From positions 276,878 through 340,877 of the forward strand of contig CAWIKL010000002.1 of the NCBI GenBank assembly GCA_963836665.1: a stretch of 64,000 nucleotides of DNA, given 5' to 3'. How positions within the stretch are numbered: the first letter of the stretch is position 1; each line of letters opens with the position of its first letter. The position numbers and the translations under genes were made by a program. Below the pieces are notes generated by a model. The model was not told the DNA's origin. It saw only the letters and a program-made list of their open reading frames with translations, and made no database searches. This document shows positions 1-64,000 of the stretch, one piece after another. Source of the stretch: an uncultured Acidobacteriota bacterium (lineage in GTDB: Bacteria; Acidobacteriota; Vicinamibacteria; Vicinamibacterales; 2-12-FULL-66-21).

Positions 1-2058
1 TCGCTGCGGTTGGTCACGGCGGTCCTCCTCGCCGTTACGGCCGTCTCGCTCGCCTGTTCGTCGTCGACGCACCGCGGCGCCGGGAAGTTCAGCCAGAAGC
101 TCGTCATCCTCGGGTTCGACGGCATGGACCCGCATCTGCTCGCCAAGTGGATGGCCGAGGGCAAGCTGCCCAACATCAGCGCGCTGGCCAAGCAGGGTGG
201 TTTCTATCCGTTGCAGACCACGCATTCGCCTGAATCGCCGACGGCGTGGGCCTCGTTCGCCACCGGCGTCAACGCCGGCAAACACAACATCTACGATTTC
301 CTGGTCCGCGACACCAACACCTACCTGCCCGACCTCGGCATGGTCGAGCGCACTCCGCCGAAGTTCCTTTTCAACTACATCCCCCGGTCGAAGCCGCAGC
401 TCAAGTCGACACGCGGCGGCACTTCCTTCTGGGTCACCGCGGGCAGGTCCGGCGTTCGCTCCGACATGCTGACCGTGCCGGTGACGTTTCCGCCGGAGAA
501 TGTTGACAATGGCGAGCTCCTCTCGGGCCTGCCGCTGCCCGACATCCGCGGCACGATGGGGACCTTCTCCTACTACGCGACCGATCTGAGCCGCTACGAA
601 CAGGGCAATACGGAAATGGGCGGCATCCTCAGCCGGCTCGTCTTCGACGGAGACGTCGCGACCGCCGACCTCGAAGGTCCGCCCAATCCGATCGTGCGGC
701 AACAGATCGAGGGCATCCGCCGTAAGGGGCCGACGCTGAGCGATGCCGACAAGACGCAGCTCGCCGAGCTCCAGGCCGTGCAGGACGTCCGCCTGCCGTT
801 CACCATCCACTGGGACCGCGCCGGCAAACGCGCCGCAATCGATATCGATGGCCAGCACCTGTCGCTCGAGCCCGGCAAGTGGACGCCATGGATCGATCTC
901 ACCTTCAAGGTGAACCTGCTGGTGCGCGTCCACGGCATGGCGCAGCTGCTGCTGCTCAACGCCGGCAGCGAGCTGCAGCTGTTCGTCTCGCCGGTCAACT
1001 TCGAGCCCGACGATCCGCCGGTGCCGATGTCCTCGCCGGCGTCCTTCGCGGGGGATCTCTACAAGGCGGTCGGCAACTACCGCACGCTCGGCTGGGCCGA
1101 AGAGACATGGGCGTTGAACGAAGGGCGCATGGACGAAAAGACGTTCATGGACGACCTGATGGTCGCCTTCGACGATCGCGCCCGCGTGATCCTCAACCGC
1201 GTCGACCAGAAGGACTGGGACCTGCTCGTCGGCGTCATCGAGTCGACCGACCGCGTGCAACACATGATGTGGCGGCTCATCGACCCCAAGCATCCTCTCT
1301 ATGACGCTACCCTCGCGGCGCAATACGGCGACTCGATCGAGCGCGTCTACCGGCGCGCCGACCAGTTCGTCGGCGAAGTCGTCAAGCGCGTCGGCCCCGG
1401 CGTGCCGGTGATGATCGTCTCCGACCACGGCTTCCACTCGTGGCGCAAGGCGGTCAACCTCGATACCTGGCTGGTCCAGAACGGCTACATGGTCATGAAG
1501 GGCCAGAGCACCGACAAGAAGCTCTCGGATCTCTTCGGCGGCGGCACCTTCTGGGAAAACGTCGATTGGTCGCGGACCAGGGCCTACGCGATGGGTATTG
1601 GCCAGATCTACTTCAACCTGCGTGGGCGCGAATCGCAGGGGGTCGTCAGCCCGGGCGCCCAAGCCAAGGCGCTCGCCGACGAACTGGCGGCGAAGCTGCT
1701 GACCATGACCGATCCCGATGACGGGACCAGGATCATCCGCGCGGTCTACAAGCGCGACGACATCTATTCCGGCCCCTACCTGTCGAACGCGGCGGAACTG
1801 CAGGTCGGCATGGACGAAGGCTATCGCGTGTCGTGGCAGACGACGCTGGGGGGTTCGCCGCCGGGCATCGTCTACAAGAACGATCGCAAATGGAGCGCCG
1901 ATCATGGCGGCTACGACTACCAGATCACCTCGGGCGTGTTCGTGACGAACCGTCCGATCGCGGTGACCAGTCCGCGTATCATCGACATCGCGCCAACCGT
2001 GCTGAAGTTCTTCGGAGTCGGGATCCCCAGCGACATCGATGGCAAGCCGCTGTTCTAG
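1..2058 (+). CDS. alkaline-phosphatase-superfamily phosphodiesterase / nucleotide pyrophosphatase-like lipoprotein (5' end may lie outside window)
   Basis: The ORF is open to the window start (track ORF 10..2058). The N-terminus ...LAVTAVSLAC/SSS looks like a lipoprotein signal. Motifs GFDGMD, TTHSPESPTAW, IVSDHGF and ADHGG are typical of AP-superfamily type I phosphodiesterases. Confidence 0.75.
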   Translation, partial: SLRLVTAVLLAVTAVSLACSSSTHRGAGKFSQKLVILGFDGMDPHLLAKWMAEGKLPNISALAKQGGFYPLQTTHSPESPTAWASFATGVNAGKHNIYDFLVRDTNTYLPDLGMVERTPPKFLFNYIPRSKPQLKSTRGGTSFWVTAGRSGVRSDMLTVPVTFPPENVDNGELLSGLPLPDIRGTMGTFSYYATDLSRYEQGNTEMGGILSRLVFDGDVATADLEGPPNPIVRQQIEGIRRKGPTLSDADKTQLAELQAVQDVRLPFTIHWDRAGKRAAIDIDGQHLSLEPGKWTPWIDLTFKVNLLVRVHGMAQLLLLNAGSELQLFVSPVNFEPDDPPVPMSSPASFAGDLYKAVGNYRTLGWAEETWALNEGRMDEKTFMDDLMVAFDDRARVILNRVDQKDWDLLVGVIESTDRVQHMMWRLIDPKHPLYDATLAAQYGDSIERVYRRADQFVGEVVKRVGPGVPVMIVSDHGFHSWRKAVNLDTWLVQNGYMVMKGQSTDKKLSDLFGGGTFWENVDWSRTRAYAMGIGQIYFNLRGRESQGVVSPGAQAKALADELAAKLLTMTDPDDGTRIIRAVYKRDDIYSGPYLSNAAELQVGMDEGYRVSWQTTLGGSPPGIVYKNDRKWSADHGGYDYQITSGVFVTNRPIAVTSPRIIDIAPTVLKFFGVGIPSDIDGKPLF

Positions 2059-3223
2059 GGTGATCGCGCGCCACCGCGGCTTCGCCAGCGCGGCGCCGCT
2101 GGGGTTGGCCGCCATGGCCACGCTGCTGGTCATCGGCCTGTCAGCACAGACGGCTGACCGATCGCAAGCGACCGCGCAGGCGAGGCGCGCCGCGGATCGG
2201 CTCGGCGCCCTGCAGAAAGAAGCTGAGGCGCTCGCAGGCCAGGAGAAGACCCTTCTCGGCGAGTTGCGCAAGCTCGAAGTCGATCGCGAAATCAAGGTCG
2301 AGAAACTGGCGACCATCGAGCGCGAGGCAGCCGACGTGCGCGAGAAGCTCGCCGACGCCGGCACGCGCGCCGCCGCGCTCGCCGGTGAAGCGGCGCGGCA
2401 ACGTCCCGACATCGACACCCGGCTCGTGCGGCTCTACAAGCTTGGACGCGTCGGCTACTGGCGCCTGTTGCTCGACGTCAACAGCCTGCGCGAAGTGGGA
2501 CGCGCCTACCGGACCGCGACCGCGCTCGCGCGCATCGATCGCGACCGCGTCGAAGAGCACCGGCGGACGCTGGCCGCGCTCAGCGCCGAACGGACGGCGC
2601 TGCAGGCGCGCGCGCGCGACTTCGAGCGGCTCGAGAACCAGGCGCGCCGCGCCAGCGGCGCCGTCGAGGCCGCCGTCGCGACGCGACGCGCGCTCGTGCA
2701 GCAGATCGACGAACGGCGCGACCTGAACGCTCAGCTCGCCGGCGAATTGCTCGAGGCGCAGCGCCGGCTGCAGGCGACCCTGGCGCAGATGGCCGCTGGA
2801 CGCGACGTGCCCGCCGCCACCCTGCCGCTGAGGCCGTTCCGCGGCGCGATGCCGTGGCCGGCCGACGGCGTCGTGTCATCGACCTTCGGCAAGGCGATGC
2901 GTGGCAGCCCGGCGTCGGCCAGGAACGGCATCCAGCTCTCGCTCCCCGAGGGCGAGCCCGTCCACGCCGTTCACGAGGGGGTCATCGCCTTCGCCGACGC
3001 CTTCGAGGGCTACGGCAACCTCGTCATCGTCGACCACGGTGACAAGGCGTATTCGCTCTACGGCCATCTGGCGTCCATGGCGGTCAAAAAGGGAGATCGG
3101 GTCGAGGCCTCGAGCACGGTCGGGGTGGCCGGCCGCGACCCGGCCGGGAACCCGGCCCTCTATTTCGAGCTGCGCGTCGACGGGACCCCCGTCGACCCGC
3201 TACAATGGCTGAAGAGGCAATAG
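2039..3223 (+). CDS. envC: EnvC-like murein hydrolase activator (coiled coil + degenerate LytM/M23 domain)
   Basis: 394-aa ORF with a signal-like N-terminus and a long Ala/Arg/Glu coiled coil. The C-terminal M23 fold reads YGNLVIVDHGDKAYSLYGHL...ALYFELR. By eye the metal-ligand positions are replaced (RNGIQL, ALYFE), as in EnvC-type activators. It lies directly upstream of ctpA. Start could be GTG ~2060. Confidence 0.75.
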   Translation: MASRCSRVIARHRGFASAAPLGLAAMATLLVIGLSAQTADRSQATAQARRAADRLGALQKEAEALAGQEKTLLGELRKLEVDREIKVEKLATIEREAADVREKLADAGTRAAALAGEAARQRPDIDTRLVRLYKLGRVGYWRLLLDVNSLREVGRAYRTATALARIDRDRVEEHRRTLAALSAERTALQARARDFERLENQARRASGAVEAAVATRRALVQQIDERRDLNAQLAGELLEAQRRLQATLAQMAAGRDVPAATLPLRPFRGAMPWPADGVVSSTFGKAMRGSPASARNGIQLSLPEGEPVHAVHEGVIAFADAFEGYGNLVIVDHGDKAYSLYGHLASMAVKKGDRVEASSTVGVAGRDPAGNPALYFELRVDGTPVDPLQWLKRQ

Positions 3224-3231
3224 CGCTACCC

Positions 3232-4470
3232 ATGACCACGCGAACCCGGTTGTCCGTACTGCTGATTTCGACGCCGATCGTGGCTTTCTTCGTGCTCGGC
3301 ACCATGAAGGGCAAGGCCGACAGCGACGATACCTTCCAGCACCTTCGGGTGTTCGAAGATGTCGTGTCGCTGATCCTCAACAACTACGTCGAGGACCCGA
3401 AGGTGGATAGCGTCATGGAAGGGGCGATGCGCGGCCTCGCCGACAGCCTCGACCCCGATAGCGCCTATTTGACCGCCGCCGAGGCGCGTTCGCTCGACGC
3501 GCCGGGCTGCGCGTCGGCGGTCCCGACCCCGGCCTGCGCCGGCACGCCCATCGGAGACGTCGGGATCGAGTTGACGCGGCAGTACCTACCTGCGTGTGAT
3601 CGCGGCGCGCGACGGCTCACCCGCCGACAAGGCCGGGCTGCAGACGGGCGATTACGTCCGCGCCATTGACGGCAAACCGGCGCGCGACCTCTCCGTATTC
3701 GAGGGCATGCGCCTGCTGCGCGGCGCCCCCGGTACGAAGGTCACCCTGACGGTCATCCGCGGCAATGCCGCCGAGCCGCACGAGATCGAGCTGTACGTGA
3801 GCGCACGCCGGGATCGCTCGTCACCTCCAAAATGCTGGCACCCGACCTGGGCTACCTGCGCATCGCGTCGTTCGGCGCGGATGCACCGGCGAAGATCAGG
3901 AGCGAGGCCGATGCACTCGCGAAGAACGGCGCCAAGCGGCTCATCCTCGACATCCGTCGCACGGCGGAAGGCCAGTTCGACAGCGGCATCGAGTCGGCGC
4001 GGGTCTTCGTCAAGTCGGGCACGCTCGCGCAGATCGCCGGGCGCGACGCGCAGGCCAAACCGAGCGACAAGCCGCCGACCAAGGTTCCGACTACGTCGAT
4101 CACGCAGACGATCGCGGCCAAGGCGGGTGACGGCGCGATCGATTTGCCGGTCACGCTGCTGGTCACGACCGGCACGTCGGGCGCCGCGGAGCTCTTCGCG
4201 TCGGCTCTCTCGGGCAACAAGCGCGCCGATCTCATCGGCGAACGAACCCTCGGCCGCGCCGGGCTGCAGAAGCTGGTAAAGCTGCCCGACGGCCGCGGGC
4301 TGTGGCTCACCTACGCGCGTTACGTCACGCCGGGCGGCGAGCTCATTCAAGGCCGCGGCCTGACCCCGGATACTGCCGTCGACGAGCCCGATGTCGACTT
4401 CGGCGAGCCCAAACCGGCGACAGACGCCATTCTCGAAGCGGCCATGGGGAAGCTCAAGAAGGCCGCATAG
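3232..4470 (+). pseudogene. ctpA: S41 C-terminal processing peptidase (CtpA/Prc-like), reading frame broken twice
   Basis: Homology is spread over three track ORFs: 3205..3669 (N-terminus), 3596..4279 (PDZ core LRVIAARDGSPADKAGLQTGDYVRAIDGK) and 3832..4470 (S41 core, LLVTTGTSGAAELFA). The junctions are at a TACC-TACC duplication (3583-3590) and at ~3793. Confidence 0.8.
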
Positions 4471-4568
4471 AATTTGGAAATCGGGGAATCGGGGAATCGG
4501 GGAATCGAAGGATTGATTCGAGATTACCCGATTTCCGAATTTAGCGATTTCCCGATTCCAAAATTTCC
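4471..4568. repeat. imperfect long hairpin whose left arm is GGGGAATC x3 (plus GGAAATC) and whose right arm is its degenerate complement
   Basis: Left arm: 4476-4506 ggaaatc ggggaatc ggggaatc ggggaatc. Right arm: 4527-4568 cccgatttcc gaatttagc gatttccc gattcc aaaatttcc. It lies between the ctpA stop and tRNA-Val. Confidence 0.6.
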
Positions 4569-4611
4569 TGCTACACTTACTGTTTCGGCAAGGCCTGTGT
4601 TTTCAAGACAT

Positions 4612-4687
4612 AGGCGCGTAGCTCAGTGGTTAGAGCGCCTGCTTGACACGCAGGAGGTCGGTGGTTCGACTCCACTCGCGCCTACCA
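4612..4687 (+). tRNA. tRNA-Val (anticodon GAC), CCA encoded
   Basis: Acceptor AGGCGCG (4612-4618) pairs with CGCGCCT (4677-4683). U8 is present, the D arm is GCTCAGTGGTTAGAGC, and the anticodon stem-loop is CCTGC-TTGACAC-GCAGG with GAC at positions 34-36 (4645-4647). The T arm is GGTGGTTCGACTCCACT, followed by discriminator A and CCA. Confidence 0.95.
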
Positions 4688-4689
4688 AA

Positions 4690-4786
4690 GAAGGGTGCGA
4701 AGGGTGCCGAGGGCGCCAAAGGTGCTAATGGAGCACCAGCACCATTAGCACCCTTGTCACCTTTGGCACCCTTGGCACTGTACCGT
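4690..4786. repeat. 9-nt-periodic palindromic element (GGTGC units, then GCACC units) forming a ~45-bp imperfect hairpin
   Basis: In 9-nt register the sequence reads gaagggtgc gaagggtgc cgagggcgc caaaggtgc taatggagc / accagcacc attagcacc cttgtcacc tttggcacc cttggcact. The perfect core is ggtgctaatgg...ccattagcacc. It ends 3 nt before the thrS ATG. Confidence 0.65.
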
Positions 4787-4788
4787 TC

Positions 4789-6744
4789 ATGAGCGAGATC
4801 GCAGTCACGTTGCCTGACGGGTCCGTCCGTCACGTCAGCGCCGGCAGTACGCCTGCCGACGTGGCCGCCGCGATCTCTCCGCGCCTGGCCAAGGCCGCGA
4901 TCGCCGCGGTCGTCGACGGCAAGCCGGTCGATCTCACGTTCCCGCTCCAGCGCGACGCGACGCTCGCGATTCTGACCGACCGCGGGCCAGAGGCCCTGCA
5001 CGTCTACCGTCATAGCACGGCGCACCTGCTCGCGGCGGCGGTGACCCAGCTTTTTCCCGGCGTCCAGTGCGGCATCGGCCCGGCGATCGAAGAAGGCTTC
5101 TACTACGACTTCGTCGTCCCGCGCCCGTTCGTCCCCGAGGACCTCGAGGCGATCGAGAAGAAGATGAAGGAGCTCGCCGGCCAGGACCTGGTCTTCGAGC
5201 ATCAGATGTGGCCCAAGCAAGAGGCCATCGACTTCTTCCGCGCGCGCGGCGAGCCGCTCAAGATCCAGCTGATCGAGGAGCGGACGGCCGGCCAGTCCGA
5301 AGTGTCCGTCTATACGATCAAGGACAAGGACACCTTCGTCGACTTCTGTCTCGGACCGCACGTACCGTCGACCAACCGGCTCAAGGGCTTCAAGCTGCTC
5401 CACACGTCCAACGCCTACTGGAAGGGAGACGCAAAGAACCAGCCGATGCAGCGTGTTTATGGCACGGCGTTCTTCAGCGAGAAGGATCTCCAGGCGCACC
5501 TGCAGCGCATCGAGGAAGCAAAGAAGCGCGACCATCGCAAGGTCGGCAAGGAGCTCGGGCTCTTCACATTCCATCCGTGGGCTCCGGGCGCCGCGTTCTG
5601 GCTCGGCAAGGGCACGACGCTGTACAACACCCTCGCCAACTACATGCGCGGCGTGCTCTTCCCCGCCGGCTACCAGGAAGTCAAGGCGCCGATCATCTTC
5701 AACAAGGCGCTCTGGGAGACCTCCGGCCACTGGGAGCACTATCGCGAGAACATGTTCCTCGTGAAGTCGTCGGACGACGAGGAGATGGCGCTGAAGGCGA
5801 TGAACTGCCCTGGCCACTTCCTCATGTTCGCCAGCGAGGCCCGCAGCTACAAGGACTTGCCGCTCCGTTTTCACGAACAGACGCCGCTGCACCGCAACGA
5901 AGCCTCGGGGGTGCTCTCGGGTTTGACGCGCGTGCGGCAGTTCTCGCAGGACGACGCGCACTGCTTCGTCATGGAGACGCAGATCGCTGAGGAAGTCGAG
6001 CGGCTGCTGAGACTGGTGCAGCGCGTCTACGGCGATTTCGGGCTGCCCTACTCCGTCAAGCTGTCGACGCGCCCGGAAAAGTTCCTCGGCGAAATCGCCA
6101 CGTGGGATCATGCCGAGGCGTCGCTCAGGCAGGCGCTGGAAGCGGCGAATCAGCCCTACACGATCAACGCCGGCGACGGTGCGTTCTACGGCCCGAAGCT
6201 CGACTTCGACGTAACCGACGCCATCGGGCGCCAGTGGCAGTGTGCGACGATCCAGCTCGATTACCAGATGCCGCAGCGCTTCGACCTGAAGTACGTCGGC
6301 CCCGACAACGCCGAGCACCGCCCGGTGGTCATCCACCGCGCCATCTTCGGCAGCTTCGAGCGGTTCATCGCTATCCTGATCGAGCACTATGCCGGGGCGT
6401 TTCCGCTGTGGCTGGCGCCGGTGCAGGCGATCGTGCTGCCCATCGCCGACCGGCATGCCCCCTATGCGGCCGACGTGCAGGCCCGCCTGGCGGCGGCCGG
6501 CCTCAAGGTGGAGGTCGACGCGCGGCAGGAGAAGATCAACTATAAGATCCGCGAGGCGCAGCTGCAGAAGATCCCCTATATGCTGGTCGTCGGAGATCGC
6601 GAGGCGGCGGAAGGGACCGTGGCGGTACGCAGCCGCGCCGGCGGCGACCTCGGGGCGCGCGGCGTCGACGAGTTCGTCCGGCAGGCACAGGCAGAAGTGA
6701 CGGCGAAGGGCGAGCCCAGGCCGGGTCTCGCCGCGGCGAGCTAA
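4789..6744 (+). CDS. thrS: threonine--tRNA ligase
   Basis: 651-aa ORF with a TGS-like N-terminus, a class II core ([25 protein letters not shown]) and an anticodon-binding C-terminus. It heads the classic thrS-infC-rpmI-rplT-pheST arrangement. Confidence 0.97.
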
Positions 6745-6760
6745 TCAGGTAGGAGGCTTT

Positions 6761-7369
6761 ATCGCATTTGATCGCAGTCCGCGGCGCGACGATCGCACGC
6801 GGGTCAACGAACGCATCCGGGTCCGCGAAGTCCGCGTCATCGACGAGGACGGCGCGCAGCTCGGGATCATGCCGCCGCCGCAGGCGCTGGCCATTGCGCG
6901 GCAGAAGGGGCTTGACCTCGTGGAGATCGCCGCGACGGCGGTCCCGCCGGTCTGCCGGATCATGGACTTCGGGCGCTATCAGTACCAGGAGCAGAAGCGC
7001 GCGCGGTCGGCGAAGAAGCATCAGAAGATTATCGAGGTCAAGGAAATCAAGTTCCGCCCGAAGGTCGACCAGCACGACTACGAGTTCAAGAAGAAGCACA
7101 TCGAGCGCTTCCTCGCGGACGGCGACAAGGTCAAGGCGACGATCTTCTTCCGCGGACGCGAAATGGCGCACCCGGAGATCGGGCGGCGGATTCTCGAGCG
7201 GTTGATCGAGGAGCTGTCCGAGGTGGCGGTCGCCGAGACGATGCCGCGGCAGGAAGGCAACCAGATGCACACGATCCTGTCGCAGAAGGCCGGGGCCAAG
7301 AGGCCGCCCAAGACCGCCAAGGACGGCGAAGCCAGCAAGGATCGCGAAGGAACGAAGGAACATGCCTAA
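6761..7369 (+). CDS. infC: translation initiation factor IF-3, predicted non-canonical ATC start
   Basis: IF-3 homology ([24 protein letters not shown]...) extends ~36 codons upstream of the first ATG (6869). There is no in-frame ATG/GTG/TTG back to the thrS stop. AGGAGG at 6751-6756 lies 4 nt before the in-frame ATC at 6761. Confidence 0.85.
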
Positions 7370-7556
7370 ATTGAAGAGCCACCGGGGCGCGGCCAAGCGC
7401 TTCAAGAAGACCGCGACGGGAAAGTTCAAGCGCGGTAACGCGTTCAAGGCGCACATCCTGACCAGCAAGGAGCGCAGCCGTAAACGCAAGCTGAAGGGGA
7501 CGACGTTGGTCTCCAAGCAGGACACGGCGAAACTGCGCCGCATGCTGCCTTACTAG
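7362..7556 (+). CDS. rpmI: 50S ribosomal protein L35
   Basis: 64-aa [37 protein letters not shown]..., in the expected position after infC. Confidence 0.95.
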
Positions 7557-7596
7557 AAGACAGAAGTCAGAAGACAGAATACAGAAGGAAGACAGA
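7555..7596 (+). repeat. purine-rich heptamer tandem repeat (AGAAGAC-type, 6 units)
   Basis: Units: AGAAGAC AGAAGTC AGAAGAC AGAATAC AGAAGGA AGACAGA. The array starts inside the rpmI stop codon and ends 5 nt before the rplT ATG. The same unit recurs at 26078-26112. Confidence 0.8.
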
Positions 7597-7601
7597 GTCC
7601 A

Positions 7602-8048
7602 ATGCCTCGAGTGAAACGTGGGAATGTACGGCGCGCCAAGCGCAAGAAGCTGCTCAGCCGCGCCAAAGGCTTCTACCAGACCAAGAGCAAGCTCTATCGC
7701 TCGGCGAAAGAGTCGGTCGATACGGCGCTCAAGTACGCCTTCGTCGGCCGCCGCCGCAAGAAGCGGGATTTCCGCACGCTCTGGATCCAGCGCATCAATG
7801 CCGCCGCGCGCGAGCATGGGCTCACCTACGGCCAGTTCATGGCCGGCCTGAAGGCGGCGGGTAATACGCTCGATCGCAAGAGCCTGTCCGAGCTGGCGAT
7901 CGCCTCTCCGACTGCGTTCGCGAGGCTGGCGAAGACCGCCGGCGACGCGAAGCCGGCGCCGGCGAAGCGTCCGGCCCGCGCCGCCGACAAGCCCGCGCGT
8001 CCGGCCAAGGCTGCCAAGGCCACCAAGGCCGCGGCACCGCAGGCATAG
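7602..8048 (+). CDS. rplT: 50S ribosomal protein L20 with Ala/Lys/Pro-rich C-terminal extension
   Basis: [33 protein letters not shown]... matches L20. There is a ~35-aa tail [33 protein letters not shown]. Confidence 0.95.
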
Positions 8049-8064
8049 CGCCCCGTCACGCATC

Positions 8065-8128
8065 ATCAGGAGGCCAGGAGATCAGGAGAACAGGAGCAGT
8101 CCTGTTTGCGTGATCGTCTGGCCTCTTG
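8065..8128. repeat. hairpin built from NNCAGGAG x4 followed by its degenerate complement
   Basis: Left arm: atcaggag gccaggag atcaggag aacaggag (8065-8096). Right arm: tcctgttt gcgtgatc gtctggcc tcttg (8100-8128). The perfect core is AACAGGA-gcag-TCCTGTT. It lies between rplT and pheS. Confidence 0.65.
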
Positions 8129-8158
8129 TCGCAGAGATTGAGTTCATTGAGTTCATCG

Positions 8159-9226
8159 ATGAAGGACGACTACAGCCAGCTGCTCGAGTCACAACGGACG
8201 CAGTTCGACAGCGAGGCGGCCACCGCCTCGAGTGAGTCCGACCTTCGTGGCCTTCGTGACAAGTACCTGTCGCGCAAGAATGGGCTGATCGCGGCGCTGA
8301 TGAAGACCATCGCCGGCGCCCCAGCCGAGACGCGGCCAGGCCTCGGCCGCGCGGCGAATCAACTGAAGCAGCACGTCGAGTCGACGATCGAGCAGGCGCT
8401 CACGACTGCGCTCGACGCCGCGTGCGCGCGCGAACGCAAGGCCAACGCCGTCGATGTCACGCTGCCGGGGCGCCCCGCACTGGTCGGGCATCGTCATCCG
8501 CTGACGCTGATGCGCGAACGCGTCGAGGCGATCTTCCTGCGCATGGGCTTCCTGATCGTCGAAGGTCCAGAGCTCGAAGACGACTATCACAACTTCGCCG
8601 CGCTCAACATGCCGGCGGAGCATCCCGCGCGCGACATGCAGGACACGCTCTACCTCGCCGCGCCGCTGCCGGTGCCCGGCGGACGCGCGGCGACGCTGCT
8701 GCGCACGCACACCTCCGGCATGCAGATCCGCTACATGGAGACGCACCAGCCGCCGGTACGCCTGATCGCGCCGGGCCGCGTCTACCGCCGTGACGGCCTC
8801 GACCTGACCCATTCGCCGATGTTCACCCAGGTTGAAGGGCTGGTCGTCGGCGAGGACGTCACCCTGGCTGACTTGAAGGGAACGCTCGTCGCCTTCGCGC
8901 GCGAGCTGTTCGGCGCCGATCGCGGCACACGCTTCCGCCCGAGCTTCTTTCCCTACACCGAGCCGAGCGGCGAGCTCGACATCAGTTGCGCGGCCTGTGG
9001 GGGCAGCGGTTGCGGCATGTGCAAGGGCACCGGCTGGATCGAGGTCCTCGGCAGCGGCGTCGTCCACCCGGCGGTGTTCGAAGCGGTCGGCTACGACCCC
9101 GAGCGCTACACCGGCTTTGCCTTCGGCGTCGGCATCGAGCGGCTCGCGCTCCTCAAGTGGGGCGTCGAGGACATCCGCCTGTTCTACGAAAACGACCTGC
9201 GTTTCCTGGAGCAGTTCTCGCTGTGA
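8159..9226 (+). CDS. pheS: phenylalanine--tRNA ligase alpha subunit
   Basis: Class II core motifs are present (HPLTLMRERVEAIF, FRPSFFPYTEPSGELD, GFAFGVGIERLALLKWG). The ATG at 8159 is preferred over the TTG at 8126, which sits inside the upstream hairpin. Confidence 0.93.
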   Translation: MKDDYSQLLESQRTQFDSEAATASSESDLRGLRDKYLSRKNGLIAALMKTIAGAPAETRPGLGRAANQLKQHVESTIEQALTTALDAACARERKANAVDVTLPGRPALVGHRHPLTLMRERVEAIFLRMGFLIVEGPELEDDYHNFAALNMPAEHPARDMQDTLYLAAPLPVPGGRAATLLRTHTSGMQIRYMETHQPPVRLIAPGRVYRRDGLDLTHSPMFTQVEGLVVGEDVTLADLKGTLVAFARELFGADRGTRFRPSFFPYTEPSGELDISCAACGGSGCGMCKGTGWIEVLGSGVVHPAVFEAVGYDPERYTGFAFGVGIERLALLKWGVEDIRLFYENDLRFLEQFSL

Positions 9227-11340
9227 AGCTGCCGTATCTCTGGCTCACCGATCTCGTGAACGTGCCGGGCGATCCCGAGTCGATCGCGGCGGCGCTCGCC
9301 CTTCGCGGGTTCGAAGTGGCGTCGGTGGAGCACGGCCGTCAGCCGGTGATCGACTTCGAGATCACCGCCAACCGGCCGGACTGTCTGAGTATCATCGGCC
9401 TGGCGCGTGAGGCCTCCGCGGCCTTCGGCGTGCCGCTGCAGCGTCCCGACGCGTCGATGCCGCCCGCCGGCCAGCCGCAGCCGATCGACGTGACGATCGA
9501 GGATCCCGACCTGTGCCCGCGCTACTGCGCGCAGGTATTCGAGGTGCGCTCCAACGGCCTCAGGGAATCGCCGTCCTGGATGCGGGACCGCCTCGAGGCC
9601 TGCGGCGTGCGCAGCATCAACGCCATCGTCGACGTCACCAACTACGTCCTGCTCGAGACGGGACAACCCACACACGCGTTCGACTACAGCAGCCTCGCCG
9701 GCCGCGCGCTGCGCGTCCGCCGCGCGGCCGCGGGTGAGAAGGTGACGACGCTCGACGGCGTCGAGCGCGCCCTCGATCCCGACATGCTGGTGATTGCCGA
9801 CGGCGAGCGGCCACAGGCGGTCGCCGGCGTCATGGGCGGCGCGCATTCGGAGATCGGACCAGGCACGAAGCTGCTGGTGCTCGAGAGCGCCTACTTCAAG
9901 CCGGCGTCCGTGCGCCGCACGAGCAAGAAGCTGGGCCTGAAGACGGAGGCGTCCACGCGGTTCGAGCGTGGCGCCGACATCGACGCCGCGCCGGCGGCGA
10001 TTGCGCGCATCGCGGCGCTGTTGCAGCAGATCGGCGCGGCCCAGCCGGTCGGGCCGACGATCGATCGCTACCCGTCGCCGCGCGCGCCGCTCGTCCTGAG
10101 CTTGCGGTCGTCACGCATCGAGCGCATCCTCGGCACAGCCGTCGCCGATGCGGAGGTGCCGGCCCGGCTCGAGCCGTTGGGCTTTTCGCTGTGCGATGAC
10201 CCGCCCATCGCCCATCGCTGGCTCGTCACCGTCCCGACTTTCCGTGTCGACGTCCTGCGCGAGGTCGATCTCATCGAGGAGATCGCGCGCCACGACGGCT
10301 ACCAGGGACTGCCGGCGACGTTCCCCAAACTCGACGTAGCGCAGGCGCCGCCGGACCCGCGCACGCTGCGCGATCGGCGTCTCCGCCATGTGCTGACCGC
10401 CTGCGGCTTCTCAGAGGCACAGACGTTCTCCTTTATCGAGGTGGAGGCCGCGGAGGCGTTCGCCGCGGCGGCGGCCGACGGCGCGGATCGCGACGAAAAC
10501 GGGGCCGCGGATCACACGAACAGCGCCGATCGCCATAAAGGCGGGGCCGCGGCTCGCGCGGAGGACGCGCTGATCAGGGTCGCCAATCCGCTCTCGGAGA
10601 AATTCGCGGTGCTGCGGCCGTCGCTGCTGGCGGGGCTCGTCGACGCGGCGGCGCACAACCGCCGTCGGCAGCATGCCGACGTGCGGCTGTTCGAGACCGG
10701 GACGCGATTCACCGCGCGTGGCGAAGTCCGCTCGGTGGCGGGGGTCTGGGCCGGAGCGGCGCTGCCGGCGCACTGGTCGAGCGGCGCGCGCCCGGCTGAT
10801 TTCTACGACATCAAAGGCGTCGTCGAAGCAATCGGGTCCGCCTTCGCCGTGACGATCGACTGCGCGCCGGCGGAGGTGCCGTACCTGGTCGCTGGCAAGT
10901 CCGCGTCGGTGACCGGCGGTGTGCTGGGCCAGATCCGCCCCGAGATTGCCGCGGCGCGCGGGTTTCCGGCGCACGAGCCGCTGTGGGCGTTCGAGCTCGA
11001 CGCCGCCGCGCTTGGATCGGCCGCGGCGATCGACGAAATCCGCGCGACATCGTTGCCGCGCTTCCCGTCGATCGTCCGCGACCTCTCGATCCTCGTGGAT
11101 AGTTCCTTGCCTGCCGCCGCGGTTCGTGGCACTATCCGCTCATCGGCTCCGGCCGCGCTCGTCGAGGTGAGCGAGTTCGATCGCTACACCGGATCGGGCG
11201 TGCCGGCAGATCGTGTCAGTTTGTCGCTACGTCTCACGTTCCGCTCGACGGAACGAACGCTGACCGACGCGGAGGCCGACGCGGCGATGCACGGGATCGT
11301 CACGGCGCTGGCGGCGGCCCACAATGCCGTGAGACGATAA
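9223..11340 (+). CDS. pheT: phenylalanine--tRNA ligase beta subunit
   Basis: The GTG start overlaps the pheS stop (GTGA). The sequence VKLPYLWLTDLV... has B3/4, B5 and FDX-ACB-like regions. A low-complexity insertion (AAAADGADRDENGAADHTNSADRHKGG) is present. The longer track ORF from 8986 is an out-of-context extension. Confidence 0.93.
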   Translation: MKLPYLWLTDLVNVPGDPESIAAALALRGFEVASVEHGRQPVIDFEITANRPDCLSIIGLAREASAAFGVPLQRPDASMPPAGQPQPIDVTIEDPDLCPRYCAQVFEVRSNGLRESPSWMRDRLEACGVRSINAIVDVTNYVLLETGQPTHAFDYSSLAGRALRVRRAAAGEKVTTLDGVERALDPDMLVIADGERPQAVAGVMGGAHSEIGPGTKLLVLESAYFKPASVRRTSKKLGLKTEASTRFERGADIDAAPAAIARIAALLQQIGAAQPVGPTIDRYPSPRAPLVLSLRSSRIERILGTAVADAEVPARLEPLGFSLCDDPPIAHRWLVTVPTFRVDVLREVDLIEEIARHDGYQGLPATFPKLDVAQAPPDPRTLRDRRLRHVLTACGFSEAQTFSFIEVEAAEAFAAAAADGADRDENGAADHTNSADRHKGGAAARAEDALIRVANPLSEKFAVLRPSLLAGLVDAAAHNRRRQHADVRLFETGTRFTARGEVRSVAGVWAGAALPAHWSSGARPADFYDIKGVVEAIGSAFAVTIDCAPAEVPYLVAGKSASVTGGVLGQIRPEIAAARGFPAHEPLWAFELDAAALGSAAAIDEIRATSLPRFPSIVRDLSILVDSSLPAAAVRGTIRSSAPAALVEVSEFDRYTGSGVPADRVSLSLRLTFRSTERTLTDAEADAAMHGIVTALAAAHNAVRR

Positions 11341-11405
11341 CGCGTAGCGCGCAGTAGGAGCGCAGGCGCCAGGGCGGTACCGGGGCGAACCCGGAAAGGA
11401 AACGA

Positions 11406-11732
11406 ATGGCAAAGGCAGCGGTCGCGGCCCAGGCGGTGGATCTCGAAGCGATCGACCGGCTCGAGCAGAAGCTGAAACAGCTGGTCGGCGTGCTCAACCA
11501 GACACGCGCCGACTACTCGCGGACGAACGACGAGCTGGCGCGGACGCGCACCGAGCAGGCGCGCGCAGCGGAAGAAAACACGCGGCTGCGCGCCGAGCTC
11601 GACGCGGCCAAGGGGCGGCTGACCGACGCCGAAGGCGCCGGCGCCGAACTTTCCGCGCTGCGCGGCGAACGCGAGCACATCCGCAGCCGGGTCGACGAGA
11701 TGCTGAAGCACATCGAAGGCCTGAACCTGTAA
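11406..11732 (+). CDS. small coiled-coil protein (ZapB-like position upstream of zapA)
   Basis: 108-aa, all heptad-like sequence (LEQKLKQLVGVLNQTRADYSRTNDELARTRTEQARAAEENTRLRAELD...). It lies immediately upstream of zapA. Confidence 0.55.
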   Translation: MAKAAVAAQAVDLEAIDRLEQKLKQLVGVLNQTRADYSRTNDELARTRTEQARAAEENTRLRAELDAAKGRLTDAEGAGAELSALRGEREHIRSRVDEMLKHIEGLNL

Positions 11733-11754
11733 CGCGCACTGAACCTTCAGGGTC

Positions 11755-12075
11755 ATGGACTCCCGCGTCGTCAGCGTCGAGATCAACGGCATGCGCTACC
11801 CGATCCGCAGCCATCTCGACGCCGCGTACATCGCGGATCTTGCGGCCTACGTCGAGCAGAAGATGGTGCTCGCGGCGCAGGAATCGCCCGCCGGCGACAC
11901 ACTCAAGATCGCCGTGCTGGCCGCGCTCAACATCGCCGACGAATGCTTCCGCGCCCGCGAGGAAGGGACCGCCCAGCGGACCGACGTCAGCGCGCGCGCG
12001 CGCGAGCTGGAACGGCTGCTCGACCTGGCCCTGGCCGACGGCGAACCGCTTGCCCGGGCCGCCGGTTCACACTAA
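11755..12075 (+). CDS. zapA: cell division protein ZapA
   Basis: 106-aa ORF: VSVEINGMRYPIRSHLDAAYIADLAAYVEQKM...LKIAVLAALNIADE, a typical ZapA pattern. Confidence 0.85.
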   Translation: MDSRVVSVEINGMRYPIRSHLDAAYIADLAAYVEQKMVLAAQESPAGDTLKIAVLAALNIADECFRAREEGTAQRTDVSARARELERLLDLALADGEPLARAAGSH

Positions 12076-12085
12076 GATCCTTCCC

Positions 12086-12290
12086 GAGGAGTTCGAGTTC
12101 CCTGCTTTGCACGTGATGGTCCATGGAGGCTCGCTTTGAGCCAATGCTCCATCTAAGCGAATCGCGGCGCCGCGCCGTGTGCACGCCTCTGCGAGAGGAA
12201 GCCTGACGCGCGGTGACGAACGGCGGTTCCACCTGGTTATAGCCAGGTTCAAACGACCTCCCCACACGGCAAAGCGGGGCCTTTCTCCAC
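12086..12290 (+). ncRNA. ssrS: candidate 6S RNA
   Basis: The 258-nt gap after zapA has no convincing ORF. The closing helix pairs 12088-12091 GGAG with 12285-12288 CTCC, 12100-12110 CCCTGCTTTGC with 12269-12279 GCAAAGCGGGG, and 12112-12115 CGTG with 12265-12268 CACG. Internal hairpins are ATGGAG/CTCCAT, CCTCT-gcg-AGAGG and CCTGG-ttatag-CCAGG. The zapA-ssrS linkage is known from E. coli. Confidence 0.55.
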
Positions 12291-12296
12291 CGGCCG

Positions 12297-12315
12297 CGGC
12301 GCTCCGGCGCCGTTT
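12297..12315 (+). terminator. short GC hairpin + TTT after the 6S candidate
   Basis: CGGCGC-tccg-GCGCCG followed by TTTAAT. Confidence 0.35.
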
Positions 12316-12332
12316 AATAGATAGAAGGTCAG

Positions 12333-13910
12333 ATGAGTCCGCTCGCCGCGATTGCGCTCGGCGTTTCCGTCCTGGCCGACGTCGCGGTCCTCGCACTGAT
12401 CGGGTGGTGGCTGAAGACGCGCAAGCGCATCGCCACCGACACCATCGGCCGCGCGCAGGAGGAAGCTGTCCAGATCCGGCGCGCCGCTGAGCGCGAGTCC
12501 GAGTCAATCAAGAAGGAGGCCCAGCTCGAAGCGCGCGAGAAGTCTCACACGGTCGTGTCCGCCGCGGAGCAGCAGGCGCGGGCGCGTCAGCAGGAAATCG
12601 CTGCCCTCGACCAGGCACTCGCCGACCGGACGCGTACCCTCGCCGGGCGCATCGGCGAGACCGAGAAGCTCGAGCGCGAGCTGCGCGGGCGCGACGCCGG
12701 GCTCGCCGACATGCAGCGCCGCGCCGAGACCGCCGCCGGCCGCGCCGAACAGCTCGTCGCCGACCGCCAACGCGAGCTGCAGCGCGTTGCCGGCATGACC
12801 GGCGACGAAGCGCGCGAGCTGCTCCTCAAGCAGATCGAAGCCGACGCGCGGCGCGACGCCGCCAACCTGGTCAAGCGCCTGGAAGCCGAAGCGCGCGAAA
12901 CCGCCGGCCAGCGCGCGCAGCAGATCATCGTCGACGCTATCCAGCGCAGTGCCGCCGACCACGCCATCGAAACCACTGTCTCGGTCGTCGATCTGCCGAG
13001 CGACGACCTCAAGGGGCGGATCATCGGCCGCGAAGGGCGCAACATCCGCGCGCTCGAACAGGCGACCGGGGTCGAGCTGATCGTCGACGACACGCCGGGC
13101 GCCATCATCCTGTCCTCGTTCGACCCGTTTCGCCGAGAAGTCGCGCGTCAGGCGATCGCGCGCCTCATCGCCGACGGGCGCATCCATCCGGCCCGCATCG
13201 AGGAGATCGTCGAGAAGGTCAAGGCGGAGATGGAAGAGTCGGTGCGCAAGGAAGGCGAATCGGCGGCCTTCGAGCTCGGCCTCTTCGACCTGCACCCCGA
13301 GATCCTCCGACTGATGGGACGGCTCAAGTTCCGCACCAGCTACGGCCAGAACGTACTCAACCACTCGCGCGAGGTCGCGTTCCTCGCCGGCATCATGGCC
13401 AAGGAGATGGGGCTCAACGGGCACGTCGCCGCGCGCGCCGCCTTCCTGCACGACATTGGCAAGGCGATCGACCGCGACCTGCAGGGGACGCACCTCGAAC
13501 TCGGCCTCGACTTCCTGCGCAAGCACGGCGAGAGCGAGCCGGTGCTGCAGGCGGTGGCGGCGCACCACATGGACATCGACTGGCCGTCGCTCGAAGCGAT
13601 GATCGTCCAGGCCGCCGATGCCATCTCGGCAGCGCGCCCGGGCGCGCGCCGCGATATCCTCGAATCGTACGTCAAACGGCTGGAGAAGCTCGAGAGCATC
13701 GCCGATTCGTTCCAGGGCGTCTCGAAGGCGTTCGCACTCCAGGCGGGCCGCGAAATCCGCATCGTCGTCGAAAGCGAGAAGATCAGCGACGAAGAGACGG
13801 TGTGGCTCTCCAAGGACATCGCGAAACGGATCGAGAACGAGCTCGAGTACCCCGGCCAGATCAAGGTCACCGTCATCCGTGAAACGCGGGCCGTCGAATA
13901 CGCGCGATAG
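12333..13910 (+). CDS. rny: ribonuclease Y
   Basis: 525-aa ORF with an N-terminal TM segment, a coiled coil, a KH domain (GRIIGREGRNIRALEQATGVELIVDD) and an HD domain (FLHDIGKA...AHH). Confidence 0.95.
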   Translation: MSPLAAIALGVSVLADVAVLALIGWWLKTRKRIATDTIGRAQEEAVQIRRAAERESESIKKEAQLEAREKSHTVVSAAEQQARARQQEIAALDQALADRTRTLAGRIGETEKLERELRGRDAGLADMQRRAETAAGRAEQLVADRQRELQRVAGMTGDEARELLLKQIEADARRDAANLVKRLEAEARETAGQRAQQIIVDAIQRSAADHAIETTVSVVDLPSDDLKGRIIGREGRNIRALEQATGVELIVDDTPGAIILSSFDPFRREVARQAIARLIADGRIHPARIEEIVEKVKAEMEESVRKEGESAAFELGLFDLHPEILRLMGRLKFRTSYGQNVLNHSREVAFLAGIMAKEMGLNGHVAARAAFLHDIGKAIDRDLQGTHLELGLDFLRKHGESEPVLQAVAAHHMDIDWPSLEAMIVQAADAISAARPGARRDILESYVKRLEKLESIADSFQGVSKAFALQAGREIRIVVESEKISDEETVWLSKDIAKRIENELEYPGQIKVTVIRETRAVEYAR

Positions 13911-14889
13911 GCTGTCGGAGCGCGATCTCATCGGCGCGATCCGCGCGCGGGTTTCCGCCGCGCCGTGGCTCGCCGTCGGGATCGGCGACGACGCCGCCGT
14001 CGCCGTGCCGGCGCGCGGCGCGCTCGAGATTCTGACCACCGACGCGCTGGTCGAGTCCGTCCATTTCGATCGGCGCCTGAGCTGCCCCGCCGACATCGGC
14101 TGGAAGGCGCTGGCGGTCAATCTGTCCGACGTCGCCGCGATGGGCGGGACGCCGCGGCTGGCACTCCTGTCGCTGGGTATTCCCGAAACGATGGACGCAG
14201 CGGAGATCGACGAGCTGGTCGATGGATTCCTGATGTTGGCGACCGAGTCGCGCGTGACACTGGCCGGCGGCAACATCACGCGATCGCCGGGACCGCTCTT
14301 TGTCGACGTCACCGTCAGCGGCTTCGCGGGGCGGCGCCACGTGCTGACCCGCGGCGGCGGCGAGCCGGGGGACGATCTCTACGTGTCGGGAACCATCGGC
14401 GCGGCGGCGGCCGGACTCTCGGCGTGGCGCGCGGGCGCCGTGCGCGAGATCGCCGGCCTCGACGCCTGTGTCGCACGGCATGTCCGCCCCGAGCCGCGCG
14501 TCCGTCTCGGCACGCTGCTCGGCCGCAACCGCGCCGCCAGCGCGTGCATGGACTCGAGCGATGGCCTCGCCGACGCCGTGCGCCAGATGTCCGCGGCGTC
14601 GGGAACGGGCGCCCGCATCGACGCGGCGCTGCTGCCGATCCCGGAGGCCGCGCGACAGTGGTATTCGCGTGCCGGTGTTGATCCGGCAGTCGCGGCCGCC
14701 GCCGGCGGTGACGACTACGAACTCCTCTTCGCCGTGCCGCGGCGATCCCGGGGCCGCCTGGCGACCGTGGTCCGCCAGGGACGCGGCGTCCCACTTACCC
14801 GGATCGGCACGCTCACCGCCGAACCGGGCGTCTTTTTCGTTCGCGACGGCGCGTTGGAGCCGCTGCCGGAGGGCTTTGTTCACTTCTAA
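13879..14889 (+). CDS. thiL: thiamine-monophosphate kinase
   Basis: The ThiL/AIR-synthase-like fold is supported by LSERDLIGAIRA...GIGDDAAV...LTTDALVESVHFD...DLSDVAAMGG...DSSDGLADA. The start is uncertain (GTG 13879 overlapping rny, or CTG 13912). Confidence 0.85.
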   Translation: MKRGPSNTRDRLSERDLIGAIRARVSAAPWLAVGIGDDAAVAVPARGALEILTTDALVESVHFDRRLSCPADIGWKALAVNLSDVAAMGGTPRLALLSLGIPETMDAAEIDELVDGFLMLATESRVTLAGGNITRSPGPLFVDVTVSGFAGRRHVLTRGGGEPGDDLYVSGTIGAAAAGLSAWRAGAVREIAGLDACVARHVRPEPRVRLGTLLGRNRAASACMDSSDGLADAVRQMSAASGTGARIDAALLPIPEAARQWYSRAGVDPAVAAAAGGDDYELLFAVPRRSRGRLATVVRQGRGVPLTRIGTLTAEPGVFFVRDGALEPLPEGFVHF

Positions 14890-14893
14890 ATCG

Positions 14894-15376
14894 ATGTGGC
14901 ACCTGTCACCGCGCATCCGCCGCTGGCTCGACCAGCTGCTGCATACCCACGACACGCCGGAACGTACCGCCGCCGCCTTCGCGCTCGGTGTGTTTCTCGG
15001 ATTTTCGCCGTTACTCGGTTTTCACACCGTGCTCGGCCTGGTGTTCGCCTTTGCCCTGAACCTGAATCGCGTCGCCGTCCTGCTCGGGATCTATTCGAAC
15101 CTGCCCTGGATCCTGCCGGCCTACTACACGATCGCGACCGCGATCGGCGCCGCCATCCTGCGGGTCCCGATCAAGCCGCGGCTCTTGAAGGAACTGACCG
15201 CCGCGCTGGCCGACGGATCGTGGACCGACTTCCGCCGGTTGGCGCACGCCCTGACTCCGCTCGCCTGGGCCTACGTGCTCGGATCGATGCTTGGGGCCAT
15301 CATCCTCAGCCTGGTCGCGTACCGTCTCTCGCTGACGATGATCGTCGCGCACAGGCGCCGTTTGAAAGAGCTGTAA
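14894..15376 (+). CDS. DUF2062-family membrane protein
   Basis: The sequence MWHLSPRIRRWLDQLLHTHDTPERTAAAFALGVFLGFSPLLGFHTVLGLVFAFALNLN... matches the DUF2062 pattern and has several TM segments. Confidence 0.7.
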   Translation: MWHLSPRIRRWLDQLLHTHDTPERTAAAFALGVFLGFSPLLGFHTVLGLVFAFALNLNRVAVLLGIYSNLPWILPAYYTIATAIGAAILRVPIKPRLLKELTAALADGSWTDFRRLAHALTPLAWAYVLGSMLGAIILSLVAYRLSLTMIVAHRRRLKEL

Positions 15377-15406
15377 GTTACTTAAATGTAAGTAGTTACA
15401 AATATG

Positions 15407-15428
15407 CCTAACCGTCGTTAGGGCTTTT
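15407..15428 (+). terminator. rho-independent-type terminator after the DUF2062 gene
   Basis: CCTAAC-cgtc-GTTAGG followed by GCTTTT. It is preceded by an AT-rich hairpin, TTACTTA-aatg-TAAGTA (15378-15394). Confidence 0.45.
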
Positions 15429-15455
15429 GACTGAACCTGGCTGACAGCCTATAGT
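15427..15455 (+). promoter_or_regulatory. near-consensus sigma-70-type promoter
   Basis: TTGACT (15427-15432), a 17-nt spacer, then TATAGT (15450-15455). It lies just upstream of the 3D-domain gene. Confidence 0.5.
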
Positions 15456-15493
15456 CTCTGGTGCCGGGCTCGACCGCCCGATACTCGGACGAC

Positions 15494-16060
15494 ATGCTGA
15501 TTTCGATCTCACGCTCGTTCGGCCGCAAGCTGGCGGCGACCACCACGGTCGCGGTCGGCTTGGCGCTCATGTACGAGTCGAAGGTGATCGACTTCCGGGA
15601 CATCCCGCTGCCGGTCGAAACGACCGACGCCGCATCTCCGAGCGACGTTCCGCCGGCACCCGGTGTCCAGCATCTTCGGTTCGCCGCCACCGCCTACTGC
15701 AAGGGATCGACGACCGCTTCGGGCGTCAACGTCCGCACCGGCATCGCCGCGGCCGACCCCGATCTCCTGCCTGTCGGCTCGGTGATCCAGGTCGACAAAC
15801 TGGGCGAGCGATACAACGGGATCTACACGATCATGGATACCGGCCCGATGGTCCAAGGGCGGCACATCGACATCTACATCTGGAACTGCAACGAAGCGCT
15901 CCAGTTGGGCCGGCGCGACATCAACATCAACGTGCTCCGCCTCGGTTGGAGTCCCACCGCCAGCAAGCCGAATCTGATTCAGCGCCTCTTCCGCCAGCGT
16001 GAGGCCGCGCGGCTCGACGCCCTGGCGCCGTTGCCGTCGCGGCCGATCGAAATCCGCTAA
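15494..16060 (+). CDS. 3D-domain (MltA/RlpA-like DPBB) protein
   Basis: An N-terminal TM segment is followed by YCKGSTTASGVNVRTGIAAADPDLLPVGSVIQV...IYTIMDTGPMVQGRHIDIYIW, typical of 3D domains. The track ORF starts at GTG 15461. ATG 15494 fits the predicted transcription start better. Confidence 0.75.
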   Translation: MLISISRSFGRKLAATTTVAVGLALMYESKVIDFRDIPLPVETTDAASPSDVPPAPGVQHLRFAATAYCKGSTTASGVNVRTGIAAADPDLLPVGSVIQVDKLGERYNGIYTIMDTGPMVQGRHIDIYIWNCNEALQLGRRDININVLRLGWSPTASKPNLIQRLFRQREAARLDALAPLPSRPIEIR

Positions 16061-16110
16061 CACGAAGAAGACGTCACACACGCCGCACGTGCCCGCCTCC
16101 AGGCGCGCGC

Positions 16111-17994
16111 TCACGACAGATTCTGCGTACCCAGAAGTTCCTTCGGCTTCTTTGCGTCCTCCGTGTCATTCGCCTCTCTCGCCTCTTTCGGGCCCTCCTG
16201 CTCCTTGTATTGCAGCTGATACAGCTTGTAGTAGATCCCCCGCAAAGCGAGTAGTTCCTGGTGCGTGCCGGCTTCGCGCAGGTGCCCCTTGTGGAGGACG
16301 AGGATCTTGTCCATGTCCTGGATCGTCGACAGCCGGTGCGCGATGGCGATCGTCGTGCGGCCCGACATCAGTACGTGCAGCGCATCTTGAATCAGGATCT
16401 CCGTCTCGGTGTCGACGCTTGACGTCGCTTCGTCGAGGACGAGAACGCGCGGGTCGAAGGCCAGCGCGCGGGCGAACGACAACAGTTGCTTCTGCCCCAC
16501 CGACAGCGTTGCACCGCGCTCCGCCACGGGCGAGGCGTAACCGGCCGACAGGCGCGACACGAACGGTGCCGCGTGCACGGCGACGGCCGCCTGCTCCACG
16601 GCGGCATCGGAAATGGGCGCGCCCAGGCGGATGTTCTCGGCGATGGTGCCCGAGAACAGGTGCACGTCCTGCAGCACGAGACTGAAGAGCGAGCGCAGGC
16701 CGGCGAGCGGCAACTCCCGCACGTCGACGCCATCGACGAGGATACGGCCGCGCGTCACGTCGTAGAAGCGCAGCAGCAGGCTGATAATCGTCGACTTCCC
16801 GGCGCCGGTGGCACCGACGATGCCGACGCGTTCGCCGGGCGTGACGTCGAACGTCACATCTCTCAGCACGAAGTCTGGTTCCCCGTCAGGACCGTTGCCA
16901 TAGGCGAACCACACGTGATCGAACTGGATGCGGCCGGCCTTGGCGCGCGCGGCCTCCGCGGGCAGGGCGCGCGGCGGATCCGCCGGGCTCTGGATGCTCA
17001 CCGGCTCGTCGAGCAGCCGGAAGATACGCTCCGACGAGGCCATCGCCGACTGCAGGATGTTGAACTTCTCCGACATGTCGGAAATCGGCCGGAAGAAGCG
17101 GCCCGAGTAGAGCAGGAACGCGACCAGCGAGCCCAGTGTCAGCGCCCCCTGCAGCACCCACCGCCCGCCGAACCAGATCGTCAACGCCGCCGCCAGGGCG
17201 CTGTTGAGCTCGATGGCCGGGTAGAAAACGGCGTAGTAGATGATCGAATCGACGTTGGCGCGGCGATGCTCCTCGTTGATCGCGTCGAATTCGCGATACG
17301 CGCGCCCTTCGCGGCGGAACAGCTGTACCGTCGTCATGCCGGTGATGTGTTCCTGCAGGTAGGCGTTGATCCGCGCGATCAGGCGCCGCACCGTCCGGTA
17401 CGACTCGCGCACGTGCCGGCGAAACCACTGCGTGACCAGGAAGATGAGCGGCAGCACGGCAAAGGCGACCAGGGCCAGCCGCCAGTTCATCGACAGCATC
17501 ACGATCATGATGCCGGCGAGCGTGAAGACGTCCCCGAAGATCGAGACCACCCCGGAGGTGAAGAGATCGTTGATGACGTCGACGTCGGTCGTCACCCGTG
17601 TCATCAGCCGTCCGACCGGGTTGCGGTCGTAGAAGCGCAGGTCGAGGCGTTGCAGGTGCCGATAGATCTCCATGCGCAGGTCGAACATGATCCGCTGCCC
17701 GGTCATCTGCAGCAGCCAGGTCTGGGTGAACTCCAGGCCGAAGCCGCCGACGATCACCGCGACGTAGACGAGCGCAATGCGGTTGATGCCGCCGATGTCG
17801 GCCGCGGGGATGAAGCGGTCGATGGCGAGCTTGACGAGGTAGGGCTGCACCAGCTGCAGCACCGAACTGGCGATGATCGCCACCAGCGCCAGGAAGGCAA
17901 AACCGCGGTAGGGGCGGAGGTAGACGAGCAGCCGCCGCATCAGGCGGGCGTCGTAGGCCTTGCCGACGACGTCTTCGTCGTGCGCACCGCTCAT
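16111..17994 (-). CDS. ABC exporter subunit (TMD-NBD half transporter; canonical Walker B Glu, non-canonical signature LSVGQ)
   Basis: 627 aa with a six-TM-type N-terminal half. Motifs: Walker A GATGAGKST, signature LSVGQKQL, Walker B VLVLDEATSSVD, H-loop AHRLST. There is a 4-nt overlap with the upstream partner. Confidence 0.9.
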   Translation of the reverse strand: MSGAHDEDVVGKAYDARLMRRLLVYLRPYRGFAFLALVAIIASSVLQLVQPYLVKLAIDRFIPAADIGGINRIALVYVAVIVGGFGLEFTQTWLLQMTGQRIMFDLRMEIYRHLQRLDLRFYDRNPVGRLMTRVTTDVDVINDLFTSGVVSIFGDVFTLAGIMIVMLSMNWRLALVAFAVLPLIFLVTQWFRRHVRESYRTVRRLIARINAYLQEHITGMTTVQLFRREGRAYREFDAINEEHRRANVDSIIYYAVFYPAIELNSALAAALTIWFGGRWVLQGALTLGSLVAFLLYSGRFFRPISDMSEKFNILQSAMASSERIFRLLDEPVSIQSPADPPRALPAEAARAKAGRIQFDHVWFAYGNGPDGEPDFVLRDVTFDVTPGERVGIVGATGAGKSTIISLLLRFYDVTRGRILVDGVDVRELPLAGLRSLFSLVLQDVHLFSGTIAENIRLGAPISDAAVEQAAVAVHAAPFVSRLSAGYASPVAERGATLSVGQKQLLSFARALAFDPRVLVLDEATSSVDTETEILIQDALHVLMSGRTTIAIAHRLSTIQDMDKILVLHKGHLREAGTHQELLALRGIYYKLYQLQYKEQEGPKEAREANDTEDAKKPKELLGTQNLS

Positions 17995-19868
17995 GACGCC
18001 TGCAGCTCCTCTTCCAGCAGCTGCTTGCGATACATCGCCGCGTAGAGGCCGTTGCGCGCGACCAGCTCGGCGTGAGTGCCGCGCTCCGCGATGCCGCCGT
18101 CTGCGAGGACGAAAATCCGATCGGCGTCGCGCACCGTCGAGATACGGTGCGCAACGATGATCGACGTCCGCCGGCGCATCACCGCGCCGAGGCGCGAGAG
18201 GATCTCTTCCTCGGTGTAAGTATCCACCGCTGACAGCGCGTCGTCGAGGATCAGGATCTTCGGATCGACAAACAGCGCGCGCGCCAGCGCGGTGCGCTGC
18301 TTCTGGCCACCCGAGAGTGTGATGCCGCGCTCGCCGACGGCCGTAGCGTAGCCCTTGGGGAAGTCGGCCGCGTCCTTGTCGAGACGCGCCACGGCCGCGG
18401 CGGCGGCGACTGCCTCGTCGGTCTTGGCGGACTCCTGCGTCTCGGCAAAGGCGACGTTCCCGGCGATCGTCGTCGAAAACAGGAACGGCTCCTGCGGGAC
18501 GAAGCCGATCGCGCCGCGCAGGCGGGCGAGCGGAATCTCCCGGACGTCGACGCCGCCGATACTGAGGCTGCCGGGCGGCGGTTCGTGCAGTCGCGCCAGG
18601 AGCGAAATCAGCGTCGACTTACCAGAGCCGGTCGCGCCGACCAACGCCACGGTCTGCCCGGCCTCGATGCGCAGGCTCACGTCTTCCAGCGCCGGCCGCG
18701 CACTCCCGGGATAGGTGAACGTGAGGTGGCGAATCTCGATCGCCTCGTCGAGCGGCACGGCGCGGCCGCGCTCGGTAACACCGGCGTCGCTGATCGACGG
18801 CTCGTGCTCGAGGACTTCGAGCATACGGCCCCACGATGCCAGGCCGCGCTGCAGGATATTGGTGACCCAGCCAAACGCGATCATCGGCCAGCTGAGTAGC
18901 GCGAGATAGCCGTTGAAGGCGACGAATTCGCCGAGGGTGATGCTGCCGCGAATCACCTCGCGGCTGCCCATCCACAGCACCATCAGCGAGCCGAGCCCGA
19001 TGAAGAACGTCATGCTCGGATAGAACGCCCCCTGCAGGCGGATGAGGACGCGGTTGCGGCGGAGGTATTCCTCGTTGGAGCGGCGGAAGCGCTCGGTCTC
19101 GTGCGCCTCCTGCCGGTAGGCGCGGACGACACGCACACCCGACAGCGCTTCCTGCACGACGGCGCTGATGTCGGACAGCTGCGCCTGGATCTGCTCGAAG
19201 CGGCGGTGGATCGCGGACCCGAAGTAGCGCACCGCGACGGTCACAAACGGTAGCGGCAGCAGCGCGACCAGCGTGAGGCGCGCGTCGATCTTCAGCATCA
19301 GCCCGGTTGCGATCACGAACACCAGGACGGTGTTGGCTGAGTACATGATCGCCGGCCCGATCATCATGCGGACGGCGTTCAGGTCATTGGTCGCGCGCGA
19401 CATCAGGTCGCCGGTGCGGCGGGCCTGGTAATAGGCGAGCGGCTGCTGTTCGAGGCGCGCGAAGAAGTCGTTGCGGATGTCGTACTCGATGTCGCGCGAC
19501 GCCCCGATGATGATCCGGCGCATCAGGAACAGGAAAATCCCGCGCATCAGCGAAACCCCCAGCATCAGCGCCGCGTAGAACAGCAGTTTGTCGCGCGTCA
19601 CCGCCTGGTGCAGGTCGTCGATCGCGTACTTGAGGACCCACGGGCTGAGCAGCTGGAAGGCCGTCGTGGCGATGACGCAGACCAGGCCGGTACCGAAGGC
19701 GCGGCGATAACGCTGGACGTAAGGAAGGAGTTTGCGGACGGCGGAAGAAGCCACTATGCCAAGGATAACAAGGCCGCGCGAGCGGAGAAAAAAACGGAGC
19801 GTCCGACCGAAGCCAGACGCCCCGCCTCCTCCCAACGACCACCGTCGAGCCCGGTGTGAACCGGGCAA
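17991..19868 (-). CDS. ABC exporter subunit (TMD-NBD half transporter; Walker B Asp in place of catalytic Glu)
   Basis: 625 aa. Motifs: Walker A GATGSGKST, signature LSGGQKQR, Walker B ILILDDALSAVD, H-loop AHRIST. Confidence 0.9.
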   Translation of the reverse strand: MPGSHRARRWSLGGGGASGFGRTLRFFLRSRGLVILGIVASSAVRKLLPYVQRYRRAFGTGLVCVIATTAFQLLSPWVLKYAIDDLHQAVTRDKLLFYAALMLGVSLMRGIFLFLMRRIIIGASRDIEYDIRNDFFARLEQQPLAYYQARRTGDLMSRATNDLNAVRMMIGPAIMYSANTVLVFVIATGLMLKIDARLTLVALLPLPFVTVAVRYFGSAIHRRFEQIQAQLSDISAVVQEALSGVRVVRAYRQEAHETERFRRSNEEYLRRNRVLIRLQGAFYPSMTFFIGLGSLMVLWMGSREVIRGSITLGEFVAFNGYLALLSWPMIAFGWVTNILQRGLASWGRMLEVLEHEPSISDAGVTERGRAVPLDEAIEIRHLTFTYPGSARPALEDVSLRIEAGQTVALVGATGSGKSTLISLLARLHEPPPGSLSIGGVDVREIPLARLRGAIGFVPQEPFLFSTTIAGNVAFAETQESAKTDEAVAAAAAVARLDKDAADFPKGYATAVGERGITLSGGQKQRTALARALFVDPKILILDDALSAVDTYTEEEILSRLGAVMRRRTSIIVAHRISTVRDADRIFVLADGGIAERGTHAELVARNGLYAAMYRKQLLEEELQAS

Positions 19869-19991
19869 ATCCGAAAGTTTGAACTCGGAGATTCGGGCTG
19901 ATTGGATCTCCCGAATCCGCGTTCAGCAGAACTTGCTGACTAGCACTGACTTGCGGGAAATCCCAGTCAGATACGGCCGGTATACAGCAAG

Positions 19992-20675
19992 CTAGATGCC
20001 GACGCCGGTGAGGTCGCCGCGGAGGAGTGCGTCTTTCATCAGGCGGCTGCCGCAATCGAGGTGTTCTTCCATGCGTGTCCGTGCGCCGGAGGCGTCGTGG
20101 CGCGCGATTGCCTCGGCGATCTGCTGGTGGGCTTCGCCGGCCGTTTCCGTGAACTGCCCGAAGTTGACGCCGAGCGACATGAAGCGATCCACCTGCGCCA
20201 GGCAGCGCTCGATCAATTCCAGCGCGAGCGTGTTGCGCGCCGACGCGGCGATGGCGAGATGGAATTGCACATTGGCTGTTTCGGACTCGCGGTAGTCCTT
20301 GGCGCCCATCGGTACCCGCGCCAGCGCGCGCAGCCGCTCGATGTCAGTGTCGCTGGCGAGCTCCGCGGCACGCGCCGCCGCCGCCCCCTCGAGCAGGCGC
20401 CGCACATCGAACGTGTCGTGGATCTGCTGCACGGTGACGCGGGCGACGAAGTAGCCGTGCCCAACGACGCGGTCGAGGTAGCCTTCCTGCCAGAGGCGCG
20501 CGAGTCCTTCGCGGATCGGCGTCCGGCTCATGCCATGCTCCGCGGCCAGTCCGACTTCCGAGAGCGCCGCGCCCGGACGATACCGGCCCTCGACAATGCC
20601 CGTTTTCAGATTGCGGTAGGCACGCTCCACGTGCGGTGCGTCGAGGGGCTGCCGGGCGGTACGGGCTTTCGCCAT
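19992..20675 (-). CDS. GntR-family transcriptional regulator (FadR/FCD-type C-terminal domain)
   Basis: The winged-helix region reads LSEVGLAAEHGMSRTPIREGLARLWQEGYL, followed by a helical FCD-like C-terminus. ATG 20675 is preferred (see promoter); the track ORF extends to TTG 20711. Confidence 0.85.
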   Translation of the reverse strand: MAKARTARQPLDAPHVERAYRNLKTGIVEGRYRPGAALSEVGLAAEHGMSRTPIREGLARLWQEGYLDRVVGHGYFVARVTVQQIHDTFDVRRLLEGAAAARAAELASDTDIERLRALARVPMGAKDYRESETANVQFHLAIAASARNTLALELIERCLAQVDRFMSLGVNFGQFTETAGEAHQQIAEAIARHDASGARTRMEEHLDCGSRLMKDALLRGDLTGVGI

Positions 20676-20681
20676 TGGCGG

Positions 20682-20711
20682 AGTATACCTAGCGGATCCA
20701 ACCGGCGGCAA
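20682..20711 (-). promoter_or_regulatory. candidate promoter giving a leaderless gntR-family mRNA
   Basis: On the minus strand: TTGCCG (20711-20706), an 18-nt spacer, TATACT (20687-20682), then 6 nt and the ATG at 20675. Confidence 0.4.
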
Positions 20712-20794
20712 TACGTGCTATCCTGACCGCGCCTCCTCCCAGCAGGCGCGTGCCAGCGGCTCTTTCCATCAACACTCCGGGGCGGGAACGAACT

Positions 20795-21631
20795 ATGCGC
20801 ACGCGTGTGTTTGCATTTGGTCTTTGTCTGTTCGGGGGTCTGTGGTCTGCCGTGCCCGCCGAGGCGCAATACGGCGCGCGCAGCACCAACGCCAACCGTG
20901 CCACGGGCGAAACCTACCACGTCGAGCTCGGCGTCCAGTTCTGGGACCCCGTCCCCGATCCGATCCTCATCTCCAGCGAGTCGCTCGGCATCATCGGCTC
21001 CAACATCGATTTCGTCAATCAGCTCGGCATCGCGCAGACCAAGTTCCGCGAGCTCAGCGTCCTCGTACGGCCGGCGACGAAGCACAAGTTCATTTTCGAG
21101 TACACACCAATCACCTACGACGCGCAGAAAGTCGTGACCGCGTCGTTCGTCTTCAACGGCCAGCTCTATCAGATCGGCATCCCGGTCACGACCGAGCTGA
21201 AGTGGAACGCGTATCGCTTCGGCTACGAGTGGGACTTCCTCTACAAGAACCGCGGCTTCGCCGGGCTGCTCGTGGACTTGAAGTACACCGACATCCAGGC
21301 CACACTGTCGTCGGCGGCGGTCGGAGTGGCGCAGTTCTCACACGCGCGCGCGCCGATTCCCGCGATCGGCGCCATCGGGCGCGGCTACATCGTGCCGAAC
21401 ATTTCGATCACGGGGGAGTTCAGCTTCTTCAAGCTGCCCGATCGAGCCCTGAACACCGATCAGTATTCGGGGCATTACTACGATCTGAATCTCTACGGCA
21501 CGGTCAACTTCACCGATCACTTCGGCGCCCAGGTCGGTTACCGGTCATGGGACGTCTACTACAAGGTGAAATTCGACACCGGCTCGATGACGCTGAAGGG
21601 GCCGTACTTCGGCGCGGTCGCGCGGTTCTAG
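20795..21631 (+). CDS. putative outer-membrane beta-barrel protein
   Basis: The signal peptide is MRTRVFAFGLCLFGGLWSAVPAEA/QY. The body has alternating amphipathic strands and ends ...YFGAVARF, with the aromatic C-terminus typical of OMPs. Confidence 0.55.
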   Translation: MRTRVFAFGLCLFGGLWSAVPAEAQYGARSTNANRATGETYHVELGVQFWDPVPDPILISSESLGIIGSNIDFVNQLGIAQTKFRELSVLVRPATKHKFIFEYTPITYDAQKVVTASFVFNGQLYQIGIPVTTELKWNAYRFGYEWDFLYKNRGFAGLLVDLKYTDIQATLSSAAVGVAQFSHARAPIPAIGAIGRGYIVPNISITGEFSFFKLPDRALNTDQYSGHYYDLNLYGTVNFTDHFGAQVGYRSWDVYYKVKFDTGSMTLKGPYFGAVARF

Positions 21632-21655
21632 ACTGATCCGAACGGATCCGAGGGC

Positions 21656-24409
21656 CTATTCCGGGCGAACGAACACACCCAGGAACCGCGTGTCCTTGCT
21701 CCGGCCGTCGACGTCCGAGGGATGGAAGCCCGCTTCAGATTTGATCCGCAGCAGCGCTGTCCCGGATGGATCGAGCGGGACCTCGATGCGGCGCTCCTCC
21801 CCTCCCGTCAAGGCGACGTCGCCGCGCCAGGCGCCCGACTCGAGCAGCACGTGGTTGTCGGCAGCGCCGTTCCTGACAAGGATCGGGAACGTGGGCGCCC
21901 GGCGATCCGCGTGCGCGACGACGGTCGTGTCGCGCGCGCCGCCGACCCAGAAGCCCGACGGCTCGGGAAACGCCCGGTCGTCGACGAAATAGACGACGCT
22001 GTTGCCGTAGCGCACGGCCCGCCGCGCCACTTCGCTCGACAGGCGCGCCACCGACATCGACATCGGCCGCAGGGCGATCGACTCGAGTTGATCGCGCGCC
22101 CCCTCGTCGGTGCGCACGTTGATCGCGCGCACGTCGACCGGCAGGTCGATGCGGACGCCGCGGTCGAAGGCGGCGATCGGCTGCGTGACGATCGCGAACT
22201 GATCGTTGCCGACCCCGGCCATCACCCAGCCTTCCTGGCCGCCGCGCCGCCGGACCTGCAGCATGTACGATCCGGCCGGCACACCGGGGAACACCGCCAG
22301 CGGCCGGTTGAGGGGGCGGGGAATCCCGCGCCCGGCGCGAACCGCCACCGGCACTTCGAGCGACATGTTCCAGGCCAGGGACCGTGGCACCTGCCGGTGA
22401 CCGGTCAGGTCGAACGCGACGCTCCGTGACGATGCCAGCATGCGCAGGGCGTCCATCTGCGCGGCGACGGCGCTCGAGGGCTGCGCTTGCACGCGCCACA
22501 CGATCGTGCCGGCAAGCATGACAGCGGCGGCACTGGTTGCCGTCATCGCCGCGATCGCCTGCGCACCGGCCAGGCGGCGGCGATCGATCCACCACGCCGC
22601 GGCAAACGCCGCCGCGCCGAGACACAGTATCCATGGCGCTGTCGACGCAAACCCGCTCTGCGCCGCGTTCACGCGCGCCTGCAGTCCGGTACCGATCGGC
22701 AGCGGCACGAACGCCGGGACGGCAGCCGGCAGCTCGACCACGCGTGTCGCCCACTCCATCCATGGCGCCGCCGTCACTCCTCCCTCGTTGCGGGTGTGGT
22801 AGCCCAGGCGCCCTCCCCCCGCTCCTGCCATCACCGCCGACAGCCACATCGACACGACGAGCGCGCCGAGCATGACCACGCGAAGCCCGCGCGAGGTCGC
22901 CGCGGACCAGGCGCAGGCGGCCGGAATCGCCAGCGGCAGCAGCAGCGGCACGAGAAAGCGCGCCGGACCGCTCAACCCGGCCCACCACATCGCGAATGTC
23001 GTCACGGCGAGCAGGTAAGGAATCGCAACGACCAGCCACTCGAGGCCGAGGCGTCGCGTCTTGGCGAAGCCGCCGAACGCGAATACGAGGATCGGTGCGG
23101 TCGCCAGCAGGCCGAAGCCCTGGTCGAAGAGCAGGCCGCCGAGGCCGTCTGGCAGGAATGCGAACGAGCTGTCGACGCGTCCACCGTAGGGCGCCGACGG
23201 ATCAGGTGCGCCATAGATCACGACGAAGAAAAACAGCCAGGCCACAGCGCTGATGGCGGGCGGCAGCAGGAAAGCAATCGCCTTCGCCATCGCCTTCGGC
23301 ACATGCGCCAGGCGGATGAGGATCAGGCCGCCCAGCGTCGCCGCCAGGACCGAGAAGCGCGTGTGCAACCAGGGCAGCAGCGCAAGTGCCGCGCCGTGCA
23401 GCAGCCAGGGAAGGATCCTCGAAAATGACGAACTCGGTTCTTCGTGGTCTTCGTGTCCTTCGGCTTCCCAGCCCGCGCGCAGCAGCGCCCAGAAGCCGGT
23501 CAGGACGATCGCGGCCCCGGCGCCGTCGGGATAGACCGTGAAGGTCTCGAGCAGCCACGGCGCGGCGAAGGCGATCGCCGCCCAGCCGAACCACGCCGCC
23601 GCCACGCTGCCCGTCACGCGCCACGCCAGGTGCCAGGCCAGTGCGCACGCGGCCGCCGCCACCAGCAGCAGAAAGACGACGACGCCGTGGTAGCCGCCGA
23701 TGGCAAACGCCGGCAGCACGATCGCTGGCAGTCCGGGAGCGTGAATCGAGTAGACGGCGCCGTTGCGTCCGCGTTTGATCGAGTCGGGATTCAGGTCGCC
23801 GGGGAAATATGCGCGGTAGTCGCCGCGCAGGTGGTTGTTCTCGATCTTCAGGTCGTGGTCGTAGAGGAGACTCTGGGTGATGACGAGATAGTGGGGCTCG
23901 TCGCCGCCGGGAATCGACGGCGACGCGAGCCAGGCAGCGATGGCGAAGATGACGAACGACAGCACGCCGGCGAGGACGGCGTGAGGTCGTTGGCTCGCAT
24001 AGAACGTCCAGGCTTCTCCGCGCGCCACCCGCAGCAGCGCGATCCCCGTGACCAGCCACACCAGCGACAGCACGCCGCCGGTCCAGATCAGGAACGCGTC
24101 GGGCACCGCGAGCGGCAGCCACGCCAGGAAGACGAGCGTCAGCGGCGCGAGGGCGGCCGCCAGCGTCGCCGCGCCGCACGCGCTACGCCAGGCGATCGCC
24201 AGCACGACCGCGCCGGCCCCCGCCGCCAGCACGAGGTGCCAGGCGTCGAGCGGAATGACGCCGAGGCGCACACCGGCGGGCAGCGCCGAGGCCGACGGCC
24301 CGCTGAACGCGATCGCGCCGAACGACAGCAGCGCCGCCGCCGCGGTGAACGCAGCAGCCGCGATCGCGGCAGCACGGGATGTCGAGACCGGCGCTACAAT
24401 GACCAGCAA
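21656..24409 (-). CDS. large polytopic membrane protein, GT-C-like (putative glycosyltransferase) with C-terminal soluble domain
   Basis: 917 aa with more than 12 hydrophobic segments. The first-loop motif GGDEPHYLVITQSLLYDHD resembles GT-C (PMT/ArnT-type) DE-motif loops. The last ~300 aa are non-membrane. The start codon is TTG. Confidence 0.5.
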   Translation of the reverse strand: MLVIVAPVSTSRAAAIAAAAFTAAAALLSFGAIAFSGPSASALPAGVRLGVIPLDAWHLVLAAGAGAVVLAIAWRSACGAATLAAALAPLTLVFLAWLPLAVPDAFLIWTGGVLSLVWLVTGIALLRVARGEAWTFYASQRPHAVLAGVLSFVIFAIAAWLASPSIPGGDEPHYLVITQSLLYDHDLKIENNHLRGDYRAYFPGDLNPDSIKRGRNGAVYSIHAPGLPAIVLPAFAIGGYHGVVVFLLLVAAAACALAWHLAWRVTGSVAAAWFGWAAIAFAAPWLLETFTVYPDGAGAAIVLTGFWALLRAGWEAEGHEDHEEPSSSFSRILPWLLHGAALALLPWLHTRFSVLAATLGGLILIRLAHVPKAMAKAIAFLLPPAISAVAWLFFFVVIYGAPDPSAPYGGRVDSSFAFLPDGLGGLLFDQGFGLLATAPILVFAFGGFAKTRRLGLEWLVVAIPYLLAVTTFAMWWAGLSGPARFLVPLLLPLAIPAACAWSAATSRGLRVVMLGALVVSMWLSAVMAGAGGGRLGYHTRNEGGVTAAPWMEWATRVVELPAAVPAFVPLPIGTGLQARVNAAQSGFASTAPWILCLGAAAFAAAWWIDRRRLAGAQAIAAMTATSAAAVMLAGTIVWRVQAQPSSAVAAQMDALRMLASSRSVAFDLTGHRQVPRSLAWNMSLEVPVAVRAGRGIPRPLNRPLAVFPGVPAGSYMLQVRRRGGQEGWVMAGVGNDQFAIVTQPIAAFDRGVRIDLPVDVRAINVRTDEGARDQLESIALRPMSMSVARLSSEVARRAVRYGNSVVYFVDDRAFPEPSGFWVGGARDTTVVAHADRRAPTFPILVRNGAADNHVLLESGAWRGDVALTGGEERRIEVPLDPSGTALLRIKSEAGFHPSDVDGRSKDTRFLGVFVRPE

Positions 24410-24415
24410 TTCTAC

Positions 24416-26075
24416 ATGCAGGTCCGGCCCGGCACCATCGCGCGTCCGCGCGAGATCCTCCTCAGCGCTCTGGCCGGCGTCGCACTCGCGATCGTGATGA
24501 CGTGGCCGCTCGCCACGGGATTGTCACGGCTCGGGCGCACCGAGCCGACCAACGCCGACGGCCAGTTCAGCATCTGGAACATCTCGTGGGTCGCGCGTAC
24601 CGATCGTCGCCGATCCGCTGCACCTGTTCGACGCCAACATCTTCGCGCCGCACAAGACGACCCTGGCCTATTCGGAGGCGAACCTCCTGCCGGGCGCGCT
24701 CGGCGCGCCGGCGTGGTGGTTGACGCGCAACCCCTGGTTCACCCTCAACGTCGTCTTGCTCGCCGCGTTCGCGTCGGCGTTCGCCGGCGCCTACCTGCTG
24801 CTGCTCCACCTGTCCGGCGACCGCGCCGCGGCCGCGGCCGGTGCGGTGGTCTACGCGTTCTGCCCCTACGTGATGTCGCACCTGTCGCACATCCAGCTGC
24901 TCTTCACCGGGGGCATTCCGCTGTCGCTCTATTGTCTTCACAGGCTCGCCGACCAGGTCGAGACGAAGCGGGCGGTGGCCCTGGGAGTGACGCTCGCCGC
25001 GCAAGCGCTGGCCTGCGCCTATTACGGCGTGTTCGCCGGACTGGTCATCGGCTACGCGACGCTGCTGCTGGCCACGACGCGCCGGCTGTGGACCTCACGC
25101 GCCTGGTGGCAGGCGATCGCGTCGGCGGCGGCGATCGCCCTGACGTTCACCATCCCGGTCTTCATCCCGTTTCTCCGGGTGCAGAGCGACACGGGATTCG
25201 CACGCACGGTCGAGGACACCGCCCGCTGGTCGGCGCGGCCGATCGACTATCTGGTCTCTGCCGCACACGCCCATGCGCCGCTGCTCGATTACGCACGGAG
25301 CGTCGGGCCATGGCTCGAGGTCCTCTTCCCCGGCTACCTCGCCGTTCTGCTCGGCGCCGCGGGGCTCGTGATCGCGCTGCGCCGCCGCGAGGACCGCGAG
25401 ACGGCGCTGCTCTACGGCACGCTCGGCCTGCTCGCCTTCTGGTCGTCGTTCGGGCCGCGCGCCGGGCTCTACCGCGTGCTCTACAGCCTGCCGACGTTCT
25501 CGTTCCTGCGCGCGCCGTCGCGGCTCGGACTGCTCGTGACGATGGTGCTGGCGCTGTTTGCGGCGATCGCCATCCGCGCCATCCTGGCGCGCCTGACCGC
25601 GGGCCTGCGCCGACTGATCGGCGCCGCTTTCGTCGCCGCCGCCATCGCCGACGTCGCCGTCTTTCCGATCCACTGGGCAACAGCGCCCGCGATCCCCTCG
25701 GGCTACGCGACGCTGCTGCGCCGCCCCCGCGCGGCGCTCGCGGAATTTCCGTTCTACGGCGAGCGTATCGCCTTTCCGCTGCACGCGCAGTACATGCTGT
25801 TCTCGACCGCGCACTGGTTGCCGCTCGTCAACGGCTACAGCGACGTGATCCCCGCCGATTTCCGCAAGGACGCGCCGATCCTCGATTCCTTTCCATCAGC
25901 CGACGCCTTCGCCGCGCTCGCCCGCCACCGCGTCCGCTACATCGCCGTGCACTGGGACATGTACGTCAACCGCAGGGAGGAAATCCGCGCGCGGCTCGAG
26001 CGCTATCGCGCCAATCTCAACGAGCTGTCGTCGAACGATCGGATGAGCATCTACGAAGTGATCGGGTATCCGTGA
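24416..26075 (+). pseudogene. polytopic membrane protein (GT-C/YfhO-like), +1 frame break near 24602
   Basis: The N-terminus MQVRPGTIARPREILLSALAGVALAIVMTWPLATG...NISWVART is in frame 2. The continuation IVADPLHLFDANIFAPHKTTLAYSEANLLPGALGAPAWW-LTRNPWF... is in frame 3 and joins track ORF 24720..26075 with no stop in between. Confidence 0.65.
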
Positions 26076-26077
26076 AT

Positions 26078-26112
26078 AGAAGGTAGAAGACAGAAGACAG
26101 AAGACAGAAGAA
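26078..26112 (+). repeat. heptamer tandem repeat AGAAGAC-type (5 units) filling a convergent intergenic gap
   Basis: Units: AGAAGGT AGAAGAC AGAAGAC AGAAGAC AGAAGAA. The array runs between the stop at 26073-26075 (+) and the slt stop at 26113-26115 (-). Confidence 0.85.
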
Positions 26113-28491
26113 CTAACCTCCGCCGCCCTTCTTTTTCTTCGACGTCTTCTTTTTCGCCGGCGTCTTGCTCGTCGTCGCCTTCCCCGTGGACTTCTTCGCG
26201 GGCGCCTTCGTTACCGGCGCCGGGTGCCCCTCACCCTCGCCGTAGAGGCGGCGGTAGTCCTCGGCGATGCCGAGGATGCGCTTGACGTAGTTCTGCGTCT
26301 CGGGGAACGGGATGTCGTCGATGAACTCGTCTTCGTCCATGTTCGGACGCTCCGCCTTCCAGCGGACGACGCGGTTCTCGCCGGCGTTGTAGCTGGCGAG
26401 TGCGTAGTAGGTGCCGCCGAACTGCGTGACGAGGCGCTTGAAGTACAGCGTGCCGAGACGGATGTTGGTGTCGCCATTGGTCAGCATCGCGGTGTTGAAG
26501 CGGCGGATGCCGACGGCGGTGGCGAGGCGGCGCCCGGTCGCGGGGACGATCTGCATCAGCCCCCATGCATTTGCCCCCGAGTGCGCCGTGGGATCGAACG
26601 TCGATTCCTGCAGGACGAGCGACGCCACCACGTAGGGATCGAGCTCGTAGACCGCGGCGTTCTTCTTGATCGCATCCCAGTAGGTGAGCGGGAAAATGAC
26701 CTGCAGGATCTCCGCGGGCAATCCGACGCCGCTTTCGGCCAGGAACTGCGGATAGGCGCGGCGCATCGTCGTGATGGCGCGGCGCAGCTCTCCTTTCTCG
26801 TGATAGACCCAGGCCATCGTTGCCTCGATCGCCGGCGTCGAACCCCACGCTTTCTGCGCGAACTGCAGTTCGGCGAGGCCGGTGTCGTACAGGCCGGCGG
26901 CGAGCAGGTGACGGATGATCGCCGCGTTGGGCGGCGGCGGGCTGACGGGAGGCGGCGCCGTCGCGGCGTTCTGATACGCCGCGTTGACCGGCTGCGGAGA
27001 TGCAGCGGCGGACGCCTTGACCGCCGGCAGGCGGCGGCCGGCCAGCCGGCCGTAGTACGAGTTCATGTAGTCGGTGTAGACGAGACGCAGGCGCGCCTGC
27101 GCCGATTCCGCCTGGCCGAGTTTTTCGCGCGCGCGGCCGGCCCAATAGAGGAACGGCGGACGATAGTCGGAGCGCGGAAAGGCGGCGGCGGCGCTCTCGA
27201 ACACGCGTACGGTCTCGGCGTAGTTGCTGGTGGTGTAGGCACGCCAGCCGTACTTCCACGCGGAGCGCTCGGCGTAGGGACCGGCCGGGAACTTGTCGTA
27301 CAGCTCCTTGAACGTCTGCGCCGCGAGGTCGTCGTCGTTGGTGACCAGGTAGTGGGTGCCGAGGTTGTTGAGCGCTTCGCCGGACCAGCTGGAATCGGGG
27401 AATTCGTCGACCAGCGCCCGGGTCAGACGGTTCGCTTCGTCGTGATCGCCGACCCCGGCGAGCGCGCTCAGATAGAAGAACTTTGCCTCGGCGCGGCGCG
27501 AGGCGTTGTCCTGATACGGGCGCACGCCGTCGCGCGCTGCAGCGTAACGCTTGAGGAAGTAGTCGCACTCGGCGATGCGCAGGTCGACGACTTCTCGGTC
27601 GTCGCCACTGACCCGCGTCTGGAGCTCGACGAGGGTACTGCGCGCCTCGGGATAGCGCCTGGCACCGAACAGGATCAAGGCGCGTGCGAGATCACGCTTG
27701 TCATCCGTGGTGGCGGCAACGTCCTGCAGACCGGCGAGCGCCTCACCGGCGTTCTTGGCCGCGTCGCTGAGCGGAAATTCGTAGTAGACGCGCTGCCAGG
27801 CGTCGGCGGCGCGCTTGCGATCGCCCGCGGCCTGGGCCGCCCGGGCGAGGCGGGCCAGCACCTCTTCGGTGGCCGCCGGCTTCTGCGTGGAGAGCCGGTC
27901 GTAGAGATCCGCCGCGGCGGCGTGATCGCCGCGCATGTCGATCGCCTCGGCATGGCCGAGGGAGGCCGCCAACCAGAGGTATCCTTCAGGCTTGCGCTCG
28001 AGGATCGCATTGAACAGTTTTTCCGCCTCCGCCGCACCGGACTGGTGCAGCAGCGCGTCGGCGAGAAACAGTCGCGCGTAGTCCTGGAGCGGTCCGGCCG
28101 CGGCTATCGATTGCCGCGCGTAGTTCGCGGTAGCCGCGTAGTTGCCCGCCGACAACGCGGAGGCCGCTTCCGCCAGCGTACCGCCCCGCGCCGCGACGCG
28201 CTCGGCCGCGCGAGGGGCAAACCAGTAGTCGGCGATGTTCTGCGGCAGCGCCGCGTGCACGGTCGGACGCAGCGGCTCACTCTCTGGCAATGGCGCGACC
28301 GGCTGCGTGCCGGCCGCCGGCGCCTGGGAGCCGGCCGTTGGAGCCTGAGAGCTGGCAGCCGGGGTCTGAGCACTGCCAGCTGGAGACTGGGAACTGGCTG
28401 CTGGAGACAGTGAGCTGGCAGCCGGCACCTGGATTAACGATACGAAGATCGCGCCGTGGACGAAGATTCGAACTTGCCCCATCGCGTGCAT
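26113..28491 (-). CDS. slt: soluble lytic murein transglycosylase (Slt70-like: superhelical repeat domain + SLT domain)
   Basis: The C-terminal SLT motif region is VLQESTFDPTAHSGANAWGLMQIVPATG...YNAG, preceded by a long helical-repeat region. The N-terminus has low-complexity SPAASSQSPAGSAQTPAASSQAP, and the C-terminus has a Lys-rich tail. Confidence 0.88.
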   Translation of the reverse strand: MHAMGQVRIFVHGAIFVSLIQVPAASSLSPAASSQSPAGSAQTPAASSQAPTAGSQAPAAGTQPVAPLPESEPLRPTVHAALPQNIADYWFAPRAAERVAARGGTLAEAASALSAGNYAATANYARQSIAAAGPLQDYARLFLADALLHQSGAAEAEKLFNAILERKPEGYLWLAASLGHAEAIDMRGDHAAAADLYDRLSTQKPAATEEVLARLARAAQAAGDRKRAADAWQRVYYEFPLSDAAKNAGEALAGLQDVAATTDDKRDLARALILFGARRYPEARSTLVELQTRVSGDDREVVDLRIAECDYFLKRYAAARDGVRPYQDNASRRAEAKFFYLSALAGVGDHDEANRLTRALVDEFPDSSWSGEALNNLGTHYLVTNDDDLAAQTFKELYDKFPAGPYAERSAWKYGWRAYTTSNYAETVRVFESAAAAFPRSDYRPPFLYWAGRAREKLGQAESAQARLRLVYTDYMNSYYGRLAGRRLPAVKASAAASPQPVNAAYQNAATAPPPVSPPPPNAAIIRHLLAAGLYDTGLAELQFAQKAWGSTPAIEATMAWVYHEKGELRRAITTMRRAYPQFLAESGVGLPAEILQVIFPLTYWDAIKKNAAVYELDPYVVASLVLQESTFDPTAHSGANAWGLMQIVPATGRRLATAVGIRRFNTAMLTNGDTNIRLGTLYFKRLVTQFGGTYYALASYNAGENRVVRWKAERPNMDEDEFIDDIPFPETQNYVKRILGIAEDYRRLYGEGEGHPAPVTKAPAKKSTGKATTSKTPAKKKTSKKKKGGGG

Positions 28492-30596
28492 CAGGTGCCG
28501 AGCAGCGATGGGTCGCCGTCGGCGAGCGTCTGCACGAGCTCCTGTTGGAACACCTGGTCGCGTGTGCCGACGGCCGCGGGGACACGTTCCTCGTACAATC
28601 GCAGCGCGCGATCGATCTCACCGCTCAGGCGCTGGCGGATGTCGCGCTGCTGGCGCCCGGCGCTCACGGCGCCCTCGTTGTAGAGCTTGATCTCCGACAC
28701 GAGCAGCCGCGCATAGCGGCGCGCACCTTCTTCGCCGTTGCCACCAGTCACTGGTTCGGGTGCATCGCCGCGCAGCACGTCGAAGGTGCGCATCGCCGCG
28801 CGCAGTGCTGCGACCGCGGCTGCGTGACGCACCAGCAGATCGACGGCATCGCGCCAGCCGCCTCGCCCGTCCGCCCCACCGGTGTCCGCGTAGAGCACGG
28901 CGACGGCGCGGCCGTTGATCATCAGCGGCACTGCGGTCGCCTGGTCGCCGTTGAGGCGCGCGAACGGCGGCGCCGGGAGCGATGGCGATGCCGGAGTCGC
29001 CCGCCCGGCCTGGATCGCGCGCGCGAGCAGATCGCTTCCGCCGATCGACGATTCGACGGTCTGTACGTCGATCTCAGGAATCGCGATCGTCTTCCACGCC
29101 TTCAGGCGATCGCCGTTGATCAGGAACAGCGCGGCGCGACCAGCGAGCGCGCCGGCGTGCTGCAGCAGCGCTTCGAGTGACTGGCTGAGCGAAGCGGCCG
29201 TGTCGATCGCGCGCACGGCGTCGGGCAGCTGCGCGAGAGCGGGCTGCGCCGAGGGTTCAGCCGGTGCCGCCGTGATCGCCGCGGCGCCAGCGACCGTCGC
29301 GCGTGCGGCCGCCTCGCGCGCGTTAGCCACCTCGAGCGCGTTGGCCGCCTCACGCGCGTCAGCAGCCTCGCGCGTGGCCACGAGTTCCGCCTGTAACGAG
29401 GTCACCTGGGCGTGGGCAGTGGCGGCCACTTCATCGGCCGTGGTGGCCCGGGCCGTTACGGCGGCCAACTGTTCGTCGGCGGCGGCAGCCTGCGTCTTCG
29501 CGTTGGCGGCGAGCGCCTGCGCGGCTGCGAGTTCCGCCTGCAGTAAAACCAGCTGTTCTTTGGCAGCCGCGGCCTCTTCGTCGGCCGTGGCGACCCGGAC
29601 TTTTGCGGCAGCCGCCTGTTCGTCCGCCGCGGCAGCCTGCGTCTTCGCGTTGTCGGCGAATGCCTGCGCAGCGGCGAGCTCCGACTGTAAGGGAACCAGC
29701 TGCTCTCTAAAGGCCGCCGCCTCTTCCTCGGCCGTCGCGGCCCGGGCCTTTGCGGCCGCCGCCTGCTCTTCCGCAGCGGTGACCTGCGCCTTGGCGTTGT
29801 CGGCGACCTCCTGCACAGCAGCCGCCTGCGCCTTGGCCGCCGCGCTTTCGTCGTGCGCCGCGGCCATCTGCCGCTGCGCGTCTTGCGCTTCGGCCTGCGC
29901 CGACGCTGCCTGCGCCTGGGCGGCGGCGGCCTGCGTCTGGGCGGCGGCGGCCTGCGTCTGGGCAGCGGCTGCTTGCGCCTGGGCGGATGCGATCTCGGCT
30001 TCGAGGAGCTGCTTGACCGCGTCGAGCTCGGCGGAAGCGCGCGCCCGTTCTTCGGCGGTGGCGCGGTTCGCCGCGTCGAGCGTGTGCATCGCGTCATCGA
30101 GCGCGGTCTGGGCGCGCTGCCGCTCCTCCTCGACCGCCGCCTCGCCGCGCTGCCGCTCGGCCTTGATCTCATCGTCGGCGCGGCGGCGCGCGGATTCGAG
30201 CTCCAGTTCCGTGCTGCGCTTGACCGAGTTGACCGCGTGTTGGACCGTCTGCTCGAGCTGCTGTTGCAGCTGGTTCTCGAGGGCGTTCAGGTGGTTGCGG
30301 GCGCGCTCGGTCGCCTGCTGTTCCGCTTCCGTGCGAGCCGTGGCGACGATCTTCTCGAGCTCGACCTGCCACTCGGTGCGCGCCGCCTCGAGGCGGGTCG
30401 CCGCCAGCCGTTCGCCCTCGCCGGTGCCCTGACGCCTGGCCTCGGCCACCGCCTTCTCGTAATGGTCTTTCAGGGTCGCGAACTGCTGATCGAGCGCGCC
30501 TCGCAGTTGCGCCTGCAGATCGTCGATCGACATGAGGAGGCCATTATCGCACGGCTCTAAGCTCTTGTAGCTTCCGCCTTTACGCGCAACGGTCAA
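28491..30596 (-). CDS. repeat-rich coiled-coil protein with C-terminal GAF-like/unknown globular domain
   Basis: 701 aa. About 440 aa are Ala/Gln/Glu coiled coil with internal tandem repeats. The C-terminal ~250 aa (LFLINGDRLKAWK...AVPLMINGRAVAVLYAD...ARRYARLLVSEIKLYNE) look globular. The stop overlaps the slt start by 1 nt (TGATG). An alternative start is ATG 30533. Confidence 0.6.
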   Translation of the reverse strand: MTVARKGGSYKSLEPCDNGLLMSIDDLQAQLRGALDQQFATLKDHYEKAVAEARRQGTGEGERLAATRLEAARTEWQVELEKIVATARTEAEQQATERARNHLNALENQLQQQLEQTVQHAVNSVKRSTELELESARRRADDEIKAERQRGEAAVEEERQRAQTALDDAMHTLDAANRATAEERARASAELDAVKQLLEAEIASAQAQAAAAQTQAAAAQTQAAAAQAQAASAQAEAQDAQRQMAAAHDESAAAKAQAAAVQEVADNAKAQVTAAEEQAAAAKARAATAEEEAAAFREQLVPLQSELAAAQAFADNAKTQAAAADEQAAAAKVRVATADEEAAAAKEQLVLLQAELAAAQALAANAKTQAAAADEQLAAVTARATTADEVAATAHAQVTSLQAELVATREAADAREAANALEVANAREAAARATVAGAAAITAAPAEPSAQPALAQLPDAVRAIDTAASLSQSLEALLQHAGALAGRAALFLINGDRLKAWKTIAIPEIDVQTVESSIGGSDLLARAIQAGRATPASPSLPAPPFARLNGDQATAVPLMINGRAVAVLYADTGGADGRGGWRDAVDLLVRHAAAVAALRAAMRTFDVLRGDAPEPVTGGNGEEGARRYARLLVSEIKLYNEGAVSAGRQQRDIRQRLSGEIDRALRLYEERVPAAVGTRDQVFQQELVQTLADGDPSLLGT
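29367..29816 (-). repeat. three tandem 147-nt (49-aa) repeats inside the coiled-coil gene
   Basis: Units resemble AFADNAKTQAAAADEQAAAAKVRVATADEEAAAAKEQLVLLQAELAAAQ. The DNA period of 147 nt is visible, e.g. ctgttcgtc.gc.gcggcagcctgcgtcttcgcgtt at ~29471 and ~29618. Confidence 0.8.
29895..29984 (-). repeat. 21-nt (7-aa QAAAAQ[TA]) tandem repeat x4 inside the coiled-coil gene
   Basis: The plus strand reads cctgcgcctgggcggcggcgg / cctgcgtctgggcggcggcgg / cctgcgtctgggcagcggctg / cttgcgcctgggcgg... Confidence 0.8.
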
Positions 30597-30659
30597 GGAG
30601 CCGGTGTGGTCTTCCGCACCTGCGGGGCGAAACGACGTACAATAGAAGGCGCGTTCAAA

Positions 30660-31015
30660 GGGGGCGAATCAGCTTCGACGGAGATACGGTTTCGCAGGAT
30701 GCGTGCCGAGGACCATCACCCTCGTAAATCAGATGGAAAACAACCTAACTGCGGACACGCAGCTCGCTCTCGCAGCCTAAGAACCTGTGAGCGTCCGTCC
30801 TCATCAGCCTACGGGTGGGACACGGATGTCATTTTAGTAGGCTGGCCGTGATCGGCTGCCTCGAACGATCATCCGGCGAGACGTCTTCGGGGTTGGTGCC
30901 CGGCGGTTTTTCTGCGTCTTCACGCCGGGTGCGACAACACAGACGCGGATACGCATCGTAGATTCCTGCGGGGATGTGTTTTCGGACCCGGGTGCAACTC
31001 CCGGCGCCTCCACCA
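30660..31015 (+). ncRNA. ssrA: transfer-messenger RNA (tmRNA)
   Basis: The 5' end GGGGGCG pairs with the 3' end CGCCTCC-A-CCA, including the G3:U pair. GATTCGACGG-like sequence follows (cagcttcgacgg). The T-arm is GGACCCGGGTGCAACTCCCGG. The internal tag frame ends ...GCT CTC GCA GCC TAA (LALAA stop) at 30766-30780. Confidence 0.93.
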
Positions 31016-31053
31016 TTTTTGATCAATAAGAACGGGGGGTCTCAGCCCTCCGT

Positions 31054-31067
31054 TCCCGGCGCCTCCA
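31054..31067 (+). repeat. 14-nt exact direct copy of the tmRNA 3' end (att-like remnant)
   Basis: tcccggcgcctcca at 31054-31067 equals tmRNA positions 30999-31012. A further gcctccac lies at 31072-31079. Confidence 0.7.
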
Positions 31068-31357
31068 GAATGCCTCCACGGCTCATTACCAGAAGAGCCG
31101 CTCACTCGACATGATGCATCCGCATATCCCATGCGGCCCGCCAGTACTCGCTCGGCGTTCACACGAAATACCAAACAAGCGACTCGCGTCCGAGGTGCTC
31201 GAACGGCATCCGAGGCGACGATCGTCATCTCGCGCCTGGCCGTGAGCGGCTGTGGGGGTGGACGATTTCGCGGCCTTACTCGGACATGCTCGAGAGGCGC
31301 AACAAGGTGGAGACACGGCGCGTCGTCAGCGCAGCTCACCAGACGATCGAGTTCGAG

Positions 31358-32359
31358 TTACCCGAGGGCTCGCAGTGCCTGCAGAGCGGCGCCGCGCGCG
31401 CCGGCGGCGTCACCATTCGGCATGATCTCGATCCGCGGCTGCTGCTCTTCGCGTTGCGCACCCATCCCGGCGCGGACCATCGTTACCCACCAGGCACGGA
31501 GCTCCGCCGAGACTTCGAGCGCGCCGCCGCCGATCACGAACGCGTCGGGATCCAGCAAGTTTGTGATCTGATCGAAGAACAACCCCAACGCACGCGCCTG
31601 GGTCTCGAAAATGGCGAGGCACATCTCGTCGCCGTTTTCGGCGAGGCCTCGCACGGCTCGCGCTGCCGGCCCCGCCGCGACGCCGTAAAGAGGATGGTCC
31701 GGATAGCGCGCGAGGAACATCGGCAGCAACGTGCGCTCGATCGCGGTTAGCGAACAGACGGATTCCAGATCGCCCTCGCGCCCGCAGTTGCACGGAGGGC
31801 GCAGTCCCCTCAGCGCCGGAATCGCCTCGCAGGGAATGAGGACGTGCCCGACCTCACCGCCGAAGCCGTTGCGCCCCTCGACCACGCGTCCGTCGACGAC
31901 GAGACCGCCGCCGAGGCCCGTTCCGATGATGGCGGAGACGCTCGTGGCGGGCGTCGAGCCGAAAAGCGCCATGTGCCCCCAGAGGGCGGCGGCGTTGCCG
32001 TCGTTTAGATAAGTGACCGGCCGCTTCAGCCGCTCTTCGAGCCCGCCGCGCAGATCGAAGCCGCGCCACGACGGATGCGCGAAGTTCGTCGAGCCGCGCG
32101 CGCTCAGCACGCCGGCCGCACTGGCCGGGCCTGGCGTGTCGAGACCGACCCCGAGGATGGACTGCGGGTCGACGCCGTAGGCGACGGCCGTCCGCGTGAG
32201 GCCATCGGCAATCTGCGTGAGGCAAATGTCCGCCCCCTCTTGCGCCCGGGCCGGCTGCTCGGCGAGGCCGGGCACGAGGAACTCTCCGCTCTGCGCGTCG
32301 AGGAGCGTGTAATTGATGGCCGTTCCGCCGAGATCGATCCCCGCGACGATGCGATGCAT
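31358..32359 (-). CDS. ROK-family sugar kinase (glucokinase-like)
   Basis: Motifs DLGGTAINYTLLD, GTGLGGGLVVDGRVVEGRNGFGGEVGH and the CNCGREGDLE zinc motif are present. Confidence 0.85.
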   Translation of the reverse strand: MHRIVAGIDLGGTAINYTLLDAQSGEFLVPGLAEQPARAQEGADICLTQIADGLTRTAVAYGVDPQSILGVGLDTPGPASAAGVLSARGSTNFAHPSWRGFDLRGGLEERLKRPVTYLNDGNAAALWGHMALFGSTPATSVSAIIGTGLGGGLVVDGRVVEGRNGFGGEVGHVLIPCEAIPALRGLRPPCNCGREGDLESVCSLTAIERTLLPMFLARYPDHPLYGVAAGPAARAVRGLAENGDEMCLAIFETQARALGLFFDQITNLLDPDAFVIGGGALEVSAELRAWWVTMVRAGMGAQREEQQPRIEIMPNGDAAGARGAALQALRALG

Positions 32360-32488
32360 CGCGCGATGGTATCAGCTCGCGGTGGGGAATTGCGTGTCCG
32401 GTGGCCTGTCATCACGCAACGCGACCGCGCACAGGGCGGTGACCTGTCGGGTCGTCCTGCATTAATCTGGTTTCGGAGGGACGTTCAC

Positions 32489-33143
32489 ATGGCAAAGCCG
32501 AGCATCGGATTGATTGGCGCCGGGCACATCGGAAGCCAGGTCGCGAGACTGGCAATTTCGCGCGGGTATCCGGTGGTGATCAGCAACTCGCGCGGACCTG
32601 AAACCCTGGCTGCGCTCGTCGGTGAACTAGGACCGAGTGCACGGGCTGCGACCACGCTGGATGCTGCCAAGGCCGGGGACATCGTCGTGGTCAGCATCCC
32701 GCTCAAGAACTACCGCGACGTGCCGGTGGCGCCCCTTGACGGCAAGATCGTGATCGACACCAACAACTACTATCCACAACGCGACGGGCACATCCGCGAG
32801 CTCGATAACGAGTCCACGACGACCGCAGAGCTTCTGCAGACGCATCTCCCGACCTCGAAGGTGGTGAAGGCATTCAACCATATCTACGCCGCGCAACTGA
32901 CCACCGACGGGCAGCCTGCGGGATCGAAGAACCGCCGCGCACTCGTCATCGCTGGCGACAGATGCCGAAGCCAAGGCTGTCGTGACGAATCTGCTCGACG
33001 AGTTCGGTTTCGACACGGTAGATGCCGGACCCTTGAAGGAAGGATGGCGCATTCAGCGCGATACGCCGGGTTATGGTCCGCGCCGCACGGCAGAGGAATT
33101 GCGGAAGGACCTGGCGGCGGCCAAACGATACGCCGATCAATAG
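32489..33143 (+). pseudogene. NADP oxidoreductase, coenzyme F420-dependent-like (NAD(P)-binding Rossmann protein), +1 frame break at ~32960
   Basis: MAKPSIGLIGAGHIGSQVARLAISRGYPVVISNSRGPETL...ALVIAGD is in frame 2. Frame 3 then gives DAEAKAVVTNLLDEFGFDTVDAGPLKEGWRIQRDTPGYGPRRTAEELRKDLAAAKRYADQ-stop. The sequence at the junction is GAC-A-GAT. Confidence 0.75.
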
Positions 33144-33160
33144 TCCGAGAGTCGGACCGG

Positions 33161-35935
33161 TCACCTGCCCAGATTCAGCCTGACGCCGAGCATCACGCGC
33201 CGTGGATCCATGAACTGCGTCGGCTGACCGAAGGTCGTGGCAAACAGATTGTCGGACTGAATCGCTTCCGCCGCCGCGTCGTTCGTCAGGTTCAAGACGT
33301 CGAACATCAGATCAGCTGACGCCGCGTGGCCCAGCGCAAACGTCTTGGCGACGCGCAGATCGAGCAACGTCTGAGAAGGCAGGCGCTCCGAGCCGCGCGG
33401 CTCGAGCATGATGCGCTGGCTTCCTTGCGGCAGCGACACCTGGGTCGTCGCTGCCCACGGCCGCCCGCTGAAGTACTGCAGGCGCGCCGCGACCAGGATC
33501 TTCATCTTCAGATGCACCGCCACGTCCGTGCGGAACATGTGCGGACGGTCGTTGGCGAGGCGCCCCGACGCGTTCGTCAGGTCGTTGGGATCCTGGCCGA
33601 AGGTGAGGAACGCTGGCCGCGCGATCGTGCTGAACTGCGCTTCCGAGGCGGGGGCGTTGCTGGTCGCCTGCAGTCCGCGCGCCTGCGAGTAGGTGTACGA
33701 CGCGGATGCCTGCCATCCTTGCGCCAGTCTCCGATTCACCGTCAGGAGCAGCGCATCATAGTGCATGAATAGCGTGTCGGGATTGGTGAGGTAGAAGCGC
33801 CGCGCGGCGGTGCCGTTCGTCAGGACGAGCACCGGCAGCGTGGCGCCGTTGGGGAGCGTGCGCGTGTCCGCGCGGTACTGGCCGCCGACGTCCGTCCAGC
33901 CGATGTAGTCGCCGCCCGATTTCCAGACGTAGGCGGCCGAGGCGGCGAAGGTGCCGCCGATTTGTCGATCGATCCCGGCTGAGAGCTCGTCCGTGTGTGG
34001 CGTGCGCATGCGCGGATCGATCGAGAGATTGATCTTCGGATCGACGACCGACACCGGCTTCGTATAGTCGCCGGTCGCGGGGTCGTAGGCCATGGTCGTG
34101 ATCGGCGTGACGCCGGGGTGGATCGAGTCCAACTCGCCGCTCAGCACGCCCTGGTTGAATCGCCCGTAGCTGCCGCGCAGCATCGTGCGTCCGGCGGCGT
34201 CGAGCTTGGCCGAGACGCCGAGCCGCGGCGACACCACGTTCCATGTGAACAGCGGCCCGGCGCCCGGAATCGTGCCGCCGGTCTCCTGCCCGGTCCCGTC
34301 GATCTGGGGCAGATCGGGACTGCTGGCGTTGCTGTGGTCGAATCGGACGCCGGCGTCGACCGTGACGCGGCTGCCCAACGCCAGCGAATCGCTGGCAAAC
34401 AAGCCCGCAGTGACAAACCGGCCCCCAGTGATCGAGGGCGCACGCAGCTTGATCTGAAAGGGCGAGCCATTGTTGTCCACGTACTGCACGCCACCGGGAA
34501 TGATGGTGATCGATTGATGCTCGCCGCGTTCGATCTGCAGCCCAGCGCTGAAGTCGTGATCGGCGTGCATCCATCCGGGTTGGTAGCGGTGGACGACTGC
34601 CTTCGCCGTGATCCGATCGAAGGTCGGGCCGCCGACGCTGGCCGCATTGCCACTGGCGGCGCCCGTGACCTGATCCGTGTGCGGCGGCGTGGTGAAGTCG
34701 CCGGAGCTCGGGTCGTTGTGCTGGTGCTGGACGAACCGGCCGATGCGCGCGTCCCACACCGTTCGGTTCGACAGCACCTGCGTGACCTGCGCGAACGTCA
34801 TATTCGGCACGGTGGCGTTGGTACGCTGGGTCGTGTCAAACGGCGCCGCGATCGTGGCCGGCGTCGGATTGACCCAGTGCTCGTCGTGCACGCTGTGCAT
34901 CACCTGGAGCGACTGCGACGGCTTCCACGTCAGCTTCCCAAACAGTTTGTCCTGCTCGTAGGTCCGGGGAAACGCGGGATCGGTGCCGGGCTGGCTGTCG
35001 AAATCCCGCAGATGCTGATAGCCGGTGAAAAACCACGCGCGGTCCCTCACCACGGGACCGCCGAACGTCGCGGTCAGATCCTGGTATTTCGATCGCTCGT
35101 AACCACTCGCGCTCTGCGTGCTCGGCTGCTTCACCGCGAGCACCACCGGCTGCGCGGTCAAACCTGCCGGTTGGCCATAGTACGACGTCTCTGACGAGAA
35201 GTTCGCGCCGCCCGCTTTGGTGACGACATTGATCACGCCGCCCTGCAGGTTGCCGTACTCGACCGACGCGCCCATCGTCTGCACCTGCACCTCCTGAATG
35301 ACGTCGACGATCGGCTCGGCACGCGAGACGCCCTGACACGGGCAGGTGAAGTTTGTGCCGTCGATCAGGAAGGTGTTCTCGTTCACGCCGGACCCGAACA
35401 CCGACAGCGTGTTGACCGAACCGCTGGCTGGCGAGGTGGGTGACACGCCCGGCGCGCTGCGGATCAAATCGAACATGCTGTAGCGGCGCGTCGGCATGGT
35501 GTCGACGTAGTCGCTGGTGAAACGCGCCTCGAGACCGGTGCGCCTCGCGCTGGCCCCCCCTCCTTCGACGATCACGCTCTCCTGGGTGCCCGCGAGTTCG
35601 AGCACGACCGCGCGCTCCTGCGTCTCGCCCGGGCCGATGCGGATGCCTTCCTCACGGTGCGCGGCGAAATGTGGCGACATCTCGACGGTCAGGACGTAGT
35701 TGCCGGGCGTCAGGACCGGAAACCGCCACTGCCCTCTGTCGCTCGACAACGTCTGCAGTGTGGCGCCGATCAGCGCTGGCGAGGCCACCCGCACGACGGC
35801 GCCGACGAGGACGCCGCCTTGACTGTCCTGAACCGTGCCGACGAGGGTGCCGGTAATTTGCTGCGCGCGGACTCCAGCCGGCAGCAGGACGAACGCGATC
35901 AGCAGGGCGAGAGAACCAAGGTACTTGCGGGTCAT
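33161..35935 (-). CDS. TonB-dependent receptor-like outer-membrane protein with N-terminal carboxypeptidase-regulatory-like domain
   Basis: The signal peptide is MTRKYLGSLALLIAFVLLPAGVRA/QQ, followed by ITGTLVGTVQDSQGGVLVGAVVRV (CarboxypepD_reg-like), a plug-like region and a long beta-barrel ending ...VMLGVRLNLGR. The track ORF extends to 36097. Confidence 0.8.
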   Translation of the reverse strand: MTRKYLGSLALLIAFVLLPAGVRAQQITGTLVGTVQDSQGGVLVGAVVRVASPALIGATLQTLSSDRGQWRFPVLTPGNYVLTVEMSPHFAAHREEGIRIGPGETQERAVVLELAGTQESVIVEGGGASARRTGLEARFTSDYVDTMPTRRYSMFDLIRSAPGVSPTSPASGSVNTLSVFGSGVNENTFLIDGTNFTCPCQGVSRAEPIVDVIQEVQVQTMGASVEYGNLQGGVINVVTKAGGANFSSETSYYGQPAGLTAQPVVLAVKQPSTQSASGYERSKYQDLTATFGGPVVRDRAWFFTGYQHLRDFDSQPGTDPAFPRTYEQDKLFGKLTWKPSQSLQVMHSVHDEHWVNPTPATIAAPFDTTQRTNATVPNMTFAQVTQVLSNRTVWDARIGRFVQHQHNDPSSGDFTTPPHTDQVTGAASGNAASVGGPTFDRITAKAVVHRYQPGWMHADHDFSAGLQIERGEHQSITIIPGGVQYVDNNGSPFQIKLRAPSITGGRFVTAGLFASDSLALGSRVTVDAGVRFDHSNASSPDLPQIDGTGQETGGTIPGAGPLFTWNVVSPRLGVSAKLDAAGRTMLRGSYGRFNQGVLSGELDSIHPGVTPITTMAYDPATGDYTKPVSVVDPKINLSIDPRMRTPHTDELSAGIDRQIGGTFAASAAYVWKSGGDYIGWTDVGGQYRADTRTLPNGATLPVLVLTNGTAARRFYLTNPDTLFMHYDALLLTVNRRLAQGWQASASYTYSQARGLQATSNAPASEAQFSTIARPAFLTFGQDPNDLTNASGRLANDRPHMFRTDVAVHLKMKILVAARLQYFSGRPWAATTQVSLPQGSQRIMLEPRGSERLPSQTLLDLRVAKTFALGHAASADLMFDVLNLTNDAAAEAIQSDNLFATTFGQPTQFMDPRRVMLGVRLNLGR

Positions 35936-36023
35936 CTGCCACGTTCCTTTCGGCCGGTGTCGGCTTACAACCAGAGGCGCGAATCGTGGACAAGAAATGG
36001 CAATCCCGCGCAAAATCCCTGGT

Positions 36024-38900
36024 TTACATCGGCGGTCGCTTGATGAGAACGATGTCGGAGTTCTCCGCGAGGCGGTCGAAGACAATCTGGAGGCCACCGC
36101 TCGTCGATAGCACGTCGAACATGCGGATATCCCCCAGGCTTGCGTCGCTGACCCGTGTCAACTGCCGGGTCGCCATCGTCCGAAGATCGAAGAGCCAGAA
36201 CTCCGGCGCGTGCAGCGGGCCGCGGACGTAGACGATGCCTGAACCGTCAGGAAGAAAGCGATGATGCCCTGTGACACCGTTCATCATCACGGCTGGCAGC
36301 GTGATGGGGTCGCCGTTGGCCCGTACGCCCTGGAGCGGAGAGAGCCCGCCGACATCTTTCCCGCCGAAGAGAATCAGATCGCCTTCCCAGACCGGATCGG
36401 AGACGTTACCGCTGACGAGCTTGATCGGCACGCCTGCCCCAGCGATCGGGATCTTGAACAGGCCCTCCGAGCGCGCGTCGTCCTTGATCTGCTCGCCGGC
36501 GATGACGATCCACTGGCCATCGGGCGACCAGTCGGCGGTGCCGTGGACGTCGATCGATTCGGCGAGGCTGTGCACGTCCCCGCCGCCGACGTCCAGCAGG
36601 GTCAACGTGCGGCGTCCGTTCTTGCGCAGGACGACGGCCGCGTGGAGGCCGTCGCGCGAAATGGCCGCCGGTTCGAGCAGGCCACCTTGCGCGCCGTGCC
36701 ACACCTCGGTGGACTGTCCGTCCTTCATGCGCCACAAACCGTCGCCGGTACCCATGGCGGATAGGTAAAACAACACCTGGCCGCGGACGCGCGGCGCGAG
36801 CGCGCGCACGCCAGGCGGACCGAACGGACGCACGTCGCCGGCGACGGCCATCCGATCCAGAATCGGCACCGCGAACAGCGTCGCGCGCGGCCGCGCCAGC
36901 GACGCCGCCAGCGTGCGGCCATCCGCACTAGCGGAAACGGACGTGTACTGCTCGAGCCCCCAACTGACACGATGCGAGGCGTGTCGCGCGATGTCGAGGG
37001 CCCAGAGCCATGGTCCCGATCCGTCTTCGGCTCGGCTGGTGTAAAGCAACGTATTGGCATCGAGCGACGTCAAGCTGCTGACCGTCTGGTGCCGCGTCAG
37101 TTCCTCGGGCTGGCTTCCCGCTTGCGGGCGCGTGCGCCACACGTCCATGTCGACGTCAGGATGACCATGGACGTAGTAGATCCAGCTGCCATCGCTCGAC
37201 CAGATCGGCCCGTGATTGTGCCAGCCGGAATCGCTGACGAGGATTTGCGTCGCGCCGGCGCCGACCGGATCGGCCACGATCAAGGGATCGCCGGGCTCGT
37301 TCGTGTTGTAGACGATGCGCCGGCCATCGGGTGACCACCCGACTGAGCCGGCCTTTTCAGCCAGATAGGGCCGCCGCGCCCCGCCGGTCAGCGAGAGCAG
37401 CTGCAAGCGGCGGGTCCGCGCCGGACTGCCGCCGAGCCAGATCTGCAGGCCGTCGCCCGTGAACCCGAGGTCCGGGCTCGCGGCGCGATTCAATCGCTGA
37501 TCATCGTCCTGCGGAGTGAGGTCGGTGAAGTCGCCGGGGCCGACCTGTGTCAGCCAGGCGTGGAACGTGCCGGTGCGATCCGAGAGAAACGCGACCCAGC
37601 GGCCATCGGGTGAGATCGCCGCGTTCTCTTCGGCGCCGGGGAAATTCGTCAGCTGAATGAACTGGGCGTTGTCGAGTGGATTCTGCCATCGCGGCCAGAG
37701 CTGAACCGCGACGGCTGCGGCCATGGCGATCGTGGCCGCGCCAGCGACGGCCCAAGGCAGCACCGCCGAGCCCTTGGTGCGGCGTGCCTCACCGTCCAAG
37801 GCAGGCGCAGCGGCGGACTCACGCCCCGCTAGTGCGTCGTCGATCTCGAGCCGTGCGTCGCCGATCTCGCGCTTGCGCCTGCGGACATCCTTTTCGAGAC
37901 AACGATGCAGGAGGGCGATCACGCCGGGCGGAAGCCCAGGCGGCAGCGCAGCCCAGTCAGGATCGCGGTGAATAATCGCGGCAATCGTGTCCGAGATCGT
38001 CGCCTCGGCAAACGCCTGCCGTCCGGTCAGGAGTTCGTAGAGCACACAACCGAAGGCCCACACGTCCGTGCGCTTGTCGACGACCTGTCCGCGCGCCTGC
38101 TCGGGACTCATGTACGCGGCGGTTCCAAGCACTACGCCCATTTCGGTGCCGGCCGACGTGATCAGGGGCGAATCGGCGGCCTCGCCATCGCTCGAGTCGC
38201 TCTTGGCGAGGCCGAAGTCCAGCACCTTGACCACACCGTCTGGCGTGACCTTGACGTTGCCCGGCTTCAGGTCGCGATGGACGATGCCCTTGTCGTGCGC
38301 GGCCTCGAGCGCATCGGCAATCTGACGCGCGACCGCGAGCGCCTCCGGCGGCGGCAGCGGCCCGCGCGCAAGGCGATCGGCGAGTGTTTCCCCCGCGATC
38401 AACTCGAGGACGAGTGCGCGGATCCCGCCACTCTCTTCCAGGCCGTGGATCGCGCCAATGTGATGATGATTGAGCGCGGCCAGCAGCCGCGCTTCTCGCT
38501 GTAGGCGCGCAAGCCGCTCGGGATTGGCCATGAATGCCGGCGCCAGTACCTTGATCGCCACGTCGCGCTGCAAACCGGTGTCGTGCGCGCGATAAACCTC
38601 GCCCATGCCGCCCCGGCCGATCACTTCCTGCAGCACGTAGGGGCCGATCCGCCGGCCGCTCAACGCGGCCGTCTGCGAGGCGTCGACCAGGGAGGCGGCG
38701 ACGTGTATCGCAGGTTGCTCGAGAAAGCCGACCATCGACGGCTGATCGAGCAGCGAGCGCACTTCCTTCAACAGGTCGGCGTCGCCGCCGCACGCCAAGA
38801 CCAAGAACGCGGCCCGCTCGTGCGGGGCGTGCTCCTGCGCCTCGTGGTAAATCCGTTCGACGGCGCGCCAGCGTTCGCTGGACATAGGAAGGAACGCCAT
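36024..38900 (-). CDS. serine/threonine protein kinase with TM segment and C-terminal TolB/WD40-like beta-propeller
   Basis: Kinase motifs GRGGMGEVYRA, HRDLKPGNV, DFGLAK and SPEQ are present, then a TM segment (AVLPWAVAGAATIAMAAAVAV), then repeated ISPDG/WSPDG propeller blades. Confidence 0.9.
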   Translation of the reverse strand: MAFLPMSSERWRAVERIYHEAQEHAPHERAAFLVLACGGDADLLKEVRSLLDQPSMVGFLEQPAIHVAASLVDASQTAALSGRRIGPYVLQEVIGRGGMGEVYRAHDTGLQRDVAIKVLAPAFMANPERLARLQREARLLAALNHHHIGAIHGLEESGGIRALVLELIAGETLADRLARGPLPPPEALAVARQIADALEAAHDKGIVHRDLKPGNVKVTPDGVVKVLDFGLAKSDSSDGEAADSPLITSAGTEMGVVLGTAAYMSPEQARGQVVDKRTDVWAFGCVLYELLTGRQAFAEATISDTIAAIIHRDPDWAALPPGLPPGVIALLHRCLEKDVRRRKREIGDARLEIDDALAGRESAAAPALDGEARRTKGSAVLPWAVAGAATIAMAAAVAVQLWPRWQNPLDNAQFIQLTNFPGAEENAAISPDGRWVAFLSDRTGTFHAWLTQVGPGDFTDLTPQDDDQRLNRAASPDLGFTGDGLQIWLGGSPARTRRLQLLSLTGGARRPYLAEKAGSVGWSPDGRRIVYNTNEPGDPLIVADPVGAGATQILVSDSGWHNHGPIWSSDGSWIYYVHGHPDVDMDVWRTRPQAGSQPEELTRHQTVSSLTSLDANTLLYTSRAEDGSGPWLWALDIARHASHRVSWGLEQYTSVSASADGRTLAASLARPRATLFAVPILDRMAVAGDVRPFGPPGVRALAPRVRGQVLFYLSAMGTGDGLWRMKDGQSTEVWHGAQGGLLEPAAISRDGLHAAVVLRKNGRRTLTLLDVGGGDVHSLAESIDVHGTADWSPDGQWIVIAGEQIKDDARSEGLFKIPIAGAGVPIKLVSGNVSDPVWEGDLILFGGKDVGGLSPLQGVRANGDPITLPAVMMNGVTGHHRFLPDGSGIVYVRGPLHAPEFWLFDLRTMATRQLTRVSDASLGDIRMFDVLSTSGGLQIVFDRLAENSDIVLIKRPPM

Positions 38901-38980
38901 TCTACGCCATCGGGTCCCCGGCTTTCGGCCGCGATGCCAGATCGCGCGAGACTTTCGCGCCTACGTCTGAGGAGGAACAC

Positions 38981-40189
38981 GTGAGAGTCCTGTCGATCGT
39001 CCTCGCGTGCTGCCTGGTCGCGTGCGCCGCGAGCGTCGGGCACCGCAGCGACGTCGTCATCCAGTGGAATCAGCAGGTGCTGGAGACCGCGGGCGCTCGC
39101 AACCAGCACATGCTGGCGATCGTGCACCTGGCGATGTTCGACGCCGCCAACGCGATCGAGCGCCGCTACGCGTCGTACCTGTCGCTGCCGCGGCCTCCCG
39201 CGGGGATGAGCGCCGACGCAGCGGCGGCATCCGCGGCGCACGGCGTCTTGGTCAGATTGTTTCCTGGCGAGCAGGACACGCTCGCAGCGGCACTGAAAGA
39301 GTCGCTGACCGAGATAGCGGATGGACGGGACCAGACAACGGGTATCGACTACGGCGATCTCGTGGCGCGCCGCATGTGCGAGAACAGGATTACGCAAGCG
39401 ACGCTGGGCAGCGACGATTCGCCGATTGCCGGCACGGCCCCAGGCGACTATCAATTCACCGAACCGATGATGCGCGCCGCAGCGGCGTCGGCGCTCCGCT
39501 GGACTCCGATCGTTCTCGAGTCGCCATCGCAGTTCCGTCCGGGGCCGCCGCCAGCGTTGAGCTCGACGCGCTATGCCCACGATCTCGAGGAAGTGCGGCG
39601 CATGGGGGGCGCACGCACCGCGCGCACATCCAACCAGACGGAGATTGCGCTGTGGCATACGGAGGATGCCGCCGCCCAGCTCAACCGCCTGGCACGCAGC
39701 GAGGCGGTCCTCGACGGCCGCGGCCTCGTCGAACATGCGCGACTGTTCGCCCAGCTAAACGTCGCGATCGCCGAAGCAACGCTGAGCGCCGCCGAGGCGC
39801 AGTATGTCTACCGCTTCTGGCGGCCGATGACGGCCATTCGGCAGGTGGATTTCACCGCGCACGCCACCCAGGATCGCATCTGGTCGCCCTTCGTCACGAC
39901 GCCGCTCACGCCGGAATACCCGGCTGACCGCGTCGCCGTGTTGTCTGCAGCGGCCCGCGTGTTCGACGCCTACTTCGGTCATGCGCACCCGTTCCGGATG
40001 ACAGCGACGACTGTGCCCAATGTGAGCCGGACCTATGCCAGTTTCGAGGCGTTCGCCGAGGAAAGCGTCCTGGCGGGGATTTTCGGCGGCACGCAGTTTC
40101 GAACGTCGGGTGACAGGGGGATGGAAGAGGGCGTGAGCGTCGGCGACTGGGTCTTGACCCACTGCCTCCGGCCCATCACTCGTCGATAG
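38981..40189 (+). CDS. vanadium-haloperoxidase / PAP2-superfamily-like lipoprotein, catalytic motifs apparently degenerate
   Basis: Lipobox LVACAAS. The family-typical N-terminus is VIQWNQQVLE...AIVHLAMFDAANAI. The C-terminal region YRFWRPMTAIR...PEYPADRV...AGIFGGTQFRTSGD aligns by eye with the three PAP2 motifs but lacks the Lys/His/Arg residues. Confidence 0.6.
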   Translation: MRVLSIVLACCLVACAASVGHRSDVVIQWNQQVLETAGARNQHMLAIVHLAMFDAANAIERRYASYLSLPRPPAGMSADAAAASAAHGVLVRLFPGEQDTLAAALKESLTEIADGRDQTTGIDYGDLVARRMCENRITQATLGSDDSPIAGTAPGDYQFTEPMMRAAAASALRWTPIVLESPSQFRPGPPPALSSTRYAHDLEEVRRMGGARTARTSNQTEIALWHTEDAAAQLNRLARSEAVLDGRGLVEHARLFAQLNVAIAEATLSAAEAQYVYRFWRPMTAIRQVDFTAHATQDRIWSPFVTTPLTPEYPADRVAVLSAAARVFDAYFGHAHPFRMTATTVPNVSRTYASFEAFAEESVLAGIFGGTQFRTSGDRGMEEGVSVGDWVLTHCLRPITRR

Positions 40190-40793
40190 CTGAGCCGTCG
40201 CGAGGACGCAGCTCACGCGTCAGCCACGCCTTGGCCAGCTTCCAGTCGCGCATGATGGTCTCGGGGGAGACGTCGAGGCACTCCGCGGTTTCCTTCACGC
40301 TGAGGCCGCCAAAAAAACGCAACTCGATGACGCGGCTCTTGCGCTCGTCAATGTTGGCCAGCGCCTCGAGCGCATCGTCGAGCGCCACGAGGTCGCGCCC
40401 TGGCTCCGGCGACAAGGCCATGTCCTCGACGAGTGTGACGCGGAGAGCGCCGCCGCCGCGCTTCTGGAACTGCTTCGCGCGTGCGAAGTCGACGAGGACC
40501 CGCCGCATCAGCCGCGCCGCCATGGCCAGGAAATGTGCGCGGTTCTGCCAGTTGACCTTGCGAGTCTGCACCAAGCGCAAATAGGCCTCGTTGACCAGCG
40601 CGGAGGCCTGGAGTGTATGCCCGGGACGCTCGCCGAGCAGGCAGGCGCGCGCGATGCGGTGCAGTTCGTCGTGCACGATCGGAATCAGCGCGCTAAGCGC
40701 GGCATCGTCGCCGTTGCCCCAGGCGAGCAGCAGAGCCGTCACATTCGGCGGCGACGGGTTGGGCGGCACATTGTCGTGCAGTCCCTGTTTCAA
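40176..40793 (-). CDS. ECF-type RNA polymerase sigma factor (Sigma70_ECF/PF07638-like)
   Basis: The sequence VTALLLAWGNGDDAALSALIPIVHDELHRIA...HTLQASALVNEAYLRLV...AKQFQKRGGG...ELRFFGGLSVKETAECLDVSPETIMRDWKLAKAWL matches the family. Its 3' end overlaps the convergent gene by 14 nt. Confidence 0.85.
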   Translation of the reverse strand: MKQGLHDNVPPNPSPPNVTALLLAWGNGDDAALSALIPIVHDELHRIARACLLGERPGHTLQASALVNEAYLRLVQTRKVNWQNRAHFLAMAARLMRRVLVDFARAKQFQKRGGGALRVTLVEDMALSPEPGRDLVALDDALEALANIDERKSRVIELRFFGGLSVKETAECLDVSPETIMRDWKLAKAWLTRELRPRDGSAIDE

Positions 40794-41127
40794 CGGCTAT
40801 CGACTCCGAGGCAATTGATCTTCGGCGATGACCAGGCGAATTTCGCAGATCCAACCGCGCCTAGTCTACTCTCTCCCAGTTGCGTCGCAGGTCGTCCCTG
40901 ACATCGCACGGATCAGGTCGGCAAGTGGCTGCTGAATGAAGATGGGCGAAGGCCGACTCTTTAGAAGAGAGTCCGACACGTGTCCAATTCTGCACACCCC
41001 GGCGTCGGTCCGGTCGTGCATTCTTGATCATTGACTAGTAAGGCCTTGTTGGCGAACTGCCTCGGGCGTCACGCATTTCCGCGCTCGGCGATGAAATGAA
41101 CTATTCCGAATCGAAGAGAGACTCCCG

Positions 41128-41391
41128 ATGAGCCAGGCTCGCGGGGATCAGAAACCCTGTACCATCGGCGGCTGCGTCGGGCAGATGCGATTTGGCCGGC
41201 GGGGCGACCAGGAGACGGCGGACCCGAGGCCCCCGACTGATGTCACGCGCGGGGTGCGCGGCTGGGTGTGCTCGCTGTCCCCATTGCATTTCCGGTTGGA
41301 CAGCGACGACGAAGCGGTGCCGGAAATGGGCGCGACGGTCTCCCTGCGCCGACGCCAGGACCGTCGACGGGGCGCCCGGACAATTGCGTGA
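41128..41391 (+). CDS. small Cys/His-motif protein, family A copy 1 (unknown function)
   Basis: 87-aa ORF. Residues 1-64 align with the 49279-49497 ORF (MSQARGDQKPCTIGGCVGQMRFGR...GWVCSLSPLHF vs MTAARGDRRPCTVGGCLGEMQFGR...GWVCSQSVGHF). Confidence 0.55.
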   Translation: MSQARGDQKPCTIGGCVGQMRFGRRGDQETADPRPPTDVTRGVRGWVCSLSPLHFRLDSDDEAVPEMGATVSLRRRQDRRRGARTIA

Positions 41392-41766
41392 CCGGGAACG
41401 ACGGTCGCGTGCCCGGCACGGGTGGACTTCCGCGCATGCGAACTGCGGCGGGTCGGCGACATGGTTCGCCGCCCGAGCCTGAACGTCGAGCCGTGGACGC
41501 CTCCATGGCCAGTCGAGTGTGCAATCGGGTACAGGAGGCGCCGCGGCCCGCCCGCTATACTCGCGTGAGAGTTTTCCAGAACTGAGTCCGCCAGCGATTC
41601 ACGGCTCCCGCTCGATGGGATGCACGCAGACGGCCCCACTTTTGGCCAGCCTGCGGAGCGCGTGTTTCGATCCGCTCACAGCGTTGCCATCGAAAACACC
41701 GCGACGGCCCCGGGGCCGCCACGGGAGATTTCGGCCGGTCCCGGCGCCAACTGGAGAGTCACGTCC

Positions 41767-42102
41767 ATGAATGTCGTCCCACTACACAACCTCATCATCG
41801 TCCGCCGGCTCGATGAATCACCGGATCGCGTCGGCTCGATCATCATTCCTGACTCGGCAAAGGAGAAGCCGCAGCAGGGCACGGTGCTCGCAGCGGGCCC
41901 GGGCAAATCGAACGAGGCAGGCGTGAGGGTACCGCTCGACGTCAGGGCCGGAGACACGATCCTGTTCGGCAAGTACTCCGGACAGGAGATCAAGGTGGAC
42001 GGAACGGACTATCTGATTATGAAGGAAGACGACGTCCTCGCGATCGCGGAGGTCGGACTCGCCGCGACTGATGACCAGGCGACGGGCCGTGCGCACGCGT
42101 AA
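41767..42102 (+). CDS. groES: co-chaperonin GroES (with ~15-aa C-terminal extension)
   Basis: [46 protein letters not shown]...[32 protein letters not shown], plus the tail [17 protein letters not shown]. Confidence 0.93.
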
Positions 42103-43758
<1,656 letters not shown>

Positions 43759-43811
43759 TGCGCCACTGGTGGTGGAAGACACGGGATCTGATCTCGTTGC
43801 GGCTGCCTGCG

Positions 43812-44110
43812 GTGAGGTCCGACCCAGCGCAAGAACAGCCTGACGAGATCGGCAAGTACCAGCACCTGTACAGTACCTGCGCGATCGCTACGCGAACCGT
43901 CTCGTTCTGACGTTTGCACAGATCGAGGACATCTTGGGTTTTTCGTTGCCGGCGCCCGCACGCCTGCAGCGCCAGTGGTGGGGCGCGGACGGCGGGACGG
44001 TTCCAACCGAGCAATCGGACGCCTGGATCCTCGCCAGCAGGACCGCCTCGGTCAACTTGCTGGCGCAGACCGTGCTCTTCGAGCGGCAGACGGCGGCTGG
44101 CTTGTCGTGA
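43812..44110 (+). pseudogene. family B copy 1 (unknown ~90-aa protein), -1 frame break at ~43871
   Basis: Frame 3 gives ...DEIGKYQHLY. Frame 2 gives QYLRDRYANRLVLTFAQIEDILGFSLPAPARLQRQWWGADGG...AQTVLFERQTAAGLS-stop. The joined sequence aligns with the 50418-50696 ORF. The start is uncertain (GTG 43812, TTG 43797 or GTG 43758). Confidence 0.55.
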
Positions 44111-44233
44111 AGCCGTCGTTTTTGCGCCGCGCACCAGTTGACTCGACCAGGTCCCGTCGGCGCCGTTAGCGAGGACGGCGGGCCTCCTGTTGGGGACAGT
44201 CATACGCCGGGTCTGATTCGATAGGCTGAAGAC

Positions 44234-44650
44234 ATGCCCTACCATCCCACTCCCCCAGACGAGCCGCACGACGCAGCTCAGCCTGGCAGTTCTGCGGAAG
44301 ATCTGCGGGCGCTAGCGGAGCGGACGCGAGACGAGGCGGAACGGGTCAGACGACTGGCCGATGAAGCGCGGGAAGGACGCGATCGCCAGCGGGACGCACT
44401 CGAAGTGCTCCGTCAGGAGCGGGAGCGACTACGGGAAGCGGCGGAGGGGACCCGGGCCGCCGATGAAGACCTGCGAAAGACGAGTGAGGATGCGCGCGTC
44501 GCCGCTGACGCCGCACGTCACGCGGCGATGGAGGCGGTGTCCGCCACCGCCGACTCGCTGGCGACGACGCTCGAGGGCATGAAGGCCGTCGAAGAAATGC
44601 GACGCGCGCTCCGTGCCTTACGAGGCGAAGTTGAGCCGCGCGACCACTAG
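44234..44650 (+). CDS. hypothetical Arg/Glu/Ala-rich coiled-coil protein
   Basis: 138-aa ORF with good GC3 bias and heptad-like charged repeats. I recognise no family. Confidence 0.45.
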   Translation: MPYHPTPPDEPHDAAQPGSSAEDLRALAERTRDEAERVRRLADEAREGRDRQRDALEVLRQERERLREAAEGTRAADEDLRKTSEDARVAADAARHAAMEAVSATADSLATTLEGMKAVEEMRRALRALRGEVEPRDH

Positions 44651-44861
44651 CACGTGGTCGAATTCCTAGTATCTAATTCCTGATCCTCGCATTGCACATC
44701 GCAACGCCCGCATCCCGAATCCGGTATCGCGGACCCCGCGGGATCGGTTTGCACGTATACTGGCGGCGCCGGCGCGGTGCAGCCATCTGCCATGTTCACC
44801 AACGCCGATTCCCAACCCAGTTCAATTCCGGCAACGCTCCGGCACGTGAGGCGTGCCAGGC

Positions 44862-46052
44862 ATGACTCGAGTCGTAATCGGGATCGTCGTCGCCTGTCTG
44901 GGTCTGCCGGTCGCTTCGTGCGGGCGTAAGTCCGCTGGCGACGTCGGACCGAACAGATCGCGGACGGCCGATCCCACGCCGGCGGCCGCTTCAACAGGAG
45001 CCAAGGAAAAGGAGCAGGAGGGCAGCCTTCCCGCAGGCTTCAAACCGGAGGGGGAATGCGCCGATACTCCGGCGACACCAGATCCCGGTGTAGCCGATCC
45101 GGCAGCGCTCGTTCCGCTCGTCGAAGGCCTCACGCTCTCACAGACCTGGATTCCGACGGCCGGTGACTACGAACACGAGTGCCTGGTCCAGATCAAGAAG
45201 ATCGACGCTAGTGAAATCTCCGTGACACGCAGCTGCCCGGTCGGAGCGAGCAGGCGCATGCAGGTCGACCGTCGGCGCATCTGCCGTTCGGATTTCGCCA
45301 CCGCGCGGTTGTACGCGCCCGGCACCTCGCCGCAGACACCGGACGTGATGGGCGGAACGACCTTGTTCAGCCTTTCGCGGGCATCATTTCTGGAGTTGAA
45401 GGATACGGGGAAGACGTCGCACCGGTTCGTGCACTACAAGTCCGGCGAAATGCGCATGGATCTGGCGGGTGAACTGAAACGCGAGAAGGCGTCCACGTAT
45501 CGGGTCATCGTCAACAACCGCGCGGTCGATCTGCCAGTGCTCGAGCTCACGGGAACGATCGGTGCCGACCGAGACATTCACCCGCACGGGGTAGTGCTCA
45601 ACGATCCGCAGTTTCCGTTGCTGCTCGATTTCGGGTGGAACGACTACACGGTTCGTTTCACGAAGATCTCGTTCCCCGAGCCGTCGCAGCTCGAAGCCAG
45701 CCTGGACAAGGACCGGCACGTGGACGTGTACGGCATCTATTTCGACTTTGCCAGCGACGTGCTGCGCCCAGAGTCGGAGCCGGTCCTGAGAGAGATCGCC
45801 GGCGTGCTGGCGAGGAACGTCGAGTGGACACTCAGCATCAACGGGCACACCGACAACATCGGCGGCGACCAGTCCAACCTCGAGCTCTCCCGCCGGCGCA
45901 GCGAGGCGGTGCGGAAGGCGCTGACCGAGCGCTACGCCATCGCGCCAGCCCGCCTGACGACGAGCGGCTACGGTGCATCGCAGCCCAAGGCGACCAACGA
46001 CACCATCGAAGGTCGCGCCCAGAACCGGCGTGTTGAGCTGATCCGCCGGTAG
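44862..46052 (+). CDS. OmpA-family lipoprotein (unknown N-terminal domain + C-terminal OmpA/peptidoglycan-binding domain)
   Basis: Lipobox LGLPVASCG. The C-terminus reads IYFDFASDVLRPESEPVLREIAGVL...INGHTDNIGGDQSNLELSRRRSEAVRKAL...GYGASQP...NRRVELI. The track ORF starts at GTG 44853. Confidence 0.85.
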   Translation: MTRVVIGIVVACLGLPVASCGRKSAGDVGPNRSRTADPTPAAASTGAKEKEQEGSLPAGFKPEGECADTPATPDPGVADPAALVPLVEGLTLSQTWIPTAGDYEHECLVQIKKIDASEISVTRSCPVGASRRMQVDRRRICRSDFATARLYAPGTSPQTPDVMGGTTLFSLSRASFLELKDTGKTSHRFVHYKSGEMRMDLAGELKREKASTYRVIVNNRAVDLPVLELTGTIGADRDIHPHGVVLNDPQFPLLLDFGWNDYTVRFTKISFPEPSQLEASLDKDRHVDVYGIYFDFASDVLRPESEPVLREIAGVLARNVEWTLSINGHTDNIGGDQSNLELSRRRSEAVRKALTERYAIAPARLTTSGYGASQPKATNDTIEGRAQNRRVELIRR

Positions 46053-46075
46053 GCCGCGCTGCCCGGGGCCACGGC

Positions 46076-46110
46076 GTGATGGCCGGGCCCAGGTGAGACC
46101 CGGCCATCAC
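46076..46110. terminator. bidirectional hairpin between convergent genes
   Basis: GTGATGGCCGGG (46076-46087), an 11-nt loop, then CCCGGCCATCAC (46099-46110): a perfect 12-bp stem. Confidence 0.6.
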
Positions 46111-46121
46111 ACGCCGACAGG

Positions 46122-48071
46122 TTACCGACGGTCGTGCCGATCGCGGTCGTTATCGCGATCGTTGTCGTTGTCGTGGTGGTCGCCCCCGGTCTTGCCGCCG
46201 AAGTCGAACAGGTCGAACAGATCTCCGATTGCCGGCATGTTGCGCGGCACGTAGGCGTCGAGGCCGCCGTCGCTGCCCTGCTTCGGGTCGGGCAGGTTGT
46301 CGCGGCTGCGGCCTGTCAGTGTCGTGTGCAGCTTCCAGTTGCGCTCGACAAACTTCACGAACGACGAGTGCTCGTTGTAGACGTGGCTGATGTGTCCGCC
46401 GCGTGAGAAGGGCGAGACGGCGATCATCGGGATGCGCGGCCCGGTGCCGAAGAAGTCGACCGGCTGGATGAATCCCGAGTCGTAATAGCCGCCGCCTTCG
46501 TCGACGGTGACGAGGATGGCGGTTTCCTTCCATTCTTCTGGATTCGCCTGCACGAGGTCGACGATGTTCTGCACGAAGGCCTCGAACAGGTCGAACTTCG
46601 AGGAAGCCGGGTGGCCGTCGAGCGCGCCGTCGGGCTTGACGTACGACACCGCCGGCAGGGTGCCGTTCTGAATGTCGGTAAAGAGGTCGGTCACGTCGCG
46701 CATGTGGTCCGCGCGCAACGACGGGTAGTTGGCCTGGTATTCGAACGGATTGCAGATGTTGCAGTATCCGGCGAGGTTGCCCGGGTTGTAGCCGTTGCCA
46801 TAGTACTTCCAGGGAATGTTCGCGGCGCTCAGCACGTCACCGATGCTGCGCTGCGTCACCGGCGGGACGCGGTTTGTCGTCGACGTGTTCGGCGTCCCGT
46901 TGGGACTGAAGGCCGGGTTGACGTTGACGGCGTTGTAGTACGCGCCAGGATCGCATTGCGGATTCAGGTGATACGGCAAGGCGGCGAGATAGTCGAGAAT
47001 CGGCGCGACGCCGGGCGCCGCCGGATCGCTGCAATTGAACCACTGCGCGCGCTTGGTATAGAGGTTCAGCGTTCCCGATTGCGGGTCGGGATTGTAAATG
47101 AGCGAGGCGGCCGGCGCTACCGGATGCCCGGCGCCGTCGCTGTAGAACACCTGATCGGCGAAGCCGAGGGGCACGCTGTCGGGCCCGGTCCCGCCCATCA
47201 CGGGCTGGTGATAATTGTCGCTCATCGTGTACTCATCGGCCAGCTGCTTGAAGAGCGGCACGTCGCCCTCCTGCATGTTGAAGAAAGCCATCGTCTGGCC
47301 CGTATCGGTCGGCGTGCCCGTCGTCGGTGTGCTGTAGGTCGTCGTGATCGCCGACTGAAGATCGTGCAGGCAACCGGTCGGGTTGCCGCGCGAGACGTGC
47401 TGCGCATCGATGGCGCAGTCCATCTGCTGATACATCTGGAAGTACTGGTGAATCGTGTCCGCGGTGTAGGCGTCGTACGGCATCAGCGGGCCGGTCATCT
47501 GGAACGGCCCTGGCGGCAGCGCATTCACGCCAGTGATGCGCGTATCCGGGCCTGACGAAAACGAGAGGCCGGTTCCGCCGGTGCTGAGCAGCGCCTGTGC
47601 TGCCGACGAGGATGGCCCGAGGCCGACGTCGGTTTTTCCGAGAAACGGCGGCGTCTTTGGGGCACCGGCGACATCGGGTGGCGGCAGCACGCCGTAGAGA
47701 TCCTTCTGTGCGAGATCCGCGCTGATGAAGAACTTCCCGCCGTTGGGCGGCGCGACGATTTTGAACTGCTGCCCTTTCGTGAAATTGGGTCCGGGCGTAC
47801 CGTCGGCGTTGATGATCCCTTCGGAAAGCAGGTTGAGCACGCGTTCGTGCTTCCGTACGGGCTGATAGGTCGCGTACAAGTGATCGAAGCTGCGGTTCTC
47901 ACCGACGATGATGATCACGTGCTTGATTGGCGTCTCGGTTGGAATCTTGTCGACCGCGCGGTCGGCGTCGGCAGCGGCGTATCCGGAGTACCCGCTGCCG
48001 AGCGCCATCAGGGTGACGGTTGAGAGAGCGGTGGCTTTCCGCCAGCTTCGAACCTGCGTGCGTAACTTCAT
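46122..48071 (-). CDS. phosphoesterase-family protein (PLC/AcpA type, PF04185-like)
   Basis: The signal-like N-terminus is MKLRTQVRSWRKATALSTVTLMALG. IKHVIIIVGENRSFDHLYATY is the hallmark N-terminal motif. The C-terminal tail is Asp/His/Arg-rich. The track ORF extends to 48137. Confidence 0.8.
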   Translation of the reverse strand: MKLRTQVRSWRKATALSTVTLMALGSGYSGYAAADADRAVDKIPTETPIKHVIIIVGENRSFDHLYATYQPVRKHERVLNLLSEGIINADGTPGPNFTKGQQFKIVAPPNGGKFFISADLAQKDLYGVLPPPDVAGAPKTPPFLGKTDVGLGPSSSAAQALLSTGGTGLSFSSGPDTRITGVNALPPGPFQMTGPLMPYDAYTADTIHQYFQMYQQMDCAIDAQHVSRGNPTGCLHDLQSAITTTYSTPTTGTPTDTGQTMAFFNMQEGDVPLFKQLADEYTMSDNYHQPVMGGTGPDSVPLGFADQVFYSDGAGHPVAPAASLIYNPDPQSGTLNLYTKRAQWFNCSDPAAPGVAPILDYLAALPYHLNPQCDPGAYYNAVNVNPAFSPNGTPNTSTTNRVPPVTQRSIGDVLSAANIPWKYYGNGYNPGNLAGYCNICNPFEYQANYPSLRADHMRDVTDLFTDIQNGTLPAVSYVKPDGALDGHPASSKFDLFEAFVQNIVDLVQANPEEWKETAILVTVDEGGGYYDSGFIQPVDFFGTGPRIPMIAVSPFSRGGHISHVYNEHSSFVKFVERNWKLHTTLTGRSRDNLPDPKQGSDGGLDAYVPRNMPAIGDLFDLFDFGGKTGGDHHDNDNDRDNDRDRHDRR

Positions 48072-48215
48072 TTGCACCTCCAACGGTTGGTAAAGCGAAT
48101 TGGAGGATAGCGATCGGGTTTGACGGGTACTCCACATCTGCGTGTCGGACCCGAAACATTTTTCGCCGCGGTCCGTTGAGACGGCGACGCGAATGTGACT
48201 CAGCAGGTGCGTGAC

Positions 48216-48227
48216 AGCTGATCAGCT
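48216..48227. promoter_or_regulatory. perfect 12-bp palindrome AGCTGATCAGCT (possible operator)
   Basis: It lies ~145 nt upstream of the phosphoesterase start, in the 190-nt gap between two minus-strand genes. It has no usable loop for a terminator hairpin. Confidence 0.3.
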
Positions 48228-48262
48228 AACGCGGCGGGATGCGATCGATCGTGGCCGGACCT

Positions 48263-49039
48263 TCAGGATTGAGGAGAACCGTGCCGCTCGAGGAACAGCG
48301 TGAGCTGGCGATTGTCCGGGAAGTCGCGCGCGAGATCGCGCGCGGTGGCGACGGCGCCGGCGACGTTGCGCTCCCGTATCTGCAAATCCCAGAGCGCAAA
48401 CGCGGCTTCGGCGTGGACGAAGACGTCGGTATCCTCCGCCGCGGCCTCACGAACCACCGCGAGCGCCCGCTTCCGGTTGCCGCCACCGAGCACCCACCGC
48501 GTGCCGCGCGGCATTTTCGTGTCCACGATGTAGTCGATCCAGGCGCGGGCGACGCGCGCCCGGATGTGCTTGGGGTTGCGAAGGAGCACGGCGTCCAGGG
48601 ACGTGCGCGCCTCCCAGTACTCGCTCCAACCGGTCCTGTGTCCGAGCTCTCCCAACTGCAGCCAGACGTAATTCAGATCGAGCTTGCCGAGAAAAAAGCG
48701 CGCGGCCTCGTCCGCGGGATCGGCGCCGAGACGCGCGCGCGCCATTTTCTGTCCTTCCGCCGTATCCCTGAGGAACGCCGCCATCAATCCAGGACAGGTA
48801 GGACACCGCGCAAACGCCGCGTCCCGGTCATGGCGATCGCCATCATGGCCATCGTCGAGCGCGGCCTTGAGCTGGAAGAGCAGCGCGGATGTGCGAAGCT
48901 CGAACGCCGCCAGATCCGGCGGTTGCCGCGCGCACAGCTCGACCGTCATCGCGGCCGCCGCGTCATAGCGGCCGTTATAGAAGAGGCGCTGCGCGTCGGA
49001 GAGTGCCTGATGGTCGAACGCCATCAGCGCGAGGTACAA
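48263..49039 (-). CDS. hypothetical protein (helical, uncharacterized)
   Basis: 258-aa ORF with coding-like GC3, directly downstream of family A copy 2. TTG start. The upstream in-frame codons (RKPRGILITL) look like part of a signal or TM segment, so the N-terminus may be mis-set. Confidence 0.5.
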   Translation of the reverse strand: MYLALMAFDHQALSDAQRLFYNGRYDAAAAMTVELCARQPPDLAAFELRTSALLFQLKAALDDGHDGDRHDRDAAFARCPTCPGLMAAFLRDTAEGQKMARARLGADPADEAARFFLGKLDLNYVWLQLGELGHRTGWSEYWEARTSLDAVLLRNPKHIRARVARAWIDYIVDTKMPRGTRWVLGGGNRKRALAVVREAAAEDTDVFVHAEAAFALWDLQIRERNVAGAVATARDLARDFPDNRQLTLFLERHGSPQS

Positions 49040-49278
49040 GAGCGTGATCAGGATCCCCCTCGGTTTTCTGACGACCGCACGTCAACCGTATGGCTGTCGA
49101 TTCGGTCGTCTGCCACCTGGTCCGCGGCAACCCGGCGGTCCGCGTCGGCGCGTCCGACCCTGACTCGTCCGACGCCCGCCAGCGGGTCGTGGCGGAGAGC
49201 AGAGTCAGCCCCTCGAGACAGAAAAAGACGTGACTTCGGGTTCGCGAGAGAGGTCGTCGAGTTGTTCGGACCCGGCCG

Positions 49279-49497
49279 TCACCCGCAATCGTTCTTCGAT
49301 GCGGCGTCCACGATGTCGCCGCAGTCGACGGTGAAATGGCCCACTGATTGCGAGCACACCCATCCCCGACGCTCAGCACGCGCGGTTCCGGCGGACGGTG
49401 CGGTTCCGCGATCCTGATCGTCCTGTCGGCCGAACTGCATTTCGCCCAAACAGCCTCCGACTGTACACGGCCGACGATCGCCTCTTGCCGCAGTCAT
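49279..49497 (-). CDS. small Cys/His-motif protein, family A copy 2
   Basis: MTAARGDRRPCTVGGCLGEMQFGRQDDQD...RRGWVCSQSVGHFTVDCGD... This is a paralog of 41128-41391. The track ORF extends to 49551. Confidence 0.55.
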   Translation of the reverse strand: MTAARGDRRPCTVGGCLGEMQFGRQDDQDRGTAPSAGTARAERRGWVCSQSVGHFTVDCGDIVDAASKNDCG

Positions 49498-49534
49498 CGG
49501 TGCCCCGTTGGTGTCGCCATCCGCCGCGAGACCG

Positions 49535-49900
49535 TCACGCCAGCCACGCATAAACGATGATTGCCGTGATCGCCACGCTCAGCGCGAAGATGGCCAGCAC
49601 CCGTCCCTGTGCATCGGAGCGATCGCCGCCAGCCACCCATCGCGCCCACGATGACCCCGCGGCGCCGTCAGCCGGATGGTTGATGTCATACAGCTCCTGA
49701 CGCAGGCTGGCGACAGGCTGCGCGTGCCTCCATGTGCTCCACGCGACGACGCCTGTCCCGATCGCGAGCGTGATGAGGCCGGCATAGGTTGACGAGTGCG
49801 CCGGGCCGGGCGCCACAGCCATCAACACGAGCGTCGTGACGGCCGGCAGGAGAAGCGATGCGCGCTGTATGGTTCGGTTGCGGGCGAAGGGCGAAGCCAT
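49535..49900 (-). CDS. hypothetical membrane protein (three hydrophobic segments)
   Basis: 121 aa with segments LLLPAVTTLVLMAVAPG, YAGLITLAIGTGVVAW and VLAIFALSVAITAIIVYAWLA. It lies immediately upstream of family A copy 2. Confidence 0.5.
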   Translation of the reverse strand: MASPFARNRTIQRASLLLPAVTTLVLMAVAPGPAHSSTYAGLITLAIGTGVVAWSTWRHAQPVASLRQELYDINHPADGAAGSSWARWVAGGDRSDAQGRVLAIFALSVAITAIIVYAWLA

Positions 49901-49964
49901 CGGACGACCTTTCCGGAGACCGGCGAAACGGACTCGTCTTCGTACCGGCCCCTATCAGGCTCGC

Positions 49965-50291
49965 ATGCGGGGCCTACGGGCGTATGTACCGTTTCGCACA
50001 CCATTCGCGAGACGACTGCCTCAGACTCGTGTCGTGGCCACACCCAGCCCTACGACCGTCGGTGTCCTCGCGCCGCAGCCATTCGCGGCCCGGTCCGGGG
50101 CGACGCGAGTCCTCGACCTCAAACGACCCCTGTCTCCTCTCGTCCGAGGGCTGCGACGCGCGCTCGACGCTGTCGTGGATGTCGGTGCGCTCCTCCTGAT
50201 CGTCTGGCTCATTCCATTCGTCGTCCTGGCGATCGTCAGTCCGGTTGTGCTGATCCTGTGGGTGGTCCAGGCGCTCGTTCACCGGCTGTAA
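49965..50291 (+). CDS. possible small membrane protein
   Basis: The C-terminal 45 codons (LDAVVDVGALLLIVWLIPFVVLAIVSPVVLILWVVQALVHRL) have strong GC3 bias and TM character. The start is not determined. Confidence 0.35.
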   Translation: MRGLRAYVPFRTPFARRLPQTRVVATPSPTTVGVLAPQPFAARSGATRVLDLKRPLSPLVRGLRRALDAVVDVGALLLIVWLIPFVVLAIVSPVVLILWVVQALVHRL

Positions 50292-50417
50292 TTCGCTGAC
50301 TCTCGCAGGAAACTGTCGGTGCGTCGCGCCGCGAGCATGACGCCTTCGCGAACGGTTCAGGCCGGTGTACGATCCGGCACAGCAGGCGCGGGCCGGCACG
50401 ACTACACTGGGAGCGTG

Positions 50418-50696
50418 ATGACACTATCCGCCGACGCGGCCACCTACCGACCGCTTCACGCCTATTTGAGCGGCAGATACGCGGACACCGTAGTGCTGGC
50501 ATTCAGTGAGATCGAAGACCTGCTGGGTTTCGCTCTGCCGGATCAGGCACGCGTGCGCGTGGAATGGTGGACCGACGACACCGTAGACGGCAGCGGTTCG
50601 CCGCGGTCGCAGGCGTGGGCGTGGGCGCAGGCCGGTCGGACGGCCAAGCCGAATCTGTTCGCGCGGACCGTCATCTTCGAGCGCATCCAGTCCTAG
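50418..50696 (+). CDS. family B copy 2 (unknown ~92-aa protein)
   Basis: MTLSADAATYRPLHAYLSGRYADTVVLAFSEIEDLLGFALPDQARVRVEWWTDD...ARTVIFERIQS. This is a paralog of 43812-44110. Confidence 0.6.
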   Translation: MTLSADAATYRPLHAYLSGRYADTVVLAFSEIEDLLGFALPDQARVRVEWWTDDTVDGSGSPRSQAWAWAQAGRTAKPNLFARTVIFERIQS

Positions 50697-50793
50697 CGGC
50701 CTGCCGCCGGCGCGCGCAATCAGTGGTGCAGGACGACGCTCAATAGGACCGCCACTCAACTCGCCGACGAGAACCGGCTACAATTGATTCGCC

Positions 50794-52308
50794 TTGAAAC
50801 CGCTCGTCGCGGCGCTTGCGGCCGCGCTGTGTTTGATCAGCGTCGCGCTCCCGGCTCAGCAGTCTGCCGCTCTCCCCTACACCGTCGTCACGCGTGACGC
50901 GAAGCGACCGCTCGCGGCGCGCACGATCAACGGCCAGGAGATGTTCGCGCTCGACGACCTGGCGCGGCTCTTCACCCTGAACGTGCGCGAGGATCCGGCG
51001 GCCAACAGCCTGGCGATCACCTTCGGTGGCCAGACGATCCTGCTCTCGACGCAGCAGCCGCTCGCCTCCGTCGGAGGACGGATGACCTCGCTACCGGCGG
51101 CACCGGTGCGCGACGGGCGGAGCTGGTACGTACCGGTCGACTTCGTCAGCCGCGCGCTGGCAGCAGTCTCATCGGCGAAGATCGACCTGCGCAAGCCGTC
51201 GCACCTGCTGCTCATCGGCGACGTGCGCATGCCGCGCGTCGCTGCACGAGTCGAATCGCTCGGCGCGCAGTCGCGTGTCACGCTCGACGTCTCGCCGCCG
51301 ACCGGACACTCAGTTGCGCAGGACGGCCCGCGTCTCGTCGTCCGCTTCGACGCCGACGCGCTCGACGCCCCGGATCTGCGCGCCAACACCACCACCGACA
51401 TCGTCCTCGGCGTGCACCTCGGCGACACGCCGCAGAGCCTGGCCATCGATCTCGGACCGCGCTTTGCCACTTTCCGCGCGGCCGATCAGCCCGGGTCGAC
51501 CGGGGCTGCCCGGATCCTGATCGATCTGCTCCCCCAGAGCGACGCGGCACAGCCACCAGCGCCCGCGCCGGTCCCACCGCAGCCGCAGGCCCCCGAACCA
51601 CCTCCTCTCCTCGATCTGCCTCCGGCCGGCGGCCTGCGTACCATCGTCATCGATCCCGGGCACGGCGGCGATGACAACGGCGCGCGCGGCGCGCAGGGCA
51701 CACTGGAGAAGAACGTGACGCTGGCGATCGCGCGGCGTGTCAAGGCGGTGATCGAGGCGCGACTCGGCGCGCGGGTGCTGCTGACGCGTGACGCCGACCA
51801 GGCGATCGGACTCGATCAGCGCGCCTCGGTTGCCAACAATAACAAGGCCGATCTCTTCATCAGCCTGCACGCCAACGCCTCGCTACGACCGGCGGTCGCC
51901 GGCGCCCAGGTCTATTCGCTTGCACTCGAAGGTTACGGCGAGGCGGCAGAGCGGGCGGTCCAAGCGCCGCGCGATGCGCTGCCGGTGCTCGGCGGCGGCA
52001 CGCGCGACATCGAGATCATCCCGTGGGAGCTGGCGCAAGCACGCTATACCTCGCAGTCGGCGGCGTTCGCCCGCGCCTTGGAGGCCGCGCTACACGACCG
52101 CGTGCCGATGAGTCCGCGGCCGCTGCAGCAAGGGCCCTTCCGCGTGCTCGTCGGCGCCAACATGCCGGCCGTCCTCGTCGAGGTCGGCTTTCTCAGCAGC
52201 CCGCAGGAAGAACAGCAACTCCTCGCCGACGAGCGCCAGGCGGCTCTCGCGCAGGCCCTCGTCGACGGCATTGCCCGCTACCGCGCCGGCGGCGGGGGAA
52301 CACGGTGA
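50794..52308 (+). CDS. amiC: N-acetylmuramoyl-L-alanine amidase (AMIN domain + Amidase_3)
   Basis: A signal peptide and an AMIN-like N-terminus are followed by a Pro-rich linker. The catalytic region reads IVIDPGHGGDDNGA...EKNVTLAIARRV...ADLFISLHANAS. Confidence 0.9.
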   Translation: MKPLVAALAAALCLISVALPAQQSAALPYTVVTRDAKRPLAARTINGQEMFALDDLARLFTLNVREDPAANSLAITFGGQTILLSTQQPLASVGGRMTSLPAAPVRDGRSWYVPVDFVSRALAAVSSAKIDLRKPSHLLLIGDVRMPRVAARVESLGAQSRVTLDVSPPTGHSVAQDGPRLVVRFDADALDAPDLRANTTTDIVLGVHLGDTPQSLAIDLGPRFATFRAADQPGSTGAARILIDLLPQSDAAQPPAPAPVPPQPQAPEPPPLLDLPPAGGLRTIVIDPGHGGDDNGARGAQGTLEKNVTLAIARRVKAVIEARLGARVLLTRDADQAIGLDQRASVANNNKADLFISLHANASLRPAVAGAQVYSLALEGYGEAAERAVQAPRDALPVLGGGTRDIEIIPWELAQARYTSQSAAFARALEAALHDRVPMSPRPLQQGPFRVLVGANMPAVLVEVGFLSSPQEEQQLLADERQAALAQALVDGIARYRAGGGGTR

Positions 52309-52895
52309 TCCGCCGTTTCGCGCTGCCGATCGCGTTCGTCGTCGTCGCCGGCCTCGCCGGCTGGGTGCTCTTCGTCGGCCTGCCTCGCTGGTACAGCGCG
52401 CGCAAGGCCGCTACTGTCGCCGCCGCGGGCGCCGCGGCGCCGGCGCCGACGGGCGGCGCTGTGCGCAAGATCACGGCGACGCTCTTCTACGTCAGCGAGG
52501 ACGGCATGCACCTGACGCCGATGCAGCGCGAGGTGCCGTTTGCCGCCGCCACGGCCGACCAGGCACGCGCCATCGTCGAAGCGCAGCTGGCGTCGGCGCC
52601 GCCGCTCGTCTCGGCGATCCCCCCCAACACGCAGCTGCGCGCTGTGTTCATGACCGAGCGCGGCGACGCCTTCGTCGATCTCAGCGGCGAGGTCTCGAGC
52701 CGGCACAGCGGCGGCTCACTCGACGAAATCTTCACCGTCTACACCATCGTCGACGCGCTGACGGTCAACCTGCCCGCGATCAAGCGGGTGCAGATCCTCG
52801 TCGACGGCAAGGAAGTCGACACGCTGGCGGGGCACGTCGACCTGCGCCATCCGCTGGCGAAAAGCTTAGACTGGACTGTGCATGACTCGCATTGA
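52305..52895 (+). CDS. GerMN-domain protein
   Basis: The GTG start overlaps the amiC stop. A TM anchor is followed by [23 protein letters not shown]...AIVEAQL...[14 protein letters not shown]...[30 protein letters not shown]. Confidence 0.75.
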
Positions 52896-53613
52896 CGGAC
52901 GTTCCCCCTCGGATCCCCGCCCGACGACGATCACGCCGGGATTCCTCGCGCACGCTGAAGGCTCGGTGCTGATCGAGGTCGGCCGCACGAAGGTGATCTG
53001 CACGGCCAGCATCGAAGACCGCGTGCCTCCCTTCCTGCGCAACAGCGGCAAGGGCTGGGTGACGGCCGAGTACGGGATGCTGCCGCGTGCGACCTCGACC
53101 CGGACGCAGCGCGAAGCAACCGCCGGCAAGGTCGGCGGCCGCACCCAGGAAATCCAGCGCCTGATCGGGCGGTCGCTGCGATCGATCACAAAGCTCAACG
53201 AGCTGGGCGAGCGGACGATCTGGATCGACTGCGACGTCATCCAGGCCGACGGCGGCACGCGCACGGCGTCGATCACCGGCGGCTTCGTTGCGCTGGTCCT
53301 GGCGCTGCAGCGGATGCGCGAGCTGGCGATGATCAAGGACCTGCCGATCGTCGACTACGTCGCCGCCACCAGCGTCGGCATCGTCGGCGGCGCGGCGCTG
53401 CTCGACCTCGCCTACGAGGAAGACTCAAAGGCAGAGGTCGACATGAACTTCGTCAAGACCGGCGACGGCCGCTTCATAGAGCTGCAGGGCACGGCGGAAG
53501 GTCTGCCCTTCGATCGCCGCGCGCTCGACGCGCTCATGGGCCTCGCAGACGAGGGCATCAAGAAATTGATCGACAAGCAGCGCGAGATCGTCGGGAAGCA
53601 CCTGAACAGGTGA
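52882..53613 (+). CDS. rph: ribonuclease PH
   Basis: [43 protein letters not shown]...[15 protein letters not shown]...[18 protein letters not shown]. Confidence 0.95.
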
Positions 53614-53655
53614 ACGGCGAATCACCCATCGAAAGGCGGTCGCGACAGCCGTGGC

Positions 53656-54249
53656 ATGAGGAAACTGCTGATCGCGACGACCAATAGCGGCAAGCTACGG
53701 GAGATCCGCGGCATCCTTGCGGGTCTACCGGTGGAACTCCTTTCGCTGGAGCCGTTTCCCGGCGTCGCGGAACCCGAGGAGACCGGCGCGACCTTCGCTG
53801 AGAACGCACGCCTGAAGGCCCTGTACTACGCCGATCAGACCGGACTGCCAGCTGTCGCCGACGACTCCGGCATCGAGATCGACGCGCTCGGCGGTGCGCC
53901 GGGCGTGCACTCGGCGCGCTGGCACGGCAATGATTATCCGGCCAAGTTCGCAGCGATCTACCGCGAGCTAGCCGCACGAGGGCTGGCGACGAGCCCGGCG
54001 CGTTTCGTCGCACACATCGCCGTGGCCGACGCGGAACGGATCCTGTTCGAGGCGACCGGCACGGTCGAGGGGGAGATCGCGCGCGAGCCGGCGGGCACGC
54101 ACGGCTTCGGCTACGATCCCATCTTCTTCTTTCCTCCCTACGGATGCACGCTGGCGCAGGTCGAGGGTGCGAAAAAGGCTGCCGTAAGCCACCGCGGCCA
54201 GGCGTTCGGCCAGCTCGCGACATGGCTGACGCGTTCCAACCTTCCCTGA
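53656..54249 (+). CDS. rdgB: non-canonical purine NTP pyrophosphatase (RdgB/HAM1 family)
   Basis: LLIATTNSGKLREI...ETGATFAENARLKA...ADDSGIEIDALGGAPGVHSAR...GFGYDPIF...SHRGQA. Confidence 0.92.
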   Translation: MRKLLIATTNSGKLREIRGILAGLPVELLSLEPFPGVAEPEETGATFAENARLKALYYADQTGLPAVADDSGIEIDALGGAPGVHSARWHGNDYPAKFAAIYRELAARGLATSPARFVAHIAVADAERILFEATGTVEGEIAREPAGTHGFGYDPIFFFPPYGCTLAQVEGAKKAAVSHRGQAFGQLATWLTRSNLP

Positions 54250-54271
54250 CCCGGCCCGCATCTAAGCGGGC

Positions 54272-55213
54272 ATGAAGCATCTCCTGTTTGCCTTGTGCCT
54301 GGCGGGCGGCGCACAGCCCGCGCCGGCGATCCAGGGAACCTGGACGTCCAACGCCGACAACTACTGGTCACGCGGGTCGGCCGAACGCTGGATCTCCGTC
54401 CAGCTCCAGCGCGGTGACCGCTCCAACGCCGGAGTCGAAATCGCGGAACGCGACGCGCCGATGCTCAGCGACCGTGCCGCCGACGGGCCGGTGCACTTCA
54501 TGGTGCGGCGCGACGCCGGCACGTTCGACTTCAGCGGCCGCCTCGACGCCGGACACGGCGCCGGCGACTTTCGCTTCTCTATCAACGCCGACTACGTCTC
54601 CGGCATGTCGGCGCTCGGTTACAAGGCGCTGAGCGACACCGACGTCTGGCGGTCGGCGATTCACGACGTCTCTCGCACCTTTGCCCAGGACGTCAAGCAG
54701 CAGGGCGCCCCCGCTCCCGACATCGACACGCTCGTCAAGATGAAAATCCACGGGGTCACACCGGAGTTCATCAAGGCGATGCGCGACCTCGGCTTCACCG
54801 ATCTCTCGGTCGATCGCCTCGTCGAGTTCCGCATCCATGGCGTGACGCCGGAGTTTGTCAAATCGTGGAACGATCTCGGATACAAGAACCTCGCGGCGCA
54901 GGATTACATCCAGATGCGCATCCACGGCGTGACGCCCCAGTTCGTCAAGGAGCTGAGCGACCTCGGCTACAAGAACCTGGCAGTCTCGGATCTAGTCAAG
55001 CTGCGCATCCACGGCGTGACACCCGACTACATCCGGCAGATGCGCGACGCCGGCTATAGCGGGCTGAAGATCGAGAAGCTGGTTGCCTTCCGGATTCACG
55101 GCGTGGATGACGATCTCATCCGCGCCGCGAAAGATCACAATTTGACCAATCTCTCAGCCGACGATCTCATCGACCTGGCTATCCACGGCCGTCGCTGGCT
55201 GCGCAGCCAGTAG
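54272..55213 (+). CDS. secreted repeat protein with five tandem 29-aa IHGVTPEF-type repeats
   Basis: A signal-like N-terminus is followed by an N-domain with [20 protein letters not shown]. Then come (R/K)IHGVTP(E/Q/D)(F/Y)(I/V)K...DLGY(K/T)NL...D units. Confidence 0.6.
54746..55189 (+). repeat. 87-nt (29-aa) tandem repeats x5 within CDS 54272-55213
   Basis: Repeat starts fall at residues 159, 188, 217, 246 and 275. A degenerate sixth unit is visible upstream (~54581). Confidence 0.8.
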
Positions 55214-55263
55214 TCGTCCCCTTTCCCATCCGGCCCGTCGCGAACGACACGGACGAAGGCCCA

Positions 55264-55380
55264 TCACCAGACGGTGAGTCCGGTGCAGGCGCGCAGCAGC
55301 GCGATCATCAGGGCGGTGACTACGAGCGAGATGAGCGCCGACACGACGCAGCCGAGTTTGCCGGAAAAGAAGACGAACAT
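55264..55380 (-). CDS. possible 38-aa hydrophobic peptide (below the ORF-track length cut-off)
   Basis: MFVFFSGKLGCVVSALISLVVTALMIALLRACTGLTVW. The ATG lies 6 nt after the upstream stop (TAG-AAGGCG-ATG, GAAGG as possible SD). It is not in the ORF track because it is under 60 aa. Confidence 0.35.
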   Translation of the reverse strand: MFVFFSGKLGCVVSALISLVVTALMIALLRACTGLTVW

Positions 55381-55386
55381 CGCCTT

Positions 55387-56655
55387 CTATTGTGTAGCGC
55401 GCCGCGCGGAGAGCGGTACGCGGATGCCAAAATCACGCACGCGTGGCGCCGGCATCGGATTGAGCGAACCGATGCCGTAGATTTCGCCGCCGTCGTCCTT
55501 GCGATTGACGTCCAGACTATAGAGCAGGTAATCCACGCGCGACGCCTTGTAGACGAGCGGACGGCCGCTGAATGGATCGAGCGGAACAACCGACATGAAC
55601 GCCGGGACGAGTGCCGCGAGGCCGGCAGGTGGCTCGCCATTGTGGACTCGGCGGTAGCGCTCGATGGCCAGCTTCGTCAGCGCCAGACGACGGGAAGCGA
55701 GCCTCATGCCGGCAATCGCCGGCGCCGCCGAGAGGGCGGCGATGTTCACTGGCGGCCCGAAGATGACGCGGCCCAGTGACGTCCGCCCGTCACGACGGAT
55801 CTGCGCCTCGGCCAGCGCGCTGAGGATGCCGAGCTTGTCTGGCCAAGGAGCGCGCGACGCCAGCAGCACCTCCGAATATTGCTCGATTTGCACCCGCAGC
55901 GACCGAACGAGGAATGGGTGGAAGACGAAGACAGCAGCCGCCGGTTGGCCGCTGTCCCCCATCGAGTCGCCGCGCGATTCGATCAGGAGTGCCCGTCGCA
56001 GCTGCAGGTCGCGCTCGATCAAGTCGTCGTCGGGTGTCTCGGCGAACGCGCCCTGCAAAGTCTCGAGCGCCCTCCCGGATGGCGACGAATGACGCAGCAG
56101 GATGCGCAGGCTGCCGATCTGACGGACGGCAATGACGTTGACGTAGAACAGTTCGCGCAGTGTGCGCTGCACGCGCACGGCCGCCGCGAGCGACGCGGCC
56201 GCGGCGTCGCCATCGCCGCGATAGGCGAGCAGGTCGGCGCGCAGGCAGGCCAGCGCGCGCAGGGACTGCAGCCCCTGCGCACTTGACCACTCGGGACCGT
56301 CGATCGCCTCGCCGAAGCCGGCAAACGGCAGTGGCGCGGCGCGGTCGAGCAGCTGCAGCGCCGGCGCGTCCTTGCGGAAGGTGCTCTCAATCTCGGCGAC
56401 GTTGACGCGGCCGGGCGCGCCGTCGACATCGGTGCGCGTCAGCTTGCCGTCCTGCTGCGTCATCTCGCGCGCACGCTGCGCTGCTTCCGCATACAGGCGC
56501 GCCGCCTCCTCGTGCTGCGGTGTCGGCGGCGGCTGTTCGCGCTCCGACAAGTCGATTGGTTCACCCCGCGCAGCGATGGCCGCGACGGCCGACACCAGCC
56601 AATGCGCCTCGACGCGATCCCATGCCACATAGCCGGCGAGCCCGGCGACCGACAC
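55387..56655 (-). CDS. hypothetical protein (N-terminal TM anchor, helical body)
   Basis: 422-aa ORF. The C-terminus PLDPFSGRPLVYK...YLLYSLDVNRKDDGG resembles motifs seen in pseudopilin-like or unknown Planctomycete/Acidobacteria proteins. The true start may be slightly upstream (CTG). Confidence 0.5.
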   Translation of the reverse strand: MSVAGLAGYVAWDRVEAHWLVSAVAAIAARGEPIDLSEREQPPPTPQHEEAARLYAEAAQRAREMTQQDGKLTRTDVDGAPGRVNVAEIESTFRKDAPALQLLDRAAPLPFAGFGEAIDGPEWSSAQGLQSLRALACLRADLLAYRGDGDAAAASLAAAVRVQRTLRELFYVNVIAVRQIGSLRILLRHSSPSGRALETLQGAFAETPDDDLIERDLQLRRALLIESRGDSMGDSGQPAAAVFVFHPFLVRSLRVQIEQYSEVLLASRAPWPDKLGILSALAEAQIRRDGRTSLGRVIFGPPVNIAALSAAPAIAGMRLASRRLALTKLAIERYRRVHNGEPPAGLAALVPAFMSVVPLDPFSGRPLVYKASRVDYLLYSLDVNRKDDGGEIYGIGSLNPMPAPRVRDFGIRVPLSARRATQ

Positions 56656-56712
56656 CGCCAGCGTGACGCGTAGCGCGTTGTTCAGGTTCGCACCTCTTAC
56701 CTCGCTCCCCCC

Positions 56713-57186
56713 TCAGCGGATCTGCTGCAGTTGCTTGAGATGGTGGATGTCGTGCCCTGCGAGCTGCTCCGCTATCCAGAACGGCGTCAGATCGCCGTAC
56801 TCGGGGTGGCTGAATGTGTGTTTTCGCTGCGCCGGAGCCAGCCCCTTGAACAGCGCGACGTTCAATCGACGCAGGGCGAGATACGCCGCGAGCGCGGTCG
56901 GCCCGTCCACGTGGTCGTCAAGCGCCAGCCAGGCGTCCTGGTCAAACGCCTGAGCGACGTAGCCGTCCTGGCTCGCCGCGAAGCGGACCCGCGTGGTCAG
57001 CGCCAGCTCGGTCTGTGCCAGGTGCACTGCGACGCGCCGCGCGCTCCACTTGCCAGGCGCATAGCTCTTCTCCCACTGGCGCTTCGTCCACTTCGAGGTG
57101 AGCCGCTCGATCTTCTTCGGGGTTTCCGCGAGCGCCTTCAGGGCATCCGTCTTTCCCAGGGCCTCGGCATACGGATTCTTCTGCAT
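56713..57186 (-). CDS. DinB-family protein
   Basis: MQKNPYAEALGKTDALKALAETPKKIERL...WSARRVAVHLAQTELA...FWIAEQLAGHDIHHLKQLQQI carries the His-triad-type DinB_2 pattern. The track ORF extends to 57288. Confidence 0.75.
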   Translation of the reverse strand: MQKNPYAEALGKTDALKALAETPKKIERLTSKWTKRQWEKSYAPGKWSARRVAVHLAQTELALTTRVRFAASQDGYVAQAFDQDAWLALDDHVDGPTALAAYLALRRLNVALFKGLAPAQRKHTFSHPEYGDLTPFWIAEQLAGHDIHHLKQLQQIR

Positions 57187-57344
57187 GCCGCGACACTGTA
57201 CACGATTGGGTGCTGCGCCTGACCACCCCAGCGCTGGCCGAGTTAGCTTCGGCGACGCTGCAACGGGTGTACCCTGAGGAACAAACAACCCCCGCGGCGC
57301 GTCTAGGTAATCGCCAGCCGCGCCCGCCTTCCCGGAGACCGCCC

Positions 57345-58354
57345 GTGCGCCTCTTCACCATGTTGCTCGCGATCTTCCTGCAGTCGGTGCCCAAGCCGAT
57401 CACCGATCTCGACCGCTTTATGGCGCAGGCGCTGCAACGGCGCGACGTCGACCGCCAGACGCTGGGCGACTACGTTCTCGACGAAGTGGAAGTCTTCGAC
57501 GTGATCGGACCCGGGCGTGTGCCGCTCGCGCGAATGCGCCGCGAGTACACGTGGTTCGTGCAGGACGGCATCCACGTGCGCAGCCCGCTGAAGGTCGACG
57601 GGGTGCCGGTCCCCGAGAGCGATCGCCGGGCTTACGAGCAGCACTGGATTCAGAGCGAGCAGCACCGGCGCGAGGACCCGGACGAAGCGCGACCAGAGGC
57701 GGGCCGCGGAAGGCAAGGGGCCGGCGACAGGGGTACCACCGGTCAACGAGCCGCGCTTCATCTCTGAGTCCTACTTCATGGACTTCCGCTTCGAGCCGGG
57801 TAACTACTACCTCGCCGGCAAGGAAACCTTCGACGGCCACGAAGTCCTCAAGGTCGATTACTTGCCAACGAAGCTGTTCGACGATCAGCGGTCCGAGCTC
57901 GACAAGGAAGCAGAAAGCACGAAAGACACGACGGAGACGCAGGACGCGAAAGAGATCGCGGAGGCGAAGGAGAAGCCCAAAAGCGCGGCCCAGCAGGAGC
58001 GCGAGCGCAAACAGAAGGCGCGCGAACAGAAGCTCGACGAGCAGATCAACTACAAGATGGACAAGACGTCGCAGGTCACGCTGTGGGTCGATCCGGCGAC
58101 GCACCAGATCGTCAAATACACATTCGACAACGTGTGGATGGACTTCCTGCCGGCGGGCTGGCTGGTCAAGGTCGACGACATCAAGGCGCAGATGGAGATG
58201 GGCCAGCCGTTCGTCGGTGTCTGGCTGCCGAAGAACATCAACATTCACGCCGGCCTGACCGCGGCGATCGGCTCGCTCGAGTTCCAGGTACTCGCGCGAG
58301 TTTTCCAACTACCGCAAGGCCGACGTCACCTCGAAGATCGGGGTGCCGAAGTGA
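57345..58354 (+). pseudogene. LolA-fold-like (outer-membrane lipoprotein-sorting-like) protein, tentatively two frame breaks
   Basis: Frame 3 (…YTWFVQDGIHVRSPLKVDG…YEQHWIQSEQ) passes to frame 1 (…PPVNEPRFISESYFMDFRFEPGNYYLAGKE…TLWVDPATHQIVKYTF…GSLEFQ) near 57688. It then passes to frame 2 at 58288 (YSREFSNYRKADVTSKIGVPK-stop at 58352-58354). The family call is tentative. Confidence 0.45.
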
Positions 58355-59621
58355 TCGCAGCGCTTCTCCTGGTCCTGCTCCCCGGAGCGATCGTGTCCGG
58401 CGAACCAGCGAGTGTGGGCCGGCAGGCCAGTCCCGAGCGCGTCGCCGAGATCCGCGTCCACGGCAACGCCACGCTCTCGGACGATGCGGTGATCGCGCTC
58501 GCGGGTGTGGCGCCGGGCGCAATGGTCGACCAAACAGGCCTCGACGCCATCGAGAAGCGGCTGCGCGACAGCGGCCGCTTCGACGAGGTTCAGGTGCGCA
58601 AGCGTTATCGCACGCTCGAGATGGACGAGATCGCGCTCGTCCTGTTGGTGCACGAAAAACCCGGCCTTAGTGCCACCGGCCAGCCGCCGAGCCCGGTGCG
58701 GCGGCTGCGCTCGAAGCTGATGTTCTTCCCCATCATCGACTACGAGGACGGTTACGGCTGGACCTACGGCGGCCGTACCAGCATCGTCAACGTCTTCGGC
58801 AAGGGGACTCACGTCATGGTCCCGCTCTCGTGGGGCGGCAGCCGCAACGCGCAGGTAGACGTCGACCACACGTTCAAGACCGGGCCATTGACGCGCGTGA
58901 CCGGTTCGTACGGCATCCTGCAGCGCGAGAACCCGGCCTTCGAGGTTGACGACCGCCGCACCAGTCTGCGCGGCCGCGTCGAGCGGCGGCTCTTCGACCT
59001 GGTGACGGTCGGCGGCGAGATGGCGCGGACCGACATCACCTACGGCGAGGAACGCGATCGCGTCTGGACCGGGGCGGCGGATGCCACCCTGGACACGCAG
59101 CGCGATCCGTCCTACCCGGTCGACGCCGTCCTCGCCATCGCCGCGTGGAACCGCCTCAATCCGGTCGGCACGGCGAGCTTCGGCACGAGCGGCATCGATC
59201 GCTACTCCCTCGACGCGCGCGGCTACAAGCGGGTCTTCCGCCAGAACGTCGTCGCGGTCCGCGCCCACTACGACACCGCCTCAGCGCCGCTCCCCCCTAC
59301 GATCAGTGGCTGCTCGGCGGCACGTCGGTGCGCGGCCTCGACGCCGGCACGCTCGCCGGCGACAAGCGGTTCTTGTGGTCGGCCGAGCTGCGCGTGCCGT
59401 TCACCGCGCCACTCGATGCCGGCCGGCTCGGCGTTAACGCCTTCATCGACGGCGGCACGACGGCCGCCCATGACCAGGCGCTCGCGGATCAAAAGGAGCT
59501 GCGCAGCGCCGGTGCCGGTTTCTGGCTGTCGATCGCCATCTTCCGTCTGAACTTCGACGTCGCCCACTCGCTCGACGGCTACGGCACGCGGTTCCACTTC
59601 GGCACCGGCTTCAGTTTCTGA
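58351..59621 (+). pseudogene. BamA/TamA-family (surface antigen D15) outer-membrane protein with one POTRA-like domain, -1 break in a C6 run
   Basis: The GTG start overlaps the upstream stop (GTGA). VAEIRVHGNATLSDDAVIALAGV...IEKRLRDSGRFDEV is POTRA-like. The barrel continues in frame 3 after 59292-59297 (CCCCCC): ...APLPP/YDQWLLGGTSVRGLDAGTLAGDKRFLWSAELRVPF...FHFGTGFSF. Confidence 0.65.
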
Positions 59622-59631
59622 CGGAGAGCAT

Positions 59632-59708
59632 CACAGGAAACCAGGACCTTCGGGGTTCCAAGCAGCTCGAACCAACTGGATCTAGGCTTAGTCCCCTGTC
59701 GTCCTGTG
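59632..59708. repeat. imperfect hairpin with CAGGA-type arms enclosing a UUCG-loop hairpin
   Basis: cacaggaaaccaggac (59632-59647) pairs with gtcccctgtcgtcctgtg (59691-59708). The inner hairpin is GGACC-TTCG-GGGTTCC. It lies between the BamA-like and MFS genes. Confidence 0.45.
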
Positions 59709-59739
59709 AAATTTTCGTCTGCGATATGCTGCTCGGCGC

Positions 59740-60981
59740 ATGTCCGATGCCGCCAATCAGCGCAACGCCGTCCTCGCCGGTTTTCTCGGCTGGACGCTCG
59801 ACGCGTTCGACTTCTTCATTCTCACGCTGGTCATCGAGGATCTCGCGCACGCGTTCTTCCCCGGCCTGCCGCTCGAAGCGGCGCGGCCGCGCGTCGCGCT
59901 GGCCATCACGCTGACGCTGGCCATGCGCCCGATCGGCGCGGTCGTCTTCGGACTGATGGCGGACCGTTACGGGCGGCGCCTGCCGCTGATGCTAAACGTG
60001 CTGTTCTACGCGGTGGTCTCGGTGATGTGCGGCTTCGCGCAGTCATACTGGCAGTTCATCGCGCTGCGCATGCTGTTCGGCATCGGCATGGGCGGCGAAT
60101 GGGGCGTCGGCGCCTCGCTCGCGCTCGAACATGCCTCGCCGCGCATCCGCGGGCTCCTCTCCGGGCTGCTGCAGGAAGGCTACGCCATCGGCAACCTGCT
60201 CGCGGCACTGGCCTTTCGCACCGTCTACCCATGGGCTGCCGCGCACTATCCCGGCAACGCCTGGCGCGTCATGTTCTTCCTCGGCGGGTTGCCGGCGCTG
60301 CTCTCGCTCTTCATCCGCATGCGCGTCAGGGAATCGGAGGCGTGGCACGAGAACCGCACCGACTGGACAGAATACAAGCGGGTCGTCTTCGCCAATGGAC
60401 GCCGCTTCTTGTATCTCGTCCTGCTCATGACGGTCATGAACTTCATGTCGCACGGGACGCAGGACATGTATCCGACGCTGCTGGGCACGTTCGGTTACGG
60501 GAAGGCGCGCATCGCTGACATCACGATCTTCTCGATGATCGGCGCCGTGCTTGGCGGACTGGCCTTCGGCTACTACTCCGACCGCGGCGGCCGGCGGCGC
60601 GCGATGATCACCGCCTCGACGCTCGGACTGATGGTCCTGCCGATGTGGCTGGCCGGGCTCAGCCCGCTCGCTATGATCGCGGGCGTGTTCCTCATGCAGT
60701 TTTTCGTGCAGGGCGCGTGGGGTGTCATCCCGGCGCACATCAACGAGCTGTCGCCCGGGGCGGCGCGCGGCTTTTTTCCCGGCTTCGCTTACCAGCTCGG
60801 GGTCATGTGCGCGTCCTCGATCCCGTACATCGAGTCGTGGCTCGGAGAGATGTTCACCTACAAGCAGGCGATGGGTGGACTGATGATCGCGGTCTTCTTC
60901 GGTGCAATCCTCGTCATCTGGCGCGGGCCGGAAGCGAGAGGTGTGAGCTTCAGGAAACCGGTCGAGGAGACGTCCCCATGA
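59740..60981 (+). CDS. MFS transporter
   Basis: 413 aa with 12 TM-type segments. The N-terminus is AVLAGFLGWTLDAFDFFILTLVI, and the MFS motif-A-like sequence is GLMADRYGRRLPL. Confidence 0.88.
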   Translation: MSDAANQRNAVLAGFLGWTLDAFDFFILTLVIEDLAHAFFPGLPLEAARPRVALAITLTLAMRPIGAVVFGLMADRYGRRLPLMLNVLFYAVVSVMCGFAQSYWQFIALRMLFGIGMGGEWGVGASLALEHASPRIRGLLSGLLQEGYAIGNLLAALAFRTVYPWAAAHYPGNAWRVMFFLGGLPALLSLFIRMRVRESEAWHENRTDWTEYKRVVFANGRRFLYLVLLMTVMNFMSHGTQDMYPTLLGTFGYGKARIADITIFSMIGAVLGGLAFGYYSDRGGRRRAMITASTLGLMVLPMWLAGLSPLAMIAGVFLMQFFVQGAWGVIPAHINELSPGAARGFFPGFAYQLGVMCASSIPYIESWLGEMFTYKQAMGGLMIAVFFGAILVIWRGPEARGVSFRKPVEETSP

Positions 60982-61898
60982 AACCACTCGGCGCCTTCGT
61001 CCTCGTCGTTTCGCTGGCCGCCGTCCAGCCAGCGCCGTCGCCGCCGCCGATCATCGGGCGATGGGACCTGACGGTGCGCGGGGCGCGCGGCGACGGCGCC
61101 GCGTGGCTGGAGGTGCGCCACTCCGGCATCAACACGCTCGTCGGGCAGTTCGTGGCCACTTCGGGCAGCGCCCGGCCGATCTCACGCGTCGACTTCAAGG
61201 ACGGCGAGCTGCGCTTCGCGATCCCAACGCAATGGGAACGCGCTGCCGGCGACGTCGTGGTGGCAGGCCGGCTCGACGCCGACATGCTGAAGGGCACGAT
61301 CACGGTTGCCGGCGGCATGCCGATCGAATGGTCCGGTGTCCGCGCGCCGGCGCTCCGGCGCGCGGCGCCGCCGCAGTGGGGGACGCCGGTGCGGCTGCTC
61401 AACGGCCGTGACCTCACCGGCTGGCATGCGATCGGCGGCAGCGAGTGGGAGATCGCCGGCGGCGTGCTGCACAACCGCAAATCCGGCGGCAATCTCGTCA
61501 CCGACCGCACATTCGACGACTTCACGCTCCACGCGGAGTTCCGCTATCCGAAGGACAGCAACAGCGGCATCTACCTCCGCGGGCGCTACGAAGTGCAGAT
61601 CATCGACCTCGACGAGGATCCAACCGCGGTGGGCGCCCTCGGCGCGGTGTACGGATTCCTCGCGCCGAATCGGGCCGCCGGACGGCGAGCCGGCGAGTGG
61701 CAGACCGTCGACGTCATGCTCGTCGGGCGGACCGTGACCGTCGCGCTCAACGGCCGGAGGATCATCTGCGAGGCGGAGATTCCCGGCGTGACCGGGGGCG
61801 CGCTCGACAGCCGCGAAGCAGAGCCGGGCCCACTGCTGCTCCAAGGCGACCACGGACCCGTGGACTTCCGCAACCTGCTCGTCACGCCGGCGAGGTGA
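60978..61898 (+). CDS. DUF1080 (3-keto-disaccharide hydrolase-like) domain protein
   Basis: The ATGA start overlaps the MFS stop and a signal peptide follows. The C-terminal half reads LLNGRDLTGWHAIGGSEWEIAGGVLHN...FTLHAEFRYPKDSNSGIYLRGRYEVQIID...LLLQGDHGPVDFRNLLV. Confidence 0.85.
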   Translation: MKPLGAFVLVVSLAAVQPAPSPPPIIGRWDLTVRGARGDGAAWLEVRHSGINTLVGQFVATSGSARPISRVDFKDGELRFAIPTQWERAAGDVVVAGRLDADMLKGTITVAGGMPIEWSGVRAPALRRAAPPQWGTPVRLLNGRDLTGWHAIGGSEWEIAGGVLHNRKSGGNLVTDRTFDDFTLHAEFRYPKDSNSGIYLRGRYEVQIIDLDEDPTAVGALGAVYGFLAPNRAAGRRAGEWQTVDVMLVGRTVTVALNGRRIICEAEIPGVTGGALDSREAEPGPLLLQGDHGPVDFRNLLVTPAR

Positions 61899-61933
61899 GC
61901 CGCGTGATCGATCGTCAATCCGAGCTGCTGGCA

Positions 61934-61980
61934 TACTCACCTGCAAGCAGGCGATGGGCAGCCTGATGGCCGCCGGCTAG
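61934..61980 (+). pseudogene. relic copy of the MFS gene 3' region (…TCKQAMGSLMAAG-stop)
   Basis: 61937-61958 tcacctgcaagcaggcgatggg matches 60854-60875 tcacctacaagcaggcgatggg at 21/22. About 34/44 positions are identical over 61934-61977 vs 60851-60894. The fragment is in frame with a TAG at 61978-61980. Confidence 0.6.
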
Positions 61981-62399
61981 CCGCGAACCCTGGGCGCCGA
62001 CGGGACGATCAGGATACGCGCGCGCATTCGCCACAGGCTGACAAAGTACGCGATCCAGCAGACGCCCGCCATTGACGCGACGACGATGAAGTTTCTCGGG
62101 GACACGTCCCACGACGTGTCGGCGACAATGCGGCCGAAGGCCATCATGCTCAGCATCATCGCAACGAACAAAAGCCCGGGCAGCCCACGGAGCCGCCGGC
62201 GCGTCGAGGCCAGCGCCCGGGCCTGATGATCGGGCGAAAGCGCTGCCGCGACGGGCAACGCCGGTTCGTGCCGCAAGTGCTGCGCCAGCTCCGAATCACC
62301 ACGCAGGAACTCCTCGACCAGTGCGCGGGTATCGGCGCTGGCCTCGCCCGACGCGTAAACCTCCCAGAGGTCGACGATGACAGACCTCGTGATCTTCAT
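61977..62399 (-). CDS. putative anti-sigma factor (N-terminal anti-sigma-like helix bundle without Zn ligands, two TM segments)
   Basis: MKITRSVIVDLWEVYASGEASADTRALVEEFLRGDSELAQHL..., then LPGLLFVAMMLSMMAFG and FIVVASMAGVCWIAYFV. The ATGA start overlaps the sigma gene stop. Confidence 0.6.
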   Translation of the reverse strand: MKITRSVIVDLWEVYASGEASADTRALVEEFLRGDSELAQHLRHEPALPVAAALSPDHQARALASTRRRLRGLPGLLFVAMMLSMMAFGRIVADTSWDVSPRNFIVVASMAGVCWIAYFVSLWRMRARILIVPSAPRVRG

Positions 62400-62890
62400 G
62401 ACTGCTCCCTTGCGCATCGCGCGGCGTTGAGCTTCACGCGCGCCCGGTGCACGCGGACTTTCACCGCCGCGGGCGTGATACCGAACACGACCGCGATCGC
62501 GTCGTAGGCGACGCCGCCGACCGTGGCCATCAGCAGAACTGAGCGCTCAGTCTCGGGCAGGGCGCGGAGCGCGATGACGACCGCGTCCAGTTCCCTGCGG
62601 GTGACCAACGCGGATTCCGGGTCTGGCGCCGTGTCGGTCAGCGCCCACGCTCCGTCGAGTGGCACCTCGGGCCGCCGGCGCAGTAGGTCCCGGTACAGAT
62701 TGCGGGTGATCATCAGGAGGTAGGCCTTTACCGTGCCGACGCCAATGCGGTCCCAGGCCACCCAGGCACGCGAGAATGTCTCCGCCGCCAGATCCTCCGC
62801 AAGGGACTTGTTCCCCGAAAGGTAAAGCGCGAATCGGTAGACCTCCTGGGCATATTGCTCGTAGATCGCCGCAAACGTCACGTCGCCCAT
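62396..62890 (-). CDS. ECF RNA polymerase sigma factor
   Basis: 164 aa. Region 2 reads YAQEVYRFALYLSGNKSLAEDLAAETFSRAW. Region 4 reads LPETERSVLLMATVGGVAYDAIAVVFGITPAAVKVRVHRAR. Confidence 0.88.
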   Translation of the reverse strand: MGDVTFAAIYEQYAQEVYRFALYLSGNKSLAEDLAAETFSRAWVAWDRIGVGTVKAYLLMITRNLYRDLLRRRPEVPLDGAWALTDTAPDPESALVTRRELDAVVIALRALPETERSVLLMATVGGVAYDAIAVVFGITPAAVKVRVHRARVKLNAARCAREQS

Positions 62891-63043
62891 TCAGGAGACA
62901 ATACGTCGCAAGGGGGGCGTGGTTACTGGGCTGCGTGGATCCGGACCCGCGGGTCCGGTCTCGTCATCTGCGCGTATGCAGCAGGACGTGCGTCGCCTTT
63001 AGCAGTCACGCCGGCGACTGTGGATTCGAACGCCTCGCGCGGC

Positions 63044-64000
63044 TCAGCGCGACGCCTTCGACTGAAGCTCCAGCACGACGACGGTGTCGATCGGGTCGAG
63101 CTCCTTCGGCAGCGTCAGTACCGTTCCGAAGTCACCACTCTTGAACGGCACCGGCTGGCCGCCGCGGAGAAGCGTGGCGCTGCGTACGGCGGACGGCAAC
63201 GGCGGCAGCAGCAGCGACGCGTCAACGGCGTCGAGCACGTGCACGTAGACGCGATCCCCCTTCTTCGTCGTCACCCCCCAGGGATGCGGCGCGACCGGTC
63301 CGCCACGTGTCCCGTAAATCGACTCGCCATAGGTTGCAGTCCACTGCCCGACCTCCTGCAGCCGGCTGACGAACTCCGGCTGGATCTTGCCGTTGCTCAT
63401 GGGACCGACGTTGAGCAGGAAGTTGGCGTTGGCGCCGGCGGCGCGGACGAGATAGCGGATCAGATCCTTCGTCGACTTGTAACGCCGGTCGGTGAGGTTG
63501 AATCCCCACGCGCCGTTCATCGTCTCGCACGTCTCGAGCGGCAACTGGCCGATCTCCGAGTCGGTGTTGAAGCTCTGGCTGCGGCCACCCGGCAAGTCTT
63601 TCTCGAACATCTGGAAATCCTCGCCCGGGTTCGGATGGCGGTGATGGTTCGACCCGATCAGCGCAGCAGGCTGCAGCTGATGAATGAGGGAATAGGTCTT
63701 GTCCAGCTGCCAGTCAGCGTCGGGCTTGTCCCACCAGCCGTCAAACCAGATGCCGGCGACATCGCCGTAGTTGGTCAGCAGCTCGCGCAGCTGCGCGTTC
63801 ATATAGTCGAGATATGCCGGCCAGCTGCCGGTGTCGGGACGGCCGGCGTCGTGCCCGGTGTTGCCGCGCGGAAAATAGTCCGGGTTGTGCCAGTCGAGCT
63901 GCGAGTAGTAGAAAAAAATCTTGAGCCCCTGGCGGCGGCACTCTTCCGCGAGTGCCTTCAGCGGATCCTTCTTGTAGGGCGTGCGCGCGACGATGTTGTA
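63044..64000 (-). CDS. alpha-L-fucosidase (GH29), N-terminus beyond window end
   Basis: YGDVAGIWFDGWWDKPDADWQLDKTYSLIHQLQPAALIGSNHH...FEKDLPG...ETCETMNGAWGF. The frame stays open upstream of Met 63802 to the window edge (…KDPLKALAEECRRQGLKIFFYYSQLDWHNPDYFPRGNTG…). Confidence 0.85.
   Translation of the reverse strand, partial: YNIVARTPYKKDPLKALAEECRRQGLKIFFYYSQLDWHNPDYFPRGNTGHDAGRPDTGSWPAYLDYMNAQLRELLTNYGDVAGIWFDGWWDKPDADWQLDKTYSLIHQLQPAALIGSNHHRHPNPGEDFQMFEKDLPGGRSQSFNTDSEIGQLPLETCETMNGAWGFNLTDRRYKSTKDLIRYLVRAAGANANFLLNVGPMSNGKIQPEFVSRLQEVGQWTATYGESIYGTRGGPVAPHPWGVTTKKGDRVYVHVLDAVDASLLLPPLPSAVRSATLLRGGQPVPFKSGDFGTVLTLPKELDPIDTVVVLELQSKASR

What the first reader, a model, noticed from the sequence alone, without database searches (positions are those of the whole stretch)
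41128..41391. Unknown small Cys/His-motif protein present as two diverged copies 8 kb apart on opposite strands
ORF 41128-41391 (+) and ORF 49279-49497 (-) align without gaps over about 64 residues. By my hand count about 29 are identical: M(S/T)xARGDxxPCT(I/V)GGC(V/L)GxMxFGRxxDQ ... (R)GWVCSxSxxHFx(L/V)Dxx D.

The conserved C-x4-C ... C-x5-H spacing suggests a small zinc-ribbon-like fold, and I recognise no family. Copy 2 sits in a minus-strand string: 3-TM protein, A2, then a 258-aa unknown protein. Copy 1 stands alone, 334 nt from a divergent ECF sigma gene and 376 nt upstream of groES. The two copies, in inverted orientation, delimit the accessory-looking 41-50 kb block.
Basis: seen in the sequence. 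Interest (0 to 1): 0.55.

Follow-up and report, generated by a model that had tools for sequence, protein, structure and literature searches.

The report
Unnamed small zinc-ribbon stress protein family
The two short Cys/His genes are real paralogues of an unnamed small protein family found only in Vicinamibacterales-type soil Acidobacteria, probably zinc-binding, usually preceded by a Crp-type regulator site shared with chaperonin genes and often encoded next to two tiny membrane proteins; their biochemical role is unknown.

Summary
ORFs 41128-41391(+) and 49279-49497(-) share 29/61 identical residues without gaps (E 2e-19).

They belong to a real family that no database describes:
- An exhaustive search found 87 clusters at 50% identity, almost all proteins of 60-110 aa.
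- C-x4-C-x-G...W-x-C-x5-H is present in 43 of 44 de-duplicated loci, and 42 of 44 have a Shine-Dalgarno-like sequence.
- Pfam, NCBIfam, PADLOC, PHROGs and PDB give nothing.
- All 13 genome hits are Acidobacteriota or Vicinamibacterales MAGs.

AlphaFold gives both copies two beta-hairpins with the ligands at the knuckles, a zinc-ribbon layout at moderate confidence.

New context:
- 56% of family genes, including both window copies, have a palindromic TGTNC-N6-GNACA box upstream, against 6% of other ORFs in the same loci.
- The box also precedes groES and neighbouring Crp-type regulator genes.
- Members often sit beside groESL, or beside a 3-TM protein and a 2-TM hairpin protein. The window has both membrane genes next to copy 2.

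The idea that the copies delimit an accessory block is not supported.

Best reading: a Cys3His zinc-ribbon protein of a Crp-type stress regulon. A membrane or chaperonin partner is inferred only. Interest is moderate.

The parts
41128..41391 (+). Family copy 1 (87 aa), a small Cys3His zinc-ribbon-like protein. The core is residues 1-57 and the tail is predicted disordered.
   Evidence: ORF and translation. The exact sequence is in public collections as 'hypothetical protein'. L002 is a 95%-identical orthologue with the same synteny. AF2 places strands at 8-10, 19-24, 44-48 and 55-57.
49279..49497 (-). Family copy 2 (72 aa), a paralogue of copy 1. It lies 37 nt downstream of the 3-TM gene and is probably co-transcribed with it.
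   Evidence: The orthologues P0003 and P0004 sit in the same position after the 3-TM gene in L001 and L003. AF2 gives the same topology.
49535..49900 (-). 3-TM membrane protein (121 aa) and recurrent partner gene ('TM3'). By the positive-inside rule (my inference), its conserved ~45-aa loop between TM2 and TM3 is cytoplasmic.
   Evidence: It is 70% identical to the gene upstream of P0003 in L001. Homologues lie next to family genes in 20 of 96 loci. The HMM hit in the window has E 4e-48. The only database match is a weak DUF202 hit at E 0.02.
50034..50291 (+). Small 2-TM hairpin protein ('sTM', about 85 aa), the second recurrent partner gene, divergent from the 3-TM gene. The GTG start at 50034 is uncertain.
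   Evidence: An HMM built from 29 sTM sequences of other loci hits only this ORF among all six-frame ORFs of the window (E 1.6e-7). sTM is found next to family genes in 36 of 96 loci. Sequence read.
40981..40996 (.). Crp-type palindromic box TGTCCAATTCTGCACA, with its centre 139 nt upstream of the copy 1 ATG. It is followed 20 nt later by TGCATTCTT, which resembles an extended -10 element.
   Evidence: The same box occurs in the orthologous locus L002.
49985..50000 (.). Crp-type box TGTACCGTTTCGCACA in the divergent gap between the 3-TM/copy-2 operon and sTM. Its centre is 92 nt upstream of the 3-TM ATG.
   Evidence: L001 has a perfect box, TGTGCCAAACGGCACA, upstream of its 3-TM gene.
41518..41533 (.). 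Crp-type box TGTGCAATCGGGTACA upstream of groES, followed 22 nt later by TATACT.
   Evidence: Equivalent boxes precede groES in L004 and L007 and lie upstream of groEL in L006, where groES itself was not annotated.
41767..43758 (+). groES (41767-42102) and groEL (42151-43758), which appear to be co-regulated neighbours of copy 1.
   Evidence: ORFs. Other annotators call Cpn10 here. groEL lies next to family genes in 13 of 96 loci. In L006, L028 and L041 the family gene starts 20-35 nt after the groEL stop.
50366..50381 (.). Fourth Crp-type box, TGTACGATCCGGCACA, followed 21 nt later by TACACT, just upstream of the probable ATG (50418) of a DUF7662 gene.

Best explanation
Both ORFs encode members of a lineage-specific family of small cytoplasmic proteins, 60-100 aa long, seen so far only in Acidobacteriota / Vicinamibacterales.

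Structure. The conserved core consists of two short beta-hairpins. Their knuckles carry C11/C16 and C48/H54, the layout of a Cys3His zinc ribbon. The hairpins are joined by a variable, disordered linker of about 15-30 residues, and the N-terminal segment A-R-G-D-x-K-P is conserved.

Regulation. The genes are translated from ordinary Shine-Dalgarno sites. Most are transcribed from promoters carrying a palindromic TGTNC-N6-GNACA box centred about 41-42 nt upstream of the inferred start site. That is the class II layout of Crp/Fnr-type activators. Crp-family regulator genes lie within a few kb in about a third of loci. The same box precedes groES/groEL paralogues and the regulator genes themselves. 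The family therefore looks like a standard member of a Crp-type stress regulon.

Mode of action (inferred). The protein has no enzyme-sized domain. It most likely acts as a metal-stabilised binding module. The best candidate partner is the cytoplasmic face of the two small membrane proteins encoded next to it: a 3-TM protein and a 2-TM hairpin protein.

What is shown and what is inferred. Shown: a real conserved gene family, invariant ligand residues, enrichment of the box, and the gene linkages. Inferred: zinc binding, activation by the Crp-type regulator, and the membrane or chaperonin partner.
For: The family is real:
- An exhaustive profile search found 87 representatives at E<=1e-3 and 31 at E<=1e-10, almost all 41-140 aa.
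- A word-index profile search found 166 clusters at 90% identity.
- C11, C16, C48 and H54, plus G6, D7, G18, M20, G23, R24 and W46, are invariant in 115 sequences.
- The full motif is present in 43 of 44 de-duplicated loci, and an SD-like tetramer in 42 of 44. Clear AGGAGG sites are visible.
- Synonymous sites between the two copies are saturated while the core is kept.

Fold:
- Two independent AF2 runs give strands at 8-10, 19-24 and 44-48, and 55-57 in the copy 1 model only. Core pLDDT is 70-81.
- The only Foldseek hits, all non-significant, are zinc ribbons: Spt4, topoisomerase I C-terminal domain and ribosomal protein L36.

Taxonomy: all 13 genome loci are Acidobacteriota or Vicinamibacterales MAGs, and at least 3 MAGs have two loci.

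Regulation:
- The window has 5 boxes against 0.5 expected, and no shuffle out of 100 reached 5. Four of them lie at 40981, 41518, 49985 and 50366.
- 49 of 87 family loci have a box within 300 nt upstream, or 21 of 43 after de-duplication.
- 51 of 91 family genes have a box, against 5 of 81 other ORFs in the same loci.
- Conserved box-to-(-10) spacing gives the consensus cTGTtCAgAAcgGCACAGACAc...CTGCgAAcAT.
- Neighbouring regulators carry cNMP_binding plus HTH_Crp_2 domains. They occur in 8 of 13 genome loci and 30 of 96 loci overall.
- Boxes also precede crp, groES and histidine-kinase genes.

Linkage:
- sTM or TM3 lies within 450 nt in 42 of 96 loci.
- All three genes (sTM, TM3 and copy 2) are present in the window.
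- groEL is adjacent in 13 of 96 loci, and the family gene lies directly downstream of groEL in three loci.
Against: - No metal-binding or structural data exist. AF2 confidence is only moderate (mean pLDDT 60-63) and no structural match is significant.
- The 64-kb window contains no Crp-type regulator gene.
- The window's own boxes are imperfect palindromes (4 of 5 half-site positions). The spacing to the putative -10 at copy 1 is 2 nt longer than the family consensus.
- Loci with the operon order TM3-sTM-family gene mostly lack the box (2 of 18), so regulation is not uniform across the family.
- Metagenome loci are partly redundant and many contigs are short, so the linkage frequencies are rough.
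- The box could belong to a different regulator than the neighbouring Crp-like proteins.
- The link to membrane proteins and the link to groESL point to different partners, and neither interaction has been tested.
Confidence: 0.5

Rival explanations
1. The protein is a chaperonin accessory. The zinc ribbon would bind GroEL/GroES or their clients, acting as a small co-factor or holdase, and is made together with an inducible groESL paralogue.
For: Copy 1 lies 375 nt upstream of groES, and each has its own box. In L006, L028 and L041 the family gene starts 20-35 nt after the groEL stop, with an AGGAGG site in L006. groEL is adjacent in 13 of 96 loci. Hsp20 genes lie nearby in L008, L012 and L033.
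Against: Most loci (83 of 96) show no groEL within the available flanks, while membrane partner genes are three times more frequent. There is no DnaJ-type CxxCxGxG motif. Co-regulation alone would explain the proximity.
Confidence: 0.15
2. The protein is a nucleic-acid-binding or polymerase-binding regulator. Like other bacterial zinc ribbons, it would bind DNA, RNA or RNA polymerase and modulate expression of the regulon.
For: Zinc ribbons are common in transcription and translation factors. The weak Foldseek hits are Spt4, topoisomerase I zinc ribbons and L36. The core is basic (R5, K9, R24, R44). The genes often neighbour Crp-type regulators and histidine kinases.
Against: All structural hits have E>6. 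No sequence similarity to any such family was found. The tails are acidic or disordered, and 20 of 44 clusters carry a W-x-D-D-G-G tail, which argues against simple nucleic-acid binding.
Confidence: 0.15
3. The protein is an anti-sigma or partner factor of the divergently encoded ECF sigma factor (PF07638) next to copy 1.
For: Copy 1 is divergent from an ECF sigma gene 334 nt away, and this synteny is kept in L002 and L097. Many anti-sigma factors bind zinc.
Against: An ECF sigma gene is a neighbour in only 2 of the 96 related loci, L002 (orthologous to copy 1) and L013, besides the window itself. The ZAS motif H-x3-C-x2-C is absent. In L013 the ECF sigma is followed by a Ser/Thr kinase, the usual partner of this sigma type, and not by the family gene.
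Confidence: 0.04
4. These are chance ORFs in GC-rich DNA, or repeat boundaries of a mobile or accessory island.
For: High-GC DNA produces many spurious ORFs. The two copies are inverted and lie 8 kb apart.
Against: The family has 87 representatives at E<=1e-3 in the exhaustive search (a few of the weakest are spurious) with invariant Cys/His residues and SD sites. There is no DNA-level repeat. GC is nearly the same as the flanks. No integrase or transposase gene, nor any phage-like or defence-like hit, was found for the proteins scanned. The nearest tRNA or tmRNA gene is more than 10 kb away.
Confidence: 0.01

Closest known systems
Zinc-ribbon fold (two-knuckle C4 / C3H ribbons such as Spt4, topoisomerase I C-terminal domains, ribosomal protein L36)
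   Same: Four metal-ligand residues sit in two pairs. Each pair lies in the turn of a beta-hairpin in the AF2 models. A Cys3His ligand set also occurs in L36 (from my own knowledge of that family). The only Foldseek hits are to such proteins.
   Different: The ligand spacing is C-x4-C and C-x5-H, not the usual C-x2-C pairs. The two hairpins are separated by a disordered linker of roughly 15-30 residues (22-37 residues between the second Cys and the conserved Trp). No significant sequence or structure match exists.
Class II CRP/FNR-dependent promoters (E. coli CRP site TGTGA-N6-TCACA centred at -41.5)
   Same: There is a 16-bp palindrome with TGT/ACA outer triplets and a 6-bp spacer. It sits about 18-22 nt upstream of a -10-like element. 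cNMP_binding plus HTH_Crp_2 regulators are encoded nearby and have boxes in front of their own genes.
   Different: The half-site is TGTGC/TGTTC rather than TGTGA. A conserved GAC follows the box. The effector and the cognate regulator paralogue are unknown. No regulator gene lies in this window. Binding is untested.
Zinc-binding anti-sigma factors (ZAS, H-x3-C-x2-C) next to ECF sigma genes
   Same: It is a small Cys/His protein encoded beside an ECF sigma gene, for copy 1 only.
   Different: The ZAS motif is absent, and the sigma neighbourhood is not conserved across the family.
DUF202 (YidH-like) small inner-membrane proteins, compared with the 3-TM partner only
   Same: It has about 120 aa and three predicted TM segments, with a weak Pfam hit over TM1-TM2 (E 0.02, below the cut-off).
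   Different: The score of 15.7 bits is below the 23.4-bit gathering threshold. The conserved cytoplasmic loop is specific to this partner family.

Membership tests
Zinc-ribbon fold | Two beta-hairpins, each with two metal ligands at its knuckle | tested here: met
   The AF2 models of both copies have strands at 8-10, 19-24 and 44-48; the copy 1 model also has 55-57. C11/C16 lie between the first pair of strands. C48/H54 lie at and after the third strand. Core pLDDT is 70-81 and the overall mean is 60-63.
Zinc-ribbon fold | Significant structural superposition on solved zinc ribbons | tested here: not met
Zinc-ribbon fold | Stoichiometric binding of Zn(II) | not testable with these tools
   This needs metal analysis of purified protein. 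The only support is the invariance of C11, C16, C48 and H54 in 115 sequences.
Any curated protein family (Pfam-A, NCBIfam, PADLOC, PHROGs, PDB sequences) | Profile match above the family threshold | tested here: not met
   The best Pfam hit is Ornatin at E 0.03, below the cut-off. NCBIfam and PADLOC give nothing. The best PHROGs hit has E>=0.02 and the best PDB profile hit has E 1.4.
Crp/Fnr-type regulon member | Palindromic TGTNN-N6-NNACA operator in the promoter region, enriched over background | tested here: met
   Window: 5 boxes against 0.5 expected, and 0 of 100 shuffles reached 5. Family genes: 51 of 91 have a box against 5 of 81 control ORFs. Both window copies, copy 2 through its operon head, have a box.
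Crp/Fnr-type regulon member | Cognate Crp-family regulator present and binding the operator | tested here: inconclusive
   Regulators with cNMP_binding plus HTH_Crp_2 domains neighbour family genes in 30 of 96 loci, and 13 of 31 have a box of their own. None is present in this 64-kb window. Binding cannot be tested here.
ZAS anti-sigma factors | H-x3-C-x2-C motif and conserved pairing with an ECF sigma gene | tested here: not met
   The motif is absent from all members. An ECF sigma gene is adjacent in 2 of 96 loci.
DnaJ-type zinc finger | Repeated C-x2-C-x-G-x-G motifs | tested here: not met
   The family has one C-x4-C-x-G and one C-x5-H, and no DnaJ_CXXCXGXG hit in Pfam.

The most novel reading that the evidence does not exclude
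The small zinc-ribbon protein, the 3-TM protein and the 2-TM hairpin protein could form a previously undescribed membrane-associated stress module specific to Vicinamibacterales. It would be switched on by a Crp-family regulator together with a dedicated GroESL paralogue. One possible role is a sensor or adaptor that couples damage to the membrane or to protein folding to chaperonin function.
Probability: 0.2. Interest if true: 0.65.

Novelty: new variant of a known kind. Interest (0 to 1): 0.4.

Why it matters
Vicinamibacterales belong to the Acidobacteriota, a group for which little experimental genetics is available (my own knowledge, not tested here). This analysis turns two anonymous ORFs into three testable things:
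- a defined protein family with an invariant Cys3His motif;
- a candidate operator with a class II promoter layout, which links the family to groESL paralogues and to Crp-family regulators;
- two conserved membrane partner genes.

It also gives clear targets for zinc-binding, EMSA and interaction experiments. The protein itself is a small domain of a common fold type. Without a phenotype or a partner, its wider importance is limited.

Tried and rejected
- Single-sequence word-index searches found only 2 close relatives per copy. The family emerged only from the exhaustive profile search.
- The genome scan with the 79-sequence alignment failed for lack of a conserved stretch. It worked with a 17-sequence alignment, but through one peptide pattern only (CxG[TEI]MQFGR), so the taxonomic range may be underestimated.
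- Pfam, NCBIfam, PADLOC, PHROGs and the PDB sequence profile gave nothing usable.
- Literature searches for the C-terminal W-D-D-D-G-G type motif, and for Vicinamibacter/Crp/chaperonin, returned nothing relevant.
- A DNA inverted repeat between the copies was sought and none was found.
- The composition of the 41-50 kb block shows no clear anomaly.
- Sigma-70 consensus promoters and terminators around both copies: none informative.
- There is no CIRCE element in the window.
- The inferred groES 5' UTR shows no unusual folding, with z = -1.3.
- The 258-aa ORF downstream of copy 2 is not homologous to the gene in that position in L001, so it was dropped as a partner.
- My first strict box pattern, TGTKC-N6-GMACA, found nothing in the window. 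The looser TGTNC-N6-GNACA was then tested against shuffles.

Full report
**1. Observation**

Their products align without gaps over 61 residues, with 29 identities and 39 positives (E 2e-19).
- At the DNA level the aligned 183 nt are only 56% identical.
- Synonymous differences are saturated (pS 0.76) while pN is 0.34.
- No nucleotide-level inverted repeat links the copies.

This is an old duplication kept at the protein level, not a recent repeat.

**2. A real and unnamed family**

Searches with single sequences found only two close relatives for each copy. A six-sequence profile was then run against 1.84 billion cluster representatives.
- It returned 87 proteins at E<=1e-3 and 31 at E<=1e-10. 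Nearly all are 41-140 aa. Three long proteins among the weakest hits look spurious.
- A profile search of the 90%-identity collection gave 166 clusters. The sources label them 'hypothetical protein' or leave them unnamed, apart from one labelled Rieske Fe-S protein, and none has a Pfam domain.

The consensus is M-x-x-A-R-G-D-R-K-P-C-T-x3-C-x-G-T-M-Q-F-G-R, then a variable linker, then (E)-R-G-W-V-C-S-x4-H-F.
- In 115 sequences M1, G6, D7, C11, C16, G18, M20, G23, R24, W46, C48 and H54 are invariant.
- Across 96 loci, which collapse to 44 clusters at >=85% identity, the C-x4-C-x-G...W-x-C-x5-H motif is present in 43. The exception is L016, which is frameshifted.
- An SD-like tetramer lies 4-18 nt before the ATG in 42 of 44 clusters. 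Textbook AGGAGG sites occur in several loci.
- Twenty of 44 clusters carry a C-terminal W-x-D-D-G-G-like tail. Both window copies lack it.

No curated library recognises the family: Pfam, NCBIfam, PADLOC, PHROGs and PDB sequences. All 13 hits in the species-representative genome set are Acidobacteriota or Vicinamibacterales MAGs, and at least three MAGs have two loci. That scan used a single peptide pattern, so the true range could be wider.

**3. Fold**

AlphaFold2 was run with the 115-sequence alignment for both copies.
- The models place strands at 8-10, 19-24 and 44-48 in both copies, and 55-57 in the copy 1 model. A disordered linker spans about residues 29-43, and the tail is disordered.
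- The 10-residue blocks covering the strands average pLDDT 67-81, and the overall means are 59.6 and 62.7.
- C11/C16 fall in the first hairpin turn and C48/H54 in the second. That is the zinc-ribbon arrangement with a Cys3His ligand set.
- Foldseek against the PDB gave no significant match. The weak hits (E 6-10) are zinc ribbons: Spt4, topoisomerase I C-terminal domain and L36.

Zinc binding is therefore a well-motivated inference, not a result.

**4. Genomic context**

I analysed 96 loci: 13 from genomes, 6 from exact-protein look-ups and 77 from metagenomes. Many contigs are short and some loci are redundant, so the counts are rough lower bounds.

| Neighbour | Loci out of 96 |
|---|---|
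| 2-TM hairpin protein (sTM) | 36 |
| Crp-family regulator (cNMP_binding + HTH_Crp_2) | 30 |
| 3-TM protein (TM3) | 20 |
| Unannotated ~240-aa family ('lipo') | 16 |
| GroEL | 13 |
| Histidine kinase | 6 |
| Hsp20 | 3 |
| ECF sigma | 2 |

- sTM or TM3 lies within 450 nt of the family gene in 42 of 96 loci. The arrangements are TM3-sTM-family gene, family gene-sTM, or convergent.
- In L006, L028 and L041 the family gene starts 20-35 nt after the groEL stop.
- In the window, copy 2 follows TM3 by 37 nt.
- The ORF ending at 50291 on the opposite strand is an sTM member. It is the only hit of the sTM HMM among all window ORFs (E 1.6e-7). All three genes (sTM, TM3 and copy 2) are therefore present.
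- The 258-aa ORF downstream of copy 2 is not conserved in that position.

**5. A shared regulator box**

Upstream regions of family genes share a palindrome, TGTNC-N6-GNACA. The best form is TGT(T/G)CAGAAC(G/A)GCACA, usually followed by GAC.
- The window has 5 matches against 0.5 expected, and none of 100 shuffles reached 5.
- Four of these flank the finding:
  - 40981, in front of copy 1;
  - 41518, in front of groES, followed 22 nt later by TATACT;
  - 49985, in the divergent gap between the TM3/copy-2 operon and sTM;
  - 50366, in front of a DUF7662 gene.
- Among loci with enough upstream sequence, 49 of 87 have a box within 300 nt of the ATG. After de-duplication the figure is 21 of 43.
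- 51 of 91 family genes are preceded by a box, against 5 of 81 other ORFs of at least 100 aa in loci L001-L019.
- Boxes also precede groES (3 of 4), the Crp-type regulator genes (13 of 31), the 'lipo' family (12 of 21) and histidine-kinase genes.
- About 18-22 nt downstream of the box lies a conserved CTGCGAACAT-like element that could be an extended -10. That would place the box centre near -41.5, the class II CRP/FNR geometry. This last step is my inference from established promoter architecture.

Caveats:
- No Crp-type gene lies in the window.
- The window boxes are imperfect.
- Loci with the operon order TM3-sTM-family gene mostly lack the box (2 of 18).

**6. Interpretation**

The family is best described as a small Cys3His zinc-ribbon protein that belongs to a Crp-type stress regulon of Vicinamibacterales, together with groESL paralogues. 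It has no catalytic-sized domain. It probably works by binding a partner.
- The 3-TM and 2-TM membrane proteins are the best candidates by gene linkage.
- The chaperonin is the second candidate.
- A nucleic-acid or polymerase target is the third.
- An anti-sigma role is disfavoured, because there is no ZAS motif and sigma linkage occurs in only 2 of 96 loci.
- Chance ORFs and island boundaries are excluded.

**7.

The 41-50 kb stretch has 64-66% GC, against 65-70% in the flanks. It holds groESL, an OmpA-domain protein, a PF04185 phosphoesterase and a coiled-coil protein. No repeats were found, no mobility gene was recognised among the proteins scanned, and the nearest tRNA or tmRNA gene is more than 10 kb away. 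What unites the region is the regulator box, not mobility.

**8. Verdict**

The family is new to the databases but belongs to a familiar fold class. The added value is the regulon and the membrane-partner context. Interest is moderate (0.4).

Noticed in passing
window 41518-41561 and 41767-43758: The groESL operon has no CIRCE element. It has a Crp-type box followed 22 nt later by TATACT, which implies a 5' UTR of about 200 nt with no unusual folding. This looks like a chaperonin paralogue controlled by a Crp-family regulator rather than by HrcA.
   Followed up: partly
window 50366-50696: The ORF with a DUF7662 match (E 5e-7) probably starts at ATG 50418. It is preceded by a box (50366) and by TACACT, so it may be a further regulon member of unknown function.
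   Followed up: partly
window 44234-44650: A 138-aa Glu/Arg-rich coiled-coil protein has homologues in L016 and L035 close to family genes. The L016 copy is preceded by two boxes.
   Followed up: partly
L006 9455-9673, L008 9323-9547, L015 6332-6574, L016 6263-6493 and others: A second unannotated small Cys-rich family of about 75-80 aa (...ISVKHVASxxNQLCAVCxALFIPAEDSGSRVLSIK...) recurs within a few kb of family genes in 7 loci. It has no Pfam or NCBIfam match and no box upstream.
   Followed up: partly
L001 795-1511, L006 6817-7566, L010 4823-5572, L016 6697-7392 and others: An unannotated ~240-aa protein family with an N-terminal hydrophobic segment and the motif FSFYNDQLFR(I/V)VVDY recurs next to family genes in 16 loci. 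A box precedes it in 12 of 21 cases.
   Followed up: partly
L016 6001-6193: The family gene is split by a frameshift relative to its 95-100% identical relative in L008. This is either a pseudogene or an assembly error.
   Followed up: no
family-wide (e.g. L006, L007, L009, L010): Twenty of 44 clusters end with a conserved W-(D/E)-D-D-G-G motif after a disordered spacer. Both window copies lack it. No literature on the motif was found.
   Followed up: partly
window 49279-49551: The exact 72-aa product of copy 2 is not in the public protein collection, while copy 1 and the 3-TM protein are. Existing annotations therefore either use the longer 90-aa ATG at 49551, which overlaps the 3-TM gene, or miss the gene. 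The family alignment supports the 72-aa start.
   Followed up: partly
window 30660-31015, 12096-12284, 4612-4687: The window also contains tmRNA (tag ADTQLALAA), 6S RNA and tRNA-Val(GAC) genes. They are unrelated to the finding.
   Followed up: no
L013 2049-4303: A PF07638-type ECF sigma gene is followed directly by a Ser/Thr protein kinase with TPR repeats, about 1.7-4 kb upstream of a family gene.
   Followed up: no
L033, L034, L042, L043, L047, L055: In these loci a groEL gene lies divergent from the family gene with only about 250 nt between them. That seems too short for a groES gene, which suggests an orphan groEL paralogue. Gene starts were not checked.
   Followed up: no
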